In this document: positions 1-64,000 of the stretch, in pieces
How the letters are laid out: each line of letters begins with the position of its first letter
Position numbering within the stretch: the stretch's first letter is position 1
DNA from: a virus
Lineage: Duplodnaviria; Heunggongvirae; Uroviricota; Caudoviricetes
Direction: 5' to 3' (one strand)
DNA: 64,000 nucleotides
IMG/VR virus record: IMGVR_UViG_2571042445_000002
The notes under the pieces: generated by a model
Database searches by the model: none
Told to the model about the DNA's origin: nothing
What the model saw: only the letters and a program-made list of their open reading frames with translations
Made by a program: the position numbers and the translations under genes

Positions 1-2
1 AC

Positions 3-1172
3 GGGCGATATATCACTGACGGCCTGTCCTCTAAGGATTTCACACGCGTATTTGAACTCATCAGGAAAGAGCAAAACCGCAAACGCCGCCAGGCGAACAG
101 GACACTCACGCCGGGCAGGCTTAGGAATAAATCAGCCGAAGACATTCTTAAGCTGGGGAAAAAGAAAGGCGGCACGTTCTTTACGCGTGACGATCTGAAA
201 GGCTTCGAAAAGCTGCGAAGCAAAGCTCGCGAAAAATACGACAGCAAGACGGCTGGCATTACATACGCACAACTGGTAGCGTCCAGCCAGGCTATCGATA
301 TTAAGCGAGCAAATAACGCCGTAGACGACGGTTCTGGTATCAAAAGAGCTACGCCCGTATCTCTTCGTCACAATGTGATTAATATCCGCGTGGAAGCGTC
401 CGATATATCCGTTCACCAGCACCACATTGTCCGGGTACGTTTTGAAGAATGGGATCAGATGGTCGATGACATCGCAGAAGACGATAAATCAGCCCTGAAA
501 GTCACAAAATCACTGTGTGCCGGGCGAGTGTCTTTCGATTGTGACTGCGGTCGCCATCAATACTGGTATCGCTACATCGCCACTGCGGGTAACTTTGCCC
601 TGGCCCCGCCAAAAGAATACGCCTATCCAAAAGTTCGCAACCCTAAGCTGCAAGGCGTCGCCTGTAAACATGTGATCCACTCAATGACACGACTACAGTC
701 TGCCAGTTGGCAGATGAGTATTGCTCGTGCGCTACAAAAGGCTGCAACGCAAATTGCATTTGGTGACGATCGCCGCCGTACAACCAAACACTTCTCAAAA
801 GAAGACGAGAAGGAGTTTAATCGCAATCGTAGCAGTAAAACGAACGTTGAAGCCGCCAAACGCGAATGGAGGCTCTATCAGAAGCGCCAGGCAGCTTTAA
901 GTACAAAACTGGCGAAGGACAACGGCAAGATCGACAAGCTACGTGACCAACTGACCAGGGCCAGAAAGTTGTCAGACGCACAGAAAAAACGAGCGGCAGC
1001 AAAAGAAGCGGCCTTGCAACGTGAGAAACAGAAAAACAAGGAGCTTCAGCAACGCCTTGCCGATCAGTTCGCACTGAAGAAGCAGGCGTTCATTGATGCG
1101 CTGGTCATGGCAGGAACGTCACCTGAGCAAGCTGAAAAAATGTTTATGGAGTATGTGAAGAAAGGTTCTTAA
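3..1172 (+). CDS. hypothetical protein, 5' end outside window; SWIM-like CxC...CxH zinc-finger motif and K/E/R-rich coiled-coil C-terminus
   Basis: Frame is open from the window edge to the stop at 1172; motif FDCDCGRHQ...ACKHVIH; followed by hairpin plus T-run at 1181-1206. Confidence 0.5.
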   Translation, partial: GRYITDGLSSKDFTRVFELIRKEQNRKRRQANRTLTPGRLRNKSAEDILKLGKKKGGTFFTRDDLKGFEKLRSKAREKYDSKTAGITYAQLVASSQAIDIKRANNAVDDGSGIKRATPVSLRHNVINIRVEASDISVHQHHIVRVRFEEWDQMVDDIAEDDKSALKVTKSLCAGRVSFDCDCGRHQYWYRYIATAGNFALAPPKEYAYPKVRNPKLQGVACKHVIHSMTRLQSASWQMSIARALQKAATQIAFGDDRRRTTKHFSKEDEKEFNRNRSSKTNVEAAKREWRLYQKRQAALSTKLAKDNGKIDKLRDQLTRARKLSDAQKKRAAAKEAALQREKQKNKELQQRLADQFALKKQAFIDALVMAGTSPEQAEKMFMEYVKKGS

Positions 1173-1180
1173 TTTACAAC

Positions 1181-1206
1181 AAAGGCGGTTATCCCGCCTT
1201 TTATAT
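1181..1206. terminator. hairpin (AAAGGCGG-TTATC-CCGCCTTT) with T-run between convergent genes
   Basis: 8-bp GC-rich stem followed by TTTTATATT on + strand; lies between the stops of 3..1172 (+) and 1206..1955 (-). Confidence 0.55.
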
Positions 1207-1955
1207 TACTTGTCCTTTGATGTCGATTGAGACTCATATATTGTCTCTACGTCATCTATTAGTTTATTAATACCCCACAATCCAGTGTCTTTATAAAAAT
1301 CGCTTTCTTCAATTGCTTTTAATAAATCGGCAAAATCTTCTTGGGTGGAAATTCTTTTCTTTTTTGCTTTATATACATCGACAATTACTTTTATGCCGTG
1401 ATACAGAGCCACTCTGGCACTCTCAGTCTCTCTCTTCTTCTCTTCAATTGCAGACAATAATTTATATTGATCTTCTGTTTGCTTTTCTAGACTTAAAAGC
1501 TTGCTCTCTTTTTGCTTCAAGTTGATCTGCAACTCTTTTATTCTTGCCCTCTCTTCTAAATCAAACTCATAGTCAATGTATCTAATTCTTGCATAGTTCC
1601 TGCCTGTTGCTTTTGATATATACATTGTTATATAAGGCATTACCACTGACGCAGTGGTTCCATATATAAATGGCATAACAAAATGAGCCACAAACGGAGA
1701 TACAATGATGGGGCCAACATAAGGAAAGTGATATTTCTCACCAACCCATACTATAGACAATGTTGTATATATATCGTACTTTGATTTAAATAATATAATA
1801 ATATCCTGCCAATTAACGACAAAAAAAGAAACCACAACATATGCAAACAACTTATTGAATAACTTGTCTCTTATGGCTTCTTCTATTGTGTTCCTGACTG
1901 TGACATTTTCATCTTTATTTTCTAATGATGAATCTTTGCTCATATAAAAATTCAA
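1206..1955 (-). CDS. hypothetical membrane protein with C-terminal coiled-coil; AT-rich cargo gene
   Basis: 249-aa ORF; hydrophobic segments (FAYVVVSFFVV, IVWVGEKYHFPYVGPIIVSPFVAHFVMPFIYG) followed by charged heptad-like region; local AT-richness contrasts with neighbours. Confidence 0.45.
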   Translation of the reverse strand: MNFYMSKDSSLENKDENVTVRNTIEEAIRDKLFNKLFAYVVVSFFVVNWQDIIILFKSKYDIYTTLSIVWVGEKYHFPYVGPIIVSPFVAHFVMPFIYGTTASVVMPYITMYISKATGRNYARIRYIDYEFDLEERARIKELQINLKQKESKLLSLEKQTEDQYKLLSAIEEKKRETESARVALYHGIKVIVDVYKAKKKRISTQEDFADLLKAIEESDFYKDTGLWGINKLIDDVETIYESQSTSKDK

Positions 1956-2004
1956 ACCTTCTTATCTTTATTTTTGGTGAAGGCGGTCTTCCAGACCGCC
2001 AAAC

Positions 2005-2385
2005 TCAAACACCAACCAGGCTTTCAAGAGGAATGCCAAACTGGGAATGTAAACGACGAATCATAGGTAACGTCAAATTTCGCGTGCCATTAAGCACTTC
2101 GTAAACACGGTTTGACTTACCAATTGCCGGTTCCAGATCCTTCACTGTCAGCCCTTGCTGTTCCATACGAAACTTAATGGCTTCAATAGGTGATGGTGGC
2201 TCAATTGGGTAATGCTTTTTCTCGTACTCTTCGATGAGCAGGCACATTACTTCAAAGAAATCGCCTTCCGGTGTGTTCATTTCCGGTTCGTTATCGAACA
2301 TCGGTTCGACCGCACGCAGTGCGGCCTCATAATCTTGTTCTGTACGGATAGGTTTAATGTTCATTAATTCCAAAGGAAAGCCCAC
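2005..2385 (-). CDS. XRE-family HTH protein with HigA-like (N-terminal domain + C-terminal HTH) antitoxin architecture
   Basis: C-terminal Cro/C1-type HTH (GLTVKDLEPAIGKSNRVYEVLNGTRNLTLPMIRRL); 35 bp downstream of the higA-like gene on the same strand. Confidence 0.5.
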   Translation of the reverse strand: MGFPLELMNIKPIRTEQDYEAALRAVEPMFDNEPEMNTPEGDFFEVMCLLIEEYEKKHYPIEPPSPIEAIKFRMEQQGLTVKDLEPAIGKSNRVYEVLNGTRNLTLPMIRRLHSQFGIPLESLVGV

Positions 2386-2420
2386 TTGTTAAGTGGGCTT
2401 TTTGTATGTGTTTAACTATA

Positions 2421-2759
2421 TCAGGCTGCTTTTTTATTCAGGTTCCGCTGAGAAATAAATTTTTCAGCAGTATTGATACGACTTAACTCTTCCTGAACGC
2501 GCATATCATTTTCGACTTCCCACAGGTCTACTGCGGTCTGAAGATTAATCCAAAAATCTACAGAAGTATCGAATGCTTTTGCCAGGCGATATGCCATATC
2601 CATCGTTAGCTTACGATTGTTATTAACAAGAGCACTTACGGTGTTACGATGAACATGAAGTATTTCTGCTAACTCGTTGATCTTAAGCTCTAACGGCTCC
2701 AGGTATTCGTACAGCAGGATATCACCTACAGTCGTCGGTTTTCTGGTTGCCTGTTTCAT
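2421..2759 (-). CDS. higA: HigA-family antitoxin (HTH)
   Basis: 112 aa; HTH segment TVGDILLYEYLEPLELKINELAEILHVHRNTVSALV; directly follows toxin gene (toxin-first order typical of higBA). Confidence 0.6.
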   Translation of the reverse strand: MKQATRKPTTVGDILLYEYLEPLELKINELAEILHVHRNTVSALVNNNRKLTMDMAYRLAKAFDTSVDFWINLQTAVDLWEVENDMRVQEELSRINTAEKFISQRNLNKKAA

Positions 2760-2830
2760 TTTTTGCCCTTACTAGCGTGCGTATTAAGTGGACTCTGGTC
2801 AGTACCCGGCTCATCCGCCGGGTATTTGTT

Positions 2831-3133
2831 TTAGTATTTGTGAGGGTCGAGATACAAGTCCTCGGCCTTTCCGTTAACCCACTTAAAAATTAACCTGTAT
2901 TGCTTATTCACCCTTATTGATGAATAGCCGTTTAGCTTCCCTGACAATTCCTCATACCGATTACCTGGTGGTGATCTCAAGTCCTTCCAAGTAGTTGCAG
3001 CATTGATAATATCCAGCTTCCGCAACAATGTAATCTGAATATCAGAAGGTATCTTTTTGTGTGGTATTGAAAATTCAAAAAAATCATCAAGCCACTCATC
3101 CCTGAAATTCTTTATGTTAATCTTTTTGCTCAT
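2831..3133 (-). CDS. higB: HigB-family toxin (RelE/ParE superfamily mRNA interferase)
   Basis: 100 aa; C-terminal SIRVNKQYRLIFKWVNGKAEDLYLDPHKY resembles HigB/RelE core motifs; ATG at 3133. Confidence 0.6.
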   Translation of the reverse strand: MSKKINIKNFRDEWLDDFFEFSIPHKKIPSDIQITLLRKLDIINAATTWKDLRSPPGNRYEELSGKLNGYSSIRVNKQYRLIFKWVNGKAEDLYLDPHKY

Positions 3134-3296
3134 CGATCATTTTATCCTCCATGATTATTAATGAATGTCATAATGATAGCGCACCGTTGCACCGTGCGCA
3201 AGTGCATATTGTAACAATTCCCCTCCTCCATCCAAAATCACAATCTCCCGAAAATCTTCCTTTCGATACCTGATAAATCGACCTTTGAGGACGCTT

Positions 3297-4088
3297 ATGG
3301 GCCGTTTTGATGAATGGCTTGCTGATGATGCAAGCCTGATGAGAAAGGAAACAGAACATGACAGCACGCAGAGAGAAGAGACAACGACGGTTGAAGCGAA
3401 TGAAGGAAGCACAACGGAAAATGGGAATGTCAGTGCAGGGCCATTCAGTATTCTGGAAGAGCACGCCGCCACCCAATCTAATAGCCATGATAATTGGCCT
3501 GATAATGCTGGTGACTCTGTTACGGAAGTGATTGAACCTGACATCGCTCCCCTACCGGCATCGCTCGCTAACAGAGAACCAAACCAGCAGCTTAAAACCC
3601 GATATAACGGACATAAAGCGTTCAACGACCAGATCCGCGCCGATTGGATGCTCATTATTGAATCAAGCCCTGACGCGTTCGAGGCGCTTTTATACCGCCC
3701 GGCTGATGGCACCTATGGCGTCGTAAACGATGAAACAGGTGAAGAGTCTTTCACGCAACTGGACAACAACCAGCGTGAGCTTACCTATCTGGAACCGGAA
3801 ATCGTATACGTCCTGGATAACCCGGACGGAAGGGATTCGTTTCATGCCATTGATGCCGATGGAGAACAGGATGGTCTTGCTGATGAAGTGCTAATCCTGC
3901 GTATTGCTGCAAACAACGTACCTGTTGGTTCAATCCTGGAATGGAACGAAGAAATGGCGAATGGCCTCGCCCGCCGCTGGTGGTACGTGCATCGAATCTT
4001 CAGCTACGGAACACAACACGTCGGCTCCCTTTATTACTGCATCCCGGCCAGGAACTTTGATACCACTCAAAACGGAGTGATCGAATGA
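3297..4088 (+). CDS. hypothetical phage protein (first gene of a 4-gene overlapping operon)
   Basis: ATG at 3297 preceded by GAGG at 3287-3290; stop overlaps next start (ATGA at 4085). Confidence 0.45.
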   Translation: MGRFDEWLADDASLMRKETEHDSTQREETTTVEANEGSTTENGNVSAGPFSILEEHAATQSNSHDNWPDNAGDSVTEVIEPDIAPLPASLANREPNQQLKTRYNGHKAFNDQIRADWMLIIESSPDAFEALLYRPADGTYGVVNDETGEESFTQLDNNQRELTYLEPEIVYVLDNPDGRDSFHAIDADGEQDGLADEVLILRIAANNVPVGSILEWNEEMANGLARRWWYVHRIFSYGTQHVGSLYYCIPARNFDTTQNGVIE

Positions 4089-4852
4089 CACCCAACAAAA
4101 CTCTCCTGTCCCGCATTGGCGAGTGGCAGACAACGCGTACTGGAAAATTCCAGACAACTGGTCTGGAAAGAGTGGATAACGCTTTTGCTACGCTAATCAG
4201 TGACATTTTTTCTGACGTAACGCTGGTGGAACCAGCAAAAGAAGAAAGGCGCTTTGCATCATTCCTGAGTCGCCCACCAGCGGAGCGTGTTTATGTTGCC
4301 CGTTTTGATAACGCGGTCGAGTTCCTTAAAGCGGTTCGCCGTGCTAATGCCGGGCAAGGGAGAAAGCCAGAGAATCCGAACATTAATCGCGATGCACTCC
4401 CTCTGATTAATATCTCGCGCTCAATGGATATCAGCTATATCAACAATGACCAGCAGATAGACCGCAAAAGCTGTGATCACTTCTGCGAACCTGGCAGCGG
4501 TATGCCTTTAGTAGCCCTGGAATACACCCAGGCAAATCTGACGTATGACGTTACATTAATGGCGACGGATAAGGCGACCATGAGTCTGATGTGTAATTCG
4601 CTAGGAGCACGTCTTCGCTTGATGGCAGGAACGCAGTTTGAAGCAACAACCCCGCTGGTACGAGTACCCGTCCCGCTAATTTGCGCGATTCAGGATGCTA
4701 AAGACATCAGTTTTACTGATGTTTCAGCCCCGATTGGGGAAGAGCGTATTTATGCTGCACAAACGGCAATTAGTGTTATAGCAGACGTGATCACCGCCTG
4801 GGAGCTGGACGCGAAACGAATTATTACTGAAACCTCTCTGAGAATGGGGTAA
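4085..4852 (+). CDS. hypothetical phage protein
   Basis: 255-aa ORF translationally coupled to flanking genes. Confidence 0.45.
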   Translation: MTPNKTLLSRIGEWQTTRTGKFQTTGLERVDNAFATLISDIFSDVTLVEPAKEERRFASFLSRPPAERVYVARFDNAVEFLKAVRRANAGQGRKPENPNINRDALPLINISRSMDISYINNDQQIDRKSCDHFCEPGSGMPLVALEYTQANLTYDVTLMATDKATMSLMCNSLGARLRLMAGTQFEATTPLVRVPVPLICAIQDAKDISFTDVSAPIGEERIYAAQTAISVIADVITAWELDAKRIITETSLRMG

Positions 4853-4855
4853 GCC

Positions 4856-5836
4856 ATGTCCCAGGAGCTACAGCAATACTTTCTACAGTCCGTTACCATC
4901 AACGGAAACAAAGTACCCAGGGAGTGGATATTCACTGCCGTATATGTGGAAAAGGCAAACCTGCGTGCACCATTGCTGAAACTGGAAATTCACGACATTA
5001 CCGGCACCATAATTGATGACTGGAAAACAAAATACGGCGCAGCACTGGTTGCAGAGATGGGAGATCCACAAGGCAATTCAGGCACGTTTAAAACAACTTT
5101 TTTCGTAACATCTGCGGTGCTGGCTGGTGATGTCATCACGGTCATTGCAGTCAGTGAAGACGTTCGGATATTTAAGATCCCCGCCATACGGGCTAACCTG
5201 CATACAAATAAAACGCCTGATACCATTTTCAAGACGTATACCGGTACACTGAAAATCGCCTCCAGCGCATTGAAACGAAGCTGTACGTACCATCTTTCCG
5301 CCGGGGAAAAACCCTCCAAAATGCTATCTGAAATGGCCCGCGATAAAGGCGCTTTATGCTGGGCCTGCCGTGGTCAGTTTAACTTTTATACATTAGCTGA
5401 CCTTATGAAAGCCAAACCATCATTCACCTATGAAGGGAACAACCCCAGGGCGGAATACACGATTTCAAAAATGAGGCTTATACAGCAAGAGTATGCCGTT
5501 ACGGCAAATACTCAGTATCGATTTACCGGCTATTCAATGACTGAAGGCTATGTCGAATATGGCGATAGCTCACTTCCAATACGCTATATATCCGATCCGG
5601 ATATGGAAACTCTGCGCAATATGCAATTGTCGCTCGTACCCAAAATGGATATTGAGGTCGCGGGTAATCCCGACATCACGCCGGGAATGGTTATTGAGAT
5701 CCTCGTGTATCGTTACGACCAGGAAAATAAGCTGGACGAATCGTTGCCTCGTAAGCTGTTGGTGAAAAACGTAGCCCATTTTGAGGACCGGATCGGCTAT
5801 ACAACACGAATGATATTAGGAGTACCCAACCAGTGA
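4856..5836 (+). CDS. hypothetical protein, possibly baseplate hub (gpD/gp27-like)
   Basis: 326-aa ORF immediately upstream of and overlapping the spike-like gene; functional assignment is by position only. Confidence 0.4.
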   Translation: MSQELQQYFLQSVTINGNKVPREWIFTAVYVEKANLRAPLLKLEIHDITGTIIDDWKTKYGAALVAEMGDPQGNSGTFKTTFFVTSAVLAGDVITVIAVSEDVRIFKIPAIRANLHTNKTPDTIFKTYTGTLKIASSALKRSCTYHLSAGEKPSKMLSEMARDKGALCWACRGQFNFYTLADLMKAKPSFTYEGNNPRAEYTISKMRLIQQEYAVTANTQYRFTGYSMTEGYVEYGDSSLPIRYISDPDMETLRNMQLSLVPKMDIEVAGNPDITPGMVIEILVYRYDQENKLDESLPRKLLVKNVAHFEDRIGYTTRMILGVPNQ

Positions 5837-6510
5837 AACGCAGAGCGCAAATCGTAGGGACCAAACACCCTGCCGGACTTATGCGAGCGCAGGTCCGCAT
5901 ACTGCCTGACTGGAACGGTGTACCGGATGAAGACCTCCCATGGGCAGAGTATCAAATGCCTATCGGTAACGCCTTTACACCTACAGTCAGCGGCGATTTA
6001 GTCTGGGTCGAATTTCCTTATCTGGATGCTAAAGGCAGGATAGACACGCGCCGACCTTTAATCGTTGGTGCGGCGCAGGATGCCCCAGGAGGCGTACCAA
6101 ATGTGCCTCCGGAAGCCTCCGGACAAGGAAGTGCATGGTCGCCAGAAGAAGTTGATGGTGCCCCTGCCCGCCCCCAGTTTTCGGCGACTGAAGATTTTGT
6201 TATTCACCGAAACAATATCCTTGAGGTCAGAACGGCTGGCGGTGGCTATGAAATAGCAAACACCGCCGCAGGATCAAGGATAGGGATGAACGAATCCGGC
6301 CAGATTTACATAATCGGCCCGGCGAATATAGTGCTTAATGCTGGAGGTGAGGTTAACGTCAAATCAAGCAGCAAAACCAATGTATCCTCAGATGGAGACG
6401 TTAATGTAAAAGGCAGCAATGTAACCGTCGCAGCTGATGGTGATATAGCCCTGAAAGCTGGTGGCGCGCTAAAAGCAACAGCGAGCAATTTCTCCTTTGT
6501 GAAGGGATAG
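5833..6510 (+). CDS. baseplate central spike protein (gpV/Mu gp45-like)
   Basis: N-terminal OB-fold-like segment (PWAEYQMPIGNAFTPTVSGDLVWVEFPYLD) and C-terminal beta-helix-like G/V/N-rich repeats (NVKSSSKTNVSSDGDVNVKGSNVTVAADGDIALKAGG). Confidence 0.5.
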   Translation: MKRRAQIVGTKHPAGLMRAQVRILPDWNGVPDEDLPWAEYQMPIGNAFTPTVSGDLVWVEFPYLDAKGRIDTRRPLIVGAAQDAPGGVPNVPPEASGQGSAWSPEEVDGAPARPQFSATEDFVIHRNNILEVRTAGGGYEIANTAAGSRIGMNESGQIYIIGPANIVLNAGGEVNVKSSSKTNVSSDGDVNVKGSNVTVAADGDIALKAGGALKATASNFSFVKG

Positions 6511-6516
6511 CAAAAT

Positions 6517-6564
6517 GCAAAACTGTGTTAGATAATTGAGTTTTGTTTTCTAACACAGTTTTGC
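6517..6564. promoter_or_regulatory. perfect 15-bp inverted repeat (GCAAAACTGTGTTAG ... CTAACACAGTTTTGC) containing the dispersed TGTTAGA/TCTAACA operator-like motif
   Basis: Arms at 6517-6531 and 6550-6564, 18-bp spacer; ends 5 bp before the rdgC start. Confidence 0.5.
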
Positions 6565-6569
6565 TAAAC

Positions 6570-7475
6570 ATGAGATTAGTCGCCTTTAAAAACATATACG
6601 TCTATCGCCTTGCCCGCGAAATAAAACTGGACTCAACCACCGTTAGTGATGCCTTAAGCCAATTCACATTCACTCCATGCGCATCACAAGAAATGGCAAA
6701 AGTCGGATGGGTGCCGGTTCTGGCTGACAACCTGATCCATGAATACCACGGTTTTCTACTTCTCCAGCAACAGCGAGAAATTAAGCTCCTGCCCTCTCAT
6801 GTCATTAAGGAGGAAGTGCAGAAAAAAGTGGAAAAGCTCGAAAATGAGCAATCTCGTAAGCTGAAGAAGTCGGAAAAAAACACCCTGAAGGATGAAGTTC
6901 TCCACTCTTTGTTGCCTCGCGCATTCACTCGCAAATCATTGTCGCGAATCCTTATTGATCGCGACAACTATCTGGTCTTCGTAGAAGCTTCCAGCGCCAG
7001 AAAAGCTGAAGAAATGCTGGCGCTCTTACGTAAATCACTTGGCAGCCTGCCAGTGATTCCATTCACGCCGATAGAACCGCTCGAAATGACTATGACCGAA
7101 TGGTTCAAGTCAACATTTCCTCAAGGCTTTAAAGCAGGCGAAGAAGCCATATTGAAATCTCTGTTCGATGACGGCGGCGCAGTTCGTTGCAAGAAAGTAG
7201 ACCTACAGTCAGAGGAAATAATGACTCATATTGAAGCCGGAAAAGTTGCAACAACAGTTGCAATCAACTGGCAGGACCGCGCGACCTTCAGGTTAAACGA
7301 TGACATGAGCATCAAAGCACTGACGTTTTGCGATGATCTCTATGACCAGAACGATGACATCGACCGTGAAGATGTTGCCCAGCGATTTGATGCTGACTTC
7401 ATTCTGTTCACAAGCGAATTATCCGCGATGTTTAGCTCGCTGGTGGAGGCCATTGGCGGTGAAGCAGAGCATTAA
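6570..7475 (+). CDS. rdgC: recombination-associated protein RdgC
   Basis: N-terminus MRLVAFKNIYVYRL, internal LKKSEKNTLKDEVLHSLLPRAF and DIDREDVAQRFDADFIL, C-terminus GGEAEH closely parallel E. coli RdgC as recalled; no obvious SD. Confidence 0.8.
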   Translation: MRLVAFKNIYVYRLAREIKLDSTTVSDALSQFTFTPCASQEMAKVGWVPVLADNLIHEYHGFLLLQQQREIKLLPSHVIKEEVQKKVEKLENEQSRKLKKSEKNTLKDEVLHSLLPRAFTRKSLSRILIDRDNYLVFVEASSARKAEEMLALLRKSLGSLPVIPFTPIEPLEMTMTEWFKSTFPQGFKAGEEAILKSLFDDGGAVRCKKVDLQSEEIMTHIEAGKVATTVAINWQDRATFRLNDDMSIKALTFCDDLYDQNDDIDREDVAQRFDADFILFTSELSAMFSSLVEAIGGEAEH

Positions 7476-7491
7476 TAACCGACCGCTGGCG

Positions 7492-8139
7492 GTGAGTCTT
7501 TGTGATTATACAGGGAATATGGTTTCCCCCTGGCTGGAACACGGCATTGATGCAGTCATTGTCGATCCGCAACACCAGGAGTCCGGCAGCCAATTGATGG
7601 AGTCAGGTGCTGTACTCACACGTATCAGCGCAATTATTGACAGTGATGAGGTCTACAATTTCCTTCGGAAAAATTTGCACAGAGTTGTATTTTTAGCCGG
7701 TTTCCCTCCGTGTACTGACCTGGCTGTATCTGGCGCACGCTGGTTCGCAGATAAAGCGAAAAAAGATCCGGTTTTCCAGTTCAAAGCAATGCAGGTTGTC
7801 TGGCAGTGTTACGACATTGCAAAGATGATTGGTTGCCCGTACATGATTGAAAACCCGGTCAGCCAAATATCGACATTCTGGCGTAAACCTGATCACATAT
7901 TCCATCCTTATCACTTCACTGCATATTGCAAGGAAGACAATTACACCAAAAAAACATGCCTGTGGAGCGGACAAGGATTCATCATGCCAACTCCGCGAAT
8001 CGACGAGTCGTTAGGTGATCCAGACAACCGAATACACAAGGCACCGCCAGGACCTGAAAGAGCGAATTTTCGTAGCGCGACACCTTACGGTTTTGCAAGA
8101 GCTGTATTTGAAGCAAATAAGGAGGGAATCCGTGGCTGA
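7492..8139 (+). CDS. short C5-cytosine DNA methyltransferase-like protein (start uncertain: GTG 7492 or ATG 7519)
   Basis: Motif GFPPCTDLAVSGARW resembles C5-MTase PCQ motif IV; MIENPV resembles ENV motif VI; N-terminal SAM motif degenerate; only ~215 aa. Confidence 0.45.
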   Translation: MSLCDYTGNMVSPWLEHGIDAVIVDPQHQESGSQLMESGAVLTRISAIIDSDEVYNFLRKNLHRVVFLAGFPPCTDLAVSGARWFADKAKKDPVFQFKAMQVVWQCYDIAKMIGCPYMIENPVSQISTFWRKPDHIFHPYHFTAYCKEDNYTKKTCLWSGQGFIMPTPRIDESLGDPDNRIHKAPPGPERANFRSATPYGFARAVFEANKEGIRG

Positions 8140-9049
8140 TATTGGTGCTAAATTTATTTCTTATAGCGACAATCATCGTCCTGCGGCGGAAGCCACTATC
8201 AGCCATATGCGACGTATTCGCTCGGAGGACGAATTTGATCGCCCCGTCTTTAAGTGGGTCGGCGGCAAATTTTCTGCACTGCCCATTATCTTCGAACACC
8301 TGCCCCACGGAAAACGGTTGATAGAACCTTTCGTTGGAGGTGGCGCTGTTTTCACTAATGCCGGATTTAAAAGCAACCTGCTGAACGATATCAATAATGA
8401 CCTGATTAACTTCTATCAGACATTGCAGCGTGAAGGGCATTCTCTTATCACACTGGCATATCGTTTTTTTCAGGATTACAACTCTGCTGATGCATTTTTG
8501 AATGTTCGCAATGCATTCAACAATGGTGCTTATGATTCCCTTCACCATGCAGCGGCGTTCCTGTATCTCAATCGTCATTGTTTTAATGGCGTCACTCGCT
8601 ATAACCGTAAAGGAGAGTTCAACGTCGGATATGGAAAGCAGAAATCCCCCCACTTCCCTCTCGCGGAAATGGAGGCGTTCCTGGCTGACGATATTTCAAA
8701 GTATTCGGAATTTGTGTCCGGCGATTTTGCTGGTGTAATTGAGGCTGCAGGGAATGATGATGTGATTTTCTGCGATCCCCCCTATGAACCATTGCCCGAC
8801 ACTACCGGATTTACAAATTACTCAGGGCATAGCTTTAGGTTTGAAGATCAACAACGGCTGGTGTCACTGCTGGTGGATGCCCACAGACGCGGAGCGAAAA
8901 TTGTGATAACAAACAGTGGTGCGCCTAACATTCGCGAACTTTACGTTGGCAATGGCTTCAAGGTGTATCCTATGCCATCCCGTCGCTCTGTATCCTGTAA
9001 AGCATCAACCCGAATGATAGCTAACGACATTATAGCCACGCTCAATTAA
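8132..9049 (+). CDS. dam: DNA adenine methyltransferase (Dam family, GATC-type)
   Basis: FKWVGGK...EPFVGGGAVF (motif I) and DPPY (motif IV) in Dam order; GTG start at 8132 preceded by AAGGAGGG; alternative ATG at 8207; overlaps previous gene by 8 nt. Confidence 0.8.
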   Translation: MADIGAKFISYSDNHRPAAEATISHMRRIRSEDEFDRPVFKWVGGKFSALPIIFEHLPHGKRLIEPFVGGGAVFTNAGFKSNLLNDINNDLINFYQTLQREGHSLITLAYRFFQDYNSADAFLNVRNAFNNGAYDSLHHAAAFLYLNRHCFNGVTRYNRKGEFNVGYGKQKSPHFPLAEMEAFLADDISKYSEFVSGDFAGVIEAAGNDDVIFCDPPYEPLPDTTGFTNYSGHSFRFEDQQRLVSLLVDAHRRGAKIVITNSGAPNIRELYVGNGFKVYPMPSRRSVSCKASTRMIANDIIATLN

Positions 9050-9051
9050 GA

Positions 9052-9074
9052 AAAGCCCCATATGGGGCTTTATA
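9052..9074. terminator. hairpin AAAGCCCCA-TAT-GGGGCTTT downstream of dam
   Basis: 8-bp GC stem, short U-tract. Confidence 0.45.
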
Positions 9075-9094
9075 ACATCAAATAAACGCCATTA

Positions 9095-9180
9095 CGGTAC
9101 ACTAATAACACCATTCTGGTACTAAAAAGGCATCAAGGTAGTATCAAAATACCACATGGAACCAAAACGGTGTTATTCCG
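9095..9180. repeat. centromere-like repeats downstream of the ParA/ParG-like operon
   Basis: AACACCATTCTGGTACTAAAAAGG and inverted CCAAAACGGTGTT; near-identical copy AACACCGTTTTGGTACTAAAAGAA at 10300-10323 on the other side of the operon. Confidence 0.45.
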
Positions 9181-9183
9181 GCG

Positions 9184-9471
9184 TCATTTTGTATCCTCAG
9201 ACTCTGCAAGCATGAGGATAGCATGGCGGATCATATTCAATTTGCTGCGATTATGCTTTTTGCTTAACGCATCAAGTACCTGGTACTCGTATTCATTGAA
9301 GCCAACACGAATGGATTTAAAATCACGTGGGGCGTCCTTATCGAGCACTTTGTTGTCTTCTGGTTGCTCACCCGGCACCAAATCAGCCTTACTGGCAAAA
9401 TCCTCAATTCGGCGTTCAAGATCGGGGTCTTTTACTTCGGGGGCTTTTACCGATTTACGAGGCTTAATCAC
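9184..9471 (-). CDS. small partition protein, ParG-like (candidate centromere-binding protein)
   Basis: 95-aa ORF overlapping the parA stop by 8 nt; basic N-terminus, C-terminal helical segment; size and position typical of type Ib ParB/ParG. Confidence 0.45.
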   Translation of the reverse strand: MIKPRKSVKAPEVKDPDLERRIEDFASKADLVPGEQPEDNKVLDKDAPRDFKSIRVGFNEYEYQVLDALSKKHNRSKLNMIRHAILMLAESEDTK

Positions 9472-10105
9472 TTAATAACTCCTTAACCAACATCTGGATT
9501 TCACCTTTAGCTTTCCCGTTGTCCATCTCAACAACGCCCTTCCCTTCAGCCATGCAATCGCGGTAAACCTTACGATCACGAATGATGGTTTTCAGCAACT
9601 TCAGTTGCGGATATTCAGCCAGGTACTCTTTGGCCTCATTGGTTTCATTCACAACCGGATTGGATGGGGCCATTGTTAAGACTGCGAACGCCTTAATGCT
9701 AGGATTAGGCATCAGGTCCAAAGCCTCTTCAAACACTTCAACAAAGTGTGCCAGCGTGTCTAAATCTGGTTGAGATGGTCTAAATGGGACCAACACAATA
9801 TCTGCAGCGGTTATGCCTGTACGCATCTCTTTGCTATCGCGCCCGGCTGTATCAACAACTACAAATTCATAACGCTTATCCAGATCGAGAAGTGTTTCTC
9901 GAATATTACCAAACTTCTGGACACAATGAATTACAGGAGAAACCTCTGCCGTGTTACGGTCAGCTGCCCAGCGGGCAGCTGTTCCTTGCTTGTCTGCATC
10001 TAGTAACACTACATCCTTATTTTCGCGGGCAAGCTCCGCACAGATGTTTACGCTTGTGGTTGATTTTCCACAGCCACCTTTTTGGCTGACTACCAATATA
10101 ATCAT
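9464..10105 (-). CDS. parA: ParA-family partition ATPase (small type Ib)
   Basis: Deviant Walker A VVSQKGGCGKSTTS at N-terminus; 213 aa. Confidence 0.8.
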   Translation of the reverse strand: MIILVVSQKGGCGKSTTSVNICAELARENKDVVLLDADKQGTAARWAADRNTAEVSPVIHCVQKFGNIRETLLDLDKRYEFVVVDTAGRDSKEMRTGITAADIVLVPFRPSQPDLDTLAHFVEVFEEALDLMPNPSIKAFAVLTMAPSNPVVNETNEAKEYLAEYPQLKLLKTIIRDRKVYRDCMAEGKGVVEMDNGKAKGEIQMLVKELLSD

Positions 10106-10390
10106 ATCCGTTCCTCGGTGTTATTTTGGTATCAAACTGGTTCCAAACAGAAGCCTTATTGATGCGGTTTTGGCTCTATAGTGGAGTCACTATGCTTTGC
10201 AAAAGTATAACACTAAACACTCTAAATTTACCCTCTGTTGCATCCTGTTTAACACGAAATCAGCCTCAAAGTGGAACCAGACACAAAACAGCACCATAAC
10301 AACACCGTTTTGGTACTAAAAGAACACCAAATTAGAACCATAACAGTATAAAAAAGGCTGCAAATTGCAGCCTTTGAAGATGTAGATTTG
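10106..10390. repeat. repeat-rich region upstream of parA (candidate parS/operator)
   Basis: GGAACCAGA, TGGTTCC, AACACCGTTTTGGTACTAAAAG repeated and inverted relative to 9095-9180. Confidence 0.4.
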
Positions 10391-10756
10391 TTAATCAGGG
10401 AGTGAGTTTGCCAAATTCTGTGCAGAGCGGCTTTTCGAAACGCCAGGTTTTTTAACATCCGCTGAGGCTGAGGGGTTTCCTTCAGGGTTTTCCCGAACTT
10501 CAGGCGAAATTTCAAGAAATGAAACCAGCATTTTTCTGATCACTTCAGGGCTATTATCACCGGATAAAAGCGATGCCAACATGGGAGGTAATCTGCTATC
10601 AACCTCGCCAAGAGCGATACCTGCAAGCATCGCTGTGCGCGCCATATCATTGCGATCTCTTAATGGATGGCCCTCAAGTTTTGCATCAGCATATTGCTCA
10701 CTGGCGTTAAGACCAGGACGAAGATAAAACAATACTTTTCGACGTTCCTGAGACAT
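10391..10756 (-). CDS. parR: ParR/StbB-like partition adaptor
   Basis: 121 aa directly downstream of the ParM-like gene; N-terminal RRKVLFYLRPGLNASEQ resembles R1 ParR ribbon-helix-helix region as recalled. Confidence 0.5.
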   Translation of the reverse strand: MSQERRKVLFYLRPGLNASEQYADAKLEGHPLRDRNDMARTAMLAGIALGEVDSRLPPMLASLLSGDNSPEVIRKMLVSFLEISPEVRENPEGNPSASADVKKPGVSKSRSAQNLANSLPD

Positions 10757-10766
10757 GGCAACCTCA

Positions 10767-11726
10767 TCAACCGATAGATTTTAGACCATAGACAAGAGCA
10801 AGTTGTGGATCATCAGCAACGAAAAACCTATCGTCACGAATGTTTACCTGCTCACGGATAGCATCAGCAACAAGCGGCGCGCCGCCACCAATGACCATAA
10901 CATGCGTGTATCCTTTGAAATCACTGATCACATCCAGTACGCGTGTACGGAGTCGTTCTATGCTTGACGAAATGGCTTTCTTAACATCATCAATAGCAGA
11001 CGGATCGTTAATATTGTCGGTCAAATAATCCTCATCATCACGATTAATGATTAATTGATCGACATTATAATTAGAGGTTTCGGTATTCGCTTTTGCAAGT
11101 GCCTGTCTGACCTCTTTAGTTACCAGCGAAACGCCGAGATTAGAATCGCCAAATACGCGAGAAACGGCGGTCATTTGCCCGGCGACCATCGACACATCCA
11201 GAGTAGTCCCACCAAGATCAACAATAAGCACAGAATGCGCTGGCACAAGGCTGTCGCACAGACCGATCCCTGCGGGTATTGACTCCGGGCGCACAGTCAC
11301 TTTTTTGATAGTAAAAACCTGACCTTTGTTAAGGGTGACTGGGCGCATCAGGCTGGCCTTTTTCCGCTCAATATTTTTCATGTTGTATTGTGCGTCGTCG
11401 TCATAAAACTCTGCCAGTGGCAACGTGACAACTATTTCCACTTCTTGAGGCTCAATGCCACTTGTAAGCAGGGCATGATGAACAGCAAGCACATTAAGCG
11501 GGCTGTATTGCCATTCAACGTTATTCGTCGGCAGCACATCCGGCGAGATCAAGTCATATGAATATTTTTCGTCATCAATGATGTAGTTAAACGGCTTTCC
11601 TGCGCCAAATGTGGCGGACCATCCACGTTTAAAACTGTTCGGACAGATATGGGTTCGAGTTTCCCCGTCCTGTTCCCACAGCATTTTGATATTGGTAGAA
11701 CCATCGTCGATAAAAATGCGCATCAT
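10767..11726 (-). CDS. parM: ParM/StbA actin-like partition ATPase
   Basis: MMRIFIDDGSTNIK... and VIGGGAPLVADAI motifs parallel R1 ParM over full length; start MM at 11726 with GGAG 7 nt upstream. Confidence 0.8.
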   Translation of the reverse strand: MMRIFIDDGSTNIKMLWEQDGETRTHICPNSFKRGWSATFGAGKPFNYIIDDEKYSYDLISPDVLPTNNVEWQYSPLNVLAVHHALLTSGIEPQEVEIVVTLPLAEFYDDDAQYNMKNIERKKASLMRPVTLNKGQVFTIKKVTVRPESIPAGIGLCDSLVPAHSVLIVDLGGTTLDVSMVAGQMTAVSRVFGDSNLGVSLVTKEVRQALAKANTETSNYNVDQLIINRDDEDYLTDNINDPSAIDDVKKAISSSIERLRTRVLDVISDFKGYTHVMVIGGGAPLVADAIREQVNIRDDRFFVADDPQLALVYGLKSIG

Positions 11727-11740
11727 ATTGCTCCACTTCT

Positions 11741-11911
11741 GAGACACATTTGAGAAAGAATTGAATTTTATATGAGAAAACAAAATAAGACCAGAAGTTA
11801 GATAGCGTAGAAAGCATCAAACTAGAGACGTAAGAGAGACACAAAAGAGACTTAGATGATACATGATGTACCCATGATACCCTTTTGAGACAAATCAGAG
11901 ACAAATATGAG
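11741..11911. repeat. parC-like iteron array (GAGACA repeats at ~10-11 bp spacing) upstream of parM
   Basis: GAGACACA at 11741 and 11835, AGAGAC at 11824 and 11846, GAGACAAAT at 11887 and 11898. Confidence 0.5.
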
Positions 11912-11975
11912 AAGTAAGAAATCTGAAGAGTGAAAATCACAAAGTGGAGAAGATTTAAGAAAAAGGAGGTGTTAG

Positions 11976-12260
11976 ATGAGTGCAATAGCGACCAGTGACA
12001 CAGTTTGTTCTGGTCATGGAGGATTCCCTCCGCGACCTGTAGCAGAAACAGTTTCCTGGTTTACCGTAAATGGAAAGCCAGTAGTTGTAGATGGGGGAGC
12101 GTTCCCCAGCCATACAGACGGAAATAGCGCGCACCCCGGATCAGCCGTATCGACGCGCTCATGGTTTGCAATAGGCGGGAAAGGAGTTGTTTGTGTGGGA
12201 GATCCCCTTTCTTGTGGCTCAGTCATCGCCAATGGTGAGGCAATTTTTCAGGTGTCATAA
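11976..12260 (+). CDS. PAAR-like spike-tip protein
   Basis: 94 aa, Gly/Pro/Cys-rich (CSGHGGFP..GGAFPSHTDG..GDPLSCGSV); strong SD AAGGAGG. Confidence 0.5.
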   Translation: MSAIATSDTVCSGHGGFPPRPVAETVSWFTVNGKPVVVDGGAFPSHTDGNSAHPGSAVSTRSWFAIGGKGVVCVGDPLSCGSVIANGEAIFQVS

Positions 12261-13054
12261 TGCTTGATTCAATCGCTGAAGTTAATGCATTCAAAATTCT
12301 AAATGCATCAGGCACAACTACGCCTGCATCTATCACGCTAAGTAAAACAGCGTCATCCAATGCCAGTTCTCTGGAAGAGAATATCCAGGCTCTTATCCTG
12401 AAGGATAAAGCATACCCGGCGTCGGTGGTTTCATGGGTCAATCAGCTTTCTGTCTTTTCAGAACAACTGAAAACTGTCAGTGCAGAAGCAACCAATTTAG
12501 CCGACTCGCTGTCTCCGTATACTTCGCCAACTGAATTACTTCAGATGAAAATTGGCTGGGAATGTTACGTCAAAGGTAATGAGTTATCTCCTGCGCCAGA
12601 ATTTGCTCTCGTAACAGTTATGGGAGATACCCTGCATCCGCAATCGCTTATTGACGCGTTGGCAGCATTTGAACTGGTGCCAATCACTTCAGCCATGACC
12701 GCTATAAATGCAAAAGTTCAGGCGTCAAGCGGGGAGGCTTCAGGCAACGGAAGTTCCACCGGAACAACACAGCAACCAGCACTAACAGAAGAAGAGATCA
12801 AAGCACTAAAAGACGCAGTGGAAGCAGCAACAGAACAAATAAATGCAATAAACAACACGAGCAGTAGTCTCTCAACACTTGTACAGCAAGTTAAGGACTC
12901 TACCGGAAAAGCCAAACAGGGACTGGAGAATGCTGTAGCTATTACGTTAACCGGTTCTCTACTGGGCGATGAAGTAATGAGTCCGGCAATCAGTTTGATC
13001 ATGCCACAAGGTGTGATCGATGCGCTCCAAAGCAACACTAAAAAGGAACCATAA
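12260..13054 (+). CDS. hypothetical protein
   Basis: 264-aa ORF, start overlaps PAAR stop (TAATG). Confidence 0.4.
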   Translation: MLDSIAEVNAFKILNASGTTTPASITLSKTASSNASSLEENIQALILKDKAYPASVVSWVNQLSVFSEQLKTVSAEATNLADSLSPYTSPTELLQMKIGWECYVKGNELSPAPEFALVTVMGDTLHPQSLIDALAAFELVPITSAMTAINAKVQASSGEASGNGSSTGTTQQPALTEEEIKALKDAVEAATEQINAINNTSSSLSTLVQQVKDSTGKAKQGLENAVAITLTGSLLGDEVMSPAISLIMPQGVIDALQSNTKKEP

Positions 13055-13124
13055 CCACACCATTTTAGCCCATAAATGGTTACAAATTGGTACACATATC
13101 ACACCAACAAAAAATCTGAAGAGG

Positions 13125-13583
13125 ATGGTTTTGAAAAAGATAATTTTGATAGTAGTTGCGCTTTTAGCCATTTATGGAATTTACCGTACTACGGCGGCAG
13201 TTATCGATCACATCAGGTATATCCGTTCCCTGGAAGACTCAAAATCACAACTTGAAAGCGAGAACAACACGCTTTCTACCGCATTGCAGTTAAGTGAAAA
13301 ATCGCGATCTGCCATGATGGCTGAAAACGAAAGAATTAAAACACTGGAGAAGGAGTACCAGCGCAAAACAGCAGAACTGAATACCAGCCTGATCAAACAA
13401 CGGGAGGAAAGCCAGAATGAAATTACTCGTCTTGAAACTGCTTTACGCAATGCTGGGGTTAATGATGTGCGTGTGCCTGATGACGTTATCAGGATGCAGC
13501 GGGAACGGGCAAAAGAAATCAATCAGCGTGCCAGTGAAAATTACCGTAGAAGCCACCAGCAAACCGCAGGCAAATCTGATTGA
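13125..13583 (+). CDS. i-spanin (Rz-like), start ATG 13125 or TTG 13131
   Basis: N-terminal signal-anchor KKIILIVVALLAIYGIY followed by long charged coiled-coil periplasmic domain. Confidence 0.5.
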   Translation: MVLKKIILIVVALLAIYGIYRTTAAVIDHIRYIRSLEDSKSQLESENNTLSTALQLSEKSRSAMMAENERIKTLEKEYQRKTAELNTSLIKQREESQNEITRLETALRNAGVNDVRVPDDVIRMQRERAKEINQRASENYRRSHQQTAGKSD

Positions 13584-13749
13584 TTATACCCCTTGCATAG
13601 TGCCAGAGGACACGCCTGTGCTGTTAAACAAGTATCCGGCATACACTGAACAGTTATTCAGCACTATCGATGAATGCAACCAAAGAAACGCACTGAATAA
13701 CCAAAGAAACAGGGAGATTTGGGAAGGGAAGGGGGATCAAGGCTCCTGA
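13417..13749 (+). CDS. o-spanin lipoprotein (Rz1-like), overlapping i-spanin in +1 frame
   Basis: Signal peptide with lipobox LSGC (MKLLVLKLLYAMLGLMMCVCLMTLSGC); Pro-rich mature region; starts inside Rz and extends 166 nt beyond it. Confidence 0.5.
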   Translation: MKLLVLKLLYAMLGLMMCVCLMTLSGCSGNGQKKSISVPVKITVEATSKPQANLIDYTPCIVPEDTPVLLNKYPAYTEQLFSTIDECNQRNALNNQRNREIWEGKGDQGS

Positions 13750-14219
13750 AGCCAGATGTCCTGGCTGTCAGCTTCTTCGAAACCGTGACAGACGTTAAAG
13801 TCACTCAAGCGATACTGGCGCTGACGGCCTCTATTTCGCTCATGCCAATGCATATATCCACCAGCAAATGCCAGCGGACAATCGCTATAGTCGATGTAGC
13901 CAATACCATTACCCAAACGCGCTTCGCGCGCCCCAGCTTTCCAGGACAGCAGAAAAGAGTCACGATCTGCCAGCATGACTACAAAATCATCTGGATCGCC
14001 TATGCAGTGAAGAATGCCTGCCTTGCATAACTGTTTGAGTGCCTTAGACTGACTCAGGATGTCTTCACCGTAATACTGAAAACAATCATCAACAATAGCG
14101 GGATAGCCAGCGGGTGGATTCAGGCTGGTTGGTATAGCTGACGCGATAGCCAGCATTAAACGATATTGTGTTTTCGATGGGTTCGCGTGACTCATGTTTC
14201 CTCTACTCACTGTCTCCAT
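13737..14219 (-). CDS. hypothetical protein
   Basis: 160-aa ORF on minus strand, second gene of a 2-gene leftward operon. Confidence 0.4.
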   Translation of the reverse strand: METVSRGNMSHANPSKTQYRLMLAIASAIPTSLNPPAGYPAIVDDCFQYYGEDILSQSKALKQLCKAGILHCIGDPDDFVVMLADRDSFLLSWKAGAREARLGNGIGYIDYSDCPLAFAGGYMHWHERNRGRQRQYRLSDFNVCHGFEEADSQDIWLQEP

Positions 14220-14599
14220 GCATTTTTCAGCTCCGGAATATCAGCCATTTCCACTAACTTCCGAAGCCCCGCGCTGACCTTCCCATTACCAACCGCAGCA
14301 AGCCAATCCCTTACTGACTTCGGCATATAAAGAGTGGTGGTTACAGGATCTTCCACTCTTACAGGTGTGCCCATTTGAGGCCACTTAACAGATGCCAAAA
14401 CGTCAGAAGGCGGGGTAAGCGCGGGAACATCAAGAATAGCCTTTCCTGAATGCAGAATCACGACTCGTTCAGCCAGGGAAAGAATATCTCTTTCGGTAAG
14501 AATTGATGACAGTTGAGCTTCTACAAGGCATCTGCTGCTTGTATTCAGAGAATGGCTTTTAGCACCATTTTTGTATGAAACGAAGATCTTGTACGCCAT
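14207..14599 (-). CDS. hypothetical protein
   Basis: 130-aa ORF; its upstream region 14600-14758 is AT-rich and carries operator-like motifs. Confidence 0.4.
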   Translation of the reverse strand: MAYKIFVSYKNGAKSHSLNTSSRCLVEAQLSSILTERDILSLAERVVILHSGKAILDVPALTPPSDVLASVKWPQMGTPVRVEDPVTTTLYMPKSVRDWLAAVGNGKVSAGLRKLVEMADIPELKNAWRQ

Positions 14600-14602
14600 T
14601 TG

Positions 14603-14680
14603 TTCTAATGTTATGTGTTAGAAAATTAAGATTAAAACACACCATGACGATTTTGTTAAAGAAAATTATTTTTCTAATGC
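14603..14680. promoter_or_regulatory. divergent control region with three copies of TTCTAAT/TGTTAGAAAATTAA operator-like motif and TTGACT -35-like hexamer
   Basis: GTTCTAAT 14603-14610, TGTGTTAGAAAATTAA 14616-14631, TTTTTCTAATGC 14669-14680, TTGACT 14684-14689. Confidence 0.45.
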
Positions 14681-14758
14681 TATTGACTAAATAACAAAGT
14701 GAGTATTGTCACCTCGTCAAAAGAATCTTCACGCCGCGCCCGAATTTAGGGTTTAACC

Positions 14759-16456
14759 GTGAACAAGAACATTGAGCCAGCTCGTAAGCGCGAGCGCGAG
14801 ATTATGAATCGGGCGGCAAGCGTCATGGCTATGACCGTCGATCCAACCACTGATGCTGCCGGTAACATGATTACCGACAACGAAGTGATGATGGCTAACC
14901 TGGAAAAAGCTATCCAGAAAGAGCCAATGTTTGAAGGCGTTGGACCAGAAGCAGCTCGCCAGATCATTGGTAGCTGGGCCATGTCTATTCATGAATACAA
15001 ACGCCAGCATGGGCATTATCCGGCAAGCGATGTATTAGCCAACGCCCATGTAGCACTTGAGCGCCTGATGATGGAGTCCGCTAAAGAGACGCATGAAGGC
15101 GCTGGCAAAGCCATGTTTGAATCAGTAGCCAAGGACATGCGCACCTCCGATGGTGTAATGAAGGTTGCACAATATGCCGCACTGATCCTGCCTGCTTCTC
15201 TCGGCGCAGCCACCAGCGACGCATGTACGTTTATCCCTTGTGATCGTGATGAAACCAATATTTACGAGCTGACCAACGTTGCTGGTACAAAATTCGGTAC
15301 ATTCGAGCAGGGCGATGAACTGAACATGCAGTCTGCTGGCGTGTATTCGCAGATGAAACGCCTGTACATCCTGACCGAAAAAGGCGATGGCAGCAAAACC
15401 ACCTTCCAGTTTGATATCCAGAACTTCGAAGGCCAGGCCTGCCCGCTGCGCCAGGGCTACAACAAACTGCTGATTAACCGCAAACCGTCCAAAGTAGATG
15501 ATGGTGACGGCAACCTGTATTTCAACGACAAAGACGTCAACGGCAACTCTTTCTCTGCTACAGCAAAAGTTAAATACGATACCGGCGTTATCGATATCAC
15601 CTTTAATGAAGCACCAGCAGAAGGCACAGAAATCGCTGTTCAGGTTGAAATCAACATTGAACGCAATCCGAGCCTGATACCAGTCATTAACCAGTCCATG
15701 CGCAATTACGCCCTGCGCCCGTCGCAGTACGTGATCGCATCCGAACATACGGTTATGACAGCATCTGACCTGAGCCGTGAACACGGACTCGAACTGGCAG
15801 CATTGCAATTCTCCGCAATGCGCAACTGGATTTCCCACGAAATCGATATGATGCGCCTGCGCACTCTGGTATTCCACACAGTTTACGGTCGTGAATTTGA
15901 TGTGGCACTGCCAGAAGCGCAGAACTACGAATCGTGGGTTGGTTTAATTCGCCATGTAGTGAACGCGCTGTCACAGGACATGGCTGACCGCACCCTGACT
16001 ACCGGTATCCGTGGTGGCTTTGCTGGTGGCGATGCTGCTAACTTCCTGCGTTCCTTACCGCCGCAGCACTTCCAGTTGGCACCGGGCTATGTACAGTCGC
16101 CGTACATTCAATACATCGGCACCCTGTTTGGTTCCATTCGTATCTACGAAGTGCCGAAGCCTATCTGCAAACAATTCCAGGAACATGGCTACGACTTTGG
16201 CCTGGACGACATCTACTTCTATGGTCGTGGCGAAGGCATTGGTAAAGCTGGCCTGGTCGCTGGTGATGCTGTGCCTGCTATTCCGTATGTCCACGAAACA
16301 AATCCAGCCCTGGTAAACCGCACCACTCTTTGGGGTACAGCAATCAACGATGTGCATCCGCGCAACGGTGAGAACTATTTCACTCGCCTTCGCCTGACAC
16401 GTTCGAAAGAAGGTGCGATTGACATGTTGAGCGGGCAAATCAACGAAAAAAAGTAG
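14759..16456 (+). CDS. major capsid protein candidate (large, ~62 kDa)
   Basis: 565-aa ORF adjacent to the sheath gene; GTG start at 14759 with AGGG upstream; size matches the P1 major head protein as recalled; assignment by size and position. Confidence 0.45.
   Translation: MNKNIEPARKREREIMNRAASVMAMTVDPTTDAAGNMITDNEVMMANLEKAIQKEPMFEGVGPEAARQIIGSWAMSIHEYKRQHGHYPASDVLANAHVALERLMMESAKETHEGAGKAMFESVAKDMRTSDGVMKVAQYAALILPASLGAATSDACTFIPCDRDETNIYELTNVAGTKFGTFEQGDELNMQSAGVYSQMKRLYILTEKGDGSKTTFQFDIQNFEGQACPLRQGYNKLLINRKPSKVDDGDGNLYFNDKDVNGNSFSATAKVKYDTGVIDITFNEAPAEGTEIAVQVEINIERNPSLIPVINQSMRNYALRPSQYVIASEHTVMTASDLSREHGLELAALQFSAMRNWISHEIDMMRLRTLVFHTVYGREFDVALPEAQNYESWVGLIRHVVNALSQDMADRTLTTGIRGGFAGGDAANFLRSLPPQHFQLAPGYVQSPYIQYIGTLFGSIRIYEVPKPICKQFQEHGYDFGLDDIYFYGRGEGIGKAGLVAGDAVPAIPYVHETNPALVNRTTLWGTAINDVHPRNGENYFTRLRLTRSKEGAIDMLSGQINEKK
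16447..16453 (+). other. candidate -1 frameshift slippery heptamer A AAA AAG at the last two sense codons of the capsid gene
   Basis: A-run 16446-16452 plus G 16453 in X XXY YYZ register relative to capsid frame; -1 frame is open for 33 codons to TAA at 16558-16560. Confidence 0.35.
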
Positions 16457-16597
16457 CAGTGGCGAACGTGTCAGTTTCACCAACGGCAATTGAAGTAAAC
16501 GAAGGTGAAACTATCGCCGCAAGCACTTCAAAGACACGAAAAACACCCAAAAAGAAGTAAGACAAGCCCCTGAATAGGGGGCTATATGGAGGAAAAA

Positions 16598-16876
16598 ATG
16601 GCTGATATTCAGGTAACTATTACCCCACCAAATGCGACAGATAAAACTTTCACTGTCGAATCCGATCATCCGGAAATTGTGAGAGTTGATGGAACCACAT
16701 GCACCGCAGTATCTGCTGGTACTGCGGTACTAACCATCAAAACTACAGATGGAAATAAAACCGCAACGTGCACTGTAACGGTTAATGAAGCCGCAGTAAG
16801 TGTCGACTCTGTCAGCGTTGATCCGTCAACCAAAGAAGTGACGGTAGGTGACAGCTTCACGGTCGGCGAAGCCTGA
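16598..16876 (+). CDS. bacterial Ig-like (Big_2-type) domain protein
   Basis: ITPPNATDKTFTVESDHPEIVRVDGTTCTAVSAGTAVLTIKTTDGNKTATCTVTV is a typical Big_2 pattern; SD GGAGG 5 nt upstream of ATG 16598. Confidence 0.5.
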   Translation: MADIQVTITPPNATDKTFTVESDHPEIVRVDGTTCTAVSAGTAVLTIKTTDGNKTATCTVTVNEAAVSVDSVSVDPSTKEVTVGDSFTVGEA

Positions 16877-16880
16877 TAAA

Positions 16881-16906
16881 AGTCTCCCCATGCAAATGGG
16901 GAGACT
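16881..16906 (+). other. 10-bp perfect hairpin (AGTCTCCCCA-TGCAAA-TGGGGAGACT) between Ig-like gene and sheath gene
   Basis: Perfect stem; no clear U-tract, so terminator function uncertain. Confidence 0.4.
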
Positions 16907-16941
16907 TCTCTCATCCGCTCGATAAAGAGGAAAAGAGCAGC

Positions 16942-18597
16942 ATGAATAAAATTGGTTTTTCTGTTGGTCAGGCGGCGGGCGTTGCGGTAGCGGACGTAAA
17001 TGCCGATGCTACCCTGTCCAACACATCTGGCGGTGCTTCCGTCTTTGCCGGGTTGGTTATTTCCCGCAGAGGGGCACCAGGCAAGGTTTTGCAGGTTACA
17101 GCAGCCAACTATCAGAGCGTGTTAGGTTCACCTCTTCACCCGCGCACCGGGGCCGCATTTGAACCATATCGCCACGTTGAACGCGCAGTAAAAGGCGGCA
17201 CCGGTTATGTGGTTCGCGTATGCGCAAAAGACATGAAAGTACCGGGCATTGCCGTTTCTGTTCAGGCCAGGTCGAAAAGCACCAAGTCAGCAAAAACTCT
17301 GCAAATTGCTCCGACCGAAGCAACGGTAAATATCGGCGATACACTGACCGTTCGTGCCGTTTCTGGAGCCACTTCTCCGGTAACTTTCGCTGCAAGCGAA
17401 ACACCTGAAATTTCCGGCAGTGAACTGGCTATTTTCTACATAAAGGACGGTGATGCTTCGACAAACCGCACGTTATCACTGACCCGTGAGGACGAAGAAA
17501 ATGACCTGTTCACTCTGGAACTGAAAGAGACACAGACCGATGGTTCTGTAGAAACTTTGGAAAGCTACCAGGTTTCTTTCGATCCGGATGCAACGAACGA
17601 TATGGGCCAGCCAGCATGGATTCCTGCGTTGTTAGAAAGTCAGTCCTCCAGGCTTGGAGCTGTACTGGCTGATGGTGCCGAAGACTCCGCTCACTTGCTG
17701 ACTTTCGAAGATGTAGCGTTTGAAGGCGGTACAGATGGCGATCTGTCCTCAATTGACGCTGATGATTATCTGAAAGCGTTAGAGGTTCTCGAAGCGTCAG
17801 AAGTTAATTATACCGCACTGCTTTCTATGGGCTGCTACGACGCATCCGTGCTGGCAAAAATTAATTCGCTGGCAGAAGACGTTCGCGTGGATATGTTCTA
17901 CGACCTGAAATGTGCTCAGACTGGTGATAACGCTATCGCGGAAGCTAAATCACATGGTTTCGGCAAATCCCACCAGGCTGCACGTTATCACTTCCCGTAC
18001 TCATGCCGTGACACTTTCAGCGGTATGAATGTGGTTTACGGAATCAGTTGTGATGCGTTCGTGGCAAAAGCGAAAGGCGTTGCGCTTGTGTCTGATGTAG
18101 GCGGCTGGCATTACGCCCCGGCTGGTCTGTCTCGCGCAATCATTGATCGCCAGAACATCACCAGACTCTCCGGAATTGGCACAATCGATCGTGAAGCGTA
18201 TGTGACCGCTCGTATTAACCCTGTAAGCGTTGCAGCGGATGGTTCTGTCTACATCGACGACTCCCTGACGACATACAGCAAAAATAACTATCTGCGATTC
18301 CAGCACGTTTCATCACTGATGAATGCAATTGCCCGCAATTTCTATGAAGTTGCTCAGGCAATCAAGCATGAACCTGATGGTGTAACGCAGGAAAGTCTGA
18401 CTAACGCACTGACAGATATTCTGGACCGTTTTTATGCGGCTGGTGCGCTGGTTACACCACGCGATGAATCTCAAGGTTCTGACCCTTATGTGGTCAAGGT
18501 AACTCAAAAAGACATCGACTTGTGGGAAGTGGAATGGTCCGTGTGCCCAACAGGCACTGCCCGTCGAATCCTCGGCAAACCAATCCTGATGCGTTGA
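16942..18597 (+). CDS. tail sheath protein (contractile tail) with inserted Ig-like domain
   Basis: 551 aa; internal Big_2-like segment (TLQIAPTEATVNIGDTLTVRAVSGATSPVTFAAS); C-terminal region typical of sheath proteins by general pattern. Confidence 0.5.
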   Translation: MNKIGFSVGQAAGVAVADVNADATLSNTSGGASVFAGLVISRRGAPGKVLQVTAANYQSVLGSPLHPRTGAAFEPYRHVERAVKGGTGYVVRVCAKDMKVPGIAVSVQARSKSTKSAKTLQIAPTEATVNIGDTLTVRAVSGATSPVTFAASETPEISGSELAIFYIKDGDASTNRTLSLTREDEENDLFTLELKETQTDGSVETLESYQVSFDPDATNDMGQPAWIPALLESQSSRLGAVLADGAEDSAHLLTFEDVAFEGGTDGDLSSIDADDYLKALEVLEASEVNYTALLSMGCYDASVLAKINSLAEDVRVDMFYDLKCAQTGDNAIAEAKSHGFGKSHQAARYHFPYSCRDTFSGMNVVYGISCDAFVAKAKGVALVSDVGGWHYAPAGLSRAIIDRQNITRLSGIGTIDREAYVTARINPVSVAADGSVYIDDSLTTYSKNNYLRFQHVSSLMNAIARNFYEVAQAIKHEPDGVTQESLTNALTDILDRFYAAGALVTPRDESQGSDPYVVKVTQKDIDLWEVEWSVCPTGTARRILGKPILMR

Positions 18598-18640
18598 TTT
18601 ATCTTCCCCGCTGAAACGCGGGGATGAATGAGGTTTCCTA

Positions 18641-19387
18641 ATGAAAAACTATTCTGTTGTTGATCCATTCATGCGCGCGCTATTTGCAGGCAAAACAGCC
18701 GATAACGCAGATACAGCCATACTGGAAAGCGCCAAAGATTCTGGTTGTTTTGAAAGTGGCGATAACGCCATCCTGGAAAGTGCCAAGAATGGAACCGATG
18801 GCGCGGATATCGAAGCCGCAATGATGGAAGCGGTGGAATCCCGTGCACAAAGTGACATCCGCAGTCTGGCAGCTTCAATGCTGGCGAGCTGGGTAGAAGA
18901 TGGCGACCCTGAAGCGGATTCATTTGATGCGCTGGCAATCACAATAGCTGGCCTGGCCGACATTGACGAAGACACAGAACTGACCGACGAACAGGTTGAC
19001 GCATATAACGACGCACTCGCGGCGTTGGCTAACGCGGCTGTGGCCCTGGGCGCTGATCAGGACGACGTCACCGAGATGATCGATGACGAAGATGACGCGG
19101 CAGCAGAACGCGTATTTGACGCACTGTCAGAAAGCGATAGCGAAATGATGGAAGAAGCCATTGCGATTTACACCGTTGCTGGTGGCAATGCCGCAATGCT
19201 CGAAGCTGTCAGCAAAAAAGTCGTTCGTGATGGCAAGGTTACTATCATCCGCAAACGCCCGCGCCCGCGTCGCATGACGTCCTTACAAAAGCAGGCGCTG
19301 AAAAAAGCTCGCCTTAAGGCGCATACGTCGATAGCTAACACTCGCCGCCGCAAGTCTATCCGCATTCGCAAAAAACGCGGTCTGTAA
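18641..19387 (+). CDS. hypothetical acidic protein with basic C-terminal tail
   Basis: 248 aa; D/E-rich body, C-terminus RKRPRPRR...RRRKSIRIRKKRGL. Confidence 0.4.
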   Translation: MKNYSVVDPFMRALFAGKTADNADTAILESAKDSGCFESGDNAILESAKNGTDGADIEAAMMEAVESRAQSDIRSLAASMLASWVEDGDPEADSFDALAITIAGLADIDEDTELTDEQVDAYNDALAALANAAVALGADQDDVTEMIDDEDDAAAERVFDALSESDSEMMEEAIAIYTVAGGNAAMLEAVSKKVVRDGKVTIIRKRPRPRRMTSLQKQALKKARLKAHTSIANTRRRKSIRIRKKRGL

Positions 19388-19405
19388 TGATGTAAGCCAC
19401 CTGTA

Positions 19406-20023
19406 ATGGTGGCCTGTTTGGGAGAAATAGCAGTGATTTGCGGCGCTAACGTTGCGGACGGAATCAGTCCGCTAATGAAAGCATACATCATATCAAGCGA
19501 GGATATGGTCATCGGATATATCGGCGAAGGTTCCTCTGCCGAATTAACGTCTCTGTGGCAGTCGCCATTTGAAGATAAAGCGATGGGCAGCATGTTAGGC
19601 GCTATTAGCGAGGCGGCATCATCTCTTGCAGGCATCGTGCAGACATCATCAGGGTACACGAGTAAAAGCCGGTTCAACTCCACCCTCGTGTGGGAAGGGC
19701 AACAACCGCCGGAATTTACCCTTGTACTGGATTTTTTAGCGATGTCCAACGCCAAAACGGAAGTGAATGACGCCATCACGACGTTGCTGAAAATGGCATC
19801 GCCAGAACTAAACGACATTACGCCTTTTGGTCGAGTCCCGGAGGCCGTAACGATAAATATCGGCAGGAACGTGATGTTAACGAACGTTGTGATCAAAAGC
19901 GTCAGCTATCAGCTTGACGCCCCGCGCACATCGGAAGGCTATTTCACCCACAACACGGTCACTCTGCAATGCAGTGGTAACACATCTATTAACCGCAGCA
20001 ATATCTCATCTGTTTTTGTTTAG
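19406..20023 (+). CDS. hypothetical protein (start uncertain, candidates 19406/19432/19474)
   Basis: 205-aa ORF in structural gene block. Confidence 0.4.
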   Translation: MVACLGEIAVICGANVADGISPLMKAYIISSEDMVIGYIGEGSSAELTSLWQSPFEDKAMGSMLGAISEAASSLAGIVQTSSGYTSKSRFNSTLVWEGQQPPEFTLVLDFLAMSNAKTEVNDAITTLLKMASPELNDITPFGRVPEAVTINIGRNVMLTNVVIKSVSYQLDAPRTSEGYFTHNTVTLQCSGNTSINRSNISSVFV

Positions 20024-20031
20024 GAGTAATT

Positions 20032-20523
20032 ATGGCCGGTTTTTCAAACACAAAAGCCGATCTCGCCTTCCTGAAAGCCAGATTCAACAAGAACCTGGCA
20101 GCAGGCGAAAAATTAATTGGCACTGAATATTGGATGACCATTAAGGGATACGAAAATCTGTCAGTGCTGATCCGCACCGCGCAGTTACCGGAAATGACGC
20201 GTGAAGACGTAGAAGATTACGCTCCAGGCGGTATGAAGTTCAACCAACACGGCCCGCTGCGTAACTCAGGTGAATTTCAGGTTACCTGTGCGGAGACGAT
20301 TGAAGGTGTTGTACTCGCTGCCGTCAAAGAGATGGTTTATCAGAAGAAATATCTGGATATCTCTTTCCAGGCTGCCGCTGAATCTAACAGCGGTGACAGC
20401 AAAGGTCTGTCACGTACTTACTCACACTGCAAAGTGTATTCCGATGCCGTTGATTTCTCATCAGAAGATGTAACGGCGGTTGTCAGACCGACCCTGCGTA
20501 TTGTGTACAACTGGGTTGAGTAA
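20032..20523 (+). CDS. hypothetical protein, possibly tail tube
   Basis: 163 aa, size and position downstream of sheath; SD GGAG upstream. Confidence 0.4.
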   Translation: MAGFSNTKADLAFLKARFNKNLAAGEKLIGTEYWMTIKGYENLSVLIRTAQLPEMTREDVEDYAPGGMKFNQHGPLRNSGEFQVTCAETIEGVVLAAVKEMVYQKKYLDISFQAAAESNSGDSKGLSRTYSHCKVYSDAVDFSSEDVTAVVRPTLRIVYNWVE

Positions 20524-20574
20524 TACCGATCCCGCTCAAAAGAGCGGGATTATCCCCCTCCGTCCGGAGTATTT

Positions 20575-21126
20575 ATGACACCTTCTGAACTATTAGAAAG
20601 CGTTAAAGCGCGATTCAATCCTCTTCTTGTACGGGAAGAGGAAACACTGAAAGCATTCCTGCTCAAAGCGTTGACTACTTACCAGGACAGGGCAGGCGTA
20701 GTTAAGGCGTTAAAGCTGGAGAAATCAGACGGCACGGCGATCCCTGTTCCGGATGATTATCTGTCTCTGGTCCACGTCACTGACCACAACGGGCTTCTGG
20801 TTTACGCCGACGAGATTGCCGGTTTTGTCGAACTTGAGCTTACCGGTTCTGAACGCTGGCCTTTCAAGATGCAATACCTTGTAAATCTCCGCGATCGCAA
20901 CCTGGATGAGTGGCAAGTGCCACCTGCGATTATCGGAATGCTTGAGGAATATCTTGAAGCACTTATCAATGTCCGCAACGTTGCCCGCCAGCGAAGGGCG
21001 TCAATTGATGGCAAGTTTGATTACTCCGATCTTCCTGATGAGGCGACGCTCTACGCGCGTGTTCAGGAGATAGAAGAAAAAATGGCAGCCAACCGGGCCA
21101 TTATCCCTGGTGCTACCATTTTTTAA
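20575..21126 (+). CDS. hypothetical protein
   Basis: 183-aa ORF. Confidence 0.4.
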   Translation: MTPSELLESVKARFNPLLVREEETLKAFLLKALTTYQDRAGVVKALKLEKSDGTAIPVPDDYLSLVHVTDHNGLLVYADEIAGFVELELTGSERWPFKMQYLVNLRDRNLDEWQVPPAIIGMLEEYLEALINVRNVARQRRASIDGKFDYSDLPDEATLYARVQEIEEKMAANRAIIPGATIF

Positions 21127-21139
21127 CACGGAGGGCTAC

Positions 21140-21847
21140 GTGAGTATTTTTAGTGCTACAACGCAAACGCTAGCCAGTGCGGTATCGTTTAGCGCGAAAT
21201 CGTTCACCAGCAACCTTATCAGCGACATTCTGGATAGAGCGGTGTCTGGCAGTGGCGTTAGTGGGAGCTACGGCAATGACATCGCTTACGGAAAGAACGT
21301 AGTTGCTACGGCTATGCGTATCCGCTATGCCCAGGGCTGGCAGTGGACGGTAGACGTAGACGGATTAAGCGGCTTTGATATGTTCGTTAAGGACATCACT
21401 TACAGTAGCGGGAATATTGAAACAGAAAGCAAAATCATTGGTAGCGTCGAGTTCAATAAGCCAACGCACGTAACCGCCGGGCCGGTAACAATGACGGTCA
21501 GAGACACAGAAGACGGCAAAATAATGAATTGGTTCAAAGAGCGCCGCGCTCGTGTAACCAATAGCGATGGTACGCTAAACCTGCCGCCAGATTATCTCAT
21601 GAATATCAGGCTATACCGCGTTACACAGGAAGGCGGGAAAGAGCTGGAAGAGGAAATGCGTGTATTTCCGACTCAGATAGGAGAGATCAGCCGCTCACGT
21701 GATCAGGTGTCCGAATTCTTGTCCTATCCGATCACGTTCCAGCGATACACATCTGCCGGTTCCGGCCTGTCCGCATTAGTCAATGGAGCTGCTGGTTTAG
21801 CAACAAGCGCACTTAAAAGCGCCGCCAGCAACGTGATCAAGTTTTGA
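21140..21847 (+). CDS. hypothetical protein
   Basis: GTG start 21140 with GGAGGG 5 nt upstream; 235 aa. Confidence 0.4.
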   Translation: MSIFSATTQTLASAVSFSAKSFTSNLISDILDRAVSGSGVSGSYGNDIAYGKNVVATAMRIRYAQGWQWTVDVDGLSGFDMFVKDITYSSGNIETESKIIGSVEFNKPTHVTAGPVTMTVRDTEDGKIMNWFKERRARVTNSDGTLNLPPDYLMNIRLYRVTQEGGKELEEEMRVFPTQIGEISRSRDQVSEFLSYPITFQRYTSAGSGLSALVNGAAGLATSALKSAASNVIKF

Positions 21848-21890
21848 AATGCAATATTAAAGTGCGAGAAGGAGAGGAAAGGACAAGCTT

Positions 21891-22081
21891 GAGGGCAATT
21901 TTTACACCAGCTATTTACACCAGTGATGGCATTTTTTACACATTCCTTATTAATCAATAAATTACTAATAATGTTAGCCGTTAAAGATCCAACCAACTCA
22001 CTAATGGTGTAAGAATTGCCCTCAATCTCTCATCTTTAAGGGCCAATCCTACACCTACAGAGAGGTGTAGAAATTGCCCTT
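21891..22081. repeat. AGGGCAAT(Y)2-3TACACC repeat family in both orientations, including a 44-bp imperfect palindrome at 22038-22081
   Basis: Copies at 21891-21908 (+), 22006-22025 (-), 22038-22055 (+), 22064-22080 (-); last two separated by 8-bp spacer. Confidence 0.5.
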
Positions 22082-22098
22082 AAGACTGCTGATGGAGA

Positions 22099-22330
22099 AA
22101 TGTTGACTATAGGCGAAATGGCTTACAACTAATGTTGACTGTACTCGATCCCGATCACAAAACATTGACTACACGCGACAAGAAATGAGAAAAGATTGAC
22201 TATAAGCGACAAATACTCAATGAAATAGCTGGTTTATCCATTGATCATGTGAAAAAGCTAATAACTAAATCCGCCAGCGTCAATGTTTGTCGCGTATAGT
22301 CAACGCTTAGAATCGCACACAGTCAATGTT
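22099..22330. repeat. incA-like iteron cluster downstream of repA (iterons in both orientations)
   Basis: TTGACTATAGGCG 22103, TTGACTGTACTCG 22135, TTGACTACACGCG 22166, TTGACTATAAGCG 22196; inverted CGCGTATAGTCAACG 22291, CGCACACAGTCAATG 22315. Confidence 0.55.
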
Positions 22331-23213
22331 ATGGATTTCGTTTATGGATCTGGAAACCTATTTTCCGACCATTCTTTATCTCTGAAAATTTAAGATATTC
22401 AACAGCTTCTAAGTCTTTCATGGCTTTACGAATCACACTGTTCTGAACGCTAACCGAGGACTTGAGGTTCAATCTGGCGCGAAGGCGCTCAATACTCACT
22501 GGCGCAGGGTTTGAAGGTAACGCTTCGAAAAACGTATAAAGCACCTTGGCTGTCTCTTTCCTGCCAAGTTTATCGAGCATTTTGAGCTTCAATATTCGCT
22601 TATAGTCAACGTAGTACAACTCAGACAACTGCTTCTGCGGTTGGATTCTTATAATGTCATTTTCAGTATCAAGTTCACTAAATGCCAATAAATTCATCTG
22701 GATATAACGAACATGTTCTTTGCTGGTGGGCAAGTTGAACTTCAGCAACGTCTGCTGAATACGCGTTAGAGAGTCGCCAATGCTCTTGCGAAAAGCCTTG
22801 GACAGCCGCTTCCTTGGATAACCGCAACGATCCACAAATTCAGAGAATGTTAGGGTGATCACACCATCATTGTCTGGTTTATAGTCAAACAATGCAGATG
22901 TAATGCCTATCCAAACCTTAAAATCAGTATCCATATCCAGGCGTGGCCCATGAATCTCAATACCCTGATACCCTTCCTGCTCTACAATCTTCAGGCTGGA
23001 CAGTTCTTCTGTCGCATCAGTTGAGTTAGTTAAACCGGCGTTCTTGCGACGTAAAGCAACACTGGTAGATTTCAATGTGGGAACAAACACCCCAAGCCGC
23101 AACAAAGCTATCGGCTGAATAGTGCTATTATTGTTAGGCTTTAAGCTGTGGATTTCTCCGGTATTCCCTGATATTTCCTCAACGTTCAGAAAGCCTTTTT
23201 TGTCATCTACCAT
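22329..23213 (-). CDS. repA: plasmid replication initiator RepA (P1 RepA-like)
   Basis: TIQPIALLRLGVFVP, HGPRLDMDTDFKVWIGI and C-terminal RLRARLNLKSSVSVQNSVIRKAMKDLEAVEYL parallel P1 RepA as recalled; flanked by iterons. Confidence 0.8.
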   Translation of the reverse strand: MVDDKKGFLNVEEISGNTGEIHSLKPNNNSTIQPIALLRLGVFVPTLKSTSVALRRKNAGLTNSTDATEELSSLKIVEQEGYQGIEIHGPRLDMDTDFKVWIGITSALFDYKPDNDGVITLTFSEFVDRCGYPRKRLSKAFRKSIGDSLTRIQQTLLKFNLPTSKEHVRYIQMNLLAFSELDTENDIIRIQPQKQLSELYYVDYKRILKLKMLDKLGRKETAKVLYTFFEALPSNPAPVSIERLRARLNLKSSVSVQNSVIRKAMKDLEAVEYLKFSEIKNGRKIGFQIHKRNP

Positions 23214-23261
23214 CCTGTTATTTCCTTGATTGACGGGGCTTTATAGCCAAATGAAAGATAC

Positions 23262-23505
23262 TTATCCACAGCCGTCTGAGGGCTGAGAGAATTATCGCAT
23301 ACAGTCAATGTTTATATCGCATATAGTCAACATTAAATCGCACATAGTCAACATTAAATCGCACATAGTCAACATTAAATCGCACATAGTCAATGTTGAT
23401 CGCCATTTAGGCCAGTGATGGCGCGGCTCGCAGCGATCCGGGATCTTCTTTGGATCTTACTGGTTCTCTTTGGGATCTATTTATTGGATCTACCCTGTGG
23501 ATAAA
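23262..23505. other. oriR-like plasmid origin: DnaA boxes, five 21-bp direct iterons, cluster of six GATC sites
   Basis: TTATCCACA 23262-23270; iterons TCGCAYAYAGTCAAYRTT at 23295, 23317, 23338, 23359, 23380; GATC at 23398, 23435, 23442, 23452, 23473, 23487; TGTGGATAA 23496-23504. Confidence 0.6.
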
Positions 23506-23575
23506 TAGGTTAAAGTCAAAATCACACACTCCCTATCCTCCAGCCAAACGAGTACCGACTTTTCTGGAGGAATCC

Positions 23576-24400
23576 TTGAACATTCCCAAATTCCCATTAC
23601 CTTCACAGCCTGAAATAGAAATTCAGTTTCATGCACCTACTGTGAAAGATGCCCTGAAATATTCAGACATCAATCCGGCAGAAGATGAGGCAACCACAAC
23701 AGAATACCTCAACGCCATGCAAGACGGCGAAATTAACGACAGCTCAAACTGGACAGTTCAGGATCGCAGAACCGCGCTTTGGTGGATCTTTGTCAATTCC
23801 AGACCAGATGCCGTAATGACTTACTCATACGAGTGTGGTCACTGTGGAAACGTTCATCACGCAGATATTAACCTTTCAGACCTTGCCGAAACGGTAGAAA
23901 TCCTGACTGTCCCGCCGTTTATTAAAACTATGGTCCCTATAAACGGAGTACCAACCGAGTGGACGCTTAAACCACTAACAGGGAAAGGAGCTGAATTGCT
24001 TGAGCGTATGCGCGCCACTTTGCCTGATATGAAAACTCCAGAGTACAGTGCTGAGGTTGCTCGTCTCCGCATAGCTGAGTTGGCCTTGTGTACATCTCTG
24101 AACGACGATCCAGAAGACTTCACACAAGCTGCAAACAGACGATTCGATATCATTGAAAACATGGCTCTGGAAACCGAGTTTACCCCTCTGGTAGCTCGCA
24201 TTCAGCTCATGCAGAAAGACCTTCGCCACGGCTTAAAAATGGCTATTGAACGAGGCACAAGCCGCCTGATCCTACCGCCACAACGCTGCAAAAACGCTAA
24301 GGAGGGTGCAGACGTGACTACCACGCTGTACGCCCCATTTCTCAATAGAGAGTTTATCCCATCAATTAGATCTGAATGGATGGCTAACCATTATCAATAA
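23576..24400 (+). CDS. hypothetical protein with CxxC zinc-ribbon-like motif (start uncertain; TTG 23576 has GGAGGA SD)
   Basis: Track ORF 23450 begins inside the origin; first start with SD is TTG 23576; motif YECGHCGN. Confidence 0.35.
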   Translation: MNIPKFPLPSQPEIEIQFHAPTVKDALKYSDINPAEDEATTTEYLNAMQDGEINDSSNWTVQDRRTALWWIFVNSRPDAVMTYSYECGHCGNVHHADINLSDLAETVEILTVPPFIKTMVPINGVPTEWTLKPLTGKGAELLERMRATLPDMKTPEYSAEVARLRIAELALCTSLNDDPEDFTQAANRRFDIIENMALETEFTPLVARIQLMQKDLRHGLKMAIERGTSRLILPPQRCKNAKEGADVTTTLYAPFLNREFIPSIRSEWMANHYQ

Positions 24401-24451
24401 CCTGACGTTATACGGCTACCAGCCAGTTAGTGACGTTGAACAATTACCGCA

Positions 24452-27400
24452 GTGGCGGGCACTCCATATGGAAAAAGCACTGGAAGAGAAATACAAAGCC
24501 CACGCCAAAAAAACAGGGTGATCACCGCCGATGTAAGTGAGGTTATTTTGAACGATAAAAAAGACCGAATAGCGATAATCGACGCAATACAAACGGCAAA
24601 CGCGAAAGAGCTAGCTGCGCTTTCAGAAATAAAAAAAGCACTTGAGTCTTACGGACGCAATCCTGATACCAGCGACGCACCACAAGGACGCGTAAGTCGT
24701 CGCCTGGCCCGAACAGGGAAAGCAGGGGCGCAACGCAACAGTTTCACACAGGGGCCGTATAAAGACCGGCTCCCTACCAGGAAACAGAGATTACGTATAA
24801 ACAACACTAGCGAGATAGATAATCCGCAAAAAGCAGCAGCAGATCACCGCACCGCTCATTCGGAATCAAAAACAGCACCGCTGGCTGAAGGCAAAGCCAC
24901 GAAGTCATCGCCTGAGCGCATTCAGTTGCTCACTCCTGACATTCAGCCTGCAAGGCAAGAACAACCAGTTAGAGAAAGCCAGAGCACCTCTGGTGCACCG
25001 TTACGGGATAGCAACGGACGATTTGCCTCTCAGAAAAAAAACGAGGATCTCGCACGCCAGAATGAGCTACGCGCACAGGCAAAACTACAGGTTGGGTTCC
25101 TGCGAAAACTCGGTTCCATTATGGGGGTTGATGGTTCAGGGAAAGCCGACGATGGAGCTGTAACCGATGCTGCCGGGGTAGGGGCTGGTGGTCCACTATG
25201 GATGGCAGCACGGGGCGTATTTGATATCTGCCGCGAGATTACTGGTAAGGCTAAATCATTGAAAGAATGGATAGATAATGGCAACGACAAGGCGGCTGGC
25301 GCACCGGTGGTCGCAAAAGCCCCCGCCATTACTTACCCGGCACCTGACAATGAAAGGAAGACTCCAGATAACGCGCCCGGTTCAGCAAAGGCATTTACTG
25401 AAGCCGTTAAAGAAAAATCTGTGCGTGCGATCGAAGAACAAACGAAAGTTCTTCAACGCAACGACAGCCAGATAATTGATGAGCTGGAAACTGTATCCGA
25501 AGAGATCCGGAAGCTACGAAAGTCCCAGGAGAGTGGGCTAAAACTGAGCGACCTCCTCGGCGGTGGCAGATTACGTACCAAAATATCCCCTACACGCGGT
25601 CGTAGCAGTGCACGTGGTGGCAACACGGGCCGCACTGGAGACAGTAAAGAAAACAAGGGCAAGAAGGGAAAAAACACCAGCAAACCTACTGAGACGGGCA
25701 GGAGTCAGGAAGGCAAAGAGGGGAAAAAAAATCAGCCAGGCAAAAACAACAGTGCGGGCGAGGAAAAAAATCGGACAAAAAATGCTGGTGGGAACGAGGG
25801 TAGTACCTCACCAAAATCATCGGGTGATAAATCTTCAGTTAAAACCAGAGCAGGTAAGGTCACTGAAGAAAGCGTAGCCAAAACGGCGGCTGGTGGAGCG
25901 GCAGGGAAAGACGCTGGTAAAGCGGCAACTTCCGCTGGGGAAAGCCTTACCAGGAAAGAGGCGGGTAAGGTTGCCGTTGCCACTGGTGAAAACATCGCGA
26001 AAAAAGAAGCTGGAAAAGTGGCTCTCAAAGCTGCCGGAGGTGTTGCCGCAAGGGCCGGATTCAGGGCGATTCCAGTCATCGGCCAGGTGGCTATGGTTGG
26101 TTATGATGCCGTAGACGGCTACAGCGACACAGAAGCGCAGAGGGCGACTTATAACCTGAAGGAAGGGCAGGACGTTACAACACAGCAAAAGAGCGCCTAC
26201 GCCGCTGCTAACGTCCTGGATATGGGCGGTCTGGTGACGGGAGCGGCTAACCTCATTGGCGAGGGGATGTCCGCGCTAGGCTTTGAAGGTGTCGGACAAA
26301 AACTTCAGAGTCTTGATACCAGCAATATTGCTCGCGGCATAAATAGTTCTATCGACGCGTCGAAGAACGCATTCAGCAGCCTAAAAGAATCGTTCTCATC
26401 AAGCAGCGAAGGCACTGCGCAGGTTAAGAAAGCCGTTGAAGATGGCACCAAGCAAACGGTAGCCGCAATTAATGATCTGGCCCGACAGCTACAGGGCGGG
26501 CGCAGAGGTGAGGATGGCGTGGGTGAACACGGCTACAAATCGCCAGACGAATTTAAAGCGCCTGAAAAAAATACAATAACGACTGATCTGAATATAGGCG
26601 GAAGCAACGCCAAGAACAGGAATTACCGGAATAACAACCTGGGGAACCTAGTTTTTGCAAATCAGGAGGGGGCGGTACTGGAAGCGCCGAACGCGAAAGG
26701 CGAACAGCGTTTTGCGCGGTTTAATACGCCCGAAGAAGGGATTCGGGCATTGGCAAACCAGGTATCGAGTTATTACAACGGTACAAGTGCTGCCGCTGGG
26801 TATCAGAAGCTGCAAACAGTATCCAGCATCATTTCAAAATGGGCACCACCAACAGAGAACAACACCAATCAGTACATTGAAAACGTCAGCAAATATCTAG
26901 GGGTATCCCCCAACGATAAAATAGACGTTAGCAACCCTGAAGTTATGACGCACCTTGTTCGCGCTATTGCGACGAAGGAGGGGGGTAACCCGGCGGTTAA
27001 CAACAATTTCATCAAAACAGCTCTTGGTTCATTCAACGCTAAAACTGGGCGTTGGGAAGGGCAATTCAATGATGAAACGCTGGAACACATTAATAAAATC
27101 CAGAAGGAAAAGGGCGGTCCTCTAATCGCTCGCAACTCCCAATATAGTGTCGGTAGCAAAGTCAAATACGCCAACGGCTCATCTTCTGCTATTCCTGCGT
27201 CAAGCGTAGCCCAGGCTGTAATGCCTAGCCCTACTGACGTGGTTCAACACGCACAGGCAGCTAAAAAACCGAAGGCAGCTCAACAGGAAAATGCCCAAGC
27301 GATCAGCCACGCGAAAGCTAGTGGCAATTCTTCCGCCGCAGCCGGATTGACGGAGCGGTTAATGAGTGCAGACGGTGTTGGGGGCGTCATCGCCGGGATA

Positions 27401-28315
27401 GTTGGGGGAGATCCCAATATGGGGCTAAATCTCGGCCCTGTCAGTTCTCCGGAAGAGATGTCCTCGTTAGCAGCAAAAGCCAAGCAATTGGATAAGTTTC
27501 TTGTTGAAAAAATATCCAGAGCAACGGGCAAAAACTTTAGTTTCCAGAAGGCGGAACAGATCGCCGATATCACTACGGCTATACAGCAAAAGCGCAACGT
27601 TAACCGCGATACAGAAACCATTGGCCTGCTTCCGGAGAGTCCGGCAACCATCAGCGAGAAGCGTGCCACATCGACACCGGCGGGTGTGCAGATGTACGAC
27701 AACGGCTACAAGGTGGTTGAAGGTGAGGACAGGGGCTTCTTTGGCTCGCTATTTGATTCAACTGTGTCAGGGCTTAACCAGGTAGGCTCCGCCGTCCTCC
27801 CCGCCGTTGGAGATAACCTCTCGCGACTTGTGGGCGGTATTGATAGCACCGGAATGTTAAATGACTTTGTATTGCAGTCCTCTGGACAGAATACCGATGT
27901 TGCTCGCGCTATTAGTCCGTTAACAAGGAGTGTTGGCGGTTGGCTGAATGGTGGCATACAGAAAACGGCGGATACGATCAGGGACACAACTGGCGCAATC
28001 AATCAAAGCCTGTTTGCTTCGGGCGTGGCTGCTAAAGAACCGTTCCTTGCAATGCCTCCGCAGCTACCAATCGTCACGGACCTCGCACGAAGCGGAATAA
28101 GGCAGATGCTAACAACAGATACCGCAAATAACGATCCGGCTATGTTGAAAGCACTGGAGAACGTTTATTCCGTTCTTAAAGAGATTCTTGGCGTAAGCAA
28201 AGACAACCGCAAAGGCGATCAGGACAAAGTTGTGAACACATCACAACCACAACCTCGTCAGCGTGCCAGCACGACTATCAATGACCCATCTCTTGACAAA
28301 TTACTGGAGGATTAA
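24452..28315 (+). CDS. tape measure / injection protein candidate (Sit-like) with low-complexity K/G/A-rich region
   Basis: 1287-aa ORF; long basic low-complexity stretch (residues ~350-520), coiled-coil segments; start uncertain (GTG 24452 or 24521). Confidence 0.5.
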   Translation: MAGTPYGKSTGREIQSPRQKNRVITADVSEVILNDKKDRIAIIDAIQTANAKELAALSEIKKALESYGRNPDTSDAPQGRVSRRLARTGKAGAQRNSFTQGPYKDRLPTRKQRLRINNTSEIDNPQKAAADHRTAHSESKTAPLAEGKATKSSPERIQLLTPDIQPARQEQPVRESQSTSGAPLRDSNGRFASQKKNEDLARQNELRAQAKLQVGFLRKLGSIMGVDGSGKADDGAVTDAAGVGAGGPLWMAARGVFDICREITGKAKSLKEWIDNGNDKAAGAPVVAKAPAITYPAPDNERKTPDNAPGSAKAFTEAVKEKSVRAIEEQTKVLQRNDSQIIDELETVSEEIRKLRKSQESGLKLSDLLGGGRLRTKISPTRGRSSARGGNTGRTGDSKENKGKKGKNTSKPTETGRSQEGKEGKKNQPGKNNSAGEEKNRTKNAGGNEGSTSPKSSGDKSSVKTRAGKVTEESVAKTAAGGAAGKDAGKAATSAGESLTRKEAGKVAVATGENIAKKEAGKVALKAAGGVAARAGFRAIPVIGQVAMVGYDAVDGYSDTEAQRATYNLKEGQDVTTQQKSAYAAANVLDMGGLVTGAANLIGEGMSALGFEGVGQKLQSLDTSNIARGINSSIDASKNAFSSLKESFSSSSEGTAQVKKAVEDGTKQTVAAINDLARQLQGGRRGEDGVGEHGYKSPDEFKAPEKNTITTDLNIGGSNAKNRNYRNNNLGNLVFANQEGAVLEAPNAKGEQRFARFNTPEEGIRALANQVSSYYNGTSAAAGYQKLQTVSSIISKWAPPTENNTNQYIENVSKYLGVSPNDKIDVSNPEVMTHLVRAIATKEGGNPAVNNNFIKTALGSFNAKTGRWEGQFNDETLEHINKIQKEKGGPLIARNSQYSVGSKVKYANGSSSAIPASSVAQAVMPSPTDVVQHAQAAKKPKAAQQENAQAISHAKASGNSSAAAGLTERLMSADGVGGVIAGIVGGDPNMGLNLGPVSSPEEMSSLAAKAKQLDKFLVEKISRATGKNFSFQKAEQIADITTAIQQKRNVNRDTETIGLLPESPATISEKRATSTPAGVQMYDNGYKVVEGEDRGFFGSLFDSTVSGLNQVGSAVLPAVGDNLSRLVGGIDSTGMLNDFVLQSSGQNTDVARAISPLTRSVGGWLNGGIQKTADTIRDTTGAINQSLFASGVAAKEPFLAMPPQLPIVTDLARSGIRQMLTTDTANNDPAMLKALENVYSVLKEILGVSKDNRKGDQDKVVNTSQPQPRQRASTTINDPSLDKLLED

Positions 28316-28320
28316 GACCG

Positions 28321-28695
28321 ATGCTTTATGAGATTGATGCCCGCCTTCAGACAAACGAGAGCGGGGTGGTGATCGCTGAAGGCGACACAAACGCCTGGAT
28401 AGCCCGACTCGATGAATGGCTACGGACACCAAATGGCAGCGTTTACGGATTGCCGTCATGGGGGAATCCGATGGAGGAGTTCAAACACGAACCCTTCGGT
28501 TCTGATACGTCACACATTGTTGAAGTGGCGATTGAAGCGCGAATGATGACGAAGCTACAGCAGGACTTACCAGGGCTTGGACTCCAGGCGATCCGCTGCG
28601 CGACTGTCTCTGAAGACCAGTTACTAATTAGCTTCCAGGCAAAAGGAGGCACCGTGAATGTTGTTATGCAGAAAGATAGCGGAGATACAGCGTGA
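28321..28695 (+). CDS. baseplate protein, gpW/gp25-like candidate
   Basis: 124 aa, immediately upstream of and overlapping the J-like gene. Confidence 0.4.
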   Translation: MLYEIDARLQTNESGVVIAEGDTNAWIARLDEWLRTPNGSVYGLPSWGNPMEEFKHEPFGSDTSHIVEVAIEARMMTKLQQDLPGLGLQAIRCATVSEDQLLISFQAKGGTVNVVMQKDSGDTA

Positions 28696-30122
28696 GTATT
28701 ACCGAATTACTGGACAAGTTTAATGCCAAGCTGAACGAAAACCCCTGGTGGGCGCGATTTGTAAACAGCCAGTTTATTCAAATGCAGTCCGTTTTGGGCG
28801 CGCAGATTGTTTATATTGCGCGTACATTTGCAAGCCGTGCACTTACAGAAGGATTCATTTCCACCGCGACGCGTAGAGCAAGTATTCTCGCGGCAGCGGA
28901 AGACCGTGGCTATGTCGGTCGTTTGGTCGATGCGTCATACGGCACTGTTTCCATCACCAACAAAACCGACAGGGATATTACTCTACCCGGAGGGGCTGAA
29001 TTACTGACAAGTGACCAGACACCAATTGCAACCAGCAGTAGTGTTGTTATCCCTGCTGGTGAAACAGTACCCGGCATAGAAGTAAAACAGCATGAAGCAG
29101 TCAGCGTAACGTTCGACGTGGTGCAAGAAACACCATTCTTGACGCTGTTACTTTCCCGTGAGTTAACAGCAGAAGTCGCCAGCCTGGAAGTTGTCGTGAT
29201 AACTAATGGTGTCGAGGAAAAATGGACACATAACCCCCTGTTCCGCATGTCCAGGGATAACAGTAAACATTATGTGTTGGTTTATAAGCCGACAGAACAG
29301 ATCGGCGTGCGCTTCGGTGATGGATCAATGGGGATGATGCCAGCGGCAGGGAGTCAGGTACGCATTGATATTATGGCAAGCCTCGGTGATTACACGCTGG
29401 CTGAAGGCCAGAAACTTGAACCAGCAGGGAACATCTCCGGGTATGTCGAATCACTGGAAGTAAAAACCGATTCGATCATTTCTGGCGGTGGTGGCATGGA
29501 AACTACCGAGGAAACCCGAAACAGGGCGCAGTATTATGTGGCCTACGATGAGCAGGTTGTTTGGGGCGGTGATTACCGCCAGTTCATTCAGAACGTGGTC
29601 AGTGGCACGTCATGGCTTAACGTGTGGGGGGAGGCGCTACAGGAGAAAATCACGGGCTTTGATGTGCGTAATATCAACAAAATTTTCTTTTGTGGGCACA
29701 AGCCCGGCGTAACACAGGAAGCTCTGAAAACAGAGATATTATCAGCCCTTGAGAGTATCCCTAATGAGCTGAATAAGAAGTTCGAATACGTCGCCACCAA
29801 TGAACAGCCGTTCAACATCAAATTTACCGGTATCGTAAAAAAGAGTGTGCTGGTGGATGACGCGCTAACTGCAATTAAAGCGGCACTGGAGGAGAACTTC
29901 GGTAAAGACTCCATGTCATTTAGCCAGCTATTGCAGAGTGATGACGATTCACAGCAATGTTATGCACAGGTCAAAGTAAAAGATATCTGGCGAGTAATCG
30001 AATCGCTGGATATGTTCCTGTCTTATGACGTGGCTACGCAGAACATGAAAGAAGCTGTGTACTTTAATGATTTTGTTTATCTGGACGTGGAATCATCAAC
30101 GTTCAGCATAACCTATCCGTAA
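28692..30122 (+). CDS. baseplate wedge protein (gpJ/gp6-like)
   Basis: 476 aa; position between W-like and I-like genes; N-terminal region resembles Baseplate_J family by general pattern. Confidence 0.45.
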   Translation: MSITELLDKFNAKLNENPWWARFVNSQFIQMQSVLGAQIVYIARTFASRALTEGFISTATRRASILAAAEDRGYVGRLVDASYGTVSITNKTDRDITLPGGAELLTSDQTPIATSSSVVIPAGETVPGIEVKQHEAVSVTFDVVQETPFLTLLLSRELTAEVASLEVVVITNGVEEKWTHNPLFRMSRDNSKHYVLVYKPTEQIGVRFGDGSMGMMPAAGSQVRIDIMASLGDYTLAEGQKLEPAGNISGYVESLEVKTDSIISGGGGMETTEETRNRAQYYVAYDEQVVWGGDYRQFIQNVVSGTSWLNVWGEALQEKITGFDVRNINKIFFCGHKPGVTQEALKTEILSALESIPNELNKKFEYVATNEQPFNIKFTGIVKKSVLVDDALTAIKAALEENFGKDSMSFSQLLQSDDDSQQCYAQVKVKDIWRVIESLDMFLSYDVATQNMKEAVYFNDFVYLDVESSTFSITYP

Positions 30123-30131
30123 GAGGTCACA

Positions 30132-30974
30132 ATGCAGAATAACTGGCTAAAAGAGCGTCTGACGCAATTTAAACAGGATTCTAAATTGTGGGCCGCCTTT
30201 GTTGATACGATTCAGGACGTGTGGAATGAATCGGTTGAACCTATTCTCACGCGAATAAGCAACCGTAAATCGTTTTTCACAATGGCAAGGGAGGATATGG
30301 ACACTCGCATTGCTGAATATGGTCGTTTCTTTGTTATCACAGAAACGGACAAAACACGCAGGCCAATGCTATTAGCTCAACGACTGGATGAGGTGCACTT
30401 CAAAGGAACAGTAAGGCCGATAGAGCAAACGTTCTGGCGTGAATTTGGCACAATCCCCGTCTCATGGGAACCTTTGTATGCGCCTGTCGATACAGAAAAA
30501 CATCCCTATGGTTCATTCTTCGCGACTGCAAATGAAATACCGACTGCTCAGGCACAATATGGTGAGTTTTTCCTGACATCCAGAGGGCTGGTTGTCGTCA
30601 ACCAAAATAAGCTGTATCGAGCTTATGATAGCGATGACAGAGACGTTGCTGTACAGAAGCTACTTGCTGATTTTGATACGGTTATAGCGCCGCTATTGCC
30701 ATTGCATATCGTGTTTGATGGTGTTTCTTTCCAGTTGAGCGCAACATTGCCGGAAATGGCGGAGATCCTGAATTGCTTATCTGCGGAAGTGTCCTTTATT
30801 GAGGGGGTGTACACGACGCAAGAGATGGTCGATGAACTATCTATTAGCGATACGATCATTCAATTAGACGGCATCCAGTTCGCAGGAAGGCCAGACCGGA
30901 CGACGGAAAGAGTGCTTCATCTCGATGAACTCCCGCTCGACGCCTGGGCGCTGGATTATAATTTTGCACCTTAG
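30132..30974 (+). CDS. tail protein, gpI-like candidate
   Basis: 280 aa following J-like gene. Confidence 0.35.
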   Translation: MQNNWLKERLTQFKQDSKLWAAFVDTIQDVWNESVEPILTRISNRKSFFTMAREDMDTRIAEYGRFFVITETDKTRRPMLLAQRLDEVHFKGTVRPIEQTFWREFGTIPVSWEPLYAPVDTEKHPYGSFFATANEIPTAQAQYGEFFLTSRGLVVVNQNKLYRAYDSDDRDVAVQKLLADFDTVIAPLLPLHIVFDGVSFQLSATLPEMAEILNCLSAEVSFIEGVYTTQEMVDELSISDTIIQLDGIQFAGRPDRTTERVLHLDELPLDAWALDYNFAP

Positions 30975-31090
30975 CAAACCAGGCCCCACCAACCTGGGTG
31001 GGGCCATTTCTCAAAACAAAAGACCACTGGAAATCACAAACTGAACATACTGCCCTTCGATTTATTGCTTGTTAAAGGGGCTATGTTCGT

Positions 31091-31537
31091 ATGGCTGAAA
31101 CTTTAAAATCCCAAAGCGATTCAAGTATTTACAAGGCGCAACTCCTTTCTTACTACTACTCTCGCCGTGCAGAGTCTGCAATCGGCAGGGGTGAGCGTTT
31201 TGTTATGACAAAGGCTTATTGGTGCAAGTCCGATCTTGTGACGGTAAATAGTGCTGGTGGCTGGACTATTTCTGATATTCCGCTCGACTTCAAGTTAAGT
31301 GATGCACAGCATTTTGCTGAATCCAATCTCATTCTTTCCAGCCTCGATGGTGTCATTACGATTAATGCCGCTTTTCCACAAGAAACGATGCCGGACGATA
31401 CACCTTACGATTTCAATACGCTGGTTCTCGTAGATGCAGAGGATCAGGCTTTTGGGGTTGTTTGTACTCAACAGGACACCTTATTCAAAGGTAAGCGATA
31501 CAGCTTGCTCATGACCATTGAACAGGTCGAGGGATAA
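31091..31537 (+). CDS. hypothetical protein
   Basis: 148-aa ORF immediately upstream of tail fiber gene. Confidence 0.4.
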   Translation: MAETLKSQSDSSIYKAQLLSYYYSRRAESAIGRGERFVMTKAYWCKSDLVTVNSAGGWTISDIPLDFKLSDAQHFAESNLILSSLDGVITINAAFPQETMPDDTPYDFNTLVLVDAEDQAFGVVCTQQDTLFKGKRYSLLMTIEQVEG

Positions 31538-31539
31538 TT

Positions 31540-34500
31540 ATGTGCGCAGATAAAGTAAAGAATATTGTCACCTTATCTTCGGACATTTCCGCTCCACTAA
31601 TTGCAGACATGCAATACTTTGAGCTGTATAGCACCGAAGCTCTAAACAGGAAGATGAAAAATATCGTTCTGCCCGGAGTGTACTGTGGGTTTGAACCGGT
31701 GCCAGGGGATGGTCTGTTTGTGCGTATTACATCCGAGAAAACAGAGGGAAGAGGGGCGGCTTCAATTGACGTGGGTAAATGTCAGATATCCGTGCAGCAA
31801 GTCAGTGATGTTCTTGTTCCTGTAGAAGCTGGTGTAACGACAATCATCGTTCTTGAAGCTAATTACGAACATGGAGTGAAAACCAGCCAGGTAGATAGCT
31901 CATCGGATATTAGCGCAGCGAGAATTATTGCTCTCGTTGATGAGGAAATAGCATCTAACCAGATTGAGCTATGCCGCGTGATCGTGCCTGACAATGCTCA
32001 AGCCGTTACCGCAGATATGATTAGCACTGAATATCGTGCTAATCGTGCTGTTGGTGTTGAGTTTTCCAGTGCTTTGGATAGTGACGAAGAATATAAAGCC
32101 GCAACACCTCTTGCTATCAGCACGTTAAACAAACTAAAAGCTCCGGTTGATAGCCCGGAGTTTATTGGTATACCTAAATCTCCAACTCCGGAACAAGGTA
32201 CAAACAGTACACAAATCGCAAACACTGCCTTTGTTCAGGCCGCAATAACCGCCCTTATTGATGGTTCTCCTTCGGCGTTGGATACGCTGAAAAAAATTGC
32301 AGATGCAATTAACAATGATCCTCAGTTTAGCCAGACGATTAATGCTGCTTTAGCTCTTAAAGCACCGTTATTAAGCCCGGCATTTACAGGGGTGCCAACA
32401 GCGCCTACAGCGTCACAAGGTACGAACAACACTCAGATTGCAACAACCGCTTATGTTCGTGCCGCTATTTCTGCATTGGTCGGCTCATCACCAGAAGCTC
32501 TTGATACTCTTAATGAGCTTGCTGCGGCGCTGGGCAATGACCCGAACTTTGCGGCTACAATGACAAATGCCCTGGCAGGTAAGCAGCCTCTCGACGCAAC
32601 CTTAACCGCGCTCGCTGACCTGGCGACGGGGGCAAATAAATTACCGTACTTTACCGGAACAGACACTGTAGCCCAGACTGATTTAACGTCAGTCGGTCGC
32701 GATATTCTTGCTAAAACAAGCACACTGGCTGTTATCCAATACCTTGGTTTAAGAGAACTCGGAACCAGCGGAGAAAAGCTCCCCCTGTTGAGCACAGCTA
32801 ATACCTGGAGTGCACGCCAGACTTTCAGCGCGGGGATCACTGGTACGCTGACCGGGAACGCCGATACTGCGACGAAATTAAAAACAGCCAGAAAGATTAA
32901 CGGTGTGGCATTTGATGGGTCGGCAGATATTACTCTGACCCCTGAAGATCTTGGCTTAACGGATATTGCTTCTCAAGCTGGTAACGCAGTTCAGCGTTCT
33001 GGCGACACAATGGGGGGGCAGCTAAAAATTGGCACAATAAATGCCCTTCGAATATTTAACCAGGACTTTGGCCTTATCTTCAGGAGATCCGAGGAATATC
33101 TTCATCTTATCCCGACAAATGAAGGGGAGGGTGAAAATGGTGACATCGGGCCATTAAGACCATTTTCTATAAACTTAAGAACTGGGTTGGTGTCCATCGG
33201 TAACGGCGTAAAAGTTGGCGGTGGTATTACTGGTAATTTGACGGGAAACGCAGATACTGCCACAAAGCTCAAGATAGCTCGAACGATCGGCGGAGTGTCA
33301 TTTGATGGCAGCGCCAATATCGACCTGCCTGGCGTGAATAAAACAGGTAATCAGAGCACTACCGGCAATGCTGCAACCGCAACGAAACTTCAGACGGCAC
33401 GCACAATCGGCGGAGTGTCATTTGATGGCAGCGCCAATATCGACCTGCCTGGCGTGAATAAAACAGGTAATCAGAGCACTACCGGCAATGCTGCAACCGC
33501 AACGAAACTTCAGACGGCACGCACAATCGGCGGAGTGTCATTTGATGGCAGCGCCAATATCGACCTGCCTGGCGTGAATAAAACGGGTAATCAGAGCACT
33601 ACCGGCAATGCTGCAACCGCAACGAAACTTCAGACGGCAAGAACAATCGGCGGGGTGGCATTTGATGGCACTGCCAATATCAACCTGCCGGGTGTGAACA
33701 TTGCTGGTAACCAGAACACAACAGGTAATGCTGCAACCGCTACAAAACTGCAAACAGCCCGCACAATCAACGGTGTTAAGTTTGATGGTTCTGCGAACAT
33801 TTCGATACCAACAATTACGTCCAGAGGGCGTGTTACTGCGCTCACCAGTACAACGCAAGGTGCTACTACTGGATTGCAGATGTATGAGGCGTACAACAAC
33901 GGCTATCCTTCTGCTTACGGGAATGTGCTTCATCTTAAGGGCGCAACTGCCGCTGGTGAAGGCGAGTTGTTCATAGGTTGGAGCGGCACAAGTGGTGCTC
34001 ATGCGCCTGTACATGTACGTTCGCGACGAGATACTGATACAGCCAGTTGGTCTGAGTGGGCGCAGGTCTACACATCGAAGGATTCCATCCCTGGTGTAAA
34101 TACAACAGGCAACCAGAACACAACCGGAAACGCGGCGTCTGCAACGAAATTACAAACGGCAAGAACTATTGGTGGTGTTTCATTTAATGGCACCGCAAAC
34201 ATCGACCTGCCGGGCGTGAATAAAACAGGTAATCAGAGCACTACCGGCAATGCTGCAACTGCAACGAAACTACAAACAGCGCGCACAATAGGCGGGGTTT
34301 CGTTTGATGGTACAGCAAACATCAATCTTCCGGGCGTTAATATTGCCGGAAATCAAAATACAAGTGGTAATGCAGCTACAGCGACAAAGTTAAAAACTGC
34401 CAGAAAAATAAGTGGAGTGGCTTTTGATGGTTCTGCAGACATCACATTAACGGCAAGTCATGTTGGTGCGTTACCAACAACAGGTGGTACTGTTACCGGT

Positions 34501-35049
34501 GAAATTATATCCAGCAGCCAAAATGCTATACGCCTAACTTATAATAATAACTATGGATTCCTAATAACTAATACTGGATATAGTTTCCAGATATCAACCA
34601 CTGGGCAAAATGTTAATGGTGATGTCGTTTACACTCCATTAAAGATAGATGGCGGTGATGGTCGCGTAGAATTAGGACGTGCTGATGGTCATGTAAGGGT
34701 TATGGGGAATTTATCTGCCGCTGGTCAGATTACCCCTGGTAACTATAGTAATTTCAACACGAAATATCAGGCTAAAAACACAGCATATGCCAACATTCAT
34801 GGATGGCATAAGGATACATCAACTAAGGTGATGATGCAGTGGGGGTTTATAACAAATTTAACTCCAGGAAGCGTGGTTAAATTTCCGACTACTTTTCCTG
34901 AGGCGTGTGCGGTAGTTGTGATTTCGCCTCACAGCGGGAATGCTGTCAATTCAATTCTTTATACATACAACCACTCAGTCACTGGTTTTACAGTGAAAAG
35001 TAGCTCCACTGATAAAATATATGCACAGTATGTTGCTTATGGTTATTAA
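31540..35049 (+). CDS. tail fiber protein with internal tandem repeats
   Basis: 1169 aa; conserved fiber motifs (PEFIGIPKSPTPEQGTNSTQIANTAFV, SPAFTGVPTAPTASQGTNNTQIATTAYV); repeated 40-aa units GNAATATKLQTARTIGGVSFDGSANIDLPGVNKTGNQSTT; SD GAGGG. Confidence 0.75.
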   Translation: MCADKVKNIVTLSSDISAPLIADMQYFELYSTEALNRKMKNIVLPGVYCGFEPVPGDGLFVRITSEKTEGRGAASIDVGKCQISVQQVSDVLVPVEAGVTTIIVLEANYEHGVKTSQVDSSSDISAARIIALVDEEIASNQIELCRVIVPDNAQAVTADMISTEYRANRAVGVEFSSALDSDEEYKAATPLAISTLNKLKAPVDSPEFIGIPKSPTPEQGTNSTQIANTAFVQAAITALIDGSPSALDTLKKIADAINNDPQFSQTINAALALKAPLLSPAFTGVPTAPTASQGTNNTQIATTAYVRAAISALVGSSPEALDTLNELAAALGNDPNFAATMTNALAGKQPLDATLTALADLATGANKLPYFTGTDTVAQTDLTSVGRDILAKTSTLAVIQYLGLRELGTSGEKLPLLSTANTWSARQTFSAGITGTLTGNADTATKLKTARKINGVAFDGSADITLTPEDLGLTDIASQAGNAVQRSGDTMGGQLKIGTINALRIFNQDFGLIFRRSEEYLHLIPTNEGEGENGDIGPLRPFSINLRTGLVSIGNGVKVGGGITGNLTGNADTATKLKIARTIGGVSFDGSANIDLPGVNKTGNQSTTGNAATATKLQTARTIGGVSFDGSANIDLPGVNKTGNQSTTGNAATATKLQTARTIGGVSFDGSANIDLPGVNKTGNQSTTGNAATATKLQTARTIGGVAFDGTANINLPGVNIAGNQNTTGNAATATKLQTARTINGVKFDGSANISIPTITSRGRVTALTSTTQGATTGLQMYEAYNNGYPSAYGNVLHLKGATAAGEGELFIGWSGTSGAHAPVHVRSRRDTDTASWSEWAQVYTSKDSIPGVNTTGNQNTTGNAASATKLQTARTIGGVSFNGTANIDLPGVNKTGNQSTTGNAATATKLQTARTIGGVSFDGTANINLPGVNIAGNQNTSGNAATATKLKTARKISGVAFDGSADITLTASHVGALPTTGGTVTGEIISSSQNAIRLTYNNNYGFLITNTGYSFQISTTGQNVNGDVVYTPLKIDGGDGRVELGRADGHVRVMGNLSAAGQITPGNYSNFNTKYQAKNTAYANIHGWHKDTSTKVMMQWGFITNLTPGSVVKFPTTFPEACAVVVISPHSGNAVNSILYTYNHSVTGFTVKSSSTDKIYAQYVAYGY
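33285..33660. repeat. three tandem 120-bp repeats inside the tail fiber gene (first two identical)
   Basis: 33301-33420 and 33421-33540 are identical; 33541-33660 differs at a few positions; diverged copies continue to ~33780 and recur at ~34150-34440. Confidence 0.8.
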
Positions 35050-35080
35050 AAATATAGTTAATTAGAATGAAGGTGCTTAA

Positions 35081-35503
35081 ATGGCAAAGTATTACAGCAA
35101 AGAGACTGGTGGTTTCTACGACGACAGACTAAAAGAAGATTACGATAAAAACGGTTCATGGCCGTCCGATACTGTACATATACCTGATGACTTATATGAT
35201 GAATTGTTATCAGGGTATGGCAATGGGAAAATAATAATTGCAAATGGCGATGGTTATCCAATGTTATCTGACCCACAACCTATGAGCTTAGAGGATAGAG
35301 TCAGCATTGCTGAAAACACCAAAAGTAGTCTTATGAATGATGTGAGCATAAAAATATCAACGCTTCAGGATGCTGTTGATATGGATATTGCCACTGATGA
35401 GGAAATAGAAATGTTGACAAAGTTAAAGAGGTATAGAGTTCTTCTTAATAGAGTTGACACTTCTGTTGATGCAGATATCTCATGGCCTGAGATGCCTGTA
35501 TAA
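35081..35503 (+). CDS. tail fiber assembly chaperone (Tfa-like)
   Basis: 140 aa; C-terminal EEIEMLTKLKRYRVLLNRVDTSVDADISWPEMP typical of Tfa proteins; directly downstream of fiber gene. Confidence 0.6.
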   Translation: MAKYYSKETGGFYDDRLKEDYDKNGSWPSDTVHIPDDLYDELLSGYGNGKIIIANGDGYPMLSDPQPMSLEDRVSIAENTKSSLMNDVSIKISTLQDAVDMDIATDEEIEMLTKLKRYRVLLNRVDTSVDADISWPEMPV

Positions 35504-35546
35504 ACAATCATAACAATCCAATCAGCACTGCTTTTTTGATATTTCA

Positions 35547-35575
35547 AGCCCTCTTTTGTTGAGGGCTTTATTAGT
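35547..35575 (+). terminator. rho-independent terminator after tail fiber assembly gene
   Basis: AGCCCTC-TTTTGTT-GAGGGCT followed by TTATTAGT. Confidence 0.55.
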
Positions 35576-35963
35576 GAGTGCTTTTGTGACCTTTTTTAGT
35601 AATACAATCCTTTGGTACAAAAAAGCCGCCGTCCAGTCAATGACGGCGGGCAAAATGAACACTCAGTTAGTGGTATCTGAGAGGGGGGCATTATATTCAC
35701 TGAATGACGCTTGTGAAGACTCACATGTCATCATTTTGTCCTCAAGAATCAGCTCACATCTTGCGCATTCAAGCGTATTTCTCTTTAAAGCCGTGTTTGG
35801 ACCATTTTGTTGATACGCGAATTTGGCATCCTCCACGCTCTGAGTGACGAGGTTTACGGACCACCGGGCCATCATATGCATCCATTTTGTGTGAATGGCA
35901 TTTAGTCGGGAAATAACAAACTGGATAAGTTGAAGCCGCGTTAAACGTCATTTCTGGAGGGGT

Positions 35964-36290
35964 ATGTTTGCAGATTATGAAAATCTGGCTGTAGCAGTCA
36001 TAACATCCCTGCTGAGTGGAACCGGCGTATTCCTTCTCGGAGTTAGAGACGGGCGCATTTCTGCGTCACTGCTCAACCTCGCGAGTGAATTGTTTACTGC
36101 GGTAACTGCCGGGCTTGCGGGGTTTTGGGTGGCTGATAGCTATGAATGGCCGGAAGGCATCATTTACTGCGTTGTTCTGATTGCCAGTAACAACGGAAGT
36201 GAAATTTTACAGGGCTTGAAGTCCAGAGCTAGTAACGTCTTGAATCTCTTAAGCGTAATAGCGAGTGGGGGAAAAGGTGGAGAGAAGTAA
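35964..36290 (+). CDS. holin-like small membrane protein (LydA-like candidate)
   Basis: 108 aa with ~3 hydrophobic segments and charged C-terminus; SD GGAGGGG; first gene of operon that includes the DarA-like gene. Confidence 0.4.
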   Translation: MFADYENLAVAVITSLLSGTGVFLLGVRDGRISASLLNLASELFTAVTAGLAGFWVADSYEWPEGIIYCVVLIASNNGSEILQGLKSRASNVLNLLSVIASGGKGGEK

Positions 36291-36736
36291 TGGGTGACTT
36301 TGGAAATTATTTCATTTTTATCATGGCATTTGTTGCCGTTATTGACCGTTTCTTATTTCGTCGCAAGAGTGTTGATATTTTGAGCATTGGCGAAGCTGTA
36401 GTGAAAGAGTCTGCTATAGCGTTTCCCGTGTCGCTTCGCGTTAAGCGAAGCTGGGTAAGCAATGCACAAATCGAATATTGGTTGCAGGACTTGAAAAATC
36501 CATCTGTGGTTATTTCGGGGAAAACAAGACCAGTTGACGCATCAAAACGCGGTGAGAGAGAAGAATATTTGCTCATCGACACGAAATATCTTGAGCCAGC
36601 GAAGTGGGATCTAAAGGTCACATTGACTAACGGTAATTGCCGCCTGAATCCGCTTTATCGCATTTTCCCTATCAATGACTGCATAGAACGCCAGTTTATG
36701 ATTGAAAAGTGTGAAGGAGACTGGAATGTCAAATAA
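36290..36736 (+). CDS. hypothetical membrane-anchored protein
   Basis: N-terminal hydrophobic segment FGNYFIFIMAFVAVI; overlaps flanking genes. Confidence 0.35.
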   Translation: MGDFGNYFIFIMAFVAVIDRFLFRRKSVDILSIGEAVVKESAIAFPVSLRVKRSWVSNAQIEYWLQDLKNPSVVISGKTRPVDASKRGEREEYLLIDTKYLEPAKWDLKVTLTNGNCRLNPLYRIFPINDCIERQFMIEKCEGDWNVK

Positions 36737-37343
36737 GTCTAATTATGTTCTTCTTAATTATGATGAGTTAAACGAAAAGGGGCTGGCAAAACTCGTCAAA
36801 GAAATCGGTAAAGGAGGCTACAAGATAGCGAGGGTGATCCCCGCCAGTAATGGCAGGAAGAAAGACGGGATCATGACGCGCACGTTTACCCTTATCGGAA
36901 TCGATGAGCAGACGATGGACGTTCAGGTTAATGATACTGGTGATATTTCTGGTGTAAAACTGAACGGAAAAATTGTTCCTTTCAAGCCAGTTAAAACGCT
37001 GATGGCTTTAGGGCAATCACTGGCTGCTTTATTTAATAAAGGCGCATCATCATTTCAGAAATCATTGGCGCGTAAGTTAGCTCGTGCGGCGAAAGATATT
37101 GATGATGGGAATAAGAAAATAAAAGGCGTTAAGTCCAATGCGCAGAAACTAGCAGAGGCAAAGGAATCTCGCGATGCGATCCGCGAGGATATTGAAAGGG
37201 CCAAAGAAAAATTAAATCAGGTGCAAGGTAATTCAGACCGCGCAACAAGAGAAACTGAAATCATTAGAACCGAGATGGCGCAGGAACTGGCGAAAACTCG
37301 CGTATTGAAAGAAGAAATAGCGCGCCTGGAGGAAGATGCATGA
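36726..37343 (+). CDS. hypothetical protein with C-terminal coiled-coil
   Basis: ATG 36726 with AAGGAG SD; 205 aa. Confidence 0.4.
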   Translation: MSNKSNYVLLNYDELNEKGLAKLVKEIGKGGYKIARVIPASNGRKKDGIMTRTFTLIGIDEQTMDVQVNDTGDISGVKLNGKIVPFKPVKTLMALGQSLAALFNKGASSFQKSLARKLARAAKDIDDGNKKIKGVKSNAQKLAEAKESRDAIREDIERAKEKLNQVQGNSDRATRETEIIRTEMAQELAKTRVLKEEIARLEEDA

Positions 37344-39292
37344 TAAAGAAACCTATTCGAATAAATATCCAGTCCACTTTTGCAGATACGCTCACTGGAT
37401 ATACGCCTAATCGTTGGGTGGCGGAGGATATCACCGAGGATGATTTACTTATCGAGCCTGCGACGCTGGAAGATATCGAGCTGGCCTATATGGGCAACGA
37501 AATTTTGGTAACTACCAATGAGGCAATGTTCGAAGCTATAACCACAACAAAATTGCGGTTAGCGCAAACAATGCGAGCATTTGTCCGGGCGCTTAATCGC
37601 GGCCTGAATGGCACTGACATTGCTGCGGGTACGGATGAGGCAGGTGAATATGAAGACGGACGTAATAGTATCGGTGGGGCAATCATTGGGCGCGTGCGCC
37701 GGGTTGCTAATATCCCTGTTGTAACAGCACAAATACCTCTAACCGATGGACAAACGACAAGCATAATTTTCCATTCTCCAACCGCAGACGGCACAAGAAT
37801 TAAAGGGGATGACGAGCTGGTTGCGTTTCAGTTTCTTCTTAACAAAAGAAACGTTACGCATGTTGTTGCGCCAATCGGTGGGCGTGATGTATCTCTGAGC
37901 CAGGTGTGTCAGGCGCTTTCTAACCTCATTGAGCGTAACAGTGCAAAATTCAAAAAAGCAAAGGAGCGCCAGGACAAAATGAAGGCTGATATTGAGGGGT
38001 ATCTCAATGAAGCCGACAAGCTGGCAGAAGAACGTTCTGTGCTGATTGAGCAGGTTGAAGACGCACAGCGGGGGCTGGCAGAGAAACGCTCAACACTCAA
38101 TGATATGCAGAATAAATTAGACGCACAAAAAGCCCTTAACGCGGAATTGCAGGCTAAGCGCGATAATTTATTGTCAGCTAAGAGCCAAGGAACTAAAGAG
38201 CGAGCCTTCAATGATCAACTGCGACACATAAAACATAATCTTGCTACAGAAGGCCAAACAACGCTGGATAATGGTGCTGTAGTTAAGTATGTCACGTCAG
38301 GCAGTGATAGCTTTGTCACGATTGAGGCACCAGAAGGCAATTTCAGTATTGATGTCAGTGCTGTTAAAGGTGGGAGTTCAGCGGACGCTGCAACCAAATT
38401 ACTTAAAGCCTATCGTGAACATAATGCTGATCAATACAAAGTGGATGTGTTGCCGGGCCAGCCTGAGCCAACTGATCAGCCGCAGCCTGAACAGGAGCCA
38501 CAACCAGCATCACATCCTGATCCCCTGGAGGTTGGTAAATATCGCTATGCGCTCCAATCTCGCCCGGCGGGTGTTGGTGCGGTTCCTGAAGGAAATAAAG
38601 CTGTACTTGACCGTCCTGATCAGGCTGATCCGTATTACGAATATGCTCGTCACGGAATCATTACGTATGACCGCAAACTGACAGATGAAGAAGTCAGTCA
38701 GTACGAGTTGCTATATCTCCCTGGTGACGATGAATTGAAAGAGATTGCAGGCGAATTGGTTGCGTCCAGTATGTCGAACCATATTGATGGCTACGTTGAT
38801 CTGTTTGGAAGCGACTTGAAAACCTTTAAGGCGCAGATAAAAATCCTCTTCCGCAAAGCATTTCCTAACGTCGCTTATCCACTTGGAGATGGGGAGAACC
38901 TTTTTATAATGGATATCTATAACGCGCTTCAGAATCAATCAGAAGTAGTCGAAGCTGAACAGACATTAGATCAGGCGCCGGAAGCAGTACAAGAACCAGA
39001 ACCTGAGTCTGAACCTGAATCCCCCCAAGAGTCTGATACAGGTTCAGATGGGCCAGTAGTTAGTGAGGCTGATCAGGAGGCGGACAGTGCGCTGGAATAT
39101 CTGAAATCCGTGCCGTTGCAGTTTACGTCCCGTGATTTGACGGTGATTAGAGCGGAGTTTGATCGCATTCAGGAGGCAGCTAATGTTCTTATCAACGCAG
39201 GTCGATATGATGAGAACGAGTCACTTGTTGGTGCGGCAGCCGATCACCTGATCAACATTCTGGCAGAGATACAACAAGGGGGCGTGTGGTGA
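37340..39292 (+). CDS. large hypothetical protein, possible DarA-like virion internal protein
   Basis: 650 aa; size and operon context (after holin-like genes, as in the P1 lydA-lydB-darA arrangement recalled); central coiled-coil, acidic Pro-rich linkers. Confidence 0.4.
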   Translation: MIKKPIRINIQSTFADTLTGYTPNRWVAEDITEDDLLIEPATLEDIELAYMGNEILVTTNEAMFEAITTTKLRLAQTMRAFVRALNRGLNGTDIAAGTDEAGEYEDGRNSIGGAIIGRVRRVANIPVVTAQIPLTDGQTTSIIFHSPTADGTRIKGDDELVAFQFLLNKRNVTHVVAPIGGRDVSLSQVCQALSNLIERNSAKFKKAKERQDKMKADIEGYLNEADKLAEERSVLIEQVEDAQRGLAEKRSTLNDMQNKLDAQKALNAELQAKRDNLLSAKSQGTKERAFNDQLRHIKHNLATEGQTTLDNGAVVKYVTSGSDSFVTIEAPEGNFSIDVSAVKGGSSADAATKLLKAYREHNADQYKVDVLPGQPEPTDQPQPEQEPQPASHPDPLEVGKYRYALQSRPAGVGAVPEGNKAVLDRPDQADPYYEYARHGIITYDRKLTDEEVSQYELLYLPGDDELKEIAGELVASSMSNHIDGYVDLFGSDLKTFKAQIKILFRKAFPNVAYPLGDGENLFIMDIYNALQNQSEVVEAEQTLDQAPEAVQEPEPESEPESPQESDTGSDGPVVSEADQEADSALEYLKSVPLQFTSRDLTVIRAEFDRIQEAANVLINAGRYDENESLVGAAADHLINILAEIQQGGVW

Positions 39293-39657
39293 AAATATCA
39301 GTAACGGAGCGCCTTAGCTTAGGCAAAGAACTGTCTGAGCTGATGTCTGCGCAAAAAAGCGCGACTGCGGTACAACGTGTCACTATTGGCGTGCGGATAG
39401 TTGAAGTGATGATGAAGCTGGGGCTTGGTTCATCGAATAATCCAGCACAACAGCAAGAAGAGGAAGTGCAACCGGCGGCACAAGAAACGCCTAAAATTGT
39501 TGCTGACTTCCTTAGTGGTGCATTTACTAAATCATCACAAATGGAGTTCATCGATGCTTTGAGAGGCATATCTCAATATGTTGGTGAATTTTTGACACTC
39601 GACCAGGCCAAAGAACAGACCGTAAACTGGGTTTCAGCTAACGGGTATGCAGCGTAA
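39286..39657 (+). CDS. hypothetical protein
   Basis: 123-aa ORF overlapping previous stop. Confidence 0.4.
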   Translation: MVKISVTERLSLGKELSELMSAQKSATAVQRVTIGVRIVEVMMKLGLGSSNNPAQQQEEEVQPAAQETPKIVADFLSGAFTKSSQMEFIDALRGISQYVGEFLTLDQAKEQTVNWVSANGYAA

Positions 39658-39748
39658 AAGAGAGGGGCAGAATGCCCCTTTCTTCTTAAAATAGTCACCG
39701 AAATAACACACTTTTTACACTGCCTTTTTTACAGAAAGGTGGTTAATT

Positions 39749-41134
39749 GTGACTCAAAACGTAACATCAGCACTTCTGGCCGCAGCGAACATTGAGGGGG
39801 TTATCGCTGTGGTGTCATCTCTTGAAAAGCAAGAGACGAAGTTGGGGCGTAGCAGCTATGTCGTCACCAGCAAAGGCGACGAAGTTAAAACAGCGTTCAA
39901 GGTTATTGATGCCAAAAAGCTCATCATTTCTAACAACCTGGACGGAAGTATAAATCCGTCATTTCCGGAGGAACTCCAGCCTCGCGATCGCACCCGACTG
40001 TCAAGTAAGCTCCAGGTTAACCGTATCGCCGCCAATTTACGCCCGGCACAACTCACTGATTCGGGTATGAGTAGTCATGGTTCCCCGATTGTTGGTCCGG
40101 ATAATGTCGTTGAGTCTGGTAATGGTCGAAGCATGGGAATCTGGCGTGCTTATGAACAAGGGCAGGCTGAAGATTACCGACAATATCTTATCGATCACGC
40201 TAAAGAGTTTGGCCTTAATCCCGAAGACGTCAGGGCAATGGTGATGCCTGTACTGGTTCGCGAGCGCCTCACTGACGTTGATCGTGCTCAATTTGCACGC
40301 GACTCAAACATCAGCGATCTGCAAGAGATGGCTGCAAGTGAGAAAGCGTATGCGGATGCGCAATTTCTCACTGAGAGCGTCATGGCGCTATTTAATCCTT
40401 CAGATGATGGAAATCTACTGGCGCGGTCCAATGATGCGTTTATTCGTGCGTTTTTGCACGAAATAGGTGATACCGCGACGGCAGGTTTGCTTACAGCCGA
40501 TGGACGTCCAACGAAACAGCTTATCGATCGCATTCAGAATGCGATTTTTGCCAAAGCCTATAAGGATGAGCGACTTGTTCGGCTTGTGGCGGAAGAACCG
40601 GATCCGGAAATGCGCAATATCCTGACCGCGCTTAATACAGCGGCCAGTGACTTTGCGCAAATGCAGTCGATTTCTGGCGATGCACATCATGATGCTGTAA
40701 CTGGTCTGGTTGATGGTATAGAGCAGGTGAACGGTCTGGATAAACAGGCTATAGCAGCACTCCAGGACGCGATTAACCTTGTTCGTGAAGCCAAAGACAA
40801 CGGTCAGGCAGTGGAAGAGGTGATAGCCCAGCGCGGACTCTTCGGTGATAGCACGCCGGAAGCTGAGGCGTTGGCGCTATTCATCGTGGCAAATAATCGA
40901 AGCGCGAAGCGCATGGGGGCTGCATTCAAAAAAATGGCACAAAAAATCAACGACGAACTGATTCATAAACAGCAGGCGTTGGGCGATATGTTCGGCGGTG
41001 GAGATGTCGATCTACGTAGTATTTTGACCGCTGTTTCTAATGAGATTGAACTGGAACATGGAGAGGGGAAAGGGCTTAACTTCACGATGTTCGAAGCCAA
41101 AACAGAACAAAGCGATTTTGGGCTGGAAACCTGA
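39749..41134 (+). CDS. hypothetical protein with ParB/Srx-like N-terminal region
   Basis: Segment IDAKKLIISNN...LQPRDR...SPIVGPDNVVESGNGRSMG resembles ParB N-terminal box pattern; GTG start with AAGGTGG SD. Confidence 0.4.
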   Translation: MTQNVTSALLAAANIEGVIAVVSSLEKQETKLGRSSYVVTSKGDEVKTAFKVIDAKKLIISNNLDGSINPSFPEELQPRDRTRLSSKLQVNRIAANLRPAQLTDSGMSSHGSPIVGPDNVVESGNGRSMGIWRAYEQGQAEDYRQYLIDHAKEFGLNPEDVRAMVMPVLVRERLTDVDRAQFARDSNISDLQEMAASEKAYADAQFLTESVMALFNPSDDGNLLARSNDAFIRAFLHEIGDTATAGLLTADGRPTKQLIDRIQNAIFAKAYKDERLVRLVAEEPDPEMRNILTALNTAASDFAQMQSISGDAHHDAVTGLVDGIEQVNGLDKQAIAALQDAINLVREAKDNGQAVEEVIAQRGLFGDSTPEAEALALFIVANNRSAKRMGAAFKKMAQKINDELIHKQQALGDMFGGGDVDLRSILTAVSNEIELEHGEGKGLNFTMFEAKTEQSDFGLET

Positions 41135-41149
41135 CCTGGCGACCGGACA

Positions 41150-41185
41150 CCCCGGATAACCTCCGGGGGATTCGGTATTTCTTCT
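41150..41185 (+). terminator. hairpin CCCCGG-ATAACCT-CCGGGG with U-rich tail
   Basis: Located 16 nt after the stop at 41134. Confidence 0.45.
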
Positions 41186-41245
41186 TTGAATAGAGCGTTT
41201 TTAACAAATACCCCGTAAATCCTCGCCCAGCAGGGCGGGGAGCAG

Positions 41246-41677
41246 TCACCGCATTGGTGTGACAGATACGACGATATTTTTATTCAGTTGATGCAGTGCC
41301 AGCTCGACAGTTTCAACTTTCGATGAATGTTCGACGTCGAGAAGCCGATCAATCTGAGTTCCATTTTTTCCGAGTTTGCGCGCCAACTCTGCTTTGCGTG
41401 TGCCGGTTTCTATCATCGCGTTGTGGAGTGCAGCCTTCATTGCTGGTAGCACTGGCAAAGAGACAACGTACTCACCTTCTTTTGGCTCGCTACCAGTGGG
41501 AACAGGTCGGCGTTCTTCAATCTCAATCGCAACCGCTGCGACCAATCCATAACCAGCCTCAAGCAACGCTTCTTCAACTGAGTCACCCACGGAATTAAAC
41601 AATGGTAGGTCGCGGCATGATACGACATACGCGCCGGTTTTGTCGTCGCGCTCCAGTTTTACCGGATAGTTAAACAT
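41246..41677 (-). CDS. hicB: HicB-family antitoxin
   Basis: MFNYPVKLERDDKTGAYVVSCRDLP N-terminal fold segment and C-terminal HTH (RKAELARKLGKNGTQIDRLL) parallel E. coli HicB as recalled. Confidence 0.7.
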   Translation of the reverse strand: MFNYPVKLERDDKTGAYVVSCRDLPLFNSVGDSVEEALLEAGYGLVAAVAIEIEERRPVPTGSEPKEGEYVVSLPVLPAMKAALHNAMIETGTRKAELARKLGKNGTQIDRLLDVEHSSKVETVELALHQLNKNIVVSVTPMR

Positions 41678-41707
41678 AGAGAAGCTCCTAGTGAAAAAGG
41701 CTGGGGC

Positions 41708-41890
41708 TTAAAGCCCCAGGTCCTTCATTATTTTCTTGCGTAGCGGTTCAGGCATTTCCTTTGAACCGTGGTCCGGGAAAACCGACCGCTTTCCGTTCAG
41801 GTTCACTTTCTGATGACTGCCGCCACCAGGCGCTTTCCTGAACTCTGCCCCTTGCTGGATTAACCAGCGTTTGAACTCTGAATACTTCAC
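41708..41890 (-). CDS. hicA: HicA-family toxin
   Basis: 60 aa; KYSEFKRWLIQQGA...GGSHQKVNLNGKRSVFPDHGSKEMPEPLRKKIMKDLGL parallels HicA; GTG start with AAGGAAA SD. Confidence 0.7.
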   Translation of the reverse strand: MKYSEFKRWLIQQGAEFRKAPGGGSHQKVNLNGKRSVFPDHGSKEMPEPLRKKIMKDLGL

Positions 41891-41962
41891 AAGTTTCCTT
41901 ATGCAATTTATCCATCATGGGCGATAAGAATAGTAACACAAAAGATATAAAACACAACAAAA

Positions 41963-41976
41963 ATGTTTATAAACAT
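41963..41976. promoter_or_regulatory. perfect 14-bp palindrome ATGTTTATAAACAT upstream of the 42123 operon
   Basis: Self-complementary; followed by direct repeats GCATATGG(A/T)GAAAAACA at 42019 and 42037. Confidence 0.35.
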
Positions 41977-42122
41977 AACTTCCTTGTTTGGTGGTTGCGT
42001 TTTTGGAAAAGCATTTCCGCATATGGAAAAACATCAGCATATGGTGAAAACAACGAAAAATTACTGATGAAATCACACACTGGATAAGCTGCCACGAAAT
42101 CGGAAACCTTTTGCGGTGAATC

Positions 42123-43808
42123 ATGGCAACGAAAGACAAAAACAAGGGCTTTCTGTCGGCATTGAAGAAAGCCTTCAGCGGTGGTGATGTTACGCCTGCC
42201 GATCCGGTCGTATTTGCGAGCGGGCATAGCGTCGTTGCTCGTTCTGGCCTGTCCGCCTTGCGTCCTGGCATCCTGGGGAGCAATAGCGATGGCATGACAA
42301 GCGCGGCGGATACTGTATCTATATCGGCAGAATTACCGAGTGACCGCCTGCAAAAATACAACATACTGGAGACGATGGCGAAAAGTCCGACTATCTCCAC
42401 AGCATTAAACATTCACATTGCGCATTCTCTGGCTCCATCAAAAAAAACAGGCCTCGCATTTATTCTCTCTCCGAAAAATGGGGCGGATAAGGAGGCTGTA
42501 AGTCGATGTGAGGAATTGACCGCTGATTTAAGCTCAATGATTAATGATGGCCTGCCATCGTGGGCCATGATCATGGCTATTTTCGGTGTGTCGTATATCC
42601 GTCCATATGCAGAGCAAGGGAAGGGGATAACTGGAATTGAGTCGAGCTATTACACGCTCCCTCATTTCGTTCAGGAGTTTTATCGCGGTAGCCAACTTGT
42701 CGGATTCAGCGGTGATTATATTCTGGATACGCATACTTTGCGCAGAGTTATAACCGAACCGTGGAATCTGGTTTCCATGAAAAACCCGTACTGGACGCCT
42801 CAGCATAAAGTAATGCCAGTAACTTACGGCACTAAAGGCTATTCCTTGCTTAGTGAACAGCAGGACAAGCCGTTAATGGAGACGCAGAACTACGGTACGT
42901 CGTTTCTTGAATACAGTTATGAACCCTACCTGAATTTATGTGCCGCGCTTGCTGCGCTGAAAGCAACGCGAAACAACGCTGCAAAAATTGATCGCCTGAT
43001 TGCACTCACAACGAACACGATAGATCCGGTAAACGCGGCGAATTATACGCGCGGGATCAGCCAGGCACTGAAGCGTCATAGCGACCTCGTAGCGCAACGG
43101 TCGATTAATTCTAATGCTCTCCCATCTGTACTTAACCATCTGATACCCGTCATGGGGGATGGGAAGAACGGGATCACCATTGATACGCAATCTATACCCG
43201 CAGATATCAGTGGTATCGAAGACGTTATGTTTCATCTCCGACAGCTCGCGGCAAGCCTCGGTATTGACGCAACAATGCTTGGCTGGGCTGATCAGATGAG
43301 TGGTGGACTTGGAGAAGGCGGTTGGCAGCAAACAGCTATCCAGGCCGCCTTACGCGCGAACTGGATCAGGCAGGCCGCCCAGCGGACTATTTATCGGCTT
43401 CATGACATTCACCTCGCTTATAAATACGGGAAGGTTTACACCGAAAAAAACCGTCCTTATGACGTGCAATTCAACTCAATGAACACAGCTATCCAGGAAG
43501 AGGAAAACCGAGAGCTGGATGCGCGCGCCAACTTCGTAGCTGTCATCTCGCAAATAATGGACCAGATCCAGAACAACCCGAAACTGGCGGGTAGCGACGC
43601 GTTTATGCGTTATCTGTTCACCGAACAGCTTCGTATCGACGATGACACTCTCAACGTAATGATCCAAGAGTTTAAGGCGAATGAATCAGAGCAAAACAAC
43701 GAGCATGGTATGTACGAATCCGCGCCGTTGTCGTCCGGTGACGATCCGGAAAACTGGACGCAAGAACAATTAATCAACTTTGCAAAATTTGTGATGAGCA
43801 ATAATTAA
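42123..43808 (+). CDS. hypothetical virion protein, possible portal
   Basis: 561 aa, precedes a gene with a coiled-coil C-terminus; assignment by size and context only. Confidence 0.4.
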   Translation: MATKDKNKGFLSALKKAFSGGDVTPADPVVFASGHSVVARSGLSALRPGILGSNSDGMTSAADTVSISAELPSDRLQKYNILETMAKSPTISTALNIHIAHSLAPSKKTGLAFILSPKNGADKEAVSRCEELTADLSSMINDGLPSWAMIMAIFGVSYIRPYAEQGKGITGIESSYYTLPHFVQEFYRGSQLVGFSGDYILDTHTLRRVITEPWNLVSMKNPYWTPQHKVMPVTYGTKGYSLLSEQQDKPLMETQNYGTSFLEYSYEPYLNLCAALAALKATRNNAAKIDRLIALTTNTIDPVNAANYTRGISQALKRHSDLVAQRSINSNALPSVLNHLIPVMGDGKNGITIDTQSIPADISGIEDVMFHLRQLAASLGIDATMLGWADQMSGGLGEGGWQQTAIQAALRANWIRQAAQRTIYRLHDIHLAYKYGKVYTEKNRPYDVQFNSMNTAIQEEENRELDARANFVAVISQIMDQIQNNPKLAGSDAFMRYLFTEQLRIDDDTLNVMIQEFKANESEQNNEHGMYESAPLSSGDDPENWTQEQLINFAKFVMSNN

Positions 43809-43821
43809 CCGGAGGGAAATA

Positions 43822-44820
43822 ATGCAATCACTGAATACCGTTACGGATCGCTTCTCCCTGGTAGAGAAAATCCGCAAACACACACCTCAGAACAATCGCA
43901 ATTACGTTATCCAGTCGGTACGAGACACATTCAACTCGCCAGAAACAAAAGAGCGTATCGCACTGGGTGAGATGTATGGTTATTACGGTCATGGTCGCCG
44001 GGCGATGCACTATAACAAAACGAAAAGCCTGGACTTGCCGGAAGTCTCTGTTGTGATGGTAGATGGGAAGCCTGTTGTATTGGAGAACGTGCCGTCAAAC
44101 AGGACTATCGACATTTCAATTGACGACAACGGCATTGTTACCCATACACAGGAAATACTGGATACGGACACCGGACGTATTGTTCAGGGTATGATTAATT
44201 CTGGCGCAGGTGGTTGGTCATGGGCTACATCTGGTCCAGATTACTCTGTATCCCTGGTAAAGTCTTTTCACGGTTTTGATTACGTAACTGTGCCTAACTA
44301 TATCAGCCTCGACAAGAAAAGCCTGATGCTTGAATCAGCAGAAGAACGCGACGCGGCGATTCATGCGGCACTTATCGAACAAGGTTTTACCGATAATGCT
44401 GCTACGGATCTGGTTCACCACTTTTCAGCAATGAAGAGTCAGCAAGCCATATTCGAATCAGCACAACGTGAAGTTCTGGAGTCGGAACTGATACATCTTG
44501 AAGTGGAAAATATGCAGCTTCGCGACAAACTACGCGACCAGGCCGCGATGATGGAAAGCCAGGGGGAGAACGCGAAGAAATGCCGCCGTATTTTGCGTGA
44601 TGCTATCCAGGAAATGCCTGTTTTTATCAGCGCAGAACAGCGCCGGGCGCTCTGCCGTATGCAGTCAGAGGATGATGCACGCATTGTCGCAGCGATGCTT
44701 GAATCCCTGGGGGCTAATGCCACTTATGGTCTGCCAATATCAGCCAATAAACAACAAGAAATACCGGTGAAAGAGAACAAGACGGTGACTCCGCTGATCT
44801 TTGTGTCTAAGAGGATGTGA
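43822..44820 (+). CDS. hypothetical protein, possible prohead protease/scaffold
   Basis: 332 aa; C-terminal coiled-coil segment; context only. Confidence 0.35.
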   Translation: MQSLNTVTDRFSLVEKIRKHTPQNNRNYVIQSVRDTFNSPETKERIALGEMYGYYGHGRRAMHYNKTKSLDLPEVSVVMVDGKPVVLENVPSNRTIDISIDDNGIVTHTQEILDTDTGRIVQGMINSGAGGWSWATSGPDYSVSLVKSFHGFDYVTVPNYISLDKKSLMLESAEERDAAIHAALIEQGFTDNAATDLVHHFSAMKSQQAIFESAQREVLESELIHLEVENMQLRDKLRDQAAMMESQGENAKKCRRILRDAIQEMPVFISAEQRRALCRMQSEDDARIVAAMLESLGANATYGLPISANKQQEIPVKENKTVTPLIFVSKRM

Positions 44821-44945
44821 GCTAAAAGCTAGCTTAATTTTCTAACACAGTGTGTTTTTATACACTGTTGATCCGACGGCACGTGATCGAGTAGGATCGC
44901 GGTCACTGCTCCGGTAGCGACTGCCAAAAAAAGCAAAAGCCGCTG

Positions 44946-44970
44946 AGTAGCGGCTTTTGGGTGTATAAAT
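44946..44970 (+). terminator. rho-independent terminator AAAGCCGCT-GAGT-AGCGGCTTT
   Basis: 9-bp stem followed by TTGGGTG. Confidence 0.5.
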
Positions 44971-45019
44971 CCACTGGCATAGATTTATACGGTAGATAGA
45001 TTTTTCACGGAACTATCTG

Positions 45020-45652
45020 GTGAGTATTTTAAATTCAGTTTCAGTTACTTTCAACACTTCTGAGTATAAAAACAACACTGAATACCACAAAAAAATCAAA
45101 GGTCATCAGTTGAGTTTTTTTGCTCGTCATAGCGGTTTTCTTTCCCCTTCACATAGCGCCATTATTGCCGAGTTCGCCAACCTGGCAGGAGCTACCGATG
45201 AATACATGATCCGTCGCTCATATGCGGATATGTCCGAGATTACAGGACGCAGTATTTCTACTGTGCGCCGGGCATTTGCCGAAGCGACGAAGTGCGGAAT
45301 GCTTGTTAAGCAGCATCAGGTAGCGAATAACAATGCTCAGGTGTGTAACGTGTACCGGTTTACAACACAATTTCTCCACTTCATTCATGTAGCAATGGAG
45401 ATAGGGAGTAAGCAGGGCATCAAATTTGCCAACGCCACAAAACTGGTTAAGCAGTTGATTTCAAAGGTTCGTTATTTTTTTGAAACTGGGAACCCCCTGT
45501 TCAAATTGAACAAGTCCCCCCATGTTCAAAATGAACAGCCAATAGAAAATAAGAGTCACTCTATAGCCAAAAGAAGAGAAAGATCATGCGCGGTTCAGCC
45601 AAAGGCTTCACCAGCAGATAGTTCTCAAGCGGATAATGGGGGGGCTGGATAA
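45020..45652 (+). CDS. hypothetical protein with winged-helix-like DNA-binding segment (start uncertain)
   Basis: Segment ITGRSISTVRRAFAEATKCGMLVK; 210-aa ORF. Confidence 0.35.
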   Translation: MSILNSVSVTFNTSEYKNNTEYHKKIKGHQLSFFARHSGFLSPSHSAIIAEFANLAGATDEYMIRRSYADMSEITGRSISTVRRAFAEATKCGMLVKQHQVANNNAQVCNVYRFTTQFLHFIHVAMEIGSKQGIKFANATKLVKQLISKVRYFFETGNPLFKLNKSPHVQNEQPIENKSHSIAKRRERSCAVQPKASPADSSQADNGGAG

Positions 45653-46036
45653 AAAACCAGTAATCAGGGAAGAACATACCAACCACTGCCTGGCGGCGGC
45701 AAAAGCGAGAGCTGCAAAGCGTCGTTCAGATGAGGGGCACGCAAAACGGCAGGCTCTGTATCGTACCGCTGAAAAGCTGGCAAAAAAATTTGCATGGATA
45801 CGTAGTGCCGCTACAGCAGTGAATAAGCCTAAACAATCCAGTGCCCTGGATTTCTCAATGGATTATTCTGGCTCCCAGGGGTGTGCAACCATTGGTGAAG
45901 CCTTTGACCTGATGAAACAGCGTGGCTATCGGTCTGAATTTGACCGGGAAGACTGGTCAATTCCGGAGGGCTTTCGGGGATGATGTTGCGATTGACTGTA
46001 CAATAACCGTGCGGCGGGAATTTCATCGCTCGAAAA

Positions 46037-46081
46037 TGTATGTTAGAAAATTAAATTGATGTTTCTAATCAAGAATGTATG
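46037..46081. promoter_or_regulatory. operator-like inverted motif TGTTAGAAAATTAAATTGATGTTTCTAAT
   Basis: Half-sites TGTTAGAAA and TTTCTAAT in inverted orientation; additional TTTCTAATG at 46131. Confidence 0.5.
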
Positions 46082-46399
46082 ATTTATATCGTCACTAAAA
46101 AACAGCATCTGATAAAAATTCTGTTGATCTTTCTAATGTTCAGGCTTATATTCATGCCGTCGTAGCAAATTCTGCGACCGGGTTTAGCAGCCTGAATGTT
46201 AGTGCGGACAACCGCAGATATCCGATATTGCGGTATTTTTGTGTCCGTAAAACCGCGTTACGCCCAAATTATGGTGGGGCGTGATGGGGAGGCTTCGGCC
46301 TGCTGGTTTCACTAACGCCAGTCTGCTAACCCCGTCACGTCCTGCCACCTGTTTAGCAGCGGGTAGCAGGTTGTTAAACCTGTTAGTGAGGCCGTAACT

Positions 46400-46624
46400 A
46401 TGGTTAATGCCAATCCTTGCTCACGTCCAGAATTCATCTGGCGTTTTCACTCCCTGCAAAAACACTGCGATCACTTCGCAATTGCCGCAACTGAAAAAGA
46501 AGCCCGTTCTCTGATCCCTGATCAGTATGGCGTTCTCACTGGTCGTTTCTCTACTTCCCCACAACCAAACACCAATCCCTGGTATCGCAATATTACCAAT
46601 CCCGGCATTGCGGAGGCTCACTGA
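46400..46624 (+). CDS. small protein translationally coupled to antirepressor (icd-like position)
   Basis: 74 aa; ATG 46400 with GTGAGG SD; stop overlaps ant start (ATGA). Confidence 0.4.
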   Translation: MVNANPCSRPEFIWRFHSLQKHCDHFAIAATEKEARSLIPDQYGVLTGRFSTSPQPNTNPWYRNITNPGIAEAH

Positions 46625-47331
46625 TGGATATCTGCATTCTCGAAAAGCCATCAATGACCAGCATTGAGATCGCGGAGCTGGTGGGAAAACGTCATGACAA
46701 TGTGAAACGCACTATTGAGACATTAGACAAAGGTGGCGTTATTGTTCGTCCTCAAATTGAGGTTTTCGAAAAAATCAATAACTTAGGACTACGACGTAGT
46801 GTTGAGGCTTACGTCTTCGAAGGCGAGCAAGGCAAGCGCGATAGCATTATCGTCGTCGCGCAGCTCTCTCCCGAATTCACCGCCCGGCTGGTGGACCGCT
46901 GGCGCGAACTGGAAGAACAAGTACGCCAGCCGTTGACCGAAATAGAGATGATCGCTGCAATGGCTGCAAATGCAGTTCAGCAGCAAAAGCGGCTTCATGT
47001 TGTTGAGTCAAAGGTTAGCCAGGTTGCTGAAACCGTCGAGCAGATCAAGAAGGGCAACATGCCAGAAGGTTACATTGGCTATCGTCAGTTAGCGGCGAAA
47101 TGTGGCCTGACTGAAGCCAAATGCCGTAACCTGGTCAACGCTAACCGGATTCCCACAGATACGCATGAGTTTTTGACGCCAGAGGGGGTATTGTCGCGTC
47201 GTACTATTGTGGCCTTATCTCCCTTCATGAATGCCTTTACCCTGATGATGTCGGAGGCTGAACACCGAGGAAAACGCTGGTATCACCCAAGGATGGGACA
47301 ATTCCAGGTGATCGGTTGGGGAGGCGAGTGA
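46624..47331 (+). CDS. phage antirepressor (Rha/Ant-like N-terminal domain)
   Basis: N-terminus ILEKPSMTSIEIAELVGKRHDNVKRTIETL matches Rha-family pattern; SD GGAGG 9 nt upstream. Confidence 0.6.
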   Translation: MDICILEKPSMTSIEIAELVGKRHDNVKRTIETLDKGGVIVRPQIEVFEKINNLGLRRSVEAYVFEGEQGKRDSIIVVAQLSPEFTARLVDRWRELEEQVRQPLTEIEMIAAMAANAVQQQKRLHVVESKVSQVAETVEQIKKGNMPEGYIGYRQLAAKCGLTEAKCRNLVNANRIPTDTHEFLTPEGVLSRRTIVALSPFMNAFTLMMSEAEHRGKRWYHPRMGQFQVIGWGGE

Positions 47332-47559
47332 TGGACATCATGCAGGCGGTAAAAAAAATCAGGGAAGGACAGGCTGAAGTGTGCCGCCGTAAAGCATGGA
47401 GTGTTGGTATATGGATCTGGCCTGATAATTGCTCTACTACCGGATGGTTTTGTATTAATGGATGCCAGATCCGGGAAGTCGATTTATCGACGGCGGATGC
47501 AGTCGGTAATGATTGGATCGTAACTTGAAGTGTGATGCCCCGGCCTGGCCGGGGCTTTT

Positions 47560-48051
47560 TCATGCCTCATTAGTTGAGGTTGCTGCGTCGCCGACAGGTA
47601 ACAGAACTGTATTGCGTGGTTCGCCAGCAGGCCAGCGATAGCCAGACACTCTTGATGTTGGGAATGCGCGAATATTAACAGCATCCCCCTGGTTCCCACC
47701 CAAGACAAGCAGATCGCCATTGGCGCGGCGTCCGACAACAAAGCCTACATGCCCACCGCCTGCGCGAGTAAATACAACGATACATCCGTATGCCGGTGTA
47801 TCTAATTTCTCGCCCCAATCCAGATAGGATTTTGCCGACTCAAATCTTGTTGAGCGGATGCCTACACGTTCCAGCATTGCACCGACAAATGCTGCGCACC
47901 ACGGCGTTTCATCGTCTTTAATTCCACCGCGCTTAATATCCCGCCAGAACTGGACGATCTCAGGATTGTGTTTCGCTCCTTTTATTTCGGTGACTCCAAT
48001 ATTTTTACGGGCTTCAATAAGCCAGCGAGGTTCATTATTGATCATAATCAT
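47560..48051 (-). CDS. peptidoglycan hydrolase candidate (papain-like Cys/His cell-wall peptidase)
   Basis: 163 aa; ETPWCAAFVGAMLER (Cys) and GGGHVGFVVG (His) arrangement typical of CHAP/NlpC-P60-like small phage hydrolases. Confidence 0.45.
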   Translation of the reverse strand: MIMINNEPRWLIEARKNIGVTEIKGAKHNPEIVQFWRDIKRGGIKDDETPWCAAFVGAMLERVGIRSTRFESAKSYLDWGEKLDTPAYGCIVVFTRAGGGHVGFVVGRRANGDLLVLGGNQGDAVNIRAFPTSRVSGYRWPAGEPRNTVLLPVGDAATSTNEA

Positions 48052-48238
48052 GCTCCGAATGAAAAAAGAGCAATAACTATGTTGAGAATGTGATTTCTAT
48101 TACACCAAACATTATTAAACGGCATTCATCTTTAACTTTATTCAATGTATTATCTAACAGAAAAGTTAAGTTGCGCTAAGTTAATGATAACACTGGTTAT
48201 TATTGGTTTGCGTTATTTATTTGAGAAAAGAGAAAGTT

Positions 48239-48736
48239 ATGAAAAAAGCAATATTAGCGACTATTGTTTGTGCATTTGCATTATCAGGATGCGCTCCGGT
48301 TCAGACATACAACAAGCCTCAGCAAGTAAAACAGTTTGTTAAACGCCCAGCATTCCCTGTAGAGGAATATCAGGCATTGCCGAAAAAAGGCACAGGTAAG
48401 GTTAAGGGGGAATTATTTGGAGTAACTCGCGGAGGGGATGTGAAGATTGGTGCTGGCTCCAATATCATACTGCGTCCGTATACTTCATATATCAAAAATA
48501 CCCCCAAAATTGATTACGACACTCAGACCTTAGAAATAATCGACGGCAGGGTTGCGGAATATGACAGAACTGTCCTGACTGATGCTCAAGGCAAATTTGA
48601 GTTCGAAAACGTACCACCAGGCCAGTATGAAGTGATTGGTTCGTTCAGTTGGTATGCTGGAAATTTCCCGCAAATCGTTCTTCTGAACAAAATCATTACC
48701 GTTAAGAACGGTGATGTTATCCAGGTTCAACCATGA
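48239..48736 (+). CDS. lipoprotein (possible carboxypeptidase-regulatory-like beta-sandwich domain)
   Basis: Signal peptide MKKAILATIVCAFALSGC with lipobox LSGC; C-terminal GKFEFENVPPGQYEV motif; AT-rich. Confidence 0.55.
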   Translation: MKKAILATIVCAFALSGCAPVQTYNKPQQVKQFVKRPAFPVEEYQALPKKGTGKVKGELFGVTRGGDVKIGAGSNIILRPYTSYIKNTPKIDYDTQTLEIIDGRVAEYDRTVLTDAQGKFEFENVPPGQYEVIGSFSWYAGNFPQIVLLNKIITVKNGDVIQVQP

Positions 48737-48848
48737 TCCCCTTTTGAGTAAGAACCTTCGGGGTGTGATTCTGCGAAATTAACACACTCCATACCCTCTC
48801 AAACCGTACCGCTTAAGGCGGATTTAACGGTTTTGAGGGGGGCTTCCT

Positions 48849-51800
48849 TTGGACAAAATAATTGATTCAATTAGCCAGGCCACCAGCATTGGGGCGCTGA
48901 TTGAAATTGTTAGTCGGTTGCATAAACCGCGAGCTGTAGTGACCTTTGGCGTTAAGAAAGTCGATGGCGTCAGTATTCAGAAAACACGCCGGGCAGCAAA
49001 CAACGCCGCAGTAAATCTTCTTAATTCCCTTCCGCCTGGCTTCGATGGGGCGAAATTAACTGACGAACAGCGCCAGATTCTTGCCGGGTATACCGGTGAA
49101 GGCGGCCTGACAGATGGTGAGGGCAGCCAATACGAATACTATACGCCACAGTTTATGGCAGAAGGTATATGGGATCTCTTCGGCGACTACGGTATTGATA
49201 GCGGTCACGTACTGGAACCGTCAGCAGGCACAGGTATTTTCCAGGAGACAAAACGGCAGGGCATGATAATGACCAGTGCCGAACTGTCTCCGATCTCCGG
49301 TCGAATAAACCAGCTTTTGCACCCGGAAGATGATGTGAATATCGGGGCGTTTGAGGCGCTGGCGGCGAAAGATGCAATGTATGACCACGCAGTTGGTAAC
49401 GTACCGTTTGGCGAAGGGCGTTCCGGCGTCGCCGGGCTTGATCCGGCATATGCAAACGAGAAGAACGTTGGCAATTATTTTGTGCTGCGCACGATCGACA
49501 AGGTTAAGCCTGGTGGACTAATTGTATTGGTGGTGCCGAATGGCATGACCGATGGTACGAAATACAAAAAATTGCGCGATAAAGTCAGCCGTAAAGCGGA
49601 ATTTTTGGGCGCGCATCGTATGCCTTCTGGTACGTTCAGCGAATCCGGTACAGATACCGTGGTGGACGTATGGGTATTGCGTAAACACCCGGAAACCTTC
49701 CTGGAGATGATCCCCGACACGGATGATGCAACGCTCAAATCGGCAAACGTCCTTTGGGATACCTTCCTCAAAGGGAAATGGTTTACAACCGAAGGGAAGC
49801 GATTTGTTTACGGCGACATGGAACGCACCAGCTTCCGCAATACCCTGGTGGTGAAAAAGGACGGTCGTGTATCCAATGAGTCGATGAAAACCGCGTTATC
49901 ATGCCGCTTTGAAAGCCGTATTAATTGGGATTTGCTCGGAGTAACTACCCAGGCATGGCAGGGCGCAAAAGTAGGGGATAAGCGTCTTGTAGGCGGTATC
50001 TGGCATGAGTTTGATGGCCTGAAATGGGTTAAGGACACGACAACCAAATCCTCCGCGCTTGATGTAAGTCGATATGGTGTTTCGACGTTTGGCGATCTGC
50101 AGATCGCGTTCCAGTCAACAAACGGGATTCTGGCTTTGTCATGGGACCAGATATCGGCGATCGCGTCCGACTATCCATCGGTTGTCAGTGATGAAGTGGC
50201 AGCAATGATTCGCTTTGCTGGCAAACAGCGAGAAAAAGACAGGGAGCGCGTTATGCGCGGTGCGTTGATAGGGCAGTTGATCAACAAGGCACTTGATTTG
50301 CGTAACCTGGGGGTGAACGTTGATGACAAACTGGCAGATGCATCCCGCCTGGCGGCAGCAGAAGTTGCGAAGTATGGACCACCGCACGCGATTAAGCTGA
50401 ATGGGCTTGCTGAAGCTGGCGCTAAAAACTGGATGACGTTCACTGGCAATGTGAAACAGGATGGTTCCACTTCTGACCTTCTGGCAGGGCGACTTGATGT
50501 AACGGATGGTGCTGCCGGTATTGACTTTACACGTCCGGAACAAGTGATAGCACATCTTTTCAGTGATGTAGCCCTTAATCCTATAACGCTGGGCGACTTT
50601 CGTGAGGCGTTTGCTGGTGAACTGCCAGAGGACGACGACGCGGCCCTTGAATACCTGGCGAAATTTGATGATATCGCTATTGATGGGTATGGCTGCCTGC
50701 TGCCGATGGACCGCGCCACCAGCGGCGATATTGTAACCAAAACAGCATTGCTGGTGGGCTGGCGTGATGCATCAACAGGTGAGCAGAAAGCGAACTTTGA
50801 GCGTCAGTTGGCGAAAATCGAAGAGAAACGCATTTTCACGCCACTAAATAAAGTCACCGTTAATCTGAACGCCCGCTGGCTGGATCGCCGCTTGATAAAA
50901 GAGTTCCTGGCAGAGCAGGGCTATGACGAGTTTAAGTACACTGAACCTGATCTGAAGGTCGTCGATGGCATTCTGGTATCTCCGGACGATTACGAAGGTA
51001 AGGACGGGGTATTTACCGGCTATCAGCTACGAACCGTAAACGGCAAAAACGGGAATGAGTTCAAGAAGGCCAACAATAAAGACGGCTTCCTGAACCAGTT
51101 AGAAAACTACCTGAACGGTGTTAAACCGCGTGGGCAGAACGCTAACGAGTACCTGGATAAAATTGCTCAACTGGAAGTTAGCTTTAACGACTGGTTACGC
51201 ACCCACCCGCAGGCGGATCAGATAGCCCGTGACTATAACGACGCATTCAATGGCTTCATTCCGTTCACGCACTCTAACGCACCGCTTGGCCTGGAAGGGA
51301 TTAGTGGAAAGCGCATTCCTCTGACTTATCAGAATGAAGAAGTTCGTCGCTTGTCAGAAGATGGGCGCGGCATCATGGGATTTGGTACCGGGCTGGGTAA
51401 AACCACGACCGCGCTTGCGCTTGAGGCGTATAACTTCGAAACAGGTCGTACTAAACGCACGTGTATTGTTGTTCCGAAGGCGGTTTATCAGAACTGGTAT
51501 CACGAGGCACAGAGCTTCTACAGTGCTGATGCCTTCGCCAATATGATGTTTATCGGTCTGGATGAAGTTCGTGATGACAGCGGAAATATTCTGACCGCTC
51601 CGGTGCTTGATGAAAATGGCGAACCCCGCCTCGACAGTAACGGGCAGCCTCTTACCAGAAATGTTGTGAAAGAGTCCGCCAGCGCCGTTATCGTTCAGCG
51701 CATGAACATGATCCCGTCGTCAAATTGGCGAACGGTCATCATGACAAAAGAACAATTCGCGTCTATCCCGCTACGAGAAAAAACCATCGAGGAGAACTCA

Positions 51801-54800
51801 CAGCAAGCTGTCTTTAATGCTGTGGAAATGGGGCGTCTTGACCTGGCGTCTGGTAAACACCGTGATGCGCAGAAGAAGAACAAGATTAAGGATCAGGCCG
51901 CGAATACCGGTACAACGAAGAAGCAGAATATCCCGTACTTTGAGGATATGAACTTCGATAGCGTGATAGCCGACGAGGGGCATAACTACCGCAACTCCTT
52001 TAATGCCGGGCGTGAAGCGGGACAACTGGCATATTTGCCTAACCCGGCAGTATCCAAGATGGCCCGCGACATGGCTGTAAAAGCTGCGTACATGATGAAA
52101 CGCAACAACGGGCGTGGTGTAGTCATGCTGACGGCAACACCGCTGGTGAACAGTCCGATTGATGCCTTCAACATGCTGTCTACTGTCATTCCGCAGGAAG
52201 AGTGGATGCGCATGGGCATCATTACGCCTGATGATTTCGTTCGTGTGTTTGGTAAAACAGCCACAGTTCAGGTCCAGAAAATTTCCGGGGAAGTGGAAGA
52301 GAAGCAGGGGCTGGTTGGCTTCCAGAACCTTGATGGCCTGCGTGGTATTTTCCATCGCTGGACTACTCTGAAGACTGCTGCGGACGTCGGGGCGACGGTT
52401 AAAATCCCTGATATTGTCGAGAATACCTTGCAGATCCCGATGACAGGGGAGCAGGAGGCTGCTTATGAAGAGCTTCGTAAGCGTGCACAGGAGTTAAGTA
52501 GTAAAGATGCGCTGACGGTTGATGAAAACGGGCATATCACAAACGAAAAACCGGATGATTTCATCTTCTCCATCATCCGCGACATGGATAAGGTTGCTAT
52601 AGATCCGGATCTGTATGCCAGTGCGATTACATTCCAGTTCCCCGTTGAGCTTGCAGACAAGGTAAAAGCTATTGCTGATGCCCTGCCAAAAGTAGCTGGC
52701 GGTAAAGTGGCAGATGATGCAGACGAGGCCGAAGAAGACGGCGCTGGTGGGCTGGTTAGTACGCGCACCAGTAAGGTAGTGAAGACCACCTTTAGTGAAC
52801 ATCCGGCGCATGTTGAAATACGTGCCAGCATTGAACTGGAAGCTGAAATACTGAAGGCCATTGCTGCCGCCGGGATTGATATGCAGCAGGTATCACACCC
52901 AATCCCGCCGAAGTATGCCGCGCTGATCGAAAACCTTCGTGAAGGTCTGAAGAACGGTAAACAAATTGTCTTCATTGATGAAAAAGCCCAGCACCAGAAG
53001 CTGCGCCGTATTATCGCCAGTGCACTGCAAATGCCGGAGCAGGAGATAGGCATTATCAATGCGACGACCGTTAGCCAGGCTGGCGGCATCAAGCTGAAGA
53101 AGGTGAATAAGCCGACTGAACCTACTCCGAATAAAAATGGTGAATACAAAGAAGGGGCATGGGAAACCTACTACAGCAAACTTGCCCAATATGAGGATTA
53201 TCTCTCAGCTAAAAATGATGCTGGCCTTGAGGGTATGGAAGGCATTGCCGCCGACTATAACGAAGGGCGCACGCGCATAATTATCTGTAACAAGAAGGCT
53301 GAAGTAGGTATTAACCTGCATATCGGGACAACCGATATCCACCACCTGACACTACCCTGGACACCAGCCAGTATCGACCAACGAAATGGGCGCGGTGCGC
53401 GCGTAGGTTCACCGCAAGAGAAGGTCAATGTTCACTACTATTGTGGCAAAGGCACATTCGACGACTTCCGTCTGGATACGCTGAAACGTAAGAAAGACTG
53501 GATCAAGATGGTGATGACCTCCGACATGTCAGAGATCGCCAATGGTGATGCGGATGATGCTGATGAACGCGCCATTATGCTGGCGGCAAACCCGGAAGAA
53601 CGCCGCGCAATCATGGCTCGCCAGGCGCAAGAGCGTGAAGAACGTCTGAAACTGAAAGCACAGCGCGAGGCCAACAATGCTCTCGATATCTACCTGAAAG
53701 CGGCAAACGCCGCTGGAAAAGATATCGGCATGATGGAGACAGAACTGAAAAGCGCGATGGAACAGATAGAGTATTACCAGCGAAATCTTGACGACCTGAT
53801 AAAAGCGGGTACGAACAGGAATGGGCAAAAATTCGCGCTTGAGCAGTTGAGTAGCTACAGAAAACGTGCGCGGGTGCTGCGGTTTGCGATCACCAGGGCA
53901 AAAGACGCGGATACCATAATGAAACGCTCTCGTGGTGATGTGGAGCGCGCTATTAAGTCTGGTGTGCTGGATATCAGTATCGATGTTATTCAGAACCCAC
54001 AGGAATATATGCGCACTGACAAGAATATCCTGTTGCATAAAGGTAGTTATTACCGTGCAGTCATTGATGATCGCGAAACAACAGCGATTGTCCGGGTGGA
54101 AAAAATTGACGGTGAAAAAGCACAATACCTCTGCCGTATCGCCTGGCTGGATAGAGCAAGTCGTTACGCTCGAGCACCGGGGTCAATCGTTACATTGCCG
54201 TTTGACTCTGTGATTGAAGCGGTAACTTTTGAAGAGGGGGTAGCTGAATCGCGCGCAACGGCTGCGCGTGGTGTTCAGTGCCACCAGCTATCAACAATAC
54301 TTACTCGCGATCAGTTCTATGATGCTATTCGCAATGGGGTAATGAATGTTATTGCTGGTAAACCTGGTAATGCATGGGGCGGTGGGTCAGCTATTAAATA
54401 CTGGGCATATCGCACAGATGATGGTCAGATCGCGCTGTCATCGGCCTATGATGGCGTGATAGGCCAAAAAATCGGGCGAGCATCGGATATAGCACCTGAA
54501 CGATGGATATATCCAGATGGCAACGATGAGGCGCTGAAGCGTGAAGTGGCAAAAATACAAGCCAGTGATAACCCGCTGAATATCGTGGACGGCGAGGGAT
54601 TCCTCCAGGCATTGTATGGGTATGATTACATCCAGGGAATGCAGGCATGGGGCGCACAGGCAACGATGGATGATGTTGTCCAGGAGTTCGAAAACTGGAT
54701 GGCTGGGCGTGGTCTGTCAGGTCGTTCGCTTAATAAAGTCACTTCTGAAGATATTCTTAGCTTGTTCCGCAAACCGTCCGGAGAAGGTCTGGAATCATTC

Positions 54801-55685
54801 TGGAGGACCGTGCTGGCATACCGTTTATTCAAGGGCAGAATGAAAGCCTTTAGCAATATCGATGATATTGAACGGATGTTTAATCAGGTCAAGATCGCCA
54901 AAATTAAGACGAAGATCGAAAAAACACGTTCTGCGCTGGTGGCCTGGCGCGATGCATTGTTTGAGCAATATAAATCACTCAGTGATGCAGATGGATGGGC
55001 GGCATTGGAACAGTTGGCGAATAATGGGGTAGATGGAGCGAAACTCGCCATAGTCCAGGCTGATAACCCCCTGGAATCACCGGCAGCACAGTGGATTAAG
55101 GTGGGGGCTGTCATCAATGCATTTGATGAAAAACACATTAGTAAGGACGATTTTGCTGATGCTGTTTCTGTTAATCGCCTGGTAGAAATGGCTACCCGCC
55201 GCGCCCGTGAGTTGAAAGACGGTGACTATGTGAATGAGTTGCCGGATGCGCTCAAATCAGCAACGTGGCAAGACTATGTATCGCTGAAAAACGGCGGGGC
55301 CACCGAATCAGAGATCGCGGAAAGGCTTGAACAGGCTGAAAGCAAAAGAGAAGAGCAGGCGGCAGTGGCTGAAGCCAGAGCTGATGAAGCGGCGAATGAT
55401 GACTATATCATTGTGGTTAATGATAAGCCGATTCGCGCTAAGGCGCGTGTTCGCGGGCGCTGGTGGAGTGTCAGCGAGGACGTCGGTGCGGTTTATCTCA
55501 TTGCCGACCAACCAGGTTCCTCGACAATACGGAACGCCAAAGACGCGATTAAGAAGATTGGCGGGCGTTTCTGGAATTTTGAAGCAAACCCGGTTGCTGA
55601 TGTGAACTTTGACCGTCCTGCATGGATGGTATCTACGCGTTACTCGGTAGATGAACTGCGTAAAATAATCGCCGATGCGGCCTAA
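48849..55685 (+). CDS. darB: DarB-like giant N6-adenine methyltransferase / SF2 helicase fusion (anti-restriction candidate)
   Basis: 2278 aa; MTase motif I VLEPSAGTGIF and motif IV-like GNVPFG near N-terminus; helicase motifs GFGTGLGKTT (Walker A), VIADEGHNYRN (DExH), LTATPLVNS, RNGRGARVG; size matches P1 DarB as recalled; TTG start. Confidence 0.7.
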   Translation: MDKIIDSISQATSIGALIEIVSRLHKPRAVVTFGVKKVDGVSIQKTRRAANNAAVNLLNSLPPGFDGAKLTDEQRQILAGYTGEGGLTDGEGSQYEYYTPQFMAEGIWDLFGDYGIDSGHVLEPSAGTGIFQETKRQGMIMTSAELSPISGRINQLLHPEDDVNIGAFEALAAKDAMYDHAVGNVPFGEGRSGVAGLDPAYANEKNVGNYFVLRTIDKVKPGGLIVLVVPNGMTDGTKYKKLRDKVSRKAEFLGAHRMPSGTFSESGTDTVVDVWVLRKHPETFLEMIPDTDDATLKSANVLWDTFLKGKWFTTEGKRFVYGDMERTSFRNTLVVKKDGRVSNESMKTALSCRFESRINWDLLGVTTQAWQGAKVGDKRLVGGIWHEFDGLKWVKDTTTKSSALDVSRYGVSTFGDLQIAFQSTNGILALSWDQISAIASDYPSVVSDEVAAMIRFAGKQREKDRERVMRGALIGQLINKALDLRNLGVNVDDKLADASRLAAAEVAKYGPPHAIKLNGLAEAGAKNWMTFTGNVKQDGSTSDLLAGRLDVTDGAAGIDFTRPEQVIAHLFSDVALNPITLGDFREAFAGELPEDDDAALEYLAKFDDIAIDGYGCLLPMDRATSGDIVTKTALLVGWRDASTGEQKANFERQLAKIEEKRIFTPLNKVTVNLNARWLDRRLIKEFLAEQGYDEFKYTEPDLKVVDGILVSPDDYEGKDGVFTGYQLRTVNGKNGNEFKKANNKDGFLNQLENYLNGVKPRGQNANEYLDKIAQLEVSFNDWLRTHPQADQIARDYNDAFNGFIPFTHSNAPLGLEGISGKRIPLTYQNEEVRRLSEDGRGIMGFGTGLGKTTTALALEAYNFETGRTKRTCIVVPKAVYQNWYHEAQSFYSADAFANMMFIGLDEVRDDSGNILTAPVLDENGEPRLDSNGQPLTRNVVKESASAVIVQRMNMIPSSNWRTVIMTKEQFASIPLREKTIEENSQQAVFNAVEMGRLDLASGKHRDAQKKNKIKDQAANTGTTKKQNIPYFEDMNFDSVIADEGHNYRNSFNAGREAGQLAYLPNPAVSKMARDMAVKAAYMMKRNNGRGVVMLTATPLVNSPIDAFNMLSTVIPQEEWMRMGIITPDDFVRVFGKTATVQVQKISGEVEEKQGLVGFQNLDGLRGIFHRWTTLKTAADVGATVKIPDIVENTLQIPMTGEQEAAYEELRKRAQELSSKDALTVDENGHITNEKPDDFIFSIIRDMDKVAIDPDLYASAITFQFPVELADKVKAIADALPKVAGGKVADDADEAEEDGAGGLVSTRTSKVVKTTFSEHPAHVEIRASIELEAEILKAIAAAGIDMQQVSHPIPPKYAALIENLREGLKNGKQIVFIDEKAQHQKLRRIIASALQMPEQEIGIINATTVSQAGGIKLKKVNKPTEPTPNKNGEYKEGAWETYYSKLAQYEDYLSAKNDAGLEGMEGIAADYNEGRTRIIICNKKAEVGINLHIGTTDIHHLTLPWTPASIDQRNGRGARVGSPQEKVNVHYYCGKGTFDDFRLDTLKRKKDWIKMVMTSDMSEIANGDADDADERAIMLAANPEERRAIMARQAQEREERLKLKAQREANNALDIYLKAANAAGKDIGMMETELKSAMEQIEYYQRNLDDLIKAGTNRNGQKFALEQLSSYRKRARVLRFAITRAKDADTIMKRSRGDVERAIKSGVLDISIDVIQNPQEYMRTDKNILLHKGSYYRAVIDDRETTAIVRVEKIDGEKAQYLCRIAWLDRASRYARAPGSIVTLPFDSVIEAVTFEEGVAESRATAARGVQCHQLSTILTRDQFYDAIRNGVMNVIAGKPGNAWGGGSAIKYWAYRTDDGQIALSSAYDGVIGQKIGRASDIAPERWIYPDGNDEALKREVAKIQASDNPLNIVDGEGFLQALYGYDYIQGMQAWGAQATMDDVVQEFENWMAGRGLSGRSLNKVTSEDILSLFRKPSGEGLESFWRTVLAYRLFKGRMKAFSNIDDIERMFNQVKIAKIKTKIEKTRSALVAWRDALFEQYKSLSDADGWAALEQLANNGVDGAKLAIVQADNPLESPAAQWIKVGAVINAFDEKHISKDDFADAVSVNRLVEMATRRARELKDGDYVNELPDALKSATWQDYVSLKNGGATESEIAERLEQAESKREEQAAVAEARADEAANDDYIIVVNDKPIRAKARVRGRWWSVSEDVGAVYLIADQPGSSTIRNAKDAIKKIGGRFWNFEANPVADVNFDRPAWMVSTRYSVDELRKIIADAA

Positions 55686-55721
55686 CAGATAAGGAGCGGC
55701 CCCAACCGGGGCCGAATTTGA

Positions 55722-56156
55722 ATGACGACATTAATTGACACTGTAAAACCGACGGAATCCTACCTTGAGGACATTTTGCCGCAGGCGCTCAATGGCAGGA
55801 GTGAAGAGGCGTTTCTGGATGCATATCTGGATGGCATGGCGGAAAGGCTGAAAAGAGATCCACAGCTTTATCATCTTTATGGGCCGTGGTGGCCTGCGCT
55901 TAAAACGTTATTGCTGGAGCGTGGCGACATATCATTTGGACAAGTTGTAGATAGTGATGTGGCAGAAATCTACAAAATGAGTCGCCCGGCGCTTACGGTT
56001 TTAGCCGGGCATCTGTATTCGAGCGATCGCCTGGAAAATGACGCGGTATACAATCCCGTTCATGCTCTGGAAGTCGCGCCTTATGCTGATGATACAGAGC
56101 CATACGTATACACAAGTTACGACGAGTCTATAGAGAAATATCGAATCGTGGGGTAG
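55722..56156 (+). CDS. hypothetical protein
   Basis: 144-aa ORF after GC hairpin 55697-55714. Confidence 0.4.
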   Translation: MTTLIDTVKPTESYLEDILPQALNGRSEEAFLDAYLDGMAERLKRDPQLYHLYGPWWPALKTLLLERGDISFGQVVDSDVAEIYKMSRPALTVLAGHLYSSDRLENDAVYNPVHALEVAPYADDTEPYVYTSYDESIEKYRIVG

Positions 56157-56158
56157 CC

Positions 56159-56419
56159 ATGCGGAAGAATCGTAGGTTTACGATCGACGACTTAAAAGCG
56201 TACTCACAAGGGAAGGGATACGCCCTTGAATACCACCGTTATAAGCGGGTATTTACCCTGCGGCATATAGAAAACCCTTCGAAATGGGGATGGATTTATT
56301 TTCCGCACACTGACGATAAGCTGGTGGGACTTGTTGATGATTTATCCTATGAAGGATGGATGATTGCTATCGACAAGGCGGTTACGGAAATTAACGAACC
56401 TGATAAAATAAACCATTAA
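56159..56419 (+). CDS. hypothetical protein
   Basis: 86-aa ORF, 2-nt gap from previous gene. Confidence 0.4.
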   Translation: MRKNRRFTIDDLKAYSQGKGYALEYHRYKRVFTLRHIENPSKWGWIYFPHTDDKLVGLVDDLSYEGWMIAIDKAVTEINEPDKINH

Positions 56420-56593
56420 AAATAACAAGTTGGGTAAATGACATACAATTTACCCGGCTTGTTGACCCGCATCACCATTTACTCTAAAAACAAGTCCGAC
56501 CTGTTGCATCCGCCTATCTCTTCAGTAGTATTCCCCTCGGTTTTGATAAAACTAACGCTCTTGTTATTATCGTGTTCATGATTTCAGGAAGTT

Positions 56594-56609
56594 TGTGTTA
56601 GAAATTTGA
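56594..56609. promoter_or_regulatory. operator-like motif TGTGTTAGAAATTTGA abutting the VRR-NUC start codon
   Basis: Motif ends at the ATG 56609; no SD present. Confidence 0.45.
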
Positions 56610-57052
56610 TGCGAAGACGCAGGCATCATAGTGCGTATTCTGAAATATCCCCGCACGCTGCTGCACTGAGAGAGTTAGAAAGAAATCCTGACTTATTAAA
56701 ACGGAATTACGAACATTACGAACAGGTTCGCGTTCTGGATTGGCTGTATCGCAACATGCGATACGTGTATGAGCACACACACTCAACACCGAACGGCGGC
56801 CTGAGAGGCAAAAGGACAGCCATTAAGATGGTGGCAGAAGGTCAGAAGAAGGGCTATCCGGACCTTTCTATTGACCTTGCTCGTGGTGGGTATCACGGAA
56901 TGCGCATTGAGATGAAGCACGGGAGAAACCGTCTGACTCCCGAACAGCTCGTCTGGATGACTCGCCTCACGGAAGCAGGCTATTACTGCTTTGAGGCGCG
57001 CAGTGCCGATGAAGCCATAAAAGCTATCACTGAATATGTAAATCTTGATTAA
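56609..57052 (+). CDS. VRR-NUC domain nuclease
   Basis: YEHYEQVRVLDWL ... GYPDLSIDLARGGYHGMRIEMKHGRNRLTPEQ matches VRR-NUC (PD-(D/E)xK) pattern. Confidence 0.55.
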   Translation: MRRRRHHSAYSEISPHAAALRELERNPDLLKRNYEHYEQVRVLDWLYRNMRYVYEHTHSTPNGGLRGKRTAIKMVAEGQKKGYPDLSIDLARGGYHGMRIEMKHGRNRLTPEQLVWMTRLTEAGYYCFEARSADEAIKAITEYVNLD

Positions 57053-57066
57053 ACGGAGAAATCGTT

Positions 57067-57267
57067 TTGCGTTTACTTAACGTGGCTGAACTTATCCCTG
57101 CCAGTGCTAACGTTGTTGCTCGTCGCTGCTCATGGCCTCATTCTTTCTGTATAGAGCTTAAAAAGATGGATGATGGGGCATTAGAAGCCCGAAACATAGT
57201 TACCGGCGACAAGGTATGCATTACCCCGGAAAGCGCGAAAGCCAATGATTGGGAGTTTGTTCATTGA
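57067..57267 (+). CDS. hypothetical small protein
   Basis: 66-aa ORF. Confidence 0.3.
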   Translation: MRLLNVAELIPASANVVARRCSWPHSFCIELKKMDDGALEARNIVTGDKVCITPESAKANDWEFVH

Positions 57268-57575
57268 GCAGAAAACACCACGTAAATCTGACGTTTGCTG
57301 ATGACGCCGGAAGAACCAGAAGCATAACCATGAAAGTTGCTTCCAGGAAAGTAACCGCGCCACTTATACGAGAGGCCGTAAGTGAACTTGATATGAGTGA
57401 GAATGCAGCTCTGTTATCGGTAAGCTGGCTGGGGAAAATGACGGATCAGGAATACTCGGATGGTATACCCCACGGTGAGCGGCAGATAGTAAAGCGCGCG
57501 TTTAGAATTTCAGAGGTAGTTGTCGTACTGATAGCTTTGATTTATATGGCATACATGCTACTCCAACACGTCTAA
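57249..57575 (+). CDS. hypothetical protein with C-terminal transmembrane helix
   Basis: C-terminus VVVVLIALIYMAYMLL. Confidence 0.3.
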   Translation: MGVCSLSRKHHVNLTFADDAGRTRSITMKVASRKVTAPLIREAVSELDMSENAALLSVSWLGKMTDQEYSDGIPHGERQIVKRAFRISEVVVVLIALIYMAYMLLQHV

Positions 57576-57646
57576 ACGGTCATAAACCCGCCAGTTGGCG
57601 GGTTTTTTGTTGCCTGAGTCTTTTTATTGAAATTGCATACTAATAA

Positions 57647-57670
57647 AATATGTTAGAAAACTAATTTCAA
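57647..57670. promoter_or_regulatory. operator-like motif AATATGTTAGAAAACTAATTTCAAG upstream of 57685 gene
   Basis: Core TGTTAGAAAA 57651-57660. Confidence 0.45.
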
Positions 57671-57684
57671 GAAAGGGAACAAAC

Positions 57685-58893
57685 ATGAGTCAGCAAGTAG
57701 AATCATCAAGCCTGGAGATCATCTCAACCGCAATTGAAACGCTGCGGACACAAATCGCGCTTATACAGAAACGAAATCCGGGCGATGACCTGTCAAAGCG
57801 ACTGCATGAGAGCGTCATTGCCACTACAGATAACCTGGTGGCGGAAATCAACCAGCTCCTTGATGATGGGGCAGTTGATTACAATAAGCTGGTGGATCAG
57901 TTTGAGGAATATCAGCAAGCCGTTAATGATGGCTTGATCCGTTTTTCTCAAGTCACTGGTGTATCAGCGACAGTTGAAAGCCTGGGGGATGCAGTTAATC
58001 AATTTGCCGCGAATATGCGTAATGAGATCGGCAATCTGGAGGCGCGTCTTGAGCAGGCAAATACACTGCGCAAATCTGCTGAAGTCGATTTGAGTCGTTA
58101 CAAAAAAGACTATCCGCCAAGCCTGACAAAACGACTGGATGTTGCGGAGAAAGATAACCGCACGCTGAAAAGAGAGCGTCGGGAACTAAAAGAGCGTTTA
58201 ACCAAGCTAAATCAGCAATGCGTTGAGTATCAAGGCGAACTCGTCACACTGCGTAAAAAGTTAGCAGCGGCGCAGAGCATTATTGAAACATTGAAACGAG
58301 AGTGCTCAGAGCTTGGTCATGATCTGAATCGCGCCTGTGGCATGGGGCAAAGGCCAGAGACATTCCCGCTAATGTATGACGGAAGAGAAGCTATTGCCTA
58401 TATCCATGAGTTTCCGCATGGTCTGGTCGCGGAGACTGGGCAACGTGGCGAAGCGTTGCTGACGGCAAATTACCATCAGCAAATCAGAACCAGCCGCCTG
58501 CTGACGATGGATGTGATCCCGTCAGTATGGGGAACGCCGCTTTACTACCGAATTCCTGGCTTCGAAACTGACTGGAATACCGACATAGACGAATGTCTGG
58601 CAGATAAAATTATGGCGTACCTTGAAACGGATTTTCCACGCTTGCATCGCCGGATTATGGACTCTAAGGATGCACCGATCGACGAATTGAAAATGCGTCC
58701 AGAGACGTTGGAGGCAATCAAGCAGACTGAGTTTGATACAGTGTTCAGTGTGGCCTGCATTCCAAGCAGCTTTCATGAAAGCATTCCGTTCATGCAGGGC
58801 GATCGCCGTCAGGAAATAATTGATGCTTGCCGGGTATGGGCGAACGAGTGGGATAAGAAGAACGGTGGAGTTGAAAATCTTTACGGGAAATAA
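57685..58893 (+). CDS. hypothetical protein with N-terminal coiled-coil
   Basis: 402 aa; SD AAAGGGAAC. Confidence 0.45.
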   Translation: MSQQVESSSLEIISTAIETLRTQIALIQKRNPGDDLSKRLHESVIATTDNLVAEINQLLDDGAVDYNKLVDQFEEYQQAVNDGLIRFSQVTGVSATVESLGDAVNQFAANMRNEIGNLEARLEQANTLRKSAEVDLSRYKKDYPPSLTKRLDVAEKDNRTLKRERRELKERLTKLNQQCVEYQGELVTLRKKLAAAQSIIETLKRECSELGHDLNRACGMGQRPETFPLMYDGREAIAYIHEFPHGLVAETGQRGEALLTANYHQQIRTSRLLTMDVIPSVWGTPLYYRIPGFETDWNTDIDECLADKIMAYLETDFPRLHRRIMDSKDAPIDELKMRPETLEAIKQTEFDTVFSVACIPSSFHESIPFMQGDRRQEIIDACRVWANEWDKKNGGVENLYGK

Positions 58894-58930
58894 TGTATTA
58901 GAAAATTAAAATTGTTTTTCTAACATATTG
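58893..58930. promoter_or_regulatory. operator-like palindrome ATGTATTAGAAAATTAAAATTGTTTTTCTAACATATTG
   Basis: Half-sites ATTAGAAAA and TTTTCTAAC inverted around AATTAAAATTG; second copy AGTGTTAGAAAGTAAATTTT at 59044-59063. Confidence 0.5.
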
Positions 58931-58981
58931 ATTATGTAGTTAACTTAACATAGAATTTTTCGTGCTGGTGGGGAGCTTCCC

Positions 58982-59044
58982 ATGTCGCTTGCGGGTTTGA
59001 TAGTCACTTCATTGTCTTTCCCCACCAGCATCAAACAATTTTAA
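58982..59044 (+). CDS. 20-codon hydrophobic small ORF (MSLAGLIVTSLSFPTSIKQF) enclosed by an 11-bp hairpin; candidate type I toxin-like peptide
   Basis: Stem 58964-58974 / 59019-29 sequesters the GGGGAG SD-like element; not in ORF track (below 60 aa). Confidence 0.25.
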   Translation: MSLAGLIVTSLSFPTSIKQF

Positions 59045-59553
59045 GTGTTAGAAAGTAAATTTTAAGGTAAGGGAAAGCTCCGGCACCGTGCAAATACATG
59101 CCCGGCAGGTTTAGTGCGTAAAGTGGTTTCAGCGAGAGCATTTTACGGAGTAAACGACAGTGACTTGAGCCACGGAAGGTCTTTTTATGGTGTTCATTGA
59201 TGATGATCTGGCAGTGAGTATGTTAAGTGGGCCAGGCTGCATCGGGTCATCATCAGTGCACATCCTCAACGTTAAGGAGGCGCAGAGTTGGGTTTTCCTC
59301 TTATTTTGCTGACTCTGAGTCTCCTTAACGTTGCGGTAATGCACCTATGCGGATGTGGCCTTGCATTGTGTCTTGAAAGAATGGGGTAAGGCCGGGGATA
59401 TCCTCAGGGGGAGGCACCCCCGCTGCAACGAACAGCCACAGACGGCAGTCGAGTGATGGAAACGTGCAAAGACTTTAAACCTCGTTACGGCTGGCGTGGC
59501 AAACGCGACAACCGAGACAGAGCGGTGACGGGCGGAGAGAGAGCCGCTTCAAG

Positions 59554-59628
59554 ATAAAAGCCGACTATGGATTCCTTTCTGCGGGCCTTTGAAAGTGAAT
59601 CTTGCTCAGGCAGTCGGCTTTTATGTTG
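59554..59628 (+). terminator. hairpin ATAAAAGCCGACT ... AGTCGGCTTTTAT (13-bp stem, large loop) with U-tract
   Basis: Perfect 13-bp complementarity 59554-59566 / 59612-59624. Confidence 0.4.
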
Positions 59629-59753
59629 ATACGTAGCGATAACCGCGACAGGCGCGGCGGTAAGTATGGCGGGGTTATTCCTTCCCCGTTGAGGACACCG
59701 AGTTGCCAGGTTGACCATACGCCTAAGTGGCAATACCGCGAGTGGGATATTTG

Positions 59754-59776
59754 CCCACCTTCGGGTGGGTGTTTTT
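59754..59776 (+). terminator. rho-independent terminator CCCACC-TTCG-GGTGGG + TGTTTTTT
   Basis: UUCG tetraloop hairpin followed by T6 run; implies a + strand transcript across the ORF-poor region. Confidence 0.65.
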
Positions 59777-60238
59777 TCAGTGTTTTCGTCATGGTTAGCG
59801 ACTTTGCGGCGGTTTAGAACCCGACCATTAAAGTAAATGCAAACGATGATCTGATGATGGTAGCGGCCTAAGAAGCCTGACGCCACGGGGTATGAGTCGT
59901 CCCCCGTCAAAAAATCGACCGCAGAGTGTCCCCGTCTGTGTATTAGGGAACGGGGAGGCATAACAGGCAAGGGCGCTGGTGTGATTAACCAGATGAATGA
60001 GAAGGGTCAGGTCTTTCTGGTCAGCGCCCTTACCTGTTACGTCCCTCCCGCGTAACAGCCATTGGTTAATGGCTTTCTGGGATAATGTCTTGTAACGGGT
60101 ATATCCCGTCATGCTGAAGGCGCTAATCACGCTGGAAGCCAGGGTTATGCATCCCCTGTTACCGAATTGCAGCCAGGGCGCGGTGCGCCGAAAAGCATAC
60201 GGAGGTGGAAGCCCTCGCCGGAGACGTACCCGGCAAGT

Positions 60239-60313
60239 GATGGTGTAGCTCAGTGGTAGAGCAGTTGGCTGTTAACCAACTGGTCGGTGGTTCGAATCCA
60301 CTCACCATCGCCA
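60239..60313 (+). tRNA. tRNA-Asn (anticodon GTT)
   Basis: Cloverleaf parsed manually: acceptor GATGGTG/CACCATC, D-arm GCTC-AGTGGTA-GAGC, anticodon loop CTGTTAA, T-loop TTCGAAT, 3' CCA encoded. Confidence 0.8.
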
Positions 60314-60315
60314 AT

Positions 60316-60391
60316 GCCGGTTTAGCTCAGTTGGTAGAGCGCCTGCCTTGTAAGCAGGATGTCAGCGGTTCGAGTCCGTTAACCGGCACCA
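60316..60391 (+). tRNA. tRNA-Thr (anticodon TGT)
   Basis: Acceptor GCCGGTT/AACCGGC, anticodon stem CCTGC/GCAGG with loop CTTGTAA, T-loop TTCGAGT, CCA encoded; 2 nt after tRNA-Asn. Confidence 0.8.
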
Positions 60392-60392
60392 A

Positions 60393-60479
60393 CACAACAG
60401 GTAAGGGTATTTTGCGACGTCGGAGATCGCCGAGCTTGGCAGAGGGTTCGAATCCCTACGAAGTACCCTTACCGTTGTG
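60393..60479 (+). other. tRNA-like element: canonical T-loop (GGTTCGAATCC) and D-arm-like hairpin enclosed by a 16-17 bp inverted repeat; lacks anticodon arm (pseudo-tRNA or structured RNA)
   Basis: IR CACAACAGGTAAGGGTA 60393-60409 / TACCCTTACCGTTGTG 60464-60479; cannot be folded into a full cloverleaf. Confidence 0.3.
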
Positions 60480-60579
60480 ATGAATGCACAGGCTGATGTG
60501 CCGCAACTACAGTAGTGCGCGCTTTGCGGGGCTTGCTACAACCCTGTGTCGGAGTTCAGCACCGACCATCACAATCACT

Positions 60580-60666
60580 GGAGAGTAGGGAGCATGGTGC
60601 TCAAGCGGTCTTGAAAACCGTCCCATTGCGCAAGCGATGATGGTTCGATTCCATTACTCTCCGCCA
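60580..60666 (+). tRNA. atypical tRNA-like gene, possibly tRNA-Ser(TGA) with long variable arm and unusual D-arm
   Basis: Acceptor GGAGAGT/ACTCTCC + G + CCA; anticodon arm GCGGT-CTTGAAA-ACCGT; T-arm GATGG-TTCGATT-CCATT; D-arm atypical (5-bp stem, 3-nt loop). Confidence 0.35.
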
Positions 60667-60922
60667 GCGCAACGTTAAGAGTATTTGGCTAATTAAGCGA
60701 ATGCCGGAAGCAGAACCGGATCACCAAATGCTCTTACCATTGCGGTGAATGCGGCTAAGCGCACGCGGAACAGTTAAAACAGTAAAGGTGGTCTTTTTAC
60801 TGGCGTAACGAGAATCCATAAGTGATCCGGCGTTAATTGTTAACTGGTTAACGTCACCGGGAGGCACCCGGCACCGCAACCTAACAGCAATGGCGTTTTG
60901 TCTTAAAAGGTGGCTGCAAGTG

Positions 60923-61051
60923 ATGGATTTTTGGGCGTTTGCCGATAAAAACCCGGAGTGGACATTATTGTTTCTGCTGGTGGTTGCATACGGGGTAGAG
61001 CAAGCGGCAAAAGCCTTACGCGGTTCTGGCAAAAAGCGTAAGCGTAATTAA
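60923..61051 (+). CDS. 42-aa small membrane protein candidate (MDFWAFADKNPEWTLLFLLVVAYGVEQAAKALRGSGKKRKRN)
   Basis: Single hydrophobic helix plus basic C-terminus; SD AAGGTGG; located between tRNA-like genes; below ORF-track size cutoff. Confidence 0.3.
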   Translation: MDFWAFADKNPEWTLLFLLVVAYGVEQAAKALRGSGKKRKRN

Positions 61052-61060
61052 CAGTAATCT

Positions 61061-61136
61061 GGCCCTTTAGCTCAGTGGTTAGAGCGGGCGACTCATAATC
61101 GCACGGTCACCGGTTCAAGTCCGGTAGGGGCCACCA
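61061..61136 (+). tRNA. tRNA with CAT anticodon, ileX-like (tRNA-Ile2/lysidine type or elongator Met)
   Basis: GGCCCTTTAGCTCAGTGGTTAGAGCGGGCGACTCATAATCGC...GGTTCAAGTCCGGTAGGGGCCACCA closely resembles E. coli ileX as recalled. Confidence 0.8.
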
Positions 61137-61588
61137 CATTTGGTTGTAACACGGCGTATGGCACATGCGTCGTTAGCGGTCTGGTGTAGCTGTTAGGTAC
61201 CTTTTACTAACACTGCATGGGCACACCAGGTAGCCGGAATGTGCAAGCCCCGTTCATAGCGTCGGACTGCGGATTCACCATCCTGGCGATTCGGTGTGAC
61301 AGCCGGAAGAGCACGGCGTACAACAGGAAAAGGCGTTTAATTAGCGTGAGCGCCGTTTCCGTTGTGGTAATTGCGGCTATGCGCTCGTGACGAAGCCATT
61401 TTCATTCACTACGTTCTGATAAGTGTCGTCGCCGGGCGTGGCTAACCTGGCAGGTGGAGGCACCACCGCCACAACTCCTTTCAATTCATCATATAGCCGC
61501 TCAGGCTGTAACCCTTAATTAATACGAAGTTACGACGTCACTACCGGTTCAGCCGGGGGATAGTCGCGCGTGTAAAAAAGGAGACGTT

Positions 61589-62164
61589 ATGTTAACGGCG
61601 AACGATAACGCGTATTCAGAAGATGATCTCGTTTTGAGTGACTTTATAGGGCGACGAGAATGCTGGACGCAAAAGCGCGAGGAGCTTTATGCAGCGTTAG
61701 TTCGTAAAGGCGTCAACATCGAAACCGCACAGAACGGTGATATGACAGTGGTAAGTGTTGGACTGCACGGCGTAAGTGTGTCAGCAATCAATCATGAGCC
61801 GTACATTGCGTTATCCGAGTCGATGGTAAGGTTAGTTAAGTTCCTGAAGTACACAGAAGCGAATAACGTGATCATCGCCAAAAAGAACATCCCGTTCTCA
61901 TCGGCCTTTTACTGGATGATGAAGGGGCTTGATGCCCGGCGAACATCATGGCCTAAAGGGAGCTATATATCGATGCTCCGTGGCAGTGTTGGTAGCAAAG
62001 AAAAGCTCGTCGAATTCCTGCCGGAAGAGGCATTCGATATTGTTGAAGGTTGTGATGTGATGGTTATGCCTCGCCTGGTAATGATGAATGGGGATTTACA
62101 GGCGCAGACAGACTGGTTTGCAACTGGAGTTGATATTATCGCTACTGACTGGGAGGTTTTTTGA
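61589..62164 (+). CDS. protein with C-terminal DUF2829/Tad2-like domain (candidate anti-defence signal sponge)
   Basis: C-terminal half SAFYWMMKGLDARRTSWPKGSYI ... NGDLQAQTDWFATGVDIIATDWEVF fits the recalled DUF2829 pattern (ARRxxW ... DWEV); start may be internal. Confidence 0.4.
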   Translation: MLTANDNAYSEDDLVLSDFIGRRECWTQKREELYAALVRKGVNIETAQNGDMTVVSVGLHGVSVSAINHEPYIALSESMVRLVKFLKYTEANNVIIAKKNIPFSSAFYWMMKGLDARRTSWPKGSYISMLRGSVGSKEKLVEFLPEEAFDIVEGCDVMVMPRLVMMNGDLQAQTDWFATGVDIIATDWEVF

Positions 62165-62544
62165 TGTACGAGGCTACTAAATTACGCACTGAGGATGCGA
62201 TGCACATTGGTTGGGACATCATCACCTGCAAGATAACATCATGCAAGGCTACACGCACAGACGCCGGACACAAGAGCACAATATCAGGTTATGTCGTGAT
62301 GTCAGTCAGGAGTGTGCGCATACGCTTCAGATGGAAAGCCTGCCAGGTTACATCATCAATGCCGCTTACCGTCGAGCAGGATTATTTATGCTTACCCGAA
62401 ATAGACGGAGCGTTGCTGGTGGGCAATAGTGGTCGAAAAGCCGATTTTGAAGCCAGTCTGAAGATGGCGCAGGCGGTGATCAACAAACATAAAGGGAAGT
62501 GGGAGGCAAAAGTTAAGCATGTTGTTCGTTTATCCCGCTGGTAG
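62161..62544 (+). CDS. hypothetical protein
   Basis: 127-aa ORF overlapping previous stop. Confidence 0.35.
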   Translation: MMYEATKLRTEDAMHIGWDIITCKITSCKATRTDAGHKSTISGYVVMSVRSVRIRFRWKACQVTSSMPLTVEQDYLCLPEIDGALLVGNSGRKADFEASLKMAQAVINKHKGKWEAKVKHVVRLSRW

Positions 62545-62577
62545 TGTTAGCAAATTGATATTAATTTTCTAATACAT
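62543..62577. promoter_or_regulatory. operator-like motif AGTGTTAGCAAATTGATATTAATTTTCTAATACAT
   Basis: Inverted half-sites GTTAGCAAA / TTTTCTAAT; TTTTCTAATACAT resembles the P1 C1 operator core (CTCTAATAAAT) as recalled. Confidence 0.5.
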
Positions 62578-62651
62578 CATGTTTTTGACAGTCTTCTCAG
62601 TATTAACAAGCTGATTATCATCCCCTCGGTCTTTTTCTATCCGGGGGATAA

Positions 62652-63044
62652 ATGGAGCAAATCAGTAGCGCCGAAATAGCGGATATCATGATCAGGGCTA
62701 ACTGCTATCTGACGGTCACCGAAATCACCAGCCGTGCAAAAGCACAATATCCTCACCTTCATGTGTCGCGCGTAAACGTAAATAACATCATACGTTTTTT
62801 TGTTCGTTCCAGTCGTGCCATTTGCGAAATAGACGACCGCGTATACCCCCGGAAATATTGGTTACATGGCCTGAATGGATACCAGTTCAAGGTGCGCGGG
62901 CGCACTCCTGAATTCGGTCGGCTGTTGGTGAAAAACACCAACCGAAAGATAGAAGCTCAATTACGAAAGGAGCAGCGTCAGTTGGTGGCGATGACTAACC
63001 AGCTATGGAACGCCGCTGTGAAAAAACGTGAGGCTTCCCTATGA
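62652..63044 (+). CDS. hypothetical protein, possible late-promoter activator (Lpa-like position upstream of pacA)
   Basis: 130 aa; directly upstream of and overlapping the PacA-like gene, as lpa is in P1 (recalled); functional call by synteny only. Confidence 0.35.
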   Translation: MEQISSAEIADIMIRANCYLTVTEITSRAKAQYPHLHVSRVNVNNIIRFFVRSSRAICEIDDRVYPRKYWLHGLNGYQFKVRGRTPEFGRLLVKNTNRKIEAQLRKEQRQLVAMTNQLWNAAVKKREASL

Positions 63045-64000
63045 CGTTAATTAACTGGGAAGCGCATCGAGCTAAGTTCCTGGAGTTAAGAGAAGAAACC
63101 GGGATCACCATAAAAGAATATTGCGAGCAGCATGACCTCAGCTTTAACACCGCCAGAAAGCATCTCAATATGAAAAAAAATGAGGTTAAGGCGAAAGCTA
63201 AGGCTACCGGGAAAAGTACAAAACAGCGCGCAAAAAGCAGTGCCACCGGCTCAAAAAAAGAGCAAAAAAAGGCTAATAAAAGCACAGAATTTACAAAAAC
63301 TGACAAATCGTTGGCTGGTGGACGGTTCCGCGCCATGCCGCAAAAACAAAATGCGGATCACAAAGAAAAGCCAAGTAATAACAACAAGATACACAAGGAT
63401 GTGAAGGGATCATTTTGTGATGAAATGGGAGAAATGATCCCTAAAAGCAGCGATAAAGCCCAACGAAACAAGGGATCATTGCAAATGATCCCTGATTCAT
63501 CAGCTCAAAGCACCACTTTGCCTGCCACCAACGTCGCCCGTGAGATGATGAAGAACGGCGCGACTGAACATTTACGACTTGCGATACAGATGGCGCAGGA
63601 ACGAGCAATTCAGTATCAGGCTATCGTTGACCAGGAAGCGGAGCGACTACAGGAAGAGATTGACGCTCTCGGTGATACACAGCCAGAGGGGATGCACCCA
63701 GGGCAGCGTCTTCTCGGACTGATCAGCGATGCGGCCTACTACATGAATGACTTTATCACCAGGCTGGCAGCCATCTATCAGAACGAGCAGAAGCTACGCC
63801 AGGGGGATGAAAAACTTGCGCAGGGCGCGCGTCAGCAGGCATTCAGGGAGGCTGAGGCCAGAGAAAAACTGGCGATTGCCCGCCTACAAGCCGAGCAGCG
63901 TGGCAAGGAGATTGAGTATCGCATTGGCGCTGACGCACGCGCCGCCAGGGTTATCGCCGCCGCTATACGTATGCGTGAGCGCGAGGAGCTGGATGATATA
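63041..64000 (+). CDS. pacA: PacA-like terminase small subunit / pac-recognition protein, 3' end outside window
   Basis: Open frame from ATG 63041 to window end (not in ORF track because unterminated); N-terminus MTLINWEAHRAKFLELREETGITIKEYCEQHDLSFNTARKHL parallels P1 PacA N-terminus as recalled. Confidence 0.5.
   Translation, partial: MTLINWEAHRAKFLELREETGITIKEYCEQHDLSFNTARKHLNMKKNEVKAKAKATGKSTKQRAKSSATGSKKEQKKANKSTEFTKTDKSLAGGRFRAMPQKQNADHKEKPSNNNKIHKDVKGSFCDEMGEMIPKSSDKAQRNKGSLQMIPDSSAQSTTLPATNVAREMMKNGATEHLRLAIQMAQERAIQYQAIVDQEAERLQEEIDALGDTQPEGMHPGQRLLGLISDAAYYMNDFITRLAAIYQNEQKLRQGDEKLAQGARQQAFREAEAREKLAIARLQAEQRGKEIEYRIGADARAARVIAAAIRMREREELDDI
63406..63491. other. pac-like site: four TGATCCC/GGGATCA elements (GATC-containing) in alternating orientation inside the pacA 5' region
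   Basis: GGGATCA 63406-63412, TGATCCC 63434-63440, GGGATCA 63472-63478, TGATCCC 63485-63491. Confidence 0.45.

Follow-up and report, generated by a model that had tools for sequence, protein, structure and literature searches.

The window, a stretch of 64,000 nucleotides, carries a run of three genes, rdgC, a short gene of the C5-cytosine-methyltransferase type and dam, which probably provides two coupled enzymes, a minimal C5 methyltransferase and a P1-type Dam methylase, combined by module replacement. The methylase pair would be a split analogue of the P1 protein Dmt, with Dam joined to a different, non-homologous C5 module. A sequence-only reading of the two methylase genes had proposed a fission product, a decayed domain or two coupled enzymes. 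Our analysis supports the last of these: neither gene is disrupted, a separate Shine-Dalgarno site precedes each of them, the overlap between them is conserved and the two proteins are under constraint.

The E. coli plasmid NZ_CP104667.1 (91.75 kb) contains this region with 100% identity. The region also matches phage D6, a P1-related phage-plasmid, with 74% nucleotide identity over 94% of the region's length. Its sequence thus marks the window as a D6-like phage-plasmid of E. coli. Its gene order is also that of D6: rdgC is followed by the short C5-type methylase gene and dam. All three genes, with the overlap, motifs and Shine-Dalgarno sites described below, are encoded on the plus strand. 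The first gene of the run is an rdgC/hrdC-like gene (6570-7475, stop codon at 7473-7475; PF04381, E-value 1.3e-100), the coordinates of which are taken from the PGAP annotation of near-identical plasmids. Among 5,426 complete E. coli genomes in RefSeq the methylase pair is present on about 100, and it is plasmid-borne in every case. Just 3′ of the dam stop codon lies a GC-rich palindromic hairpin, AAAGCCCCATATGGGGCTTT (9052-9071), a terminator-like site that is located between convergent genes and has a terminator score on the minus strand; it probably marks where the transcription unit ends. With up to three mismatches allowed, no site in the window matches the operator consensus of P1 C1, and control of the methylase operon by a P1-type C1 is thus unsupported.

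The short gene lies in a reading frame that runs without a stop codon from 7333 as far as the TGA at 8137-8139. Starting from the GTG at 7492, it encodes 215 amino acids, including the motifs FPPCTD and ENPV, which is the length of about 215 amino acids originally given for this ORF. The likelier start is the GTG at 7459, located 33 nucleotides further 5′, which extends the protein to 226 amino acids (7459-8139) and makes the gene overlap rdgC by 17 nucleotides. We regard this as the most likely start because the residues encoded by 7459-7492 are covered by alignments of homologues from other phages, because the beta-1 strand precedes the LCD motif in the family alignment and because the GTG and its Shine-Dalgarno site are conserved. 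This site, GGAGG (7445-7449), is located in the 3′ end of rdgC and is separated from the GTG by a spacer of 9 nucleotides. GTG and GGAGG are both kept in all eight D6-like sequences examined (8/8), and approximately 30 nucleotides around the GGAGG are identical in the window and D6, against an overall divergence of about 25%. The start of the corresponding D6 gene, orf64, is annotated at the position equivalent to 7459. PGAP places the start of the short gene at the ATG at 7519 (in LR890273, a plasmid that is 98.9% identical); this would cut off motif I and is therefore probably wrong.

The dam frame is open from 8015 to 9049, and the gene (8132-9049, GTG start) codes for a Dam-family N6-adenine DNA methyltransferase of 305 amino acids (PF02086, E-value 1.7e-53; TIGR00571, 231.6 bits with a cut-off of 114.85). 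It contains the motifs EPFVGGGAV (FxGxG type, 8324-8350) and DPPY (8774-8785). As stated in the sequence-only reading, dam begins in the 3′ end of the upstream ORF in another frame: its GTG at 8132 precedes the TGA at 8137-8139, and the 8-nt overlap read from the dam start codon through the short-gene stop is GTGGCTGA (8132-8139). The Shine-Dalgarno site of dam, AAGGAGG (8119-8125), likewise lies within the 3′ end of the short gene, 6 nucleotides 5′ of the GTG. Loci of the D6 type have an 8-nt overlap with identical geometry and the sequence ATGAGTAA; the overlap is thus kept in both D6 sub-lineages despite the differing sequences. Overlaps of 4 or 8 nucleotides are common in phage operons, and the 8-nt overlap alone is therefore unremarkable. 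The coordinates that PGAP gives for dam in LR890273 are the same as in the window. In RefSeq the identical plasmid's Dam carries a pseudogene label ("missing N-terminus"), but ORF, Shine-Dalgarno site and start codon are intact and the same as in LR890273, where the copy is annotated as complete, so that this flag looks like an annotation artefact.

The frames in the run thus overlap by 17 and 8 nucleotides, and both downstream starts have a Shine-Dalgarno site of their own that lies within the gene before. Taken together, overlaps and internal Shine-Dalgarno sites suggest that both methylases are probably made from one mRNA by translational coupling. Co-transcription and translational coupling probably include all three genes, as the arrangement of their reading frames indicates. 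Coupling of the methylases is also favoured by P0121, a natural fusion of a short C5 protein with Dam in a metagenomic relative, and by P1 and JK004, in which a PF00145 domain is fused to the same Dam.

To judge motif conservation in the short protein we used 47 close homologues and 14 diverse ones (29-100% identity). The PC and ENV-like motifs that had been noticed in the upstream ORF are confirmed: motif IV is FPPCTD (7702-7719) with the presumed catalytic Cys85 (226-aa numbering), and motif VI is ENPV (7849-7860), the equivalent of ENV, with Glu131. Both are invariant in the 47 close and the 14 diverse homologues and therefore do not represent chance matches. A motif X-like sequence, RSATPYGFA (8071-8097), is located directly before the C-terminal helix, which comprises residues 199-214 of the predicted model; its R, S, T and G are invariant in the diverse alignment. 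Altogether, the invariant residues of the diverse set are Asp61; Pro83, Cys85 and Thr86; Glu131, Asn132 and Pro133; Lys164 and Thr166; and Arg205, Ser206 and Thr208, which correspond to motif III, motif IV, motif VI, a motif VIII-like strand and motif X. Asp61 (in IID) is conserved in the clade of the window protein and invariant across the diverse set; Asp36 (motif II, VDPQH) is invariant in the clade only.

The equivalent of motif I is SLCDYTGNM (7495-7521), presumably a variant SAM-binding loop. At this position the wider family has SLFDGSG and the clade of the window has LCDxTG. Compared to FxGxG, Cys stands in place of the Phe, and Tyr or a different, variable residue in place of the first Gly; the Asp and the second Gly are kept. 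This SAM motif, described as degenerate in the sequence-only reading, is a clade-specific variant of LFDGSG. Conservation of its L, C, D, T, G and M within the clade reaches 90% or more, which does not look like decay. With 226 amino acids the short protein is considerably smaller than classical C5 enzymes, which have at least 327. Only about 35 residues separate its KKTCLW strand from the motif X-like RSATP, and the target-recognition domain that is located between motifs VIII and IX is absent from the protein, which has no room for it.

Searches with the short protein yielded no match (E-value up to 1) to PF00145 or any other Pfam methyltransferase, and no methyltransferase match in NCBIfam or the PDB (phmmer, and a profile search with the diverse alignment). 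These sequence profiles therefore cannot place the protein. In the PHROGs database residues 2-212 match phrog_757, "DNA methyltransferase", with an E-value of 4.1e-77. The predicted fold is nearest to C5 DNA methyltransferases, chiefly the catalytic domains of the DNMT3 type, at weak Foldseek E-values (about 3e-3) and a TM-score of about 0.5. The best structural matches are the catalytic domains of DNMT3A and DNMT3B, M.HhaI and CmoX. DNMT3A/3B and other C5 enzymes have the motif order I, IV, VI, X in common with the short protein, and the target-recognition region of DNMT3 is likewise small. The sequence identity to these DNMT3 and C5 matches is only 8-17%, with no similarity at the profile level, and even the catalytic domain of DNMT3 exceeds the short protein by about 60 residues. 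The model thus predicts a class I SAM-methyltransferase fold that is closest to C5 DNA methyltransferases. A lack of any methyltransferase fold in profile searches, which the sequence-only reading had named, together with an absence of m5C, as speaking against an enzyme of this kind, is found for Pfam, NCBIfam and PDB profiles; PHROGs and the fold comparison do find one.

The short protein belongs to a very large family, for which grouping at 90% identity gives 6,494 clusters or more and grouping at 50% gives 2,551. Members were found in 1,588 phage genomes, among them Drexlerviridae, phiKO2, RB49, phAPEC8 and Flavobacterium phages, and nearly all members are stand-alone proteins of about 200-280 amino acids; among the 90% clusters listed, most have about 200-260. 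The short protein shares with the PHROG 757 family the full-length profile match, the stand-alone size and the PPC, ENP and RSxT motifs; a KxT motif is invariant alongside these. In one member of the family, a Hint/LAGLIDADG intein interrupts the motif precisely between FPPC and the following T. Inteins usually occupy functionally critical sites. Adjacency to Dam was considered as a trait of the family and rejected: 74 of the 80 IMG/VR loci that carry the short-gene family have no Dam within 4 kb, and close relatives with 60-65% identity occur in prophages of Cedecea, Pseudomonas and Agrobacterium, within the early or nin region and with no Dam nearby. The pairing is therefore lineage-specific, and functional cooperation is not implied by it.

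One member of this family has been characterised. In phages that escape the retron Ec86, the 711-bp "dcm" gene of phage K42 (Drexlerviridae) is missing or carries mutations, and its expression is toxic only in the presence of Ec86 (bioRxiv 10.1101/2023.08.16.553469). By LC-MS, K42 Dcm is reported to raise 5mC on the Ec86 msDNA, and this rise requires residues C82, E128, K175 and K176 (bioRxiv 10.1101/2023.08.16.553469). The study is a preprint and employed a dcm+ host; the target CCWGG was an assumption based on E. coli Dcm and not a mapped site (bioRxiv 10.1101/2023.08.16.553469). The protein gp41 of phage tonijn, which also belongs to the Drexlerviridae and is encoded by 711 bp, has C82, E128, K175 and K176 at exactly the positions of K42 Dcm, and is 36% identical to the short protein over the full length (E-value 2e-42). 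Cys85 of the window protein aligns with C82 and Glu131 with E128 of K42 Dcm and tonijn gp41. The short protein is therefore a member of a family with reported m5C activity.

Dcm proteins of the K42/KarlJaspers type have the catalytic Cys, Glu and KK in common with the short protein, and are stand-alone proteins of about 230 amino acids. Their motif I is LFDGSG, whereas the clade of the window has LCDYTG, and they contain a 14-residue insertion before the KKTCLW strand that is not present in the window protein. The dcm genes of this type have no adjacent Dam gene, whereas the short gene overlaps dam. Activity has been demonstrated only for the K42 enzyme, from which the window clade differs in motifs I and II (VDPQH). 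On the basis of this comparison and the motif and fold analyses, the short enzyme is predicted most likely to make 5-methylcytosine in DNA from SAM.

P1 indeed carries a fused Dam/C5 enzyme, as stated in the sequence-only reading: Dmt has 754 amino acids, is encoded after hrdC, and matches PF00145 in the N-terminal half (E-value 1.6e-35) and PF02086 in the C-terminal half. Such a single fused polypeptide is not encoded here, since the window contains two ORFs in differing frames, the first of which ends at the stop codon at 8137-8139. Alignment to Dmt, which had been proposed as a check, relates only one of the two proteins to it. Residues 471-753 of Dmt, among them some 17 from the linker between its domains, align with the window Dam at 69.5% identity, a similarity that identifies this Dam as the orthologue of the Dam half of Dmt; between the short ORF and the C5 (PF00145) half there is none (BLASTP E-value 3.9, hhalign probability 0.5%). 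A remnant of the Dmt C5 domain is therefore rejected as an identity for the short ORF, as both methods show no relationship. P1 thus has an orthologous Dam in the same slot after hrdC, likewise combined with a module of the C5 type. The C5 module of P1 is a canonical PF00145 domain of about 470 amino acids in an in-frame fusion, whereas that of the window has about 226 amino acids, is encoded by its own overlapping gene, lacks the target-recognition domain and is unrelated in sequence to that of P1. Cronobacter phage JK004 also encodes a fusion of PF00145 and Dam after rdgC; its gene_30, located between rdgC and the fused dmt gene, is unrelated to the short protein.

In the D6 record (MF356679) the baseplate genes are followed by an RdgC-family gene, "similar to P1 hrdC", by orf64, "putative DNA-cytosine methylase", and by orf63, [quoted passage not shown]. 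The pair orf64/orf63 is orthologous to that of the window and has the same order; its short gene also encodes 226 amino acids, starts with GTG preceded by GGAGG and has the 8-nt overlap. The window represents a sub-lineage apart from D6: the overlap is GTGGCTGA in the window and ATGAGTAA in D6, and D6 has glnS 3′ of dam, which is not present there in the window. The Dam proteins of window and D6 share 76% amino acid identity (dN 0.17); since dS is saturated in this comparison, no dN/dS ratio was derived for dam.

Fission, in which a fused enzyme of the P1 Dmt type has been split and the short ORF is the leftover C5 domain, is unlikely. It would fit the syntenic slot shared with P1 (hrdC, C5 part, Dam part) and the N-terminal extension of the window Dam, residues 20-36 of which align with the inter-domain linker of Dmt and with the linker of P0121, a natural fusion of a short C5 protein with Dam. 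The Dam part of P0121 is 48% identical to the window Dam, N-terminal extension included, and the existence of this fused protein would fit fission as well. But P0121 is the only fusion of this kind that was found and is encoded on a single 2-kb metagenomic contig, and since a 1-nt insertion or deletion in the 8-nt overlap could create a fusion, P0121 does not fix the direction of the change. The short ORF, furthermore, has no PF00145 match and is dissimilar to the PF00145 half of Dmt, and its full length matches thousands of stand-alone homologues without Dam nearby. The proposed origin as a fission product is therefore unsupported for the C5 part, and only Dam is orthologous. The dissimilarity of the short ORF to the C5 half of Dmt, together with the orthology of Dam, favours module replacement over both fission and decay.

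It is also improbable, but conceivable, that the C5 enzyme and Dam of the P1/D6 lineage form one physical unit, in which the C5 enzyme, lacking a target-recognition domain, relies on Dam for DNA binding or targeting to set a combined m6A and m5C mark. This would explain why the 36-residue N-terminal "linker" of Dam is kept and why the P0121 fusion exists, as well as the occurrence of two non-homologous C5 modules on Dam, as a fusion in P1 and JK004 and as overlapping genes in D6. Such a mark could be, for instance, m5C at positions defined by the GATC sites of pac or ori. In a variant of the same idea, the altered motif I of the clade reflects a cofactor other than SAM.

A protein that has the C5 fold but another chemistry or substrate, for example carboxymethylation with carboxy-SAM (a compound that E. 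coli makes through CmoA) or the modification of RNA, single-stranded DNA or nucleotides, appears very unlikely.

In comparison to D6 the short gene is the best conserved of the rdgC/short gene/dam trio. The proteins are 82% identical, with a dN of 0.107, a dS of 1.53 and a dN/dS of 0.07. This ratio covers the whole gene (226 codons), and no more than about 8 codons fall within overlaps. The short protein is under strong purifying selection. That it is a decayed or inactive relic that does not bind SAM and persists as a non-catalytic protein or through the gene overlaps alone would agree with the departure of LCDYTG from FxGxG, with the absence of a target-recognition domain and of Pfam and NCBIfam matches, and with the RefSeq label "hypothetical protein", but has hardly any probability left, given this low dN/dS over a gene that lies almost wholly outside the overlaps, the catalytic Cys, the Glu and the motif III residue Asp61 that are invariant across 29-100% identity, a variant motif I that is itself at least 90% conserved, and relatives at 60-65% identity that are retained in unrelated prophages. 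The suggestion of a decayed domain is thus rejected: the protein has stayed 82% identical to its D6 orthologue at a dS (1.5) near saturation, and its family comprises at least 6,494 clusters.

With two coupled enzymes as the preferred explanation, the upstream protein would be a complete and self-sufficient minimal C5 methyltransferase: a Rossmann-type catalytic domain that uses the Cys of Pro-Cys as its nucleophile, has a Glu of the ENV type and ends in a motif X resembling that of DNMT3. Its predicted role is likely protection against restriction or another epigenetic function. The counts of sites in the window relative to expectation (GATC 0.76, CCWGG 0.90, GGCC 0.56) indicate no target motif. 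Dam presumably methylates GATC and, by analogy with P1, would keep the rapidly replicating element fully GATC-methylated. GATC clusters at an origin-like and a pac-like site are its likely functional targets. The first consists of six GATC in 90 nucleotides (23398-23487), beside three 21-bp iterons near a gene for a RepB-family initiator; the origin-like region including the iterons spans 23340-23487. The second consists of five GATC in 132 nucleotides (63356-63487), within the 5′ part of a putative pacA-like ORF, which has no Pfam match and is named only from its position and N-terminal sequence. In P1, packaging requires Dam methylation at pac (PMC12707154).

Since the same pair is already annotated in phage D6, the arrangement is largely ordinary: it is known from D6, and the family already has a characterised member in K42 Dcm. 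The practical value lies mostly in annotation. The short gene, present on about 100 of the 5,426 E. coli genomes, is a "hypothetical protein" in RefSeq, and its family has neither a Pfam nor an NCBIfam model although it occurs in about 1,600 phage genomes. Two probable annotation faults became apparent, the intact Dam that RefSeq calls a pseudogene and the PGAP start of the short gene that drops motif I. The pairing of Dam with two kinds of C5 module changes nothing in the current understanding of either enzyme class, and the family offers a natural case of a C5 methyltransferase that is minimal and lacks the target-recognition domain. That two unrelated C5 modules have been joined to the same Dam in P1-like and D6-like elements suggests selection for making both marks together. 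Because a homologue of the short protein reportedly triggers the retron Ec86, this retron may sense D6-like phage-plasmids, which may alternatively be restricted by systems of the McrBC type.

The Dam gene is labelled as a pseudogene with a "missing N-terminus" in the RefSeq annotation of NZ_CP104667.1, an E. coli plasmid identical to this region (23990-24808, corresponding to 8231-9049 in the window). The open reading frame, the Shine-Dalgarno site and the GTG start of the window gene (8132-9049) are all intact, and Dam is annotated as a complete protein of 305 amino acids in plasmid LR890273, which is 98.9% identical. The start assigned by PGAP to the short C5-type methylase gene (7459-8139), the ATG at 7519, leads to the loss of motif I.

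The gene run rdgC, short C5-type methylase and dam is preceded by a perfect 16 bp inverted repeat (6517-6564; GCAAAACUGUGUUAGA ... UCUAACACAGUUUUGC), which is located between the stop codon of the baseplate gene and the ATG of rdgC. The folding energy of the RNA is -25.2 kcal/mol (z -5.2). The hairpin is retained in phage D6, where the outer stem shows compensatory changes compared to the window and the core TGTGTTAGA/TCTAACACA is conserved. The repeat may be a regulatory hairpin or operator upstream of the rdgC-methylase operon. Downstream of dam the two lineages differ: in phage D6 a glutaminyl-tRNA synthetase gene follows immediately 3′ of dam (L001 5586-7247), whereas the window lineage lacks this gene (9050-9180) and small ParA-like partition genes come next.

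Three metagenomic members of the short C5-type family carry further domains. P0221 (548 amino acids) carries an intein with Hint and LAGLIDADG domains, inserted exactly at the FPPC/T junction of the catalytic motif IV. P0121 is a natural fusion, encoded at 218-1909 of a 2,057 bp contig (L015, Logan SRR32529081), which joins residues 2-253, the short C5-type domain, to a Dam (PF02086) at residues 303-546 in one polypeptide; it was seen on this single short contig only and could be an assembly or frameshift artefact. The Dam moiety of this fusion shares 48% identity with the Dam encoded in the window. P0171 (348 amino acids) has an HNH endonuclease domain (PF13391) at the C-terminus and may combine methylase and nuclease in one unit.

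Over the whole 64 kb window, GGCC is strongly depleted, with 134 sites observed where 240 would be expected (ratio 0.56); the depletion of GATC is moderate (ratio 0.76), and CCWGG is close to the expected count (ratio 0.90). GATC is clustered in two places. Near a RepB-family initiator gene (23340-23487), three iteron-like 21 bp direct repeats (tcgcacatagtcaacattaaa) are followed by six GATC sites within 90 nt, several of them inside GGATCT repeats. The arrangement resembles that of a plasmid origin, and its Dam methylation cluster is similar to the one in P1 oriR. Five further GATC sites lie within 132 nt (63356-63487), arranged as inverted GGGATCATT...AATGATCCC pairs, in the 5′ portion of an ORF resembling pacA. 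This ORF starts at 63041, continues past the window end and gave no match in a Pfam search. By analogy with P1, this second cluster is a candidate for a pac site under Dam regulation.

Follow-up and report, generated by a model that had tools for sequence, protein, structure and literature searches.

A candidate tandem double partition locus of types II and Ib in a D6-like phage-plasmid

The low-copy phage-plasmids of the P1/D6 group occur widely in Escherichia coli, Shigella, and Salmonella and rely on partition for stable maintenance. Plasmid pB171 reportedly carries a double locus in which par1 is a type II system (parMR) and par2 a type Ib system (parAB) with two sites, parC1 and parC2; the pB171 ParA is an established partition ATPase. 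In the TP228 system (ParF-ParG-parH), short repeats act as both centromere and operator, and in the R1 ParMRC system, the parC iterons form two blocks of five. In a 2026 survey, ∼19% of the par-bearing plasmids in PLSDB had more than one par system, and 971 accessions combined a type I system of the ribbon-helix-helix (RHH) kind with a type II system, a combination called previously reported. A search with the pB171 ParR fragment from the 2JD3 alignment recovered the pB171-type double locus, seen in IncFIB plasmids, in 1035 plasmid records. The SCP1 paper names R27 (IncHI1), Shigella pINV, and SCP1 as replicons with more than one partition system; according to the same paper, SCP1 relies on parABS1 alone in the laboratory, and the systems of R27 and pINV contribute depending on the condition. 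Thus, the pairing of two partition systems, which the initial annotation of the DNA analyzed here considered unusual, is genuine here but already well documented in other plasmids.

The DNA analyzed here (the window, 64,000 nucleotides) belongs to a D6-like, P1-related phage-plasmid of E. coli. It is 84% identical to phage D6 (NC_050154) and 99.7% identical to a non-mobilizable E. coli plasmid of 91.7 kb. A P1-type C4 RNA was found in the element; an Rfam search of positions 9000 to 12000 detected no known RNA. The four par genes, all on the minus strand, form two complete, intact, adjoining cassettes as judged from ORF calls and from Pfam and PDB matches. Along the gene strand, the order is GAGA iterons, parM, parR, a terminator, RYACC/GGTRY arrays, parA, a gene for a 95-aa partner, further repeats, and a second terminator. 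The initial annotation had described two adjoining partition systems of different types, each with its own repeats, and this description, including its coordinates, proved accurate: Pfam, PDB, and fold comparisons identify an actin-type ParMR system and a small Walker-type ParA with an RHH partner, the first accompanied by 11-bp GAGA iterons and the second by RYACC/GGTRY clusters. In all but ∼15 kb of the near-identical plasmid, the annotation was inspected and names no additional partition gene. The favored reading, to which a probability of roughly 0.78 is assigned, is that a type II and a type Ib system stand in tandem as a double partition locus.

The ParMR cassette and its iterons

The features of this cassette, in gene-strand order, are as follows.

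11741..11912, minus strand: parC-like iteron array upstream of parM, with GAGA (TCTC on the gene strand) cores in three 11-bp-phased blocks
11876/11887/11898/11909: cores of iteron block A
11825/11836/11847/11858: cores of iteron block B
11741/11752/(11763)/11774/(11786): cores of iteron block C, which ends just upstream of the ribosome-binding site
10767..11723, minus strand: parM, actin-like segregation ATPase of 318 aa (Pfam StbA_N, 2e-69; ParM_N, 9e-56)
10391..10756, minus strand: parR/stbB, type II centromere-binding adaptor of 121 aa (Pfam Plasmid_stab_B, 3e-14)
10353..10375, minus strand: terminator-like hairpin with a T run (10-bp stem, 5 GC pairs), between parR and the ParA cassette

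R1 ParM is a full-length PDB match of the window's ParM (E about 1e-110; ∼55% identical positions by eye), and the identity to the pB171-type ParM is 42%. An alternative parM start is the ATG at 11729. The parR gene, starting 11 bp past the parM stop codon, encodes a protein that matches pB171 ParR (2JD3) with E=3.9e-7 over residues 3 to 78. This ParR is only 58% identical to that of D6 and represents a rare allele, present in 7 PLSDB records; a search for its donor found none, the next-best PLSDB matches being 57 to 59% identical.

Upstream of parM, the initial annotation had placed GAGACA iterons. The exact hexamer is not enriched across the window (25 observed versus 25.8 expected), and the GAGA/TCTC core with 11-bp phasing was therefore adopted, so that the core and its periodicity stand and the hexamer does not. 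Within 11726-11925, there are 10 copies of the core and 9 pairs in an 11/22/33-bp register, making this stretch the single most extreme of the 5104 200-bp windows scored for phased GAGA/TCTC on both strands of the 64 kb. The three blocks are offset from one another by about -4/+7 bp. The TCTC arrays are kept at matching positions in D6 and in a further related locus (L003), although the DNA is only ∼40% identical; the iteron spacers of the window differ from those of D6. The heavily frameshifted locus of pSa1423-90k (L004) was left out of the comparisons.

Judged by its sequence, the cassette is of the type II (ParMRC) kind, with ParM, a downstream ParR, and ∼11-bp-periodic repeats upstream of parM. 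In the proposed mechanism, ParR dimers would coat the 11-bp iterons, thereby repressing the parMR promoter and building the complex that would cap actin-like ParM filaments, which would push sister plasmids apart. A consensus scan returned no credible sigma-70 promoter upstream of either operon, so the putative promoters are placed by conservation only. The hairpin at 10353-10375 is conserved in D6 and L003 and, together with a separate promoter inferred for parA, suggests that the two cassettes are two transcription units.

The ParA cassette, its partner, and the surrounding repeats

The second cassette and the repeats attributed to it comprise the following features; those given without a strand are repeat clusters.

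13046..13106: possible third cluster, ∼1.1 kb past the parM iterons (GAACC 13046, ACACC 13057, TGGTTA, TGGTAC, ACACC)
10274..10339: distal upstream array (GAACC 10274, GCACC 10291, ACACC 10302, GGTAC, inverted, 10312, ACACC 10324, GAACC 10335)
10204..10212, minus strand: putative extended -10 element (TGTTATACT) of the parA promoter, read from the sequence and unreported by the consensus scan
10117..10143: proximal triplet (GGTGT 10117, GGTAT 10128, GGTTC 10139), with units exactly 11 bp apart
9464..10105, minus strand: parA, small deviant-Walker-A ATPase of 213 aa that begins MIILVVSQKGGCGKST (Pfam AAA_31, CbiA, ParA)
9184..9471, minus strand: 95-aa partner, candidate centromere-binding protein, with a GTG start and an 8-nt overlap with the 3' end of parA
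9097..9177: downstream cluster, between the partner stop codon and the terminator (GGTAC 9097, ACACC 9108, GGTAC 9118, ATACC 9149, GAACC 9159, GGTGT 9169)
9052..9071, minus strand: terminator-like hairpin closing the cassette, just past a convergent Dam-like methylase gene

ParA carries KGGCGKS at residues 9 to 15 and, as in type Ib systems, is without an N-terminal helix-turn-helix (HTH) domain. Its best PDB match is TP228 ParF (E=1.5e-18), and it aligns over the full length with both ParF (206 aa) and the pB171-type ParA (214 aa; 43% identity, E=5e-59).

The partner consists of a basic N-terminal tail, a helix at residues 16 to 29, and a C-terminal RHH domain; R5 in the tail is conserved in at least 90% of a 61-sequence family alignment. 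The initial annotation had called it ParG-like, a label that holds for architecture and fails for sequence. Searches with the partner sequence found no match in Pfam, NCBIfam, or the PDB (ParG, 1P94, included), there was no significant similarity to omega, and BLASTP against the pB171-type ParB gave E=0.13; no homology was thus detectable that would make it a ParG (PF09274) or pB171 ParB family member. The best PHROG match was weak and Arc-like (4e-4), and a family profile run against the PDB gave weak CopG-family matches only (E=0.24 to 1). Because sequence searches gave nothing, a fold prediction was required. The AlphaFold2 model (mean pLDDT 88.5) has a strand-helix-helix at residues 52 to 91, and its top Foldseek matches in the PDB are all RHH proteins (CopA, CopG, Arc, and ParG, the last at rank 11), with probabilities up to 0.99 and rmsd of 1.2 to 1.5 Å; the individually weak E-values (0.1 to 1) are expected for an RHH domain of only 42 residues. 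Relatives within the partner family do match RHH Pfam families.

The genomic neighborhood agrees with a partition role. A homologous-protein search returned close relatives only. Related loci were retrieved with a 9-sequence alignment. A ParA gene lies directly upstream of the partner homologue in 13 of 15 genomic loci; a ParA-type ATPase gene adjoins it in every plasmid locus examined, and this linkage is tight across Gammaproteobacteria. The 95-aa gene is a probable centromere-binding protein gene.

The repeats of this cassette are of the RYACC(A)WA/GGTRY type, also written as GTACCAAAA units. The bare 4-mer TGGT, tried as the unit, was only modestly enriched and was replaced by an 8-mer unit. 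As initially described, repeats occur on both sides of the operon in direct and inverted copies: the 21-mer AACACCRTTYTGGTACTAAAA has just two exact copies, one within the downstream cluster (9107-9127) and the other starting at 10301, with the same plus-strand orientation (0 in 100 shuffles), and a 17-nt inverted repeat inside the downstream cluster pairs 9104-9120 with 9161-9177 at 88% complementarity. With a short, degenerate unit that was defined on the window alone after inspecting it, the upstream spacer of parA holds 7 units versus 0.36 expected (P=1e-7) and the downstream cluster 3 stringent units versus 0.16 expected (P=7e-4). The last five units of the distal array are in an 11-bp register, and the second 21-mer (10301-10321) lies within it. 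Altogether, 5 of the 9 same-strand unit pairs spaced by 11 bp in the whole window fall inside the clusters of the ParA cassette. In D6, the downstream flank is unalignable yet unit-rich (7 observed versus 0.47 expected).

The same unit was counted at 15 independent homologous loci, where 63 copies lie in 5.4 kb of flanks versus 91 in the 62-kb remainder, an enrichment of ∼8-fold (P about 1e-34) that involves both flanks in 10 of the 15; the flanks of three loci (L015, L017, and L025) showed no enrichment. Near-identical TTTTGGTACTAAAA..ACACC strings occur beside Serratia and Thiothrix cassettes whose partners are only ∼48 to 54% identical. This enrichment supports a centromere or operator role for the repeats that flank the ParA cassette. 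The proximal triplet, which is conserved in D6, is a likely operator, given its place downstream of the putative promoter and ahead of the Shine-Dalgarno sequence of parA; at the putative -10 element, GTTATACT is conserved across the window, D6, and L003. The upstream arrays could serve as operators alone.

On sequence and model, the cassette is of type Ib, with a small ParA, an RHH-fold partner immediately downstream, and adjoining repeat arrays. The RHH protein would bind the 11-bp-phased RYACC(A)WA units upstream of parA, overlapping the operator, as well as the units downstream of its own gene, and its flexible N-terminal tail would stimulate the ATPase of nucleoid-bound ParA, which would then space the plasmids along the nucleoid.

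Cassette exchange, selection, and alternative readings

The two cassettes have separate histories. Compared with D6, parM is saturated at synonymous sites and parA is near-identical: the ParA proteins are 100% identical, and the genes differ at 2 of 639 nt. The block that is at least 99% identical to D6 ends inside the genes and excludes the repeats, with flanks that are 46 to 75% identical. A parA-partner coding block has evidently passed from one lineage to another. These separate histories among D6-like elements point to recombination at the level of cassettes, which are exchanged independently between related phage-plasmids. The module capture suggested in the initial annotation is borne out to that extent; the separate cassette histories do not demonstrate that the double locus arose through a recent acquisition. 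Within each swapped cassette, the most diverged gene is that of the centromere-binding protein (ParR or the RHH protein).

Two extensions of the favored reading are tentative and, taken jointly, rather doubtful. One concerns the possible third cluster, 13046-13106. Apart from this cluster and those next to parA, no stretch of the 64 kb packs 3 or more stringent units into 120 bp, and the cluster is conserved in D6 and L003. It lies beyond ParMRC and the divergent PAAR/upfB genes, so that, if it belonged to the ParA system, the type II locus as a whole would have type Ib sites at either end. The RHH protein may then recognize three dispersed clusters (9097-9177, 10117-10339, and 13046-13106), and both systems could act on one composite centromere of ∼4 kb, cross-regulating each other or neighboring phage genes. 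The other is that independent swapping of cassettes could help these elements escape partition incompatibility when they reside together.

Among the alternatives, the one that fares best, although improbable, is that only ParMRC partitions, with the ParA-like ATPase and the RHH protein serving copy-number control, transcriptional control, or some other positioning, and the repeats serving as operators. The naming of the small gene as "cop" in pYU39_89 fits such a role, as does its mention in PMC6799933, where "cop, parA, stbB and parM" are listed together; RHH proteins are often plain repressors, the best fold matches are CopG, CopA, and Arc, the partner family is of unknown function in PHROGs, and the NCBIfam ParA_partition score of ParA (162.8) falls short of the cut-off (180). 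However, the downstream cluster, past the stop codon, makes little sense as an operator for the cassette's own promoter, ParA shares 43% identity with an established partition ATPase, that of pB171, and the tail with its conserved arginine resembles ParG-type activators. Moreover, in Acinetobacter and Thiothrix plasmids the ParA/partner pair adjoins rep genes, and the 5-kb regions examined there carry no annotation of a different par gene.

It is very improbable that one of the cassettes is a redundant relic that contributes nothing to maintenance, even though one system can dominate in other double-par plasmids, as in SCP1, and in R27 and pINV the contributions depend on the condition. Both cassettes are intact, the pair finds matches in phage D6 as well as in 122 PLSDB records, each cassette has kept its repeat arrays in diverged lineages, and strong purifying selection acts on both, dN/dS lying well below 0.05 (parM, dN 0.038, dS saturated; parA, dN 0.031, dS 1.25). 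Finally, the exact 21-mers, which bracket the operon 1194 bp apart around an evidently exchanged coding block, could be taken for scars of recombination or for the edges of a mobile cassette rather than protein-binding centromeres, a notion that is scarcely credible given that the block shared with D6 stops inside the genes and leaves the repeats outside, that the units are multiple, degenerate, 11-bp phased, and in both orientations, and that distant homologues in differing genomic contexts are again surrounded by this unit. The double partition locus, in which each cassette would stabilize the element, is accordingly preferred over these alternatives.

Significance and comparison with known partition systems

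In the D6 group, the type II and type Ib pair replaces the type Ia ParAB-parS system of P1. The previously unannotated 95-aa gene is now assigned as a probable centromere-binding protein gene, with explicit candidate cis sites, and together with the type II and type Ib assignments this makes experiments on stability, incompatibility, and plasmid typing easy to design; a literature search found no binding, stability, or localization experiment for any D6-like element. By means of the conserved RYACC(A)WA unit, a widespread family of ParA/RHH cassettes in Gammaproteobacteria, with a partner so far labeled "hypothetical," is annotated as well. The current understanding of partition mechanisms is unchanged.

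Among the closest known systems, D6 and D6-like plasmid prophages, such as pYU39_89, share all four genes and their order with the window. The D6 GenBank record uses the labels "ParA-like partition protein," "partition protein," and StbA/StbB type, and PMC6799933 treats parA, stbB, and parM as a partition system; in these annotations, the 95-aa gene is called no more than "hypothetical" or "cop," and the centromere sites are unannotated.

Among individual cassettes, the type II cassette resembles R1 ParMRC in the full-length ParM alignment and in the 11-bp-periodic iterons arranged in separate blocks upstream of parM. It differs in having three phased blocks instead of two of five, in a parM promoter that the sigma-70 consensus scan could not place, and in a ParR that is closer to the pB171/StbB family. 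The type Ib cassette shares with TP228 short repeats, a small ParA-type ATPase (∼28% identical to ParF by eye) and, in the partner, a flexible N-terminal tail followed by a C-terminal RHH domain. No sequence similarity links the partner to ParG, and, unlike in TP228, repeat clusters lie both upstream and downstream of the operon.

R27, pINV, and SCP1 differ from the window in the types that they combine or in the protein families involved. The double locus of pB171 likewise joins type II and type Ib RHH cassettes on one replicon, and the repeat clusters upstream and downstream of the type Ib operon, the latter past the stop codon, appear to be arranged like parC1 and parC2. Conversely, the pB171-type cassettes are divergent and share a central region, whereas those of the window stand in tandem on one strand with the putative terminator between them; the repeats are ATGA/TGTGA-type hexamers in the former and RYACC/GGTRY units in the latter; ParB of pB171 has no detectable sequence likeness to the RHH partner; and the host element is a phage-plasmid here and a conjugative or IncF plasmid in the case of pB171.

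Identity of the element and layout of the par region

The 3-kb par region of the window shares 99.7% identity with a non-mobilizable E. coli plasmid of 91.7 kb and matches 122 PLSDB records from Escherichia, Salmonella, and Shigella, nearly all of them non-mobilizable and mostly ∼90 kb long. Phage D6 (NC_050154) is 84% identical to the window across 9186-11778. The neighboring genes in the near-identical plasmid include those for phage tail, baseplate, capsid, portal, pacase, and lytic replication, as well as a Cre-like recombinase, phd/doc, and higBA. The window also contains a P1-type C4 antisense RNA with its a1/b1 target, the immI immunity module of P1-like phages (Rfam; 46146-46198 and 46267-46352). 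Because of the plasmid and D6 matches, the phage genes in the neighborhood, and the C4 RNA, the window is identified as a D6-like, P1-related phage-plasmid. Four clustered tRNA genes (Asn-GTT, Thr-TGT, Ser-TGA, and Met-CAT; 60239-61136) are present as well; the Ser-TGA gene is called by ARAGORN only and is unreported by Rfam at the gathering threshold. No P1-type ParA/ParB or other partition gene was found in the annotation of the near-identical plasmid (∼76 of 92 kb inspected).

The initial annotation described two adjacent partition cassettes of different types, and these were confirmed: a type II ParM/ParR cassette is followed by a small ParA with a ribbon-helix-helix (RHH) partner, and all four genes lie on the minus strand.

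Features of the par region, in transcription order
11912-11741, minus: iteron region, first in transcription order
11723-10767, minus: parM
10756-10391, minus: parR
10375-10353, minus: terminator-like hairpin between parR and the ParA cassette
Between hairpin 10375-10353 and parA: 247-bp spacer with repeat arrays
10105-9464, minus: parA
9471-9184, minus: gene of the 95-residue partner (GTG start; 8-nt overlap with parA)
9177-9097: repeat cluster downstream of the partner gene
9071-9052, minus: second terminator-like hairpin

ParM is related to R1 ParM over its full length (E = 1e-110; ∼55% identical positions by eye) and is 42% identical to ParM of the pB171-type locus; ParR is a member of the Pfam family Plasmid_stab_B and matches the structure of pB171 ParR (2JD3). 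As for the GAGACA iterons proposed upstream of parM, the literal hexamer is not enriched within the window, but its GAGA/TCTC core is phased at 11 bp. The 200 bp at 11726-11925 contain 10 copies of the core, with 9 pairs in 11/22/33-bp register, which ranks this segment first among the 5104 windows tested on the two strands. The array consists of three phased blocks. TCTC arrays upstream of parM are retained in D6 (8 cores) and in plasmid p1_000200, an E. coli D6-like variant (L003; 7 cores), where a distal run of two or three phased cores accompanies the same proximal pair adjoining the ribosome-binding site; the iteron-segment DNA of both is only ∼40% identical to that of the window. A TAAAAT element (11770-11765) among the block C iterons is conserved in all three elements. 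It was not called as a promoter by the consensus scan and may be a -10 element, in which case ParR would autoregulate the operon as it does in R1. The iterons of parM lie in a divergent intergenic region of 246 bp (11730-11975) that is shared with a PAAR-domain gene (upfC-like; 11976-12260), which is followed by an upfB-like gene; predicted ParR binding in this region could also affect the PAAR/upfB-like operon.

The ParA partner and its candidate recognition sites

ParA (213 residues, KGGCGKS) has no N-terminal DNA-binding domain, can be aligned over the whole length with TP228 ParF (E = 1.5e-18), and shares 43% identity with its counterpart in the pB171-type locus (E = 5e-59). Its 95-residue partner has no sequence match in Pfam, NCBIfam, or PDB, the sole sequence hint being a weak Arc-like PHROG match. 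An exhaustive HMMER search yielded ∼100 clusters of related proteins, mostly of 65 to 100 residues, that share an N-terminal MVKxR, an IExFAxxAD segment, and the C-terminus KxIxVPFNEYEYxxLExxAxxxGRSKLNxIRxAI. The AlphaFold2 model built from this family alignment (mean pLDDT 88.5) comprises helix 16-29, an extended segment, and helices 60-73 and 77-91. The leading Foldseek matches in PDB are all RHH proteins, namely, CopA, CopG, Arc, and ParG (rank 11), with probabilities up to 0.99 and rmsd of 1.2 to 1.5 Å. Family members also match RHH Pfam families. Together, these results make the earlier label "ParG-like" correct for the predicted fold and architecture but not for the sequence family. A search with the partner alignment gave 15 genomic loci; in 13 of them, a ParA of ∼209 residues, with MIILIGSQKGGCGKST or a similar sequence at its start, is encoded immediately upstream of the partner. 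The ParA/partner pair adjoins repM or trfA in plasmids of Acinetobacter and Thiothrix.

The repeats reported on both sides of the small-ParA operon are indeed present. Exact copies of the 21-mer lie at 9107 and 10301 (0 in 100 shuffles), and 9104-9120 pairs with 9161-9177 as a 17-nt inverted copy. The repeat units read RYACC on one strand or GGTRY on the other, as a rule with A-rich sequence after them.

Unit clusters in the window
10117, 10128, and 10139: proximal triplet, exactly 11 bp apart
10291-10339: five distal upstream units in 11-bp register, the middle one inverted
9097-9173: six downstream units
13046-13106: third cluster (GAACC, ACACC, TGGTTA, TGGTAC, ACACC)

The proximal triplet sits between a putative extended -10 (TGTTATACT, 10212-10204) and the parA Shine-Dalgarno sequence. 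Of nine 11-bp same-strand unit pairs in the whole 64 kb, four are upstream of parA and one is at 13046. The unit pattern was defined on the window and was therefore tested on other loci. The D6 flank downstream of the partner gene is unalignable with that of the window and still holds 7 units versus 0.47 expected; in L003 (partner 77% identical), units are enriched on both sides of the cassette. The cassettes of Serratia pELP1.10 and Thiothrix pTunz2, with partners only ∼48 to 54% identical, are flanked by strings nearly identical to TTTTGGTACTAAAAGAACACC of the window, and a Moraxella cassette is bordered on each side by a 27-bp repeat of its own. An 8-mer unit, RHACCA[ATG][AT], was counted in 15 independent loci: the Thiothrix and Serratia plasmids and 13 genomic contigs, which come from diverse Gammaproteobacteria and one Betaproteobacterium. 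The count was 63 in 5.4 kb of cassette flanks versus 91 in the remaining 62 kb (P ∼1e-34), and 10 of the 15 loci have units on each side of the cassette. This recurrence around independent ParA/RHH cassettes provides good comparative support for a role of the units as recognition sites of the RHH protein, from which we infer binding. The comparison also shows that having such predicted sites at both ends of the operon is characteristic of the family.

Apart from the parA flanks, the cluster at 13046-13106 is unique in the 64 kb in having three or more stringent units in 120 bp. It lies ∼1.1 kb past the parM iterons, with the stop codon of the upfB-like gene (13054) on one side and, on the other, a membrane-protein gene that starts at either 13020 or 13128. 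Both D6 and L003 retain the cluster, which may serve the RHH protein as a third set of binding sites. In pELP1.10, the gene that follows the ParA/RHH cassette has an upstream region (GGTATATTAATGGTATCATTTTGACATCAAAAATACCCAATAAAGGAACCGTT; L005 4490-4553) similar to that of parA in the same plasmid, so the RHH protein may regulate this third gene.

Cassette exchange among D6-like elements

Protein identities to phage D6 (window; L003)
ParA: 100%; 93%
RHH partner: 98%; 77%
ParM: 94%; 100%
ParR: 58%; 96%

Between the window and D6, parA differs at 2 of 639 sites (dS 0.014) and parM at 190 of 954 (dS saturated, dN 0.038). In a sliding comparison, identity between the window and D6 reaches 99% or more only over ∼9270-10100, in the parA-partner coding block; the spacer is 75% identical, and within 10400-11975 parR is 57%, parM 75 to 90%, and the iteron region ∼40% identical. 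The comparison of L003 with D6 gives the reverse pattern, in both protein identities and sliding DNA identity. Because the two patterns are opposite, sequence comparison indicates that the two cassettes are exchanged independently among D6-like elements. The suggestion of module capture thus survives as cassette-level recombination, which does not show a recent origin of the double locus. Both cassettes are under strong purifying selection, and the most diverged gene in each swapped cassette encodes the centromere-binding protein. The ParR allele of the window is rare, occurring in 7 PLSDB records without intermediates.

Mosaic breakpoints fall inside or beside genes, with the flanking repeats excluded. 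The neighbor of the par locus varies by lineage: a gene for a Dam-like D12-class N6-adenine methyltransferase (8015-9049), convergent on the ParA cassette, in the window and, at the same position, the glutaminyl-tRNA synthetase gene glnS in phage D6 (L002 1069-2730). The D6-like par region of pSa1423-90k (NZ_MK356557.1; L004) is full of frameshifts, with most genes unannotated, which looks like uncorrected long-read sequencing error, not biology.

Comparison with known double par loci

The arrangement is of a known kind, and its genes are already called partition proteins in the D6 reference record in GenBank, which labels the ParA-like, StbA-type, and StbB-type proteins as such. The paper on pYU39_89, a D6-like plasmid prophage, likewise gives these proteins as a partition system and names the small gene "cop" (PMC6799933). 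The literature search found no study dissecting the D6-like par locus or its cis sites. The initial annotation was accurate as observation, and its interpretation was right for the most part; the present analysis adds the predicted fold of the 95-residue partner, explicit and comparatively supported candidate cis sites for both cassettes, a conserved unit across the ParA/RHH-partner family, and evidence of independent cassette exchange. The functions given for both cassettes are those that we infer.

The view that a double partition locus is unusual is not supported. The pB171-type double par locus, recovered with the 2JD3 alignment fragment as the query, is present in 1035 records of PLSDB, most of which are conjugative plasmids of Escherichia. 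A 2026 survey reported several par systems in ∼19% of par-bearing PLSDB plasmids and the combination of type I RHH with type II, previously reported for pB171, R27, and pINV, in 971 accessions. Given these frequencies, two systems of different types on one replicon are not unusual. The window nevertheless differs from pB171: its cassettes are in tandem with a terminator between them, whereas in pB171-type loci they are divergent (parB-parA from parM-parR in the inspected IncFIB example), its RHH protein comes from a different sequence family, and its repeat units are different.

Follow-up and report, generated by a model that had tools for sequence, protein, structure and literature searches.

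The two leftward genes between the lysis and head genes of a D6-like phage-plasmid are best explained as an early, repressor-controlled accessory operon that has its own sigma-70-type promoter. Judging from the sequence, we put the probability of this reading at about 0.5. The assignment to the early, repressor-controlled class follows from the arrangement upstream of the genes, where two copies of a dispersed operator-like motif flank a conserved promoter of the sigma-70 type. The first-pass annotation of the locus had proposed an early or regulatory role. The first half of that proposal agrees with the class to which the unit would now be assigned, whereas the idea of regulatory products found no positive support; the ribbon-helix-helix fold considered for one of them failed a profile test.

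The window, i.e. the whole stretch of 64,000 nucleotides that was analysed, represents a D6-like phage-plasmid of the P1 family. The right-hand neighbour of the unit is the divergent gene for the major capsid protein (P1 gp23-like, PHROG 1014; 14759-16456, plus strand), the product of which is 87.6% identical to the major capsid protein of D6 and 44.7% identical to P1 gp23. On the other side lie the plus-strand genes for an i-spanin (13020-13583) and an overlapping o-spanin (13417-13749). The pair spans 13020-13749, matches Rz-like spanin PHROGs (E=2e-15 and 6e-7) and shows the lipobox LSGC in translation. The spanin genes close a late upfC-upfB-spanin operon, for which a late-promoter motif is found at 11930-11956, and they are convergent with the downstream gene of the unit, orf53, with a 13-bp overlap at the 3' end of the latter. 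The neighbouring late operons are all located on the strand opposite to orf52 and orf53. Conservation in related elements, a point raised in the first-pass annotation, proved to be extensive: the locus is present in 121 plasmid records and 21 IMG/VR contigs, over 100 plasmids share the synteny of the pair, and the order spanins, orf53, orf52, capsid is identical in D6 and in the Salmonella clade. In fact, the synteny with the capsid and spanin genes is kept even where, as in some clades, the identity of orf52 drops to 62%.

Both genes have direct orthologues at the same position and in the same orientation in D6 (D6_52 and D6_53 of MF356679), where they are annotated as hypothetical proteins and from which no functional difference is evident. 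The promoter-proximal gene, orf52 (14207-14599, minus strand), encodes a protein of 130 aa with a pI of 9.4 that is 78.5% identical to D6_52 and matches PHROG 7830 over its full length (E=4e-71, positions 1-130 of 130). The downstream gene, orf53 (13737-14195, minus strand), encodes a protein of 152 aa with a pI of 5.4 that is 98.7% identical to D6_53 and matches PHROG 8101, again over the full length (E=6e-97, positions 1-152 of 152). The two minus-strand reading frames reported initially, at 13737-14219 and 14207-14599, were both recovered at these coordinates. The former is the longest frame over orf53 and would yield a product of 160 aa; its start at 14219 was rejected and replaced by the ATG at 14195, which is almost certainly the true start and reduces the product to 152 aa. 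This start is favoured by a Shine-Dalgarno sequence GAGG at 14203-14200, by the homologues, all of which begin at the position equal to ATG 14195, by the PHROG profile, which covers residues 9-160 of the 160-aa version, and by the D6 record, in which the orf53 product is annotated at 152 aa. A clear Shine-Dalgarno sequence is absent from orf52.

The comparison with D6 yielded dN/dS ratios of 0.083 for orf52 and 0.013 for orf53. These ratios, the distribution over plasmids and IMG/VR contigs and the PHROG matches set the two frames apart from chance ORFs; both are real, conserved genes under strong purifying selection. The intergenic gap (14196-14206, minus strand) measures only 11 nt and carries the Shine-Dalgarno sequence of orf53, an arrangement that suggests co-transcription; no terminator-like site was reported between 13300 and 15000 by a standard sigma-70/terminator scan. 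The two genes have different evolutionary histories. The synonymous divergence from D6 (dS) is 1.65 for orf52 and 0.43 for orf53, with a mosaic boundary between the two. The product of orf52 is a fast-evolving basic 14-kDa two-domain protein, and that of orf53 is acidic, 17 kDa in size and extremely conserved, with R..FL, H and CHG as invariant positions. Among the D6-like elements orf53 is 96–100% identical and the capsids are only 87% identical; the constraint on orf53 exceeds that on the major capsid protein.

As noted at first, the unit diverges leftward from a spacer that also precedes the capsid gene. The AT-rich region of some 160 bp that had been described there corresponds to 14600-14758, measures 159 bp and has a GC content of 32.1% versus 47.7% for the window, a value within the lowest 1% for windows of 159 bp. 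Over its full length, the spacer shares only about 70% identity among eight diverged relatives. It contains a putative sigma-70-type leftward promoter (14631-14659, minus strand), composed of a -35 hexamer TTAACA (14659-14654), a 17-nt spacing, and TGt plus a -10 hexamer TTTAAT (14636-14631), from which transcription is predicted to start near 14624. The hexamers and the 17-nt spacing are kept in D6 (TTAACA/TTTAAT) and in the Salmonella clade (L037/L021, TTCACA/TTTAAT), and between the conserved hexamers the sequence has diverged over the three clades. A standard sigma-70 consensus scan of 13300-15000 reported no promoter, which can be attributed to the -10 hexamer TTTAAT, as it lacks the highly conserved A at position 2.

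The operator-like motif is asymmetric, about 19 bp long (tGTGTTAGAAAAYTAAtTT) and dispersed over the element. It occurs as single, monovalent sites and as bivalent 28-bp inverted pairs, at c1, lpa, repL, immI (the icd/ant immunity operon), dmt/hrdC and ref. At a threshold of 12 bits or more the window contains 14 sites, versus 0.6-0.8 in shuffled sequence, and in D6 nearly all of the 17 sites are intergenic. The c1 homologue of D6, and that of a plasmid from the same clade as the window (98.9% identity between 13400 and 15000), is placed just outside the window; in both D6 and this plasmid a motif site is found 8 bp upstream of the c1 ATG. The motif has no fixed orientation with respect to the regulated gene, and some copies form palindromic pairs; both features fit an operator better than a promoter. 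The motif is also found just upstream of putative morphogenetic genes (pmgS-like and pmgM-like), so the motif class is not purely an early one. We conclude that the motif is probably the repressor-binding (operator) motif of the element, where binding by C1 is inferred from the position and arrangement of the copies.

The spacer carries three TTCTAA/TTAGAA copies of unequal quality. All three had been counted as operator-like in the first-pass annotation, and two of them were retained after scoring with a motif matrix that was built without the sites in question. Site A (14611-14636, plus strand; core GTTAGAAAAT at 14617-14626) scores 30.7 bits and is the strongest copy in the window. On the leftward promoter it covers the stretch between the -10 and about +13, and its 10-bp core is invariant in eight diverged relatives. 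Site A faces the capsid gene and could serve the capsid side instead. Site B (14659-14684, minus strand; core ATTAGAAAAA at 14678-14669) scores 19.3 bits, adjoins the -35 of the leftward promoter and is located directly upstream of the late-promoter motif of the capsid gene; in L037 its score is 13.2 bits, and in D6 the site is degenerate, with 9.4 bits. The two sites face inward, on either side of the leftward promoter. The third copy, a TTCTAAT beside the start codon of orf52 (14600-14614), was rejected as a member of the motif family, with a score below 3 bits and a sequence that is not conserved (CTCTAAT in D6, CCGTAAT in L023). By eye, 13 of the 17 positions of the copy at 14599-15 equal P1 Olpa, a likeness that is not conserved either.

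The arrangement resembles that of the early operons of P1 that are controlled by C1. In P1, C1 operators are also found at ref, repL and immI, in addition to those annotated in the P1 record at lpa, at c1 (28-bp bivalent) and at dmt/hrdC. The operons Plpa/Olpa, Pdmt/Odmt and Pc1/Oc1ab (AF234172) likewise have a host-type promoter that is overlapped by an asymmetric operator of some 17-19 bp, just as site A lies over the predicted leftward promoter and site B by its -35. The P1 operators and the D6-type motif are both dispersed as single sites and 28-bp inverted pairs, and both have an AT-rich inner half. The sequences themselves differ: tGTGTTAGAAAAYTAAtTT stands against ATTGCTCTAATAAATTT in P1, and no site with four mismatches or fewer to the P1 consensus is found anywhere in the window. 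The repressors are only distantly related as well, the C1 of D6 being a distant homologue of P1 C1 with 21% identity (E=2e-8).

A separate element is predicted to serve the capsid gene. The motif GAAATMACAMACTGnnTAnnnT is found upstream of the capsid, portal, lydA, R, ddrB, darB, pmgB and upfC genes in the window, with holin, tail-fibre and dar genes among those it precedes. It was recovered upstream of the D6 orthologues, which had been left out of the building of the matrix. Within 14600-14758 there is a single match (22.7 bits) on the plus strand, on the capsid side, where the conserved late-promoter-like element (14685-14711; GACTAAATAACAAAGTGAGTATTGT) includes a -10-like TATTGT at 14704-14709. 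The matrix scan gave no match on the minus strand of the same region, which places the leftward unit outside the class of Lpa-type late operons. The first-pass annotation had named the capsid promoter region as the common origin of both transcription units; the spacer is indeed shared, and the late-promoter element of the capsid gene is predicted to be separate from the promoter of the leftward unit. Position and logic of the capsid element, upstream of a TAnnnT hexamer, are the same as in the Lpa-dependent late promoters of P1 (LP23), with the difference that it has GAAATMACAMACTG plus 2 nt where P1 has the 9-bp palindrome AAGTNACTT plus 4 nt. The P1 palindrome is not present in the intergenic regions of the window.

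In the mechanism that we propose, the dispersed motif would be the operator of the C1-type repressor of the element. In a lysogen, repressor bound to site A, over the transcription start, and to site B, beside the -35, would silence the unit. Transcription by the host RNA polymerase would begin immediately after induction or infection, which would make this an early unit, and one that is independent of the Lpa-type late promoter from which the capsid gene, on the other side of the spacer, would be expressed.

The products gave few clues to what such a unit would do, in line with the initial statement that neither is recognizable. For both proteins, scans with Pfam, NCBIfam and PADLOC were without a match (in PADLOC no defence family at E<=1), PDB sequence-profile searches with the alignments A1, A2 and A3 returned nothing significant, and fold searches with the models of orf52 and orf53 matched no known fold. 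An Rfam scan of 13300-15000 gave chance-level matches only. The AlphaFold2 model of orf52 (pLDDT 81) combines an alpha/beta domain at the N-terminus with a tail of two helices at the C-terminus. The two helices (94-103 and 108-119) are preceded by a low-confidence segment and are compatible with a ribbon-helix-helix without being diagnostic of it. The ribbon-helix-helix family (CopG/Arc/MetJ) was rejected, given that no such Pfam profile matched any of five C-terminal fragments at E<=10 or the full-length protein. P1 UpfA resembles orf52 in its length of 130 aa, in an annotation that is devoid of function and in its position directly after spanin-like genes. It differs in being the last gene of the upfC-upfB-ppfA-mlp-upfA operon, in having the opposite orientation with respect to the spanin genes, and in showing no detectable sequence similarity.

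The predicted structure of orf53 is poor (pLDDT 49), and its family, with at least 370 homologues in a profile search, is uncharacterised. Members are found in phage-plasmids and in chromosomes of Alteromonadales, and family alignments revealed invariant positions at Y41, R78, F81, L82, G88, G95, F110, G113, H116 and C136-H137-G138. The family pattern DRxDFLxxFAAGxxEA has a short local likeness to the segment DRYHFLRGFAAGHPEA of KlcA/ArdB (PDB 2kmg). This candidate was rejected on the basis of the whole-sequence and domain E-values (1.8 and 10) and of the place of the motif, which is internal in orf53 and C-terminal in KlcA. When 15 diverse homologues of orf53 were scanned with Pfam at E<=10, there were scattered single matches only and no anti-restriction family.

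An unlikely alternative is that the pair is a moron, expressed in the prophage state from its own host-type promoter with a role in fitness, exclusion or defence, and that the motifs do not repress it. The unit has the appearance of such a cassette, being self-contained, on the strand opposite to that of the two late operons that enclose it, and equipped with a sigma-70-like promoter of its own as well as AT-rich upstream DNA. Moreover, P1 lacks both genes (tblastn with orf52 found only D6), and relatives of orf53 also occur as single chromosomal genes in Alteromonadales. It would be hard to reconcile with the position of the strongest motif copy of the window over the predicted start and of a second copy against the -35. 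In addition, the GC contents of the two genes (46.8% and 49.5%) equal the genome average, so that they do not look foreign, no PADLOC defence model was matched, and orf53 is near-invariant in D6-like elements, unlike typical variable cargo.

It is less probable still that the operator-like sites serve the capsid side, or the anchoring or looping of repressor, and that the unit is controlled otherwise, for instance through autoregulation by orf52. Site A, apart from pointing to the capsid gene, contains a hexamer TAAGAT, site B directly adjoins the late-promoter motif of that gene, and P1 gene 23 also has predicted sigma-70 promoters beside LP23. No credible -35 is found upstream of TAAGAT, whereas on the leftward strand a conserved arrangement of -35, 17-bp spacing and -10 is present. 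As to autoregulation, the basic orf52 protein could bind nucleic acid with its two-helix tail, but no DNA-binding family was matched in the Pfam profile scans and no further conserved palindrome that might be its site was found.

The location between the spanins and the gene for the major capsid protein could also be taken to mean that orf52 and orf53 act late, as accessory genes in head assembly or lysis that are co-expressed with the adjacent genes. This is very improbable, considering that the minus strand of the spacer has no late-promoter motif, that read-through cannot supply transcription as the adjacent late operons are on the other strand, that P1 forms virions without these genes, and that relatives of orf53 are found in chromosomal contexts unrelated to phages. 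A toxin-antitoxin or abortive-infection module is the least likely of these alternatives, since no toxin, antitoxin or defence family was matched, homologues of orf53 are solitary in many chromosomes and partnered by unrelated genes in other plasmids, the two genes differ in history on either side of the mosaic boundary, and the element already encodes modules of the Phd/Doc and HigBA types.

Returning to the early, repressor-controlled operon, its products are not structural, and, as P1 lacks both genes, the basic P1-type life cycle can probably proceed without them. The genomic context of orf53 homologues elsewhere provides some direction. In Vibrio phage douglas 12A4 the homologue is located between the genes for RdgC and an oligoribonuclease, and in Vibrio plasmids of about 87 kb it is the leading gene of an operon that also encodes a PadR-like regulator and a Ref-type nuclease. 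The upstream partners of the homologues in a Rosenbergiella contig and in douglas 12A4 have no similarity to orf52. Since the phage homologues of orf53 are situated amid early recombination and nuclease genes, our best guess, made with low confidence, is an early accessory function directed at a conserved target in the host or in DNA metabolism. In a more specific version, orf53 would be the phage-plasmid representative of a new family of small enzymes or host-factor-binding proteins, characterised by the invariant R..FL, H and C-H-G positions and common to chromosomes of Alteromonadales and to the early regions of Vibrio and enterobacterial phage-plasmids. It would have a so far unrecognised early function in host takeover or anti-defence, and orf52 would be its lineage-specific partner or specificity factor. 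This version is speculative and unlikely to be correct.

The locus is ordinary in kind, an accessory operon, and leaves the picture of P1-family biology unchanged. Nevertheless, D6-like phage-plasmids occur frequently in E. coli and Salmonella, and their regulatory map has mostly been inferred from P1. The D6 group now gains a candidate operator motif and a candidate late-promoter motif, both of which are testable, and the orphan operon formed by orf52 and orf53 may be assigned to the repressor-controlled class. In orf53 the group also has a small uncharacterised protein that is more constrained than its major capsid protein and that has relatives encoded in the chromosomes of marine bacteria. 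If its function were found, several hundred 'hypothetical proteins' of one family could be annotated.

The segment 13400-15000 is 85.5% identical over its full length to Escherichia phage D6 (MF356679), which is annotated as a P1-family phage-plasmid and with which the window is collinear in reversed orientation. Identity to several E. coli plasmids of ~90 kb is 98-99%, and 121 plasmid records, nearly all of them non-mobilizable, match the segment. The two minus-strand ORFs correspond to D6 orf52 and orf53, both labelled 'hypothetical protein' in that record. To their right, the major capsid gene (P1 gp23-like, 14759-16456) diverges from the unit; to their left, a convergent plus-strand operon overlaps the orf53 stop by 13 bp. 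This late operon runs from upfC, which encodes a PAAR-motif protein, via upfB to an overlapping i-spanin/o-spanin pair that closes it against the orf53 3' end (13020-13583 and 13417-13749; Rz-like PHROG matches, lipobox LSGC); the D6 equivalents of the pair (orf55 and orf54) carry only the annotation 'hypothetical protein'. In P1 the counterpart is upfC-upfB-ppfA-mlp-upfA, and the plasmid replicon and the par genes separate it from gene 23. Thus, orf53 and orf52 stand where P1 differs, and occupy in the D6 group the place of other material.

The upfC homologue (11976-12260) contains a PAAR motif (Pfam PF05488, E=6e-7) that points to a tail-spike tip protein, in place of the label 'unknown protein function'. 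Elsewhere, at least four direct repeats of ~21 bp (aaatcgcacatagtcaacatt) at 23214-23449 look like plasmid replication iterons; they lie upstream of a minus-strand gene (22329-23213) syntenic with D6 orf42, which is annotated as repA-like. Four tRNA genes (Asn, Thr, Ser, Met) at 60239-61136 lie on the plus strand, the strand of the flanking genes, whereas the D6 record lists three, with no tRNA-Met, and puts them on the other strand from their neighbours; this is probably a difference in annotation.

The ORFs at 13737-14219 (160 aa) and 14207-14599 (130 aa) were both found as reported in the first-pass annotation, but the downstream product is shorter than stated there. Translation of orf53 almost certainly begins at the ATG at 14195 and yields 152 aa, since a GAGG lies just before it (14203-14200), all homologues begin there, the PHROG match covers residues 9-160 and D6 annotates 152 aa. 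Judged by dN/dS versus D6 (0.083 for orf52, 0.013 for orf53) and by the PHROG matches (E=4e-71 and E=6e-97, respectively), both are evidently real genes. They are kept in D6 and in the Salmonella clade of D6-like elements, conservation in relatives being a point on which the first-pass annotation had let its proposal depend, and that clade retains the order spanins/orf53/orf52/capsid with orf52 only 62% identical.

Amino-acid identity to the window is 96-100% for orf53 in most D6-like elements and 82% in the most distant D6-like locus (L025), against ~87% and 78% for the capsid protein, 71-88% and 51% for the i-spanin, and 62-79% and 41% for orf52. Thus, orf53 is more constrained than the capsid protein and orf52 is fast-evolving. 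Synonymous divergence from D6 is 0.43 for orf53 and 1.65 for orf52. Moreover, the sliding nucleotide identity to D6 is 90-99% over the spanin genes and orf53, falls to 66-84% over orf52 and the spacer, and returns to 93% over the capsid leader and start, which places a mosaic boundary at the orf53/orf52 junction (14196-14220). The drop at the junction and the unequal synonymous divergence indicate that the two genes differ in history and reassort between lineages.

The spacer between orf52 and the capsid gene (14600-14758; 159 bp, 32.1% GC) is among the lowest 1% of equal-size windows in GC, in agreement with the AT-rich region of about 160 bp noted at first pass. It contains a predicted minus-strand promoter of the sigma-70 type, with -35 TTAACA (14659-14654), a 17-nt spacing, and TGt plus -10 TTTAAT (14636-14631). 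The hexamers and their spacing are conserved (TTAACA/TTTAAT in D6, TTCACA/TTTAAT in the Salmonella clade) and the intervening sequence has diverged, the pattern of a functional promoter. A generic scan did not report it, a weakness of the assignment that follows from a -10 without A at position 2. The spacer also holds three copies of TTCTAA/TTAGAA, scored here with a matrix built without the spacer's own sites. Operator-like site A (14611-14636, core 14617-14626; 30.7 bits) spans -10 to ~+13 of the predicted promoter; it is the top-scoring site of the window with the full matrix, and its ten-base core is unchanged in eight diverged relatives. Site B (14659-14684, minus strand; 19.3 bits, dropping to 13.2 in the Salmonella clade and to 9.4 in D6) abuts the -35. 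The two form an inward-facing pair flanking the putative promoter, with the putative late promoter of the capsid gene just past site B. The third copy, beside the orf52 start codon, scores below 3 bits, is not conserved and was rejected, which reduces the three operator-like motifs originally counted to two.

This motif is dispersed over the element. It was found from the contexts of TTCTAAT copies, followed by a GTTAGAAAAT scan (at most 1 mismatch) and a 26-nt weight matrix with consensus tRTGTTAGAAAAYTAAtnT (also written tGTGTTAGAAAAYTAAtTT). At ≥12 bits there are 14 sites in the window versus 0.6-0.8 in shuffled sequence, and 17 in D6; nearly all are intergenic, and some stand alone while others form 28-bp inverted pairs. 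The other copies in the window (6521-6560, 44827-44852, 46036-46061, 56591-56616, 57646-57671, 58891-58930, 59041-59066 and 62540-62579) lie upstream of hrdC-like, repL-like, icd/anti-repressor, lpa-like and, likewise, pmgM-like and pmgS-like genes, and of the tRNA cluster. The c1 gene itself falls beyond the window; in D6, and also in a c1-carrying plasmid of the window's clade (98.9% identity over 13400-15000) the motif stands 8 bp upstream of its start codon. Further positions are ahead of lpa, in the pro/repL interval, ahead of the icd/anti-repressor operon, hrdC and ref, and at the cre end. The motif points toward the gene at c1, immI and ref and away from it at repL and cre, and this varying orientation, together with the palindromic pairs, fits an operator better than a promoter. 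P1 carries C1 operators at ref, immI and kilA-repL. The P1 GenBank record lists the C1 operators Olpa (lpa), the 28-bp bivalent Oc1ab and Oc1c-e (c1), and Odmt (uhr-hrdC-dmt operon). The P1 operator consensus ATTGCTCTAATAAATTT does not occur in the window with up to 4 mismatches allowed; the C1 proteins of D6 and P1 are distant homologues (21% identity, E=2e-8), consistent with a diverged operator sequence. From position and arrangement we infer that the D6-type C1 repressor uses the dispersed motif as its operator.

Comparison of the regions upstream of late operons revealed a second common element, GAAATMACAMACTG followed by two bases and TAnnnT. This late-promoter-like motif, GAAATMACAMACTGnnTAnnnT, precedes the upfC, pmgB, R, lydA, ddrB, portal and darB homologues (11930-11956, 23515-23541, 31027-31053, 35907-35933, 39697-39723, 42066-42092 and 48773-48799) and the capsid gene, where it lies on the plus strand of the spacer (14685-14711) and is conserved in relatives; none occurs on the minus strand of the spacer. 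A matrix trained on 7 window sites, none from D6, also recovers the orthologous D6 sites, with further sites ahead of mat and of the putative D6 endolysin. The motif is unlike the P1 late-promoter palindrome AAGTNACTT; the P1 -22 palindrome from the annotated LP23, AAGTGACTT, has no occurrence in the window's intergenic regions.

The orf52 product (130 aa, pI 9.4) has relatives, in a word-indexed search, in D6-like elements only (10 clusters). Its predicted model (pLDDT 81) combines an N-terminal beta-beta-alpha-alpha-beta-beta-alpha domain with a C-terminal helix pair; profile searches gave no support for the tail (TLYMPKSVRDWLAAVGNGKVSAGLRKLVEMA) as ribbon-helix-helix. The orf53 product (152 aa, pI 5.4) has few close relatives, and a profile search extends the family to 370 proteins with invariant Y41, R78, F81, L82, G88, G95, F110, G113, H116, C136, H137 and G138. 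Neither product has a match in Pfam, NCBIfam, PADLOC or PDB, so that the initial judgement that neither product is recognisable holds; members of these clusters are publicly named 'hypothetical protein' throughout. In Vibrio plasmid-like contigs of ~87 kb (L026-L028, 5001-6834) an orf53 homologue, after a 445-bp gap, heads an operon with a PadR-like regulator (PHROG 13512, E=1e-28) and a Ref-type RecA-dependent nuclease. In Vibrio phage douglas 12A4 it lies between the RdgC and oligoribonuclease genes, and in a Rosenbergiella contig its upstream partner is unrelated to orf52. In Colwellia, Paraglaciecola and Thalassomonas the relatives stand alone on the chromosome among housekeeping genes, and the family is thus not limited to mobile elements. 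In four Alteromonadales chromosomal contigs (L029, L031, L032 and L033) they lie at 6001-6405 (134-135 aa), with an M50 peptidase or alpha/beta hydrolase upstream and DUF480, YicC and RNase PH nearby.

The best-supported reading is that orf52 and orf53 form an early, repressor-controlled accessory operon, every regulatory statement being based on sequence patterns and comparison. In the lysogen, a C1-type repressor on sites A and B would keep the unit silent; upon induction or infection, host polymerase would transcribe it, independently of the capsid gene's late promoter in the same spacer. First by weight among the alternatives is a prophage-expressed moron, which would be transcribed in the lysogen. 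Next comes the possibility that the operator sites serve the capsid side, with orf52 autoregulating the unit. The strongest evidence stands against the remaining two: late accessory genes conflict with a minus strand lacking the late motif, and a toxin-antitoxin pair with the occurrence of orf53 alone or with unrelated partners. An early accessory function directed at a conserved host or DNA-metabolism target may be tentatively suggested, since both genes are missing from P1, the phage homologues of orf53 lie among recombination and nuclease genes, and the acidic orf53 is extremely constrained while the basic orf52 is variable.

Both proteins are already deposited as hypothetical, in PHROGs of no known function. 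New here are the corrected orf53 start, the resolution of the spacer into its elements, the contrast in conservation between orf52 and orf53, and the wider orf53 family; the D6-type operator and late-promoter motifs are also added, and may already be in print. In kind, the unit would be a P1-style operator-controlled early operon, a logic expected in this phage group, and the operator-like motif copies, taken together, outline a candidate regulon of the D6-type repressor.
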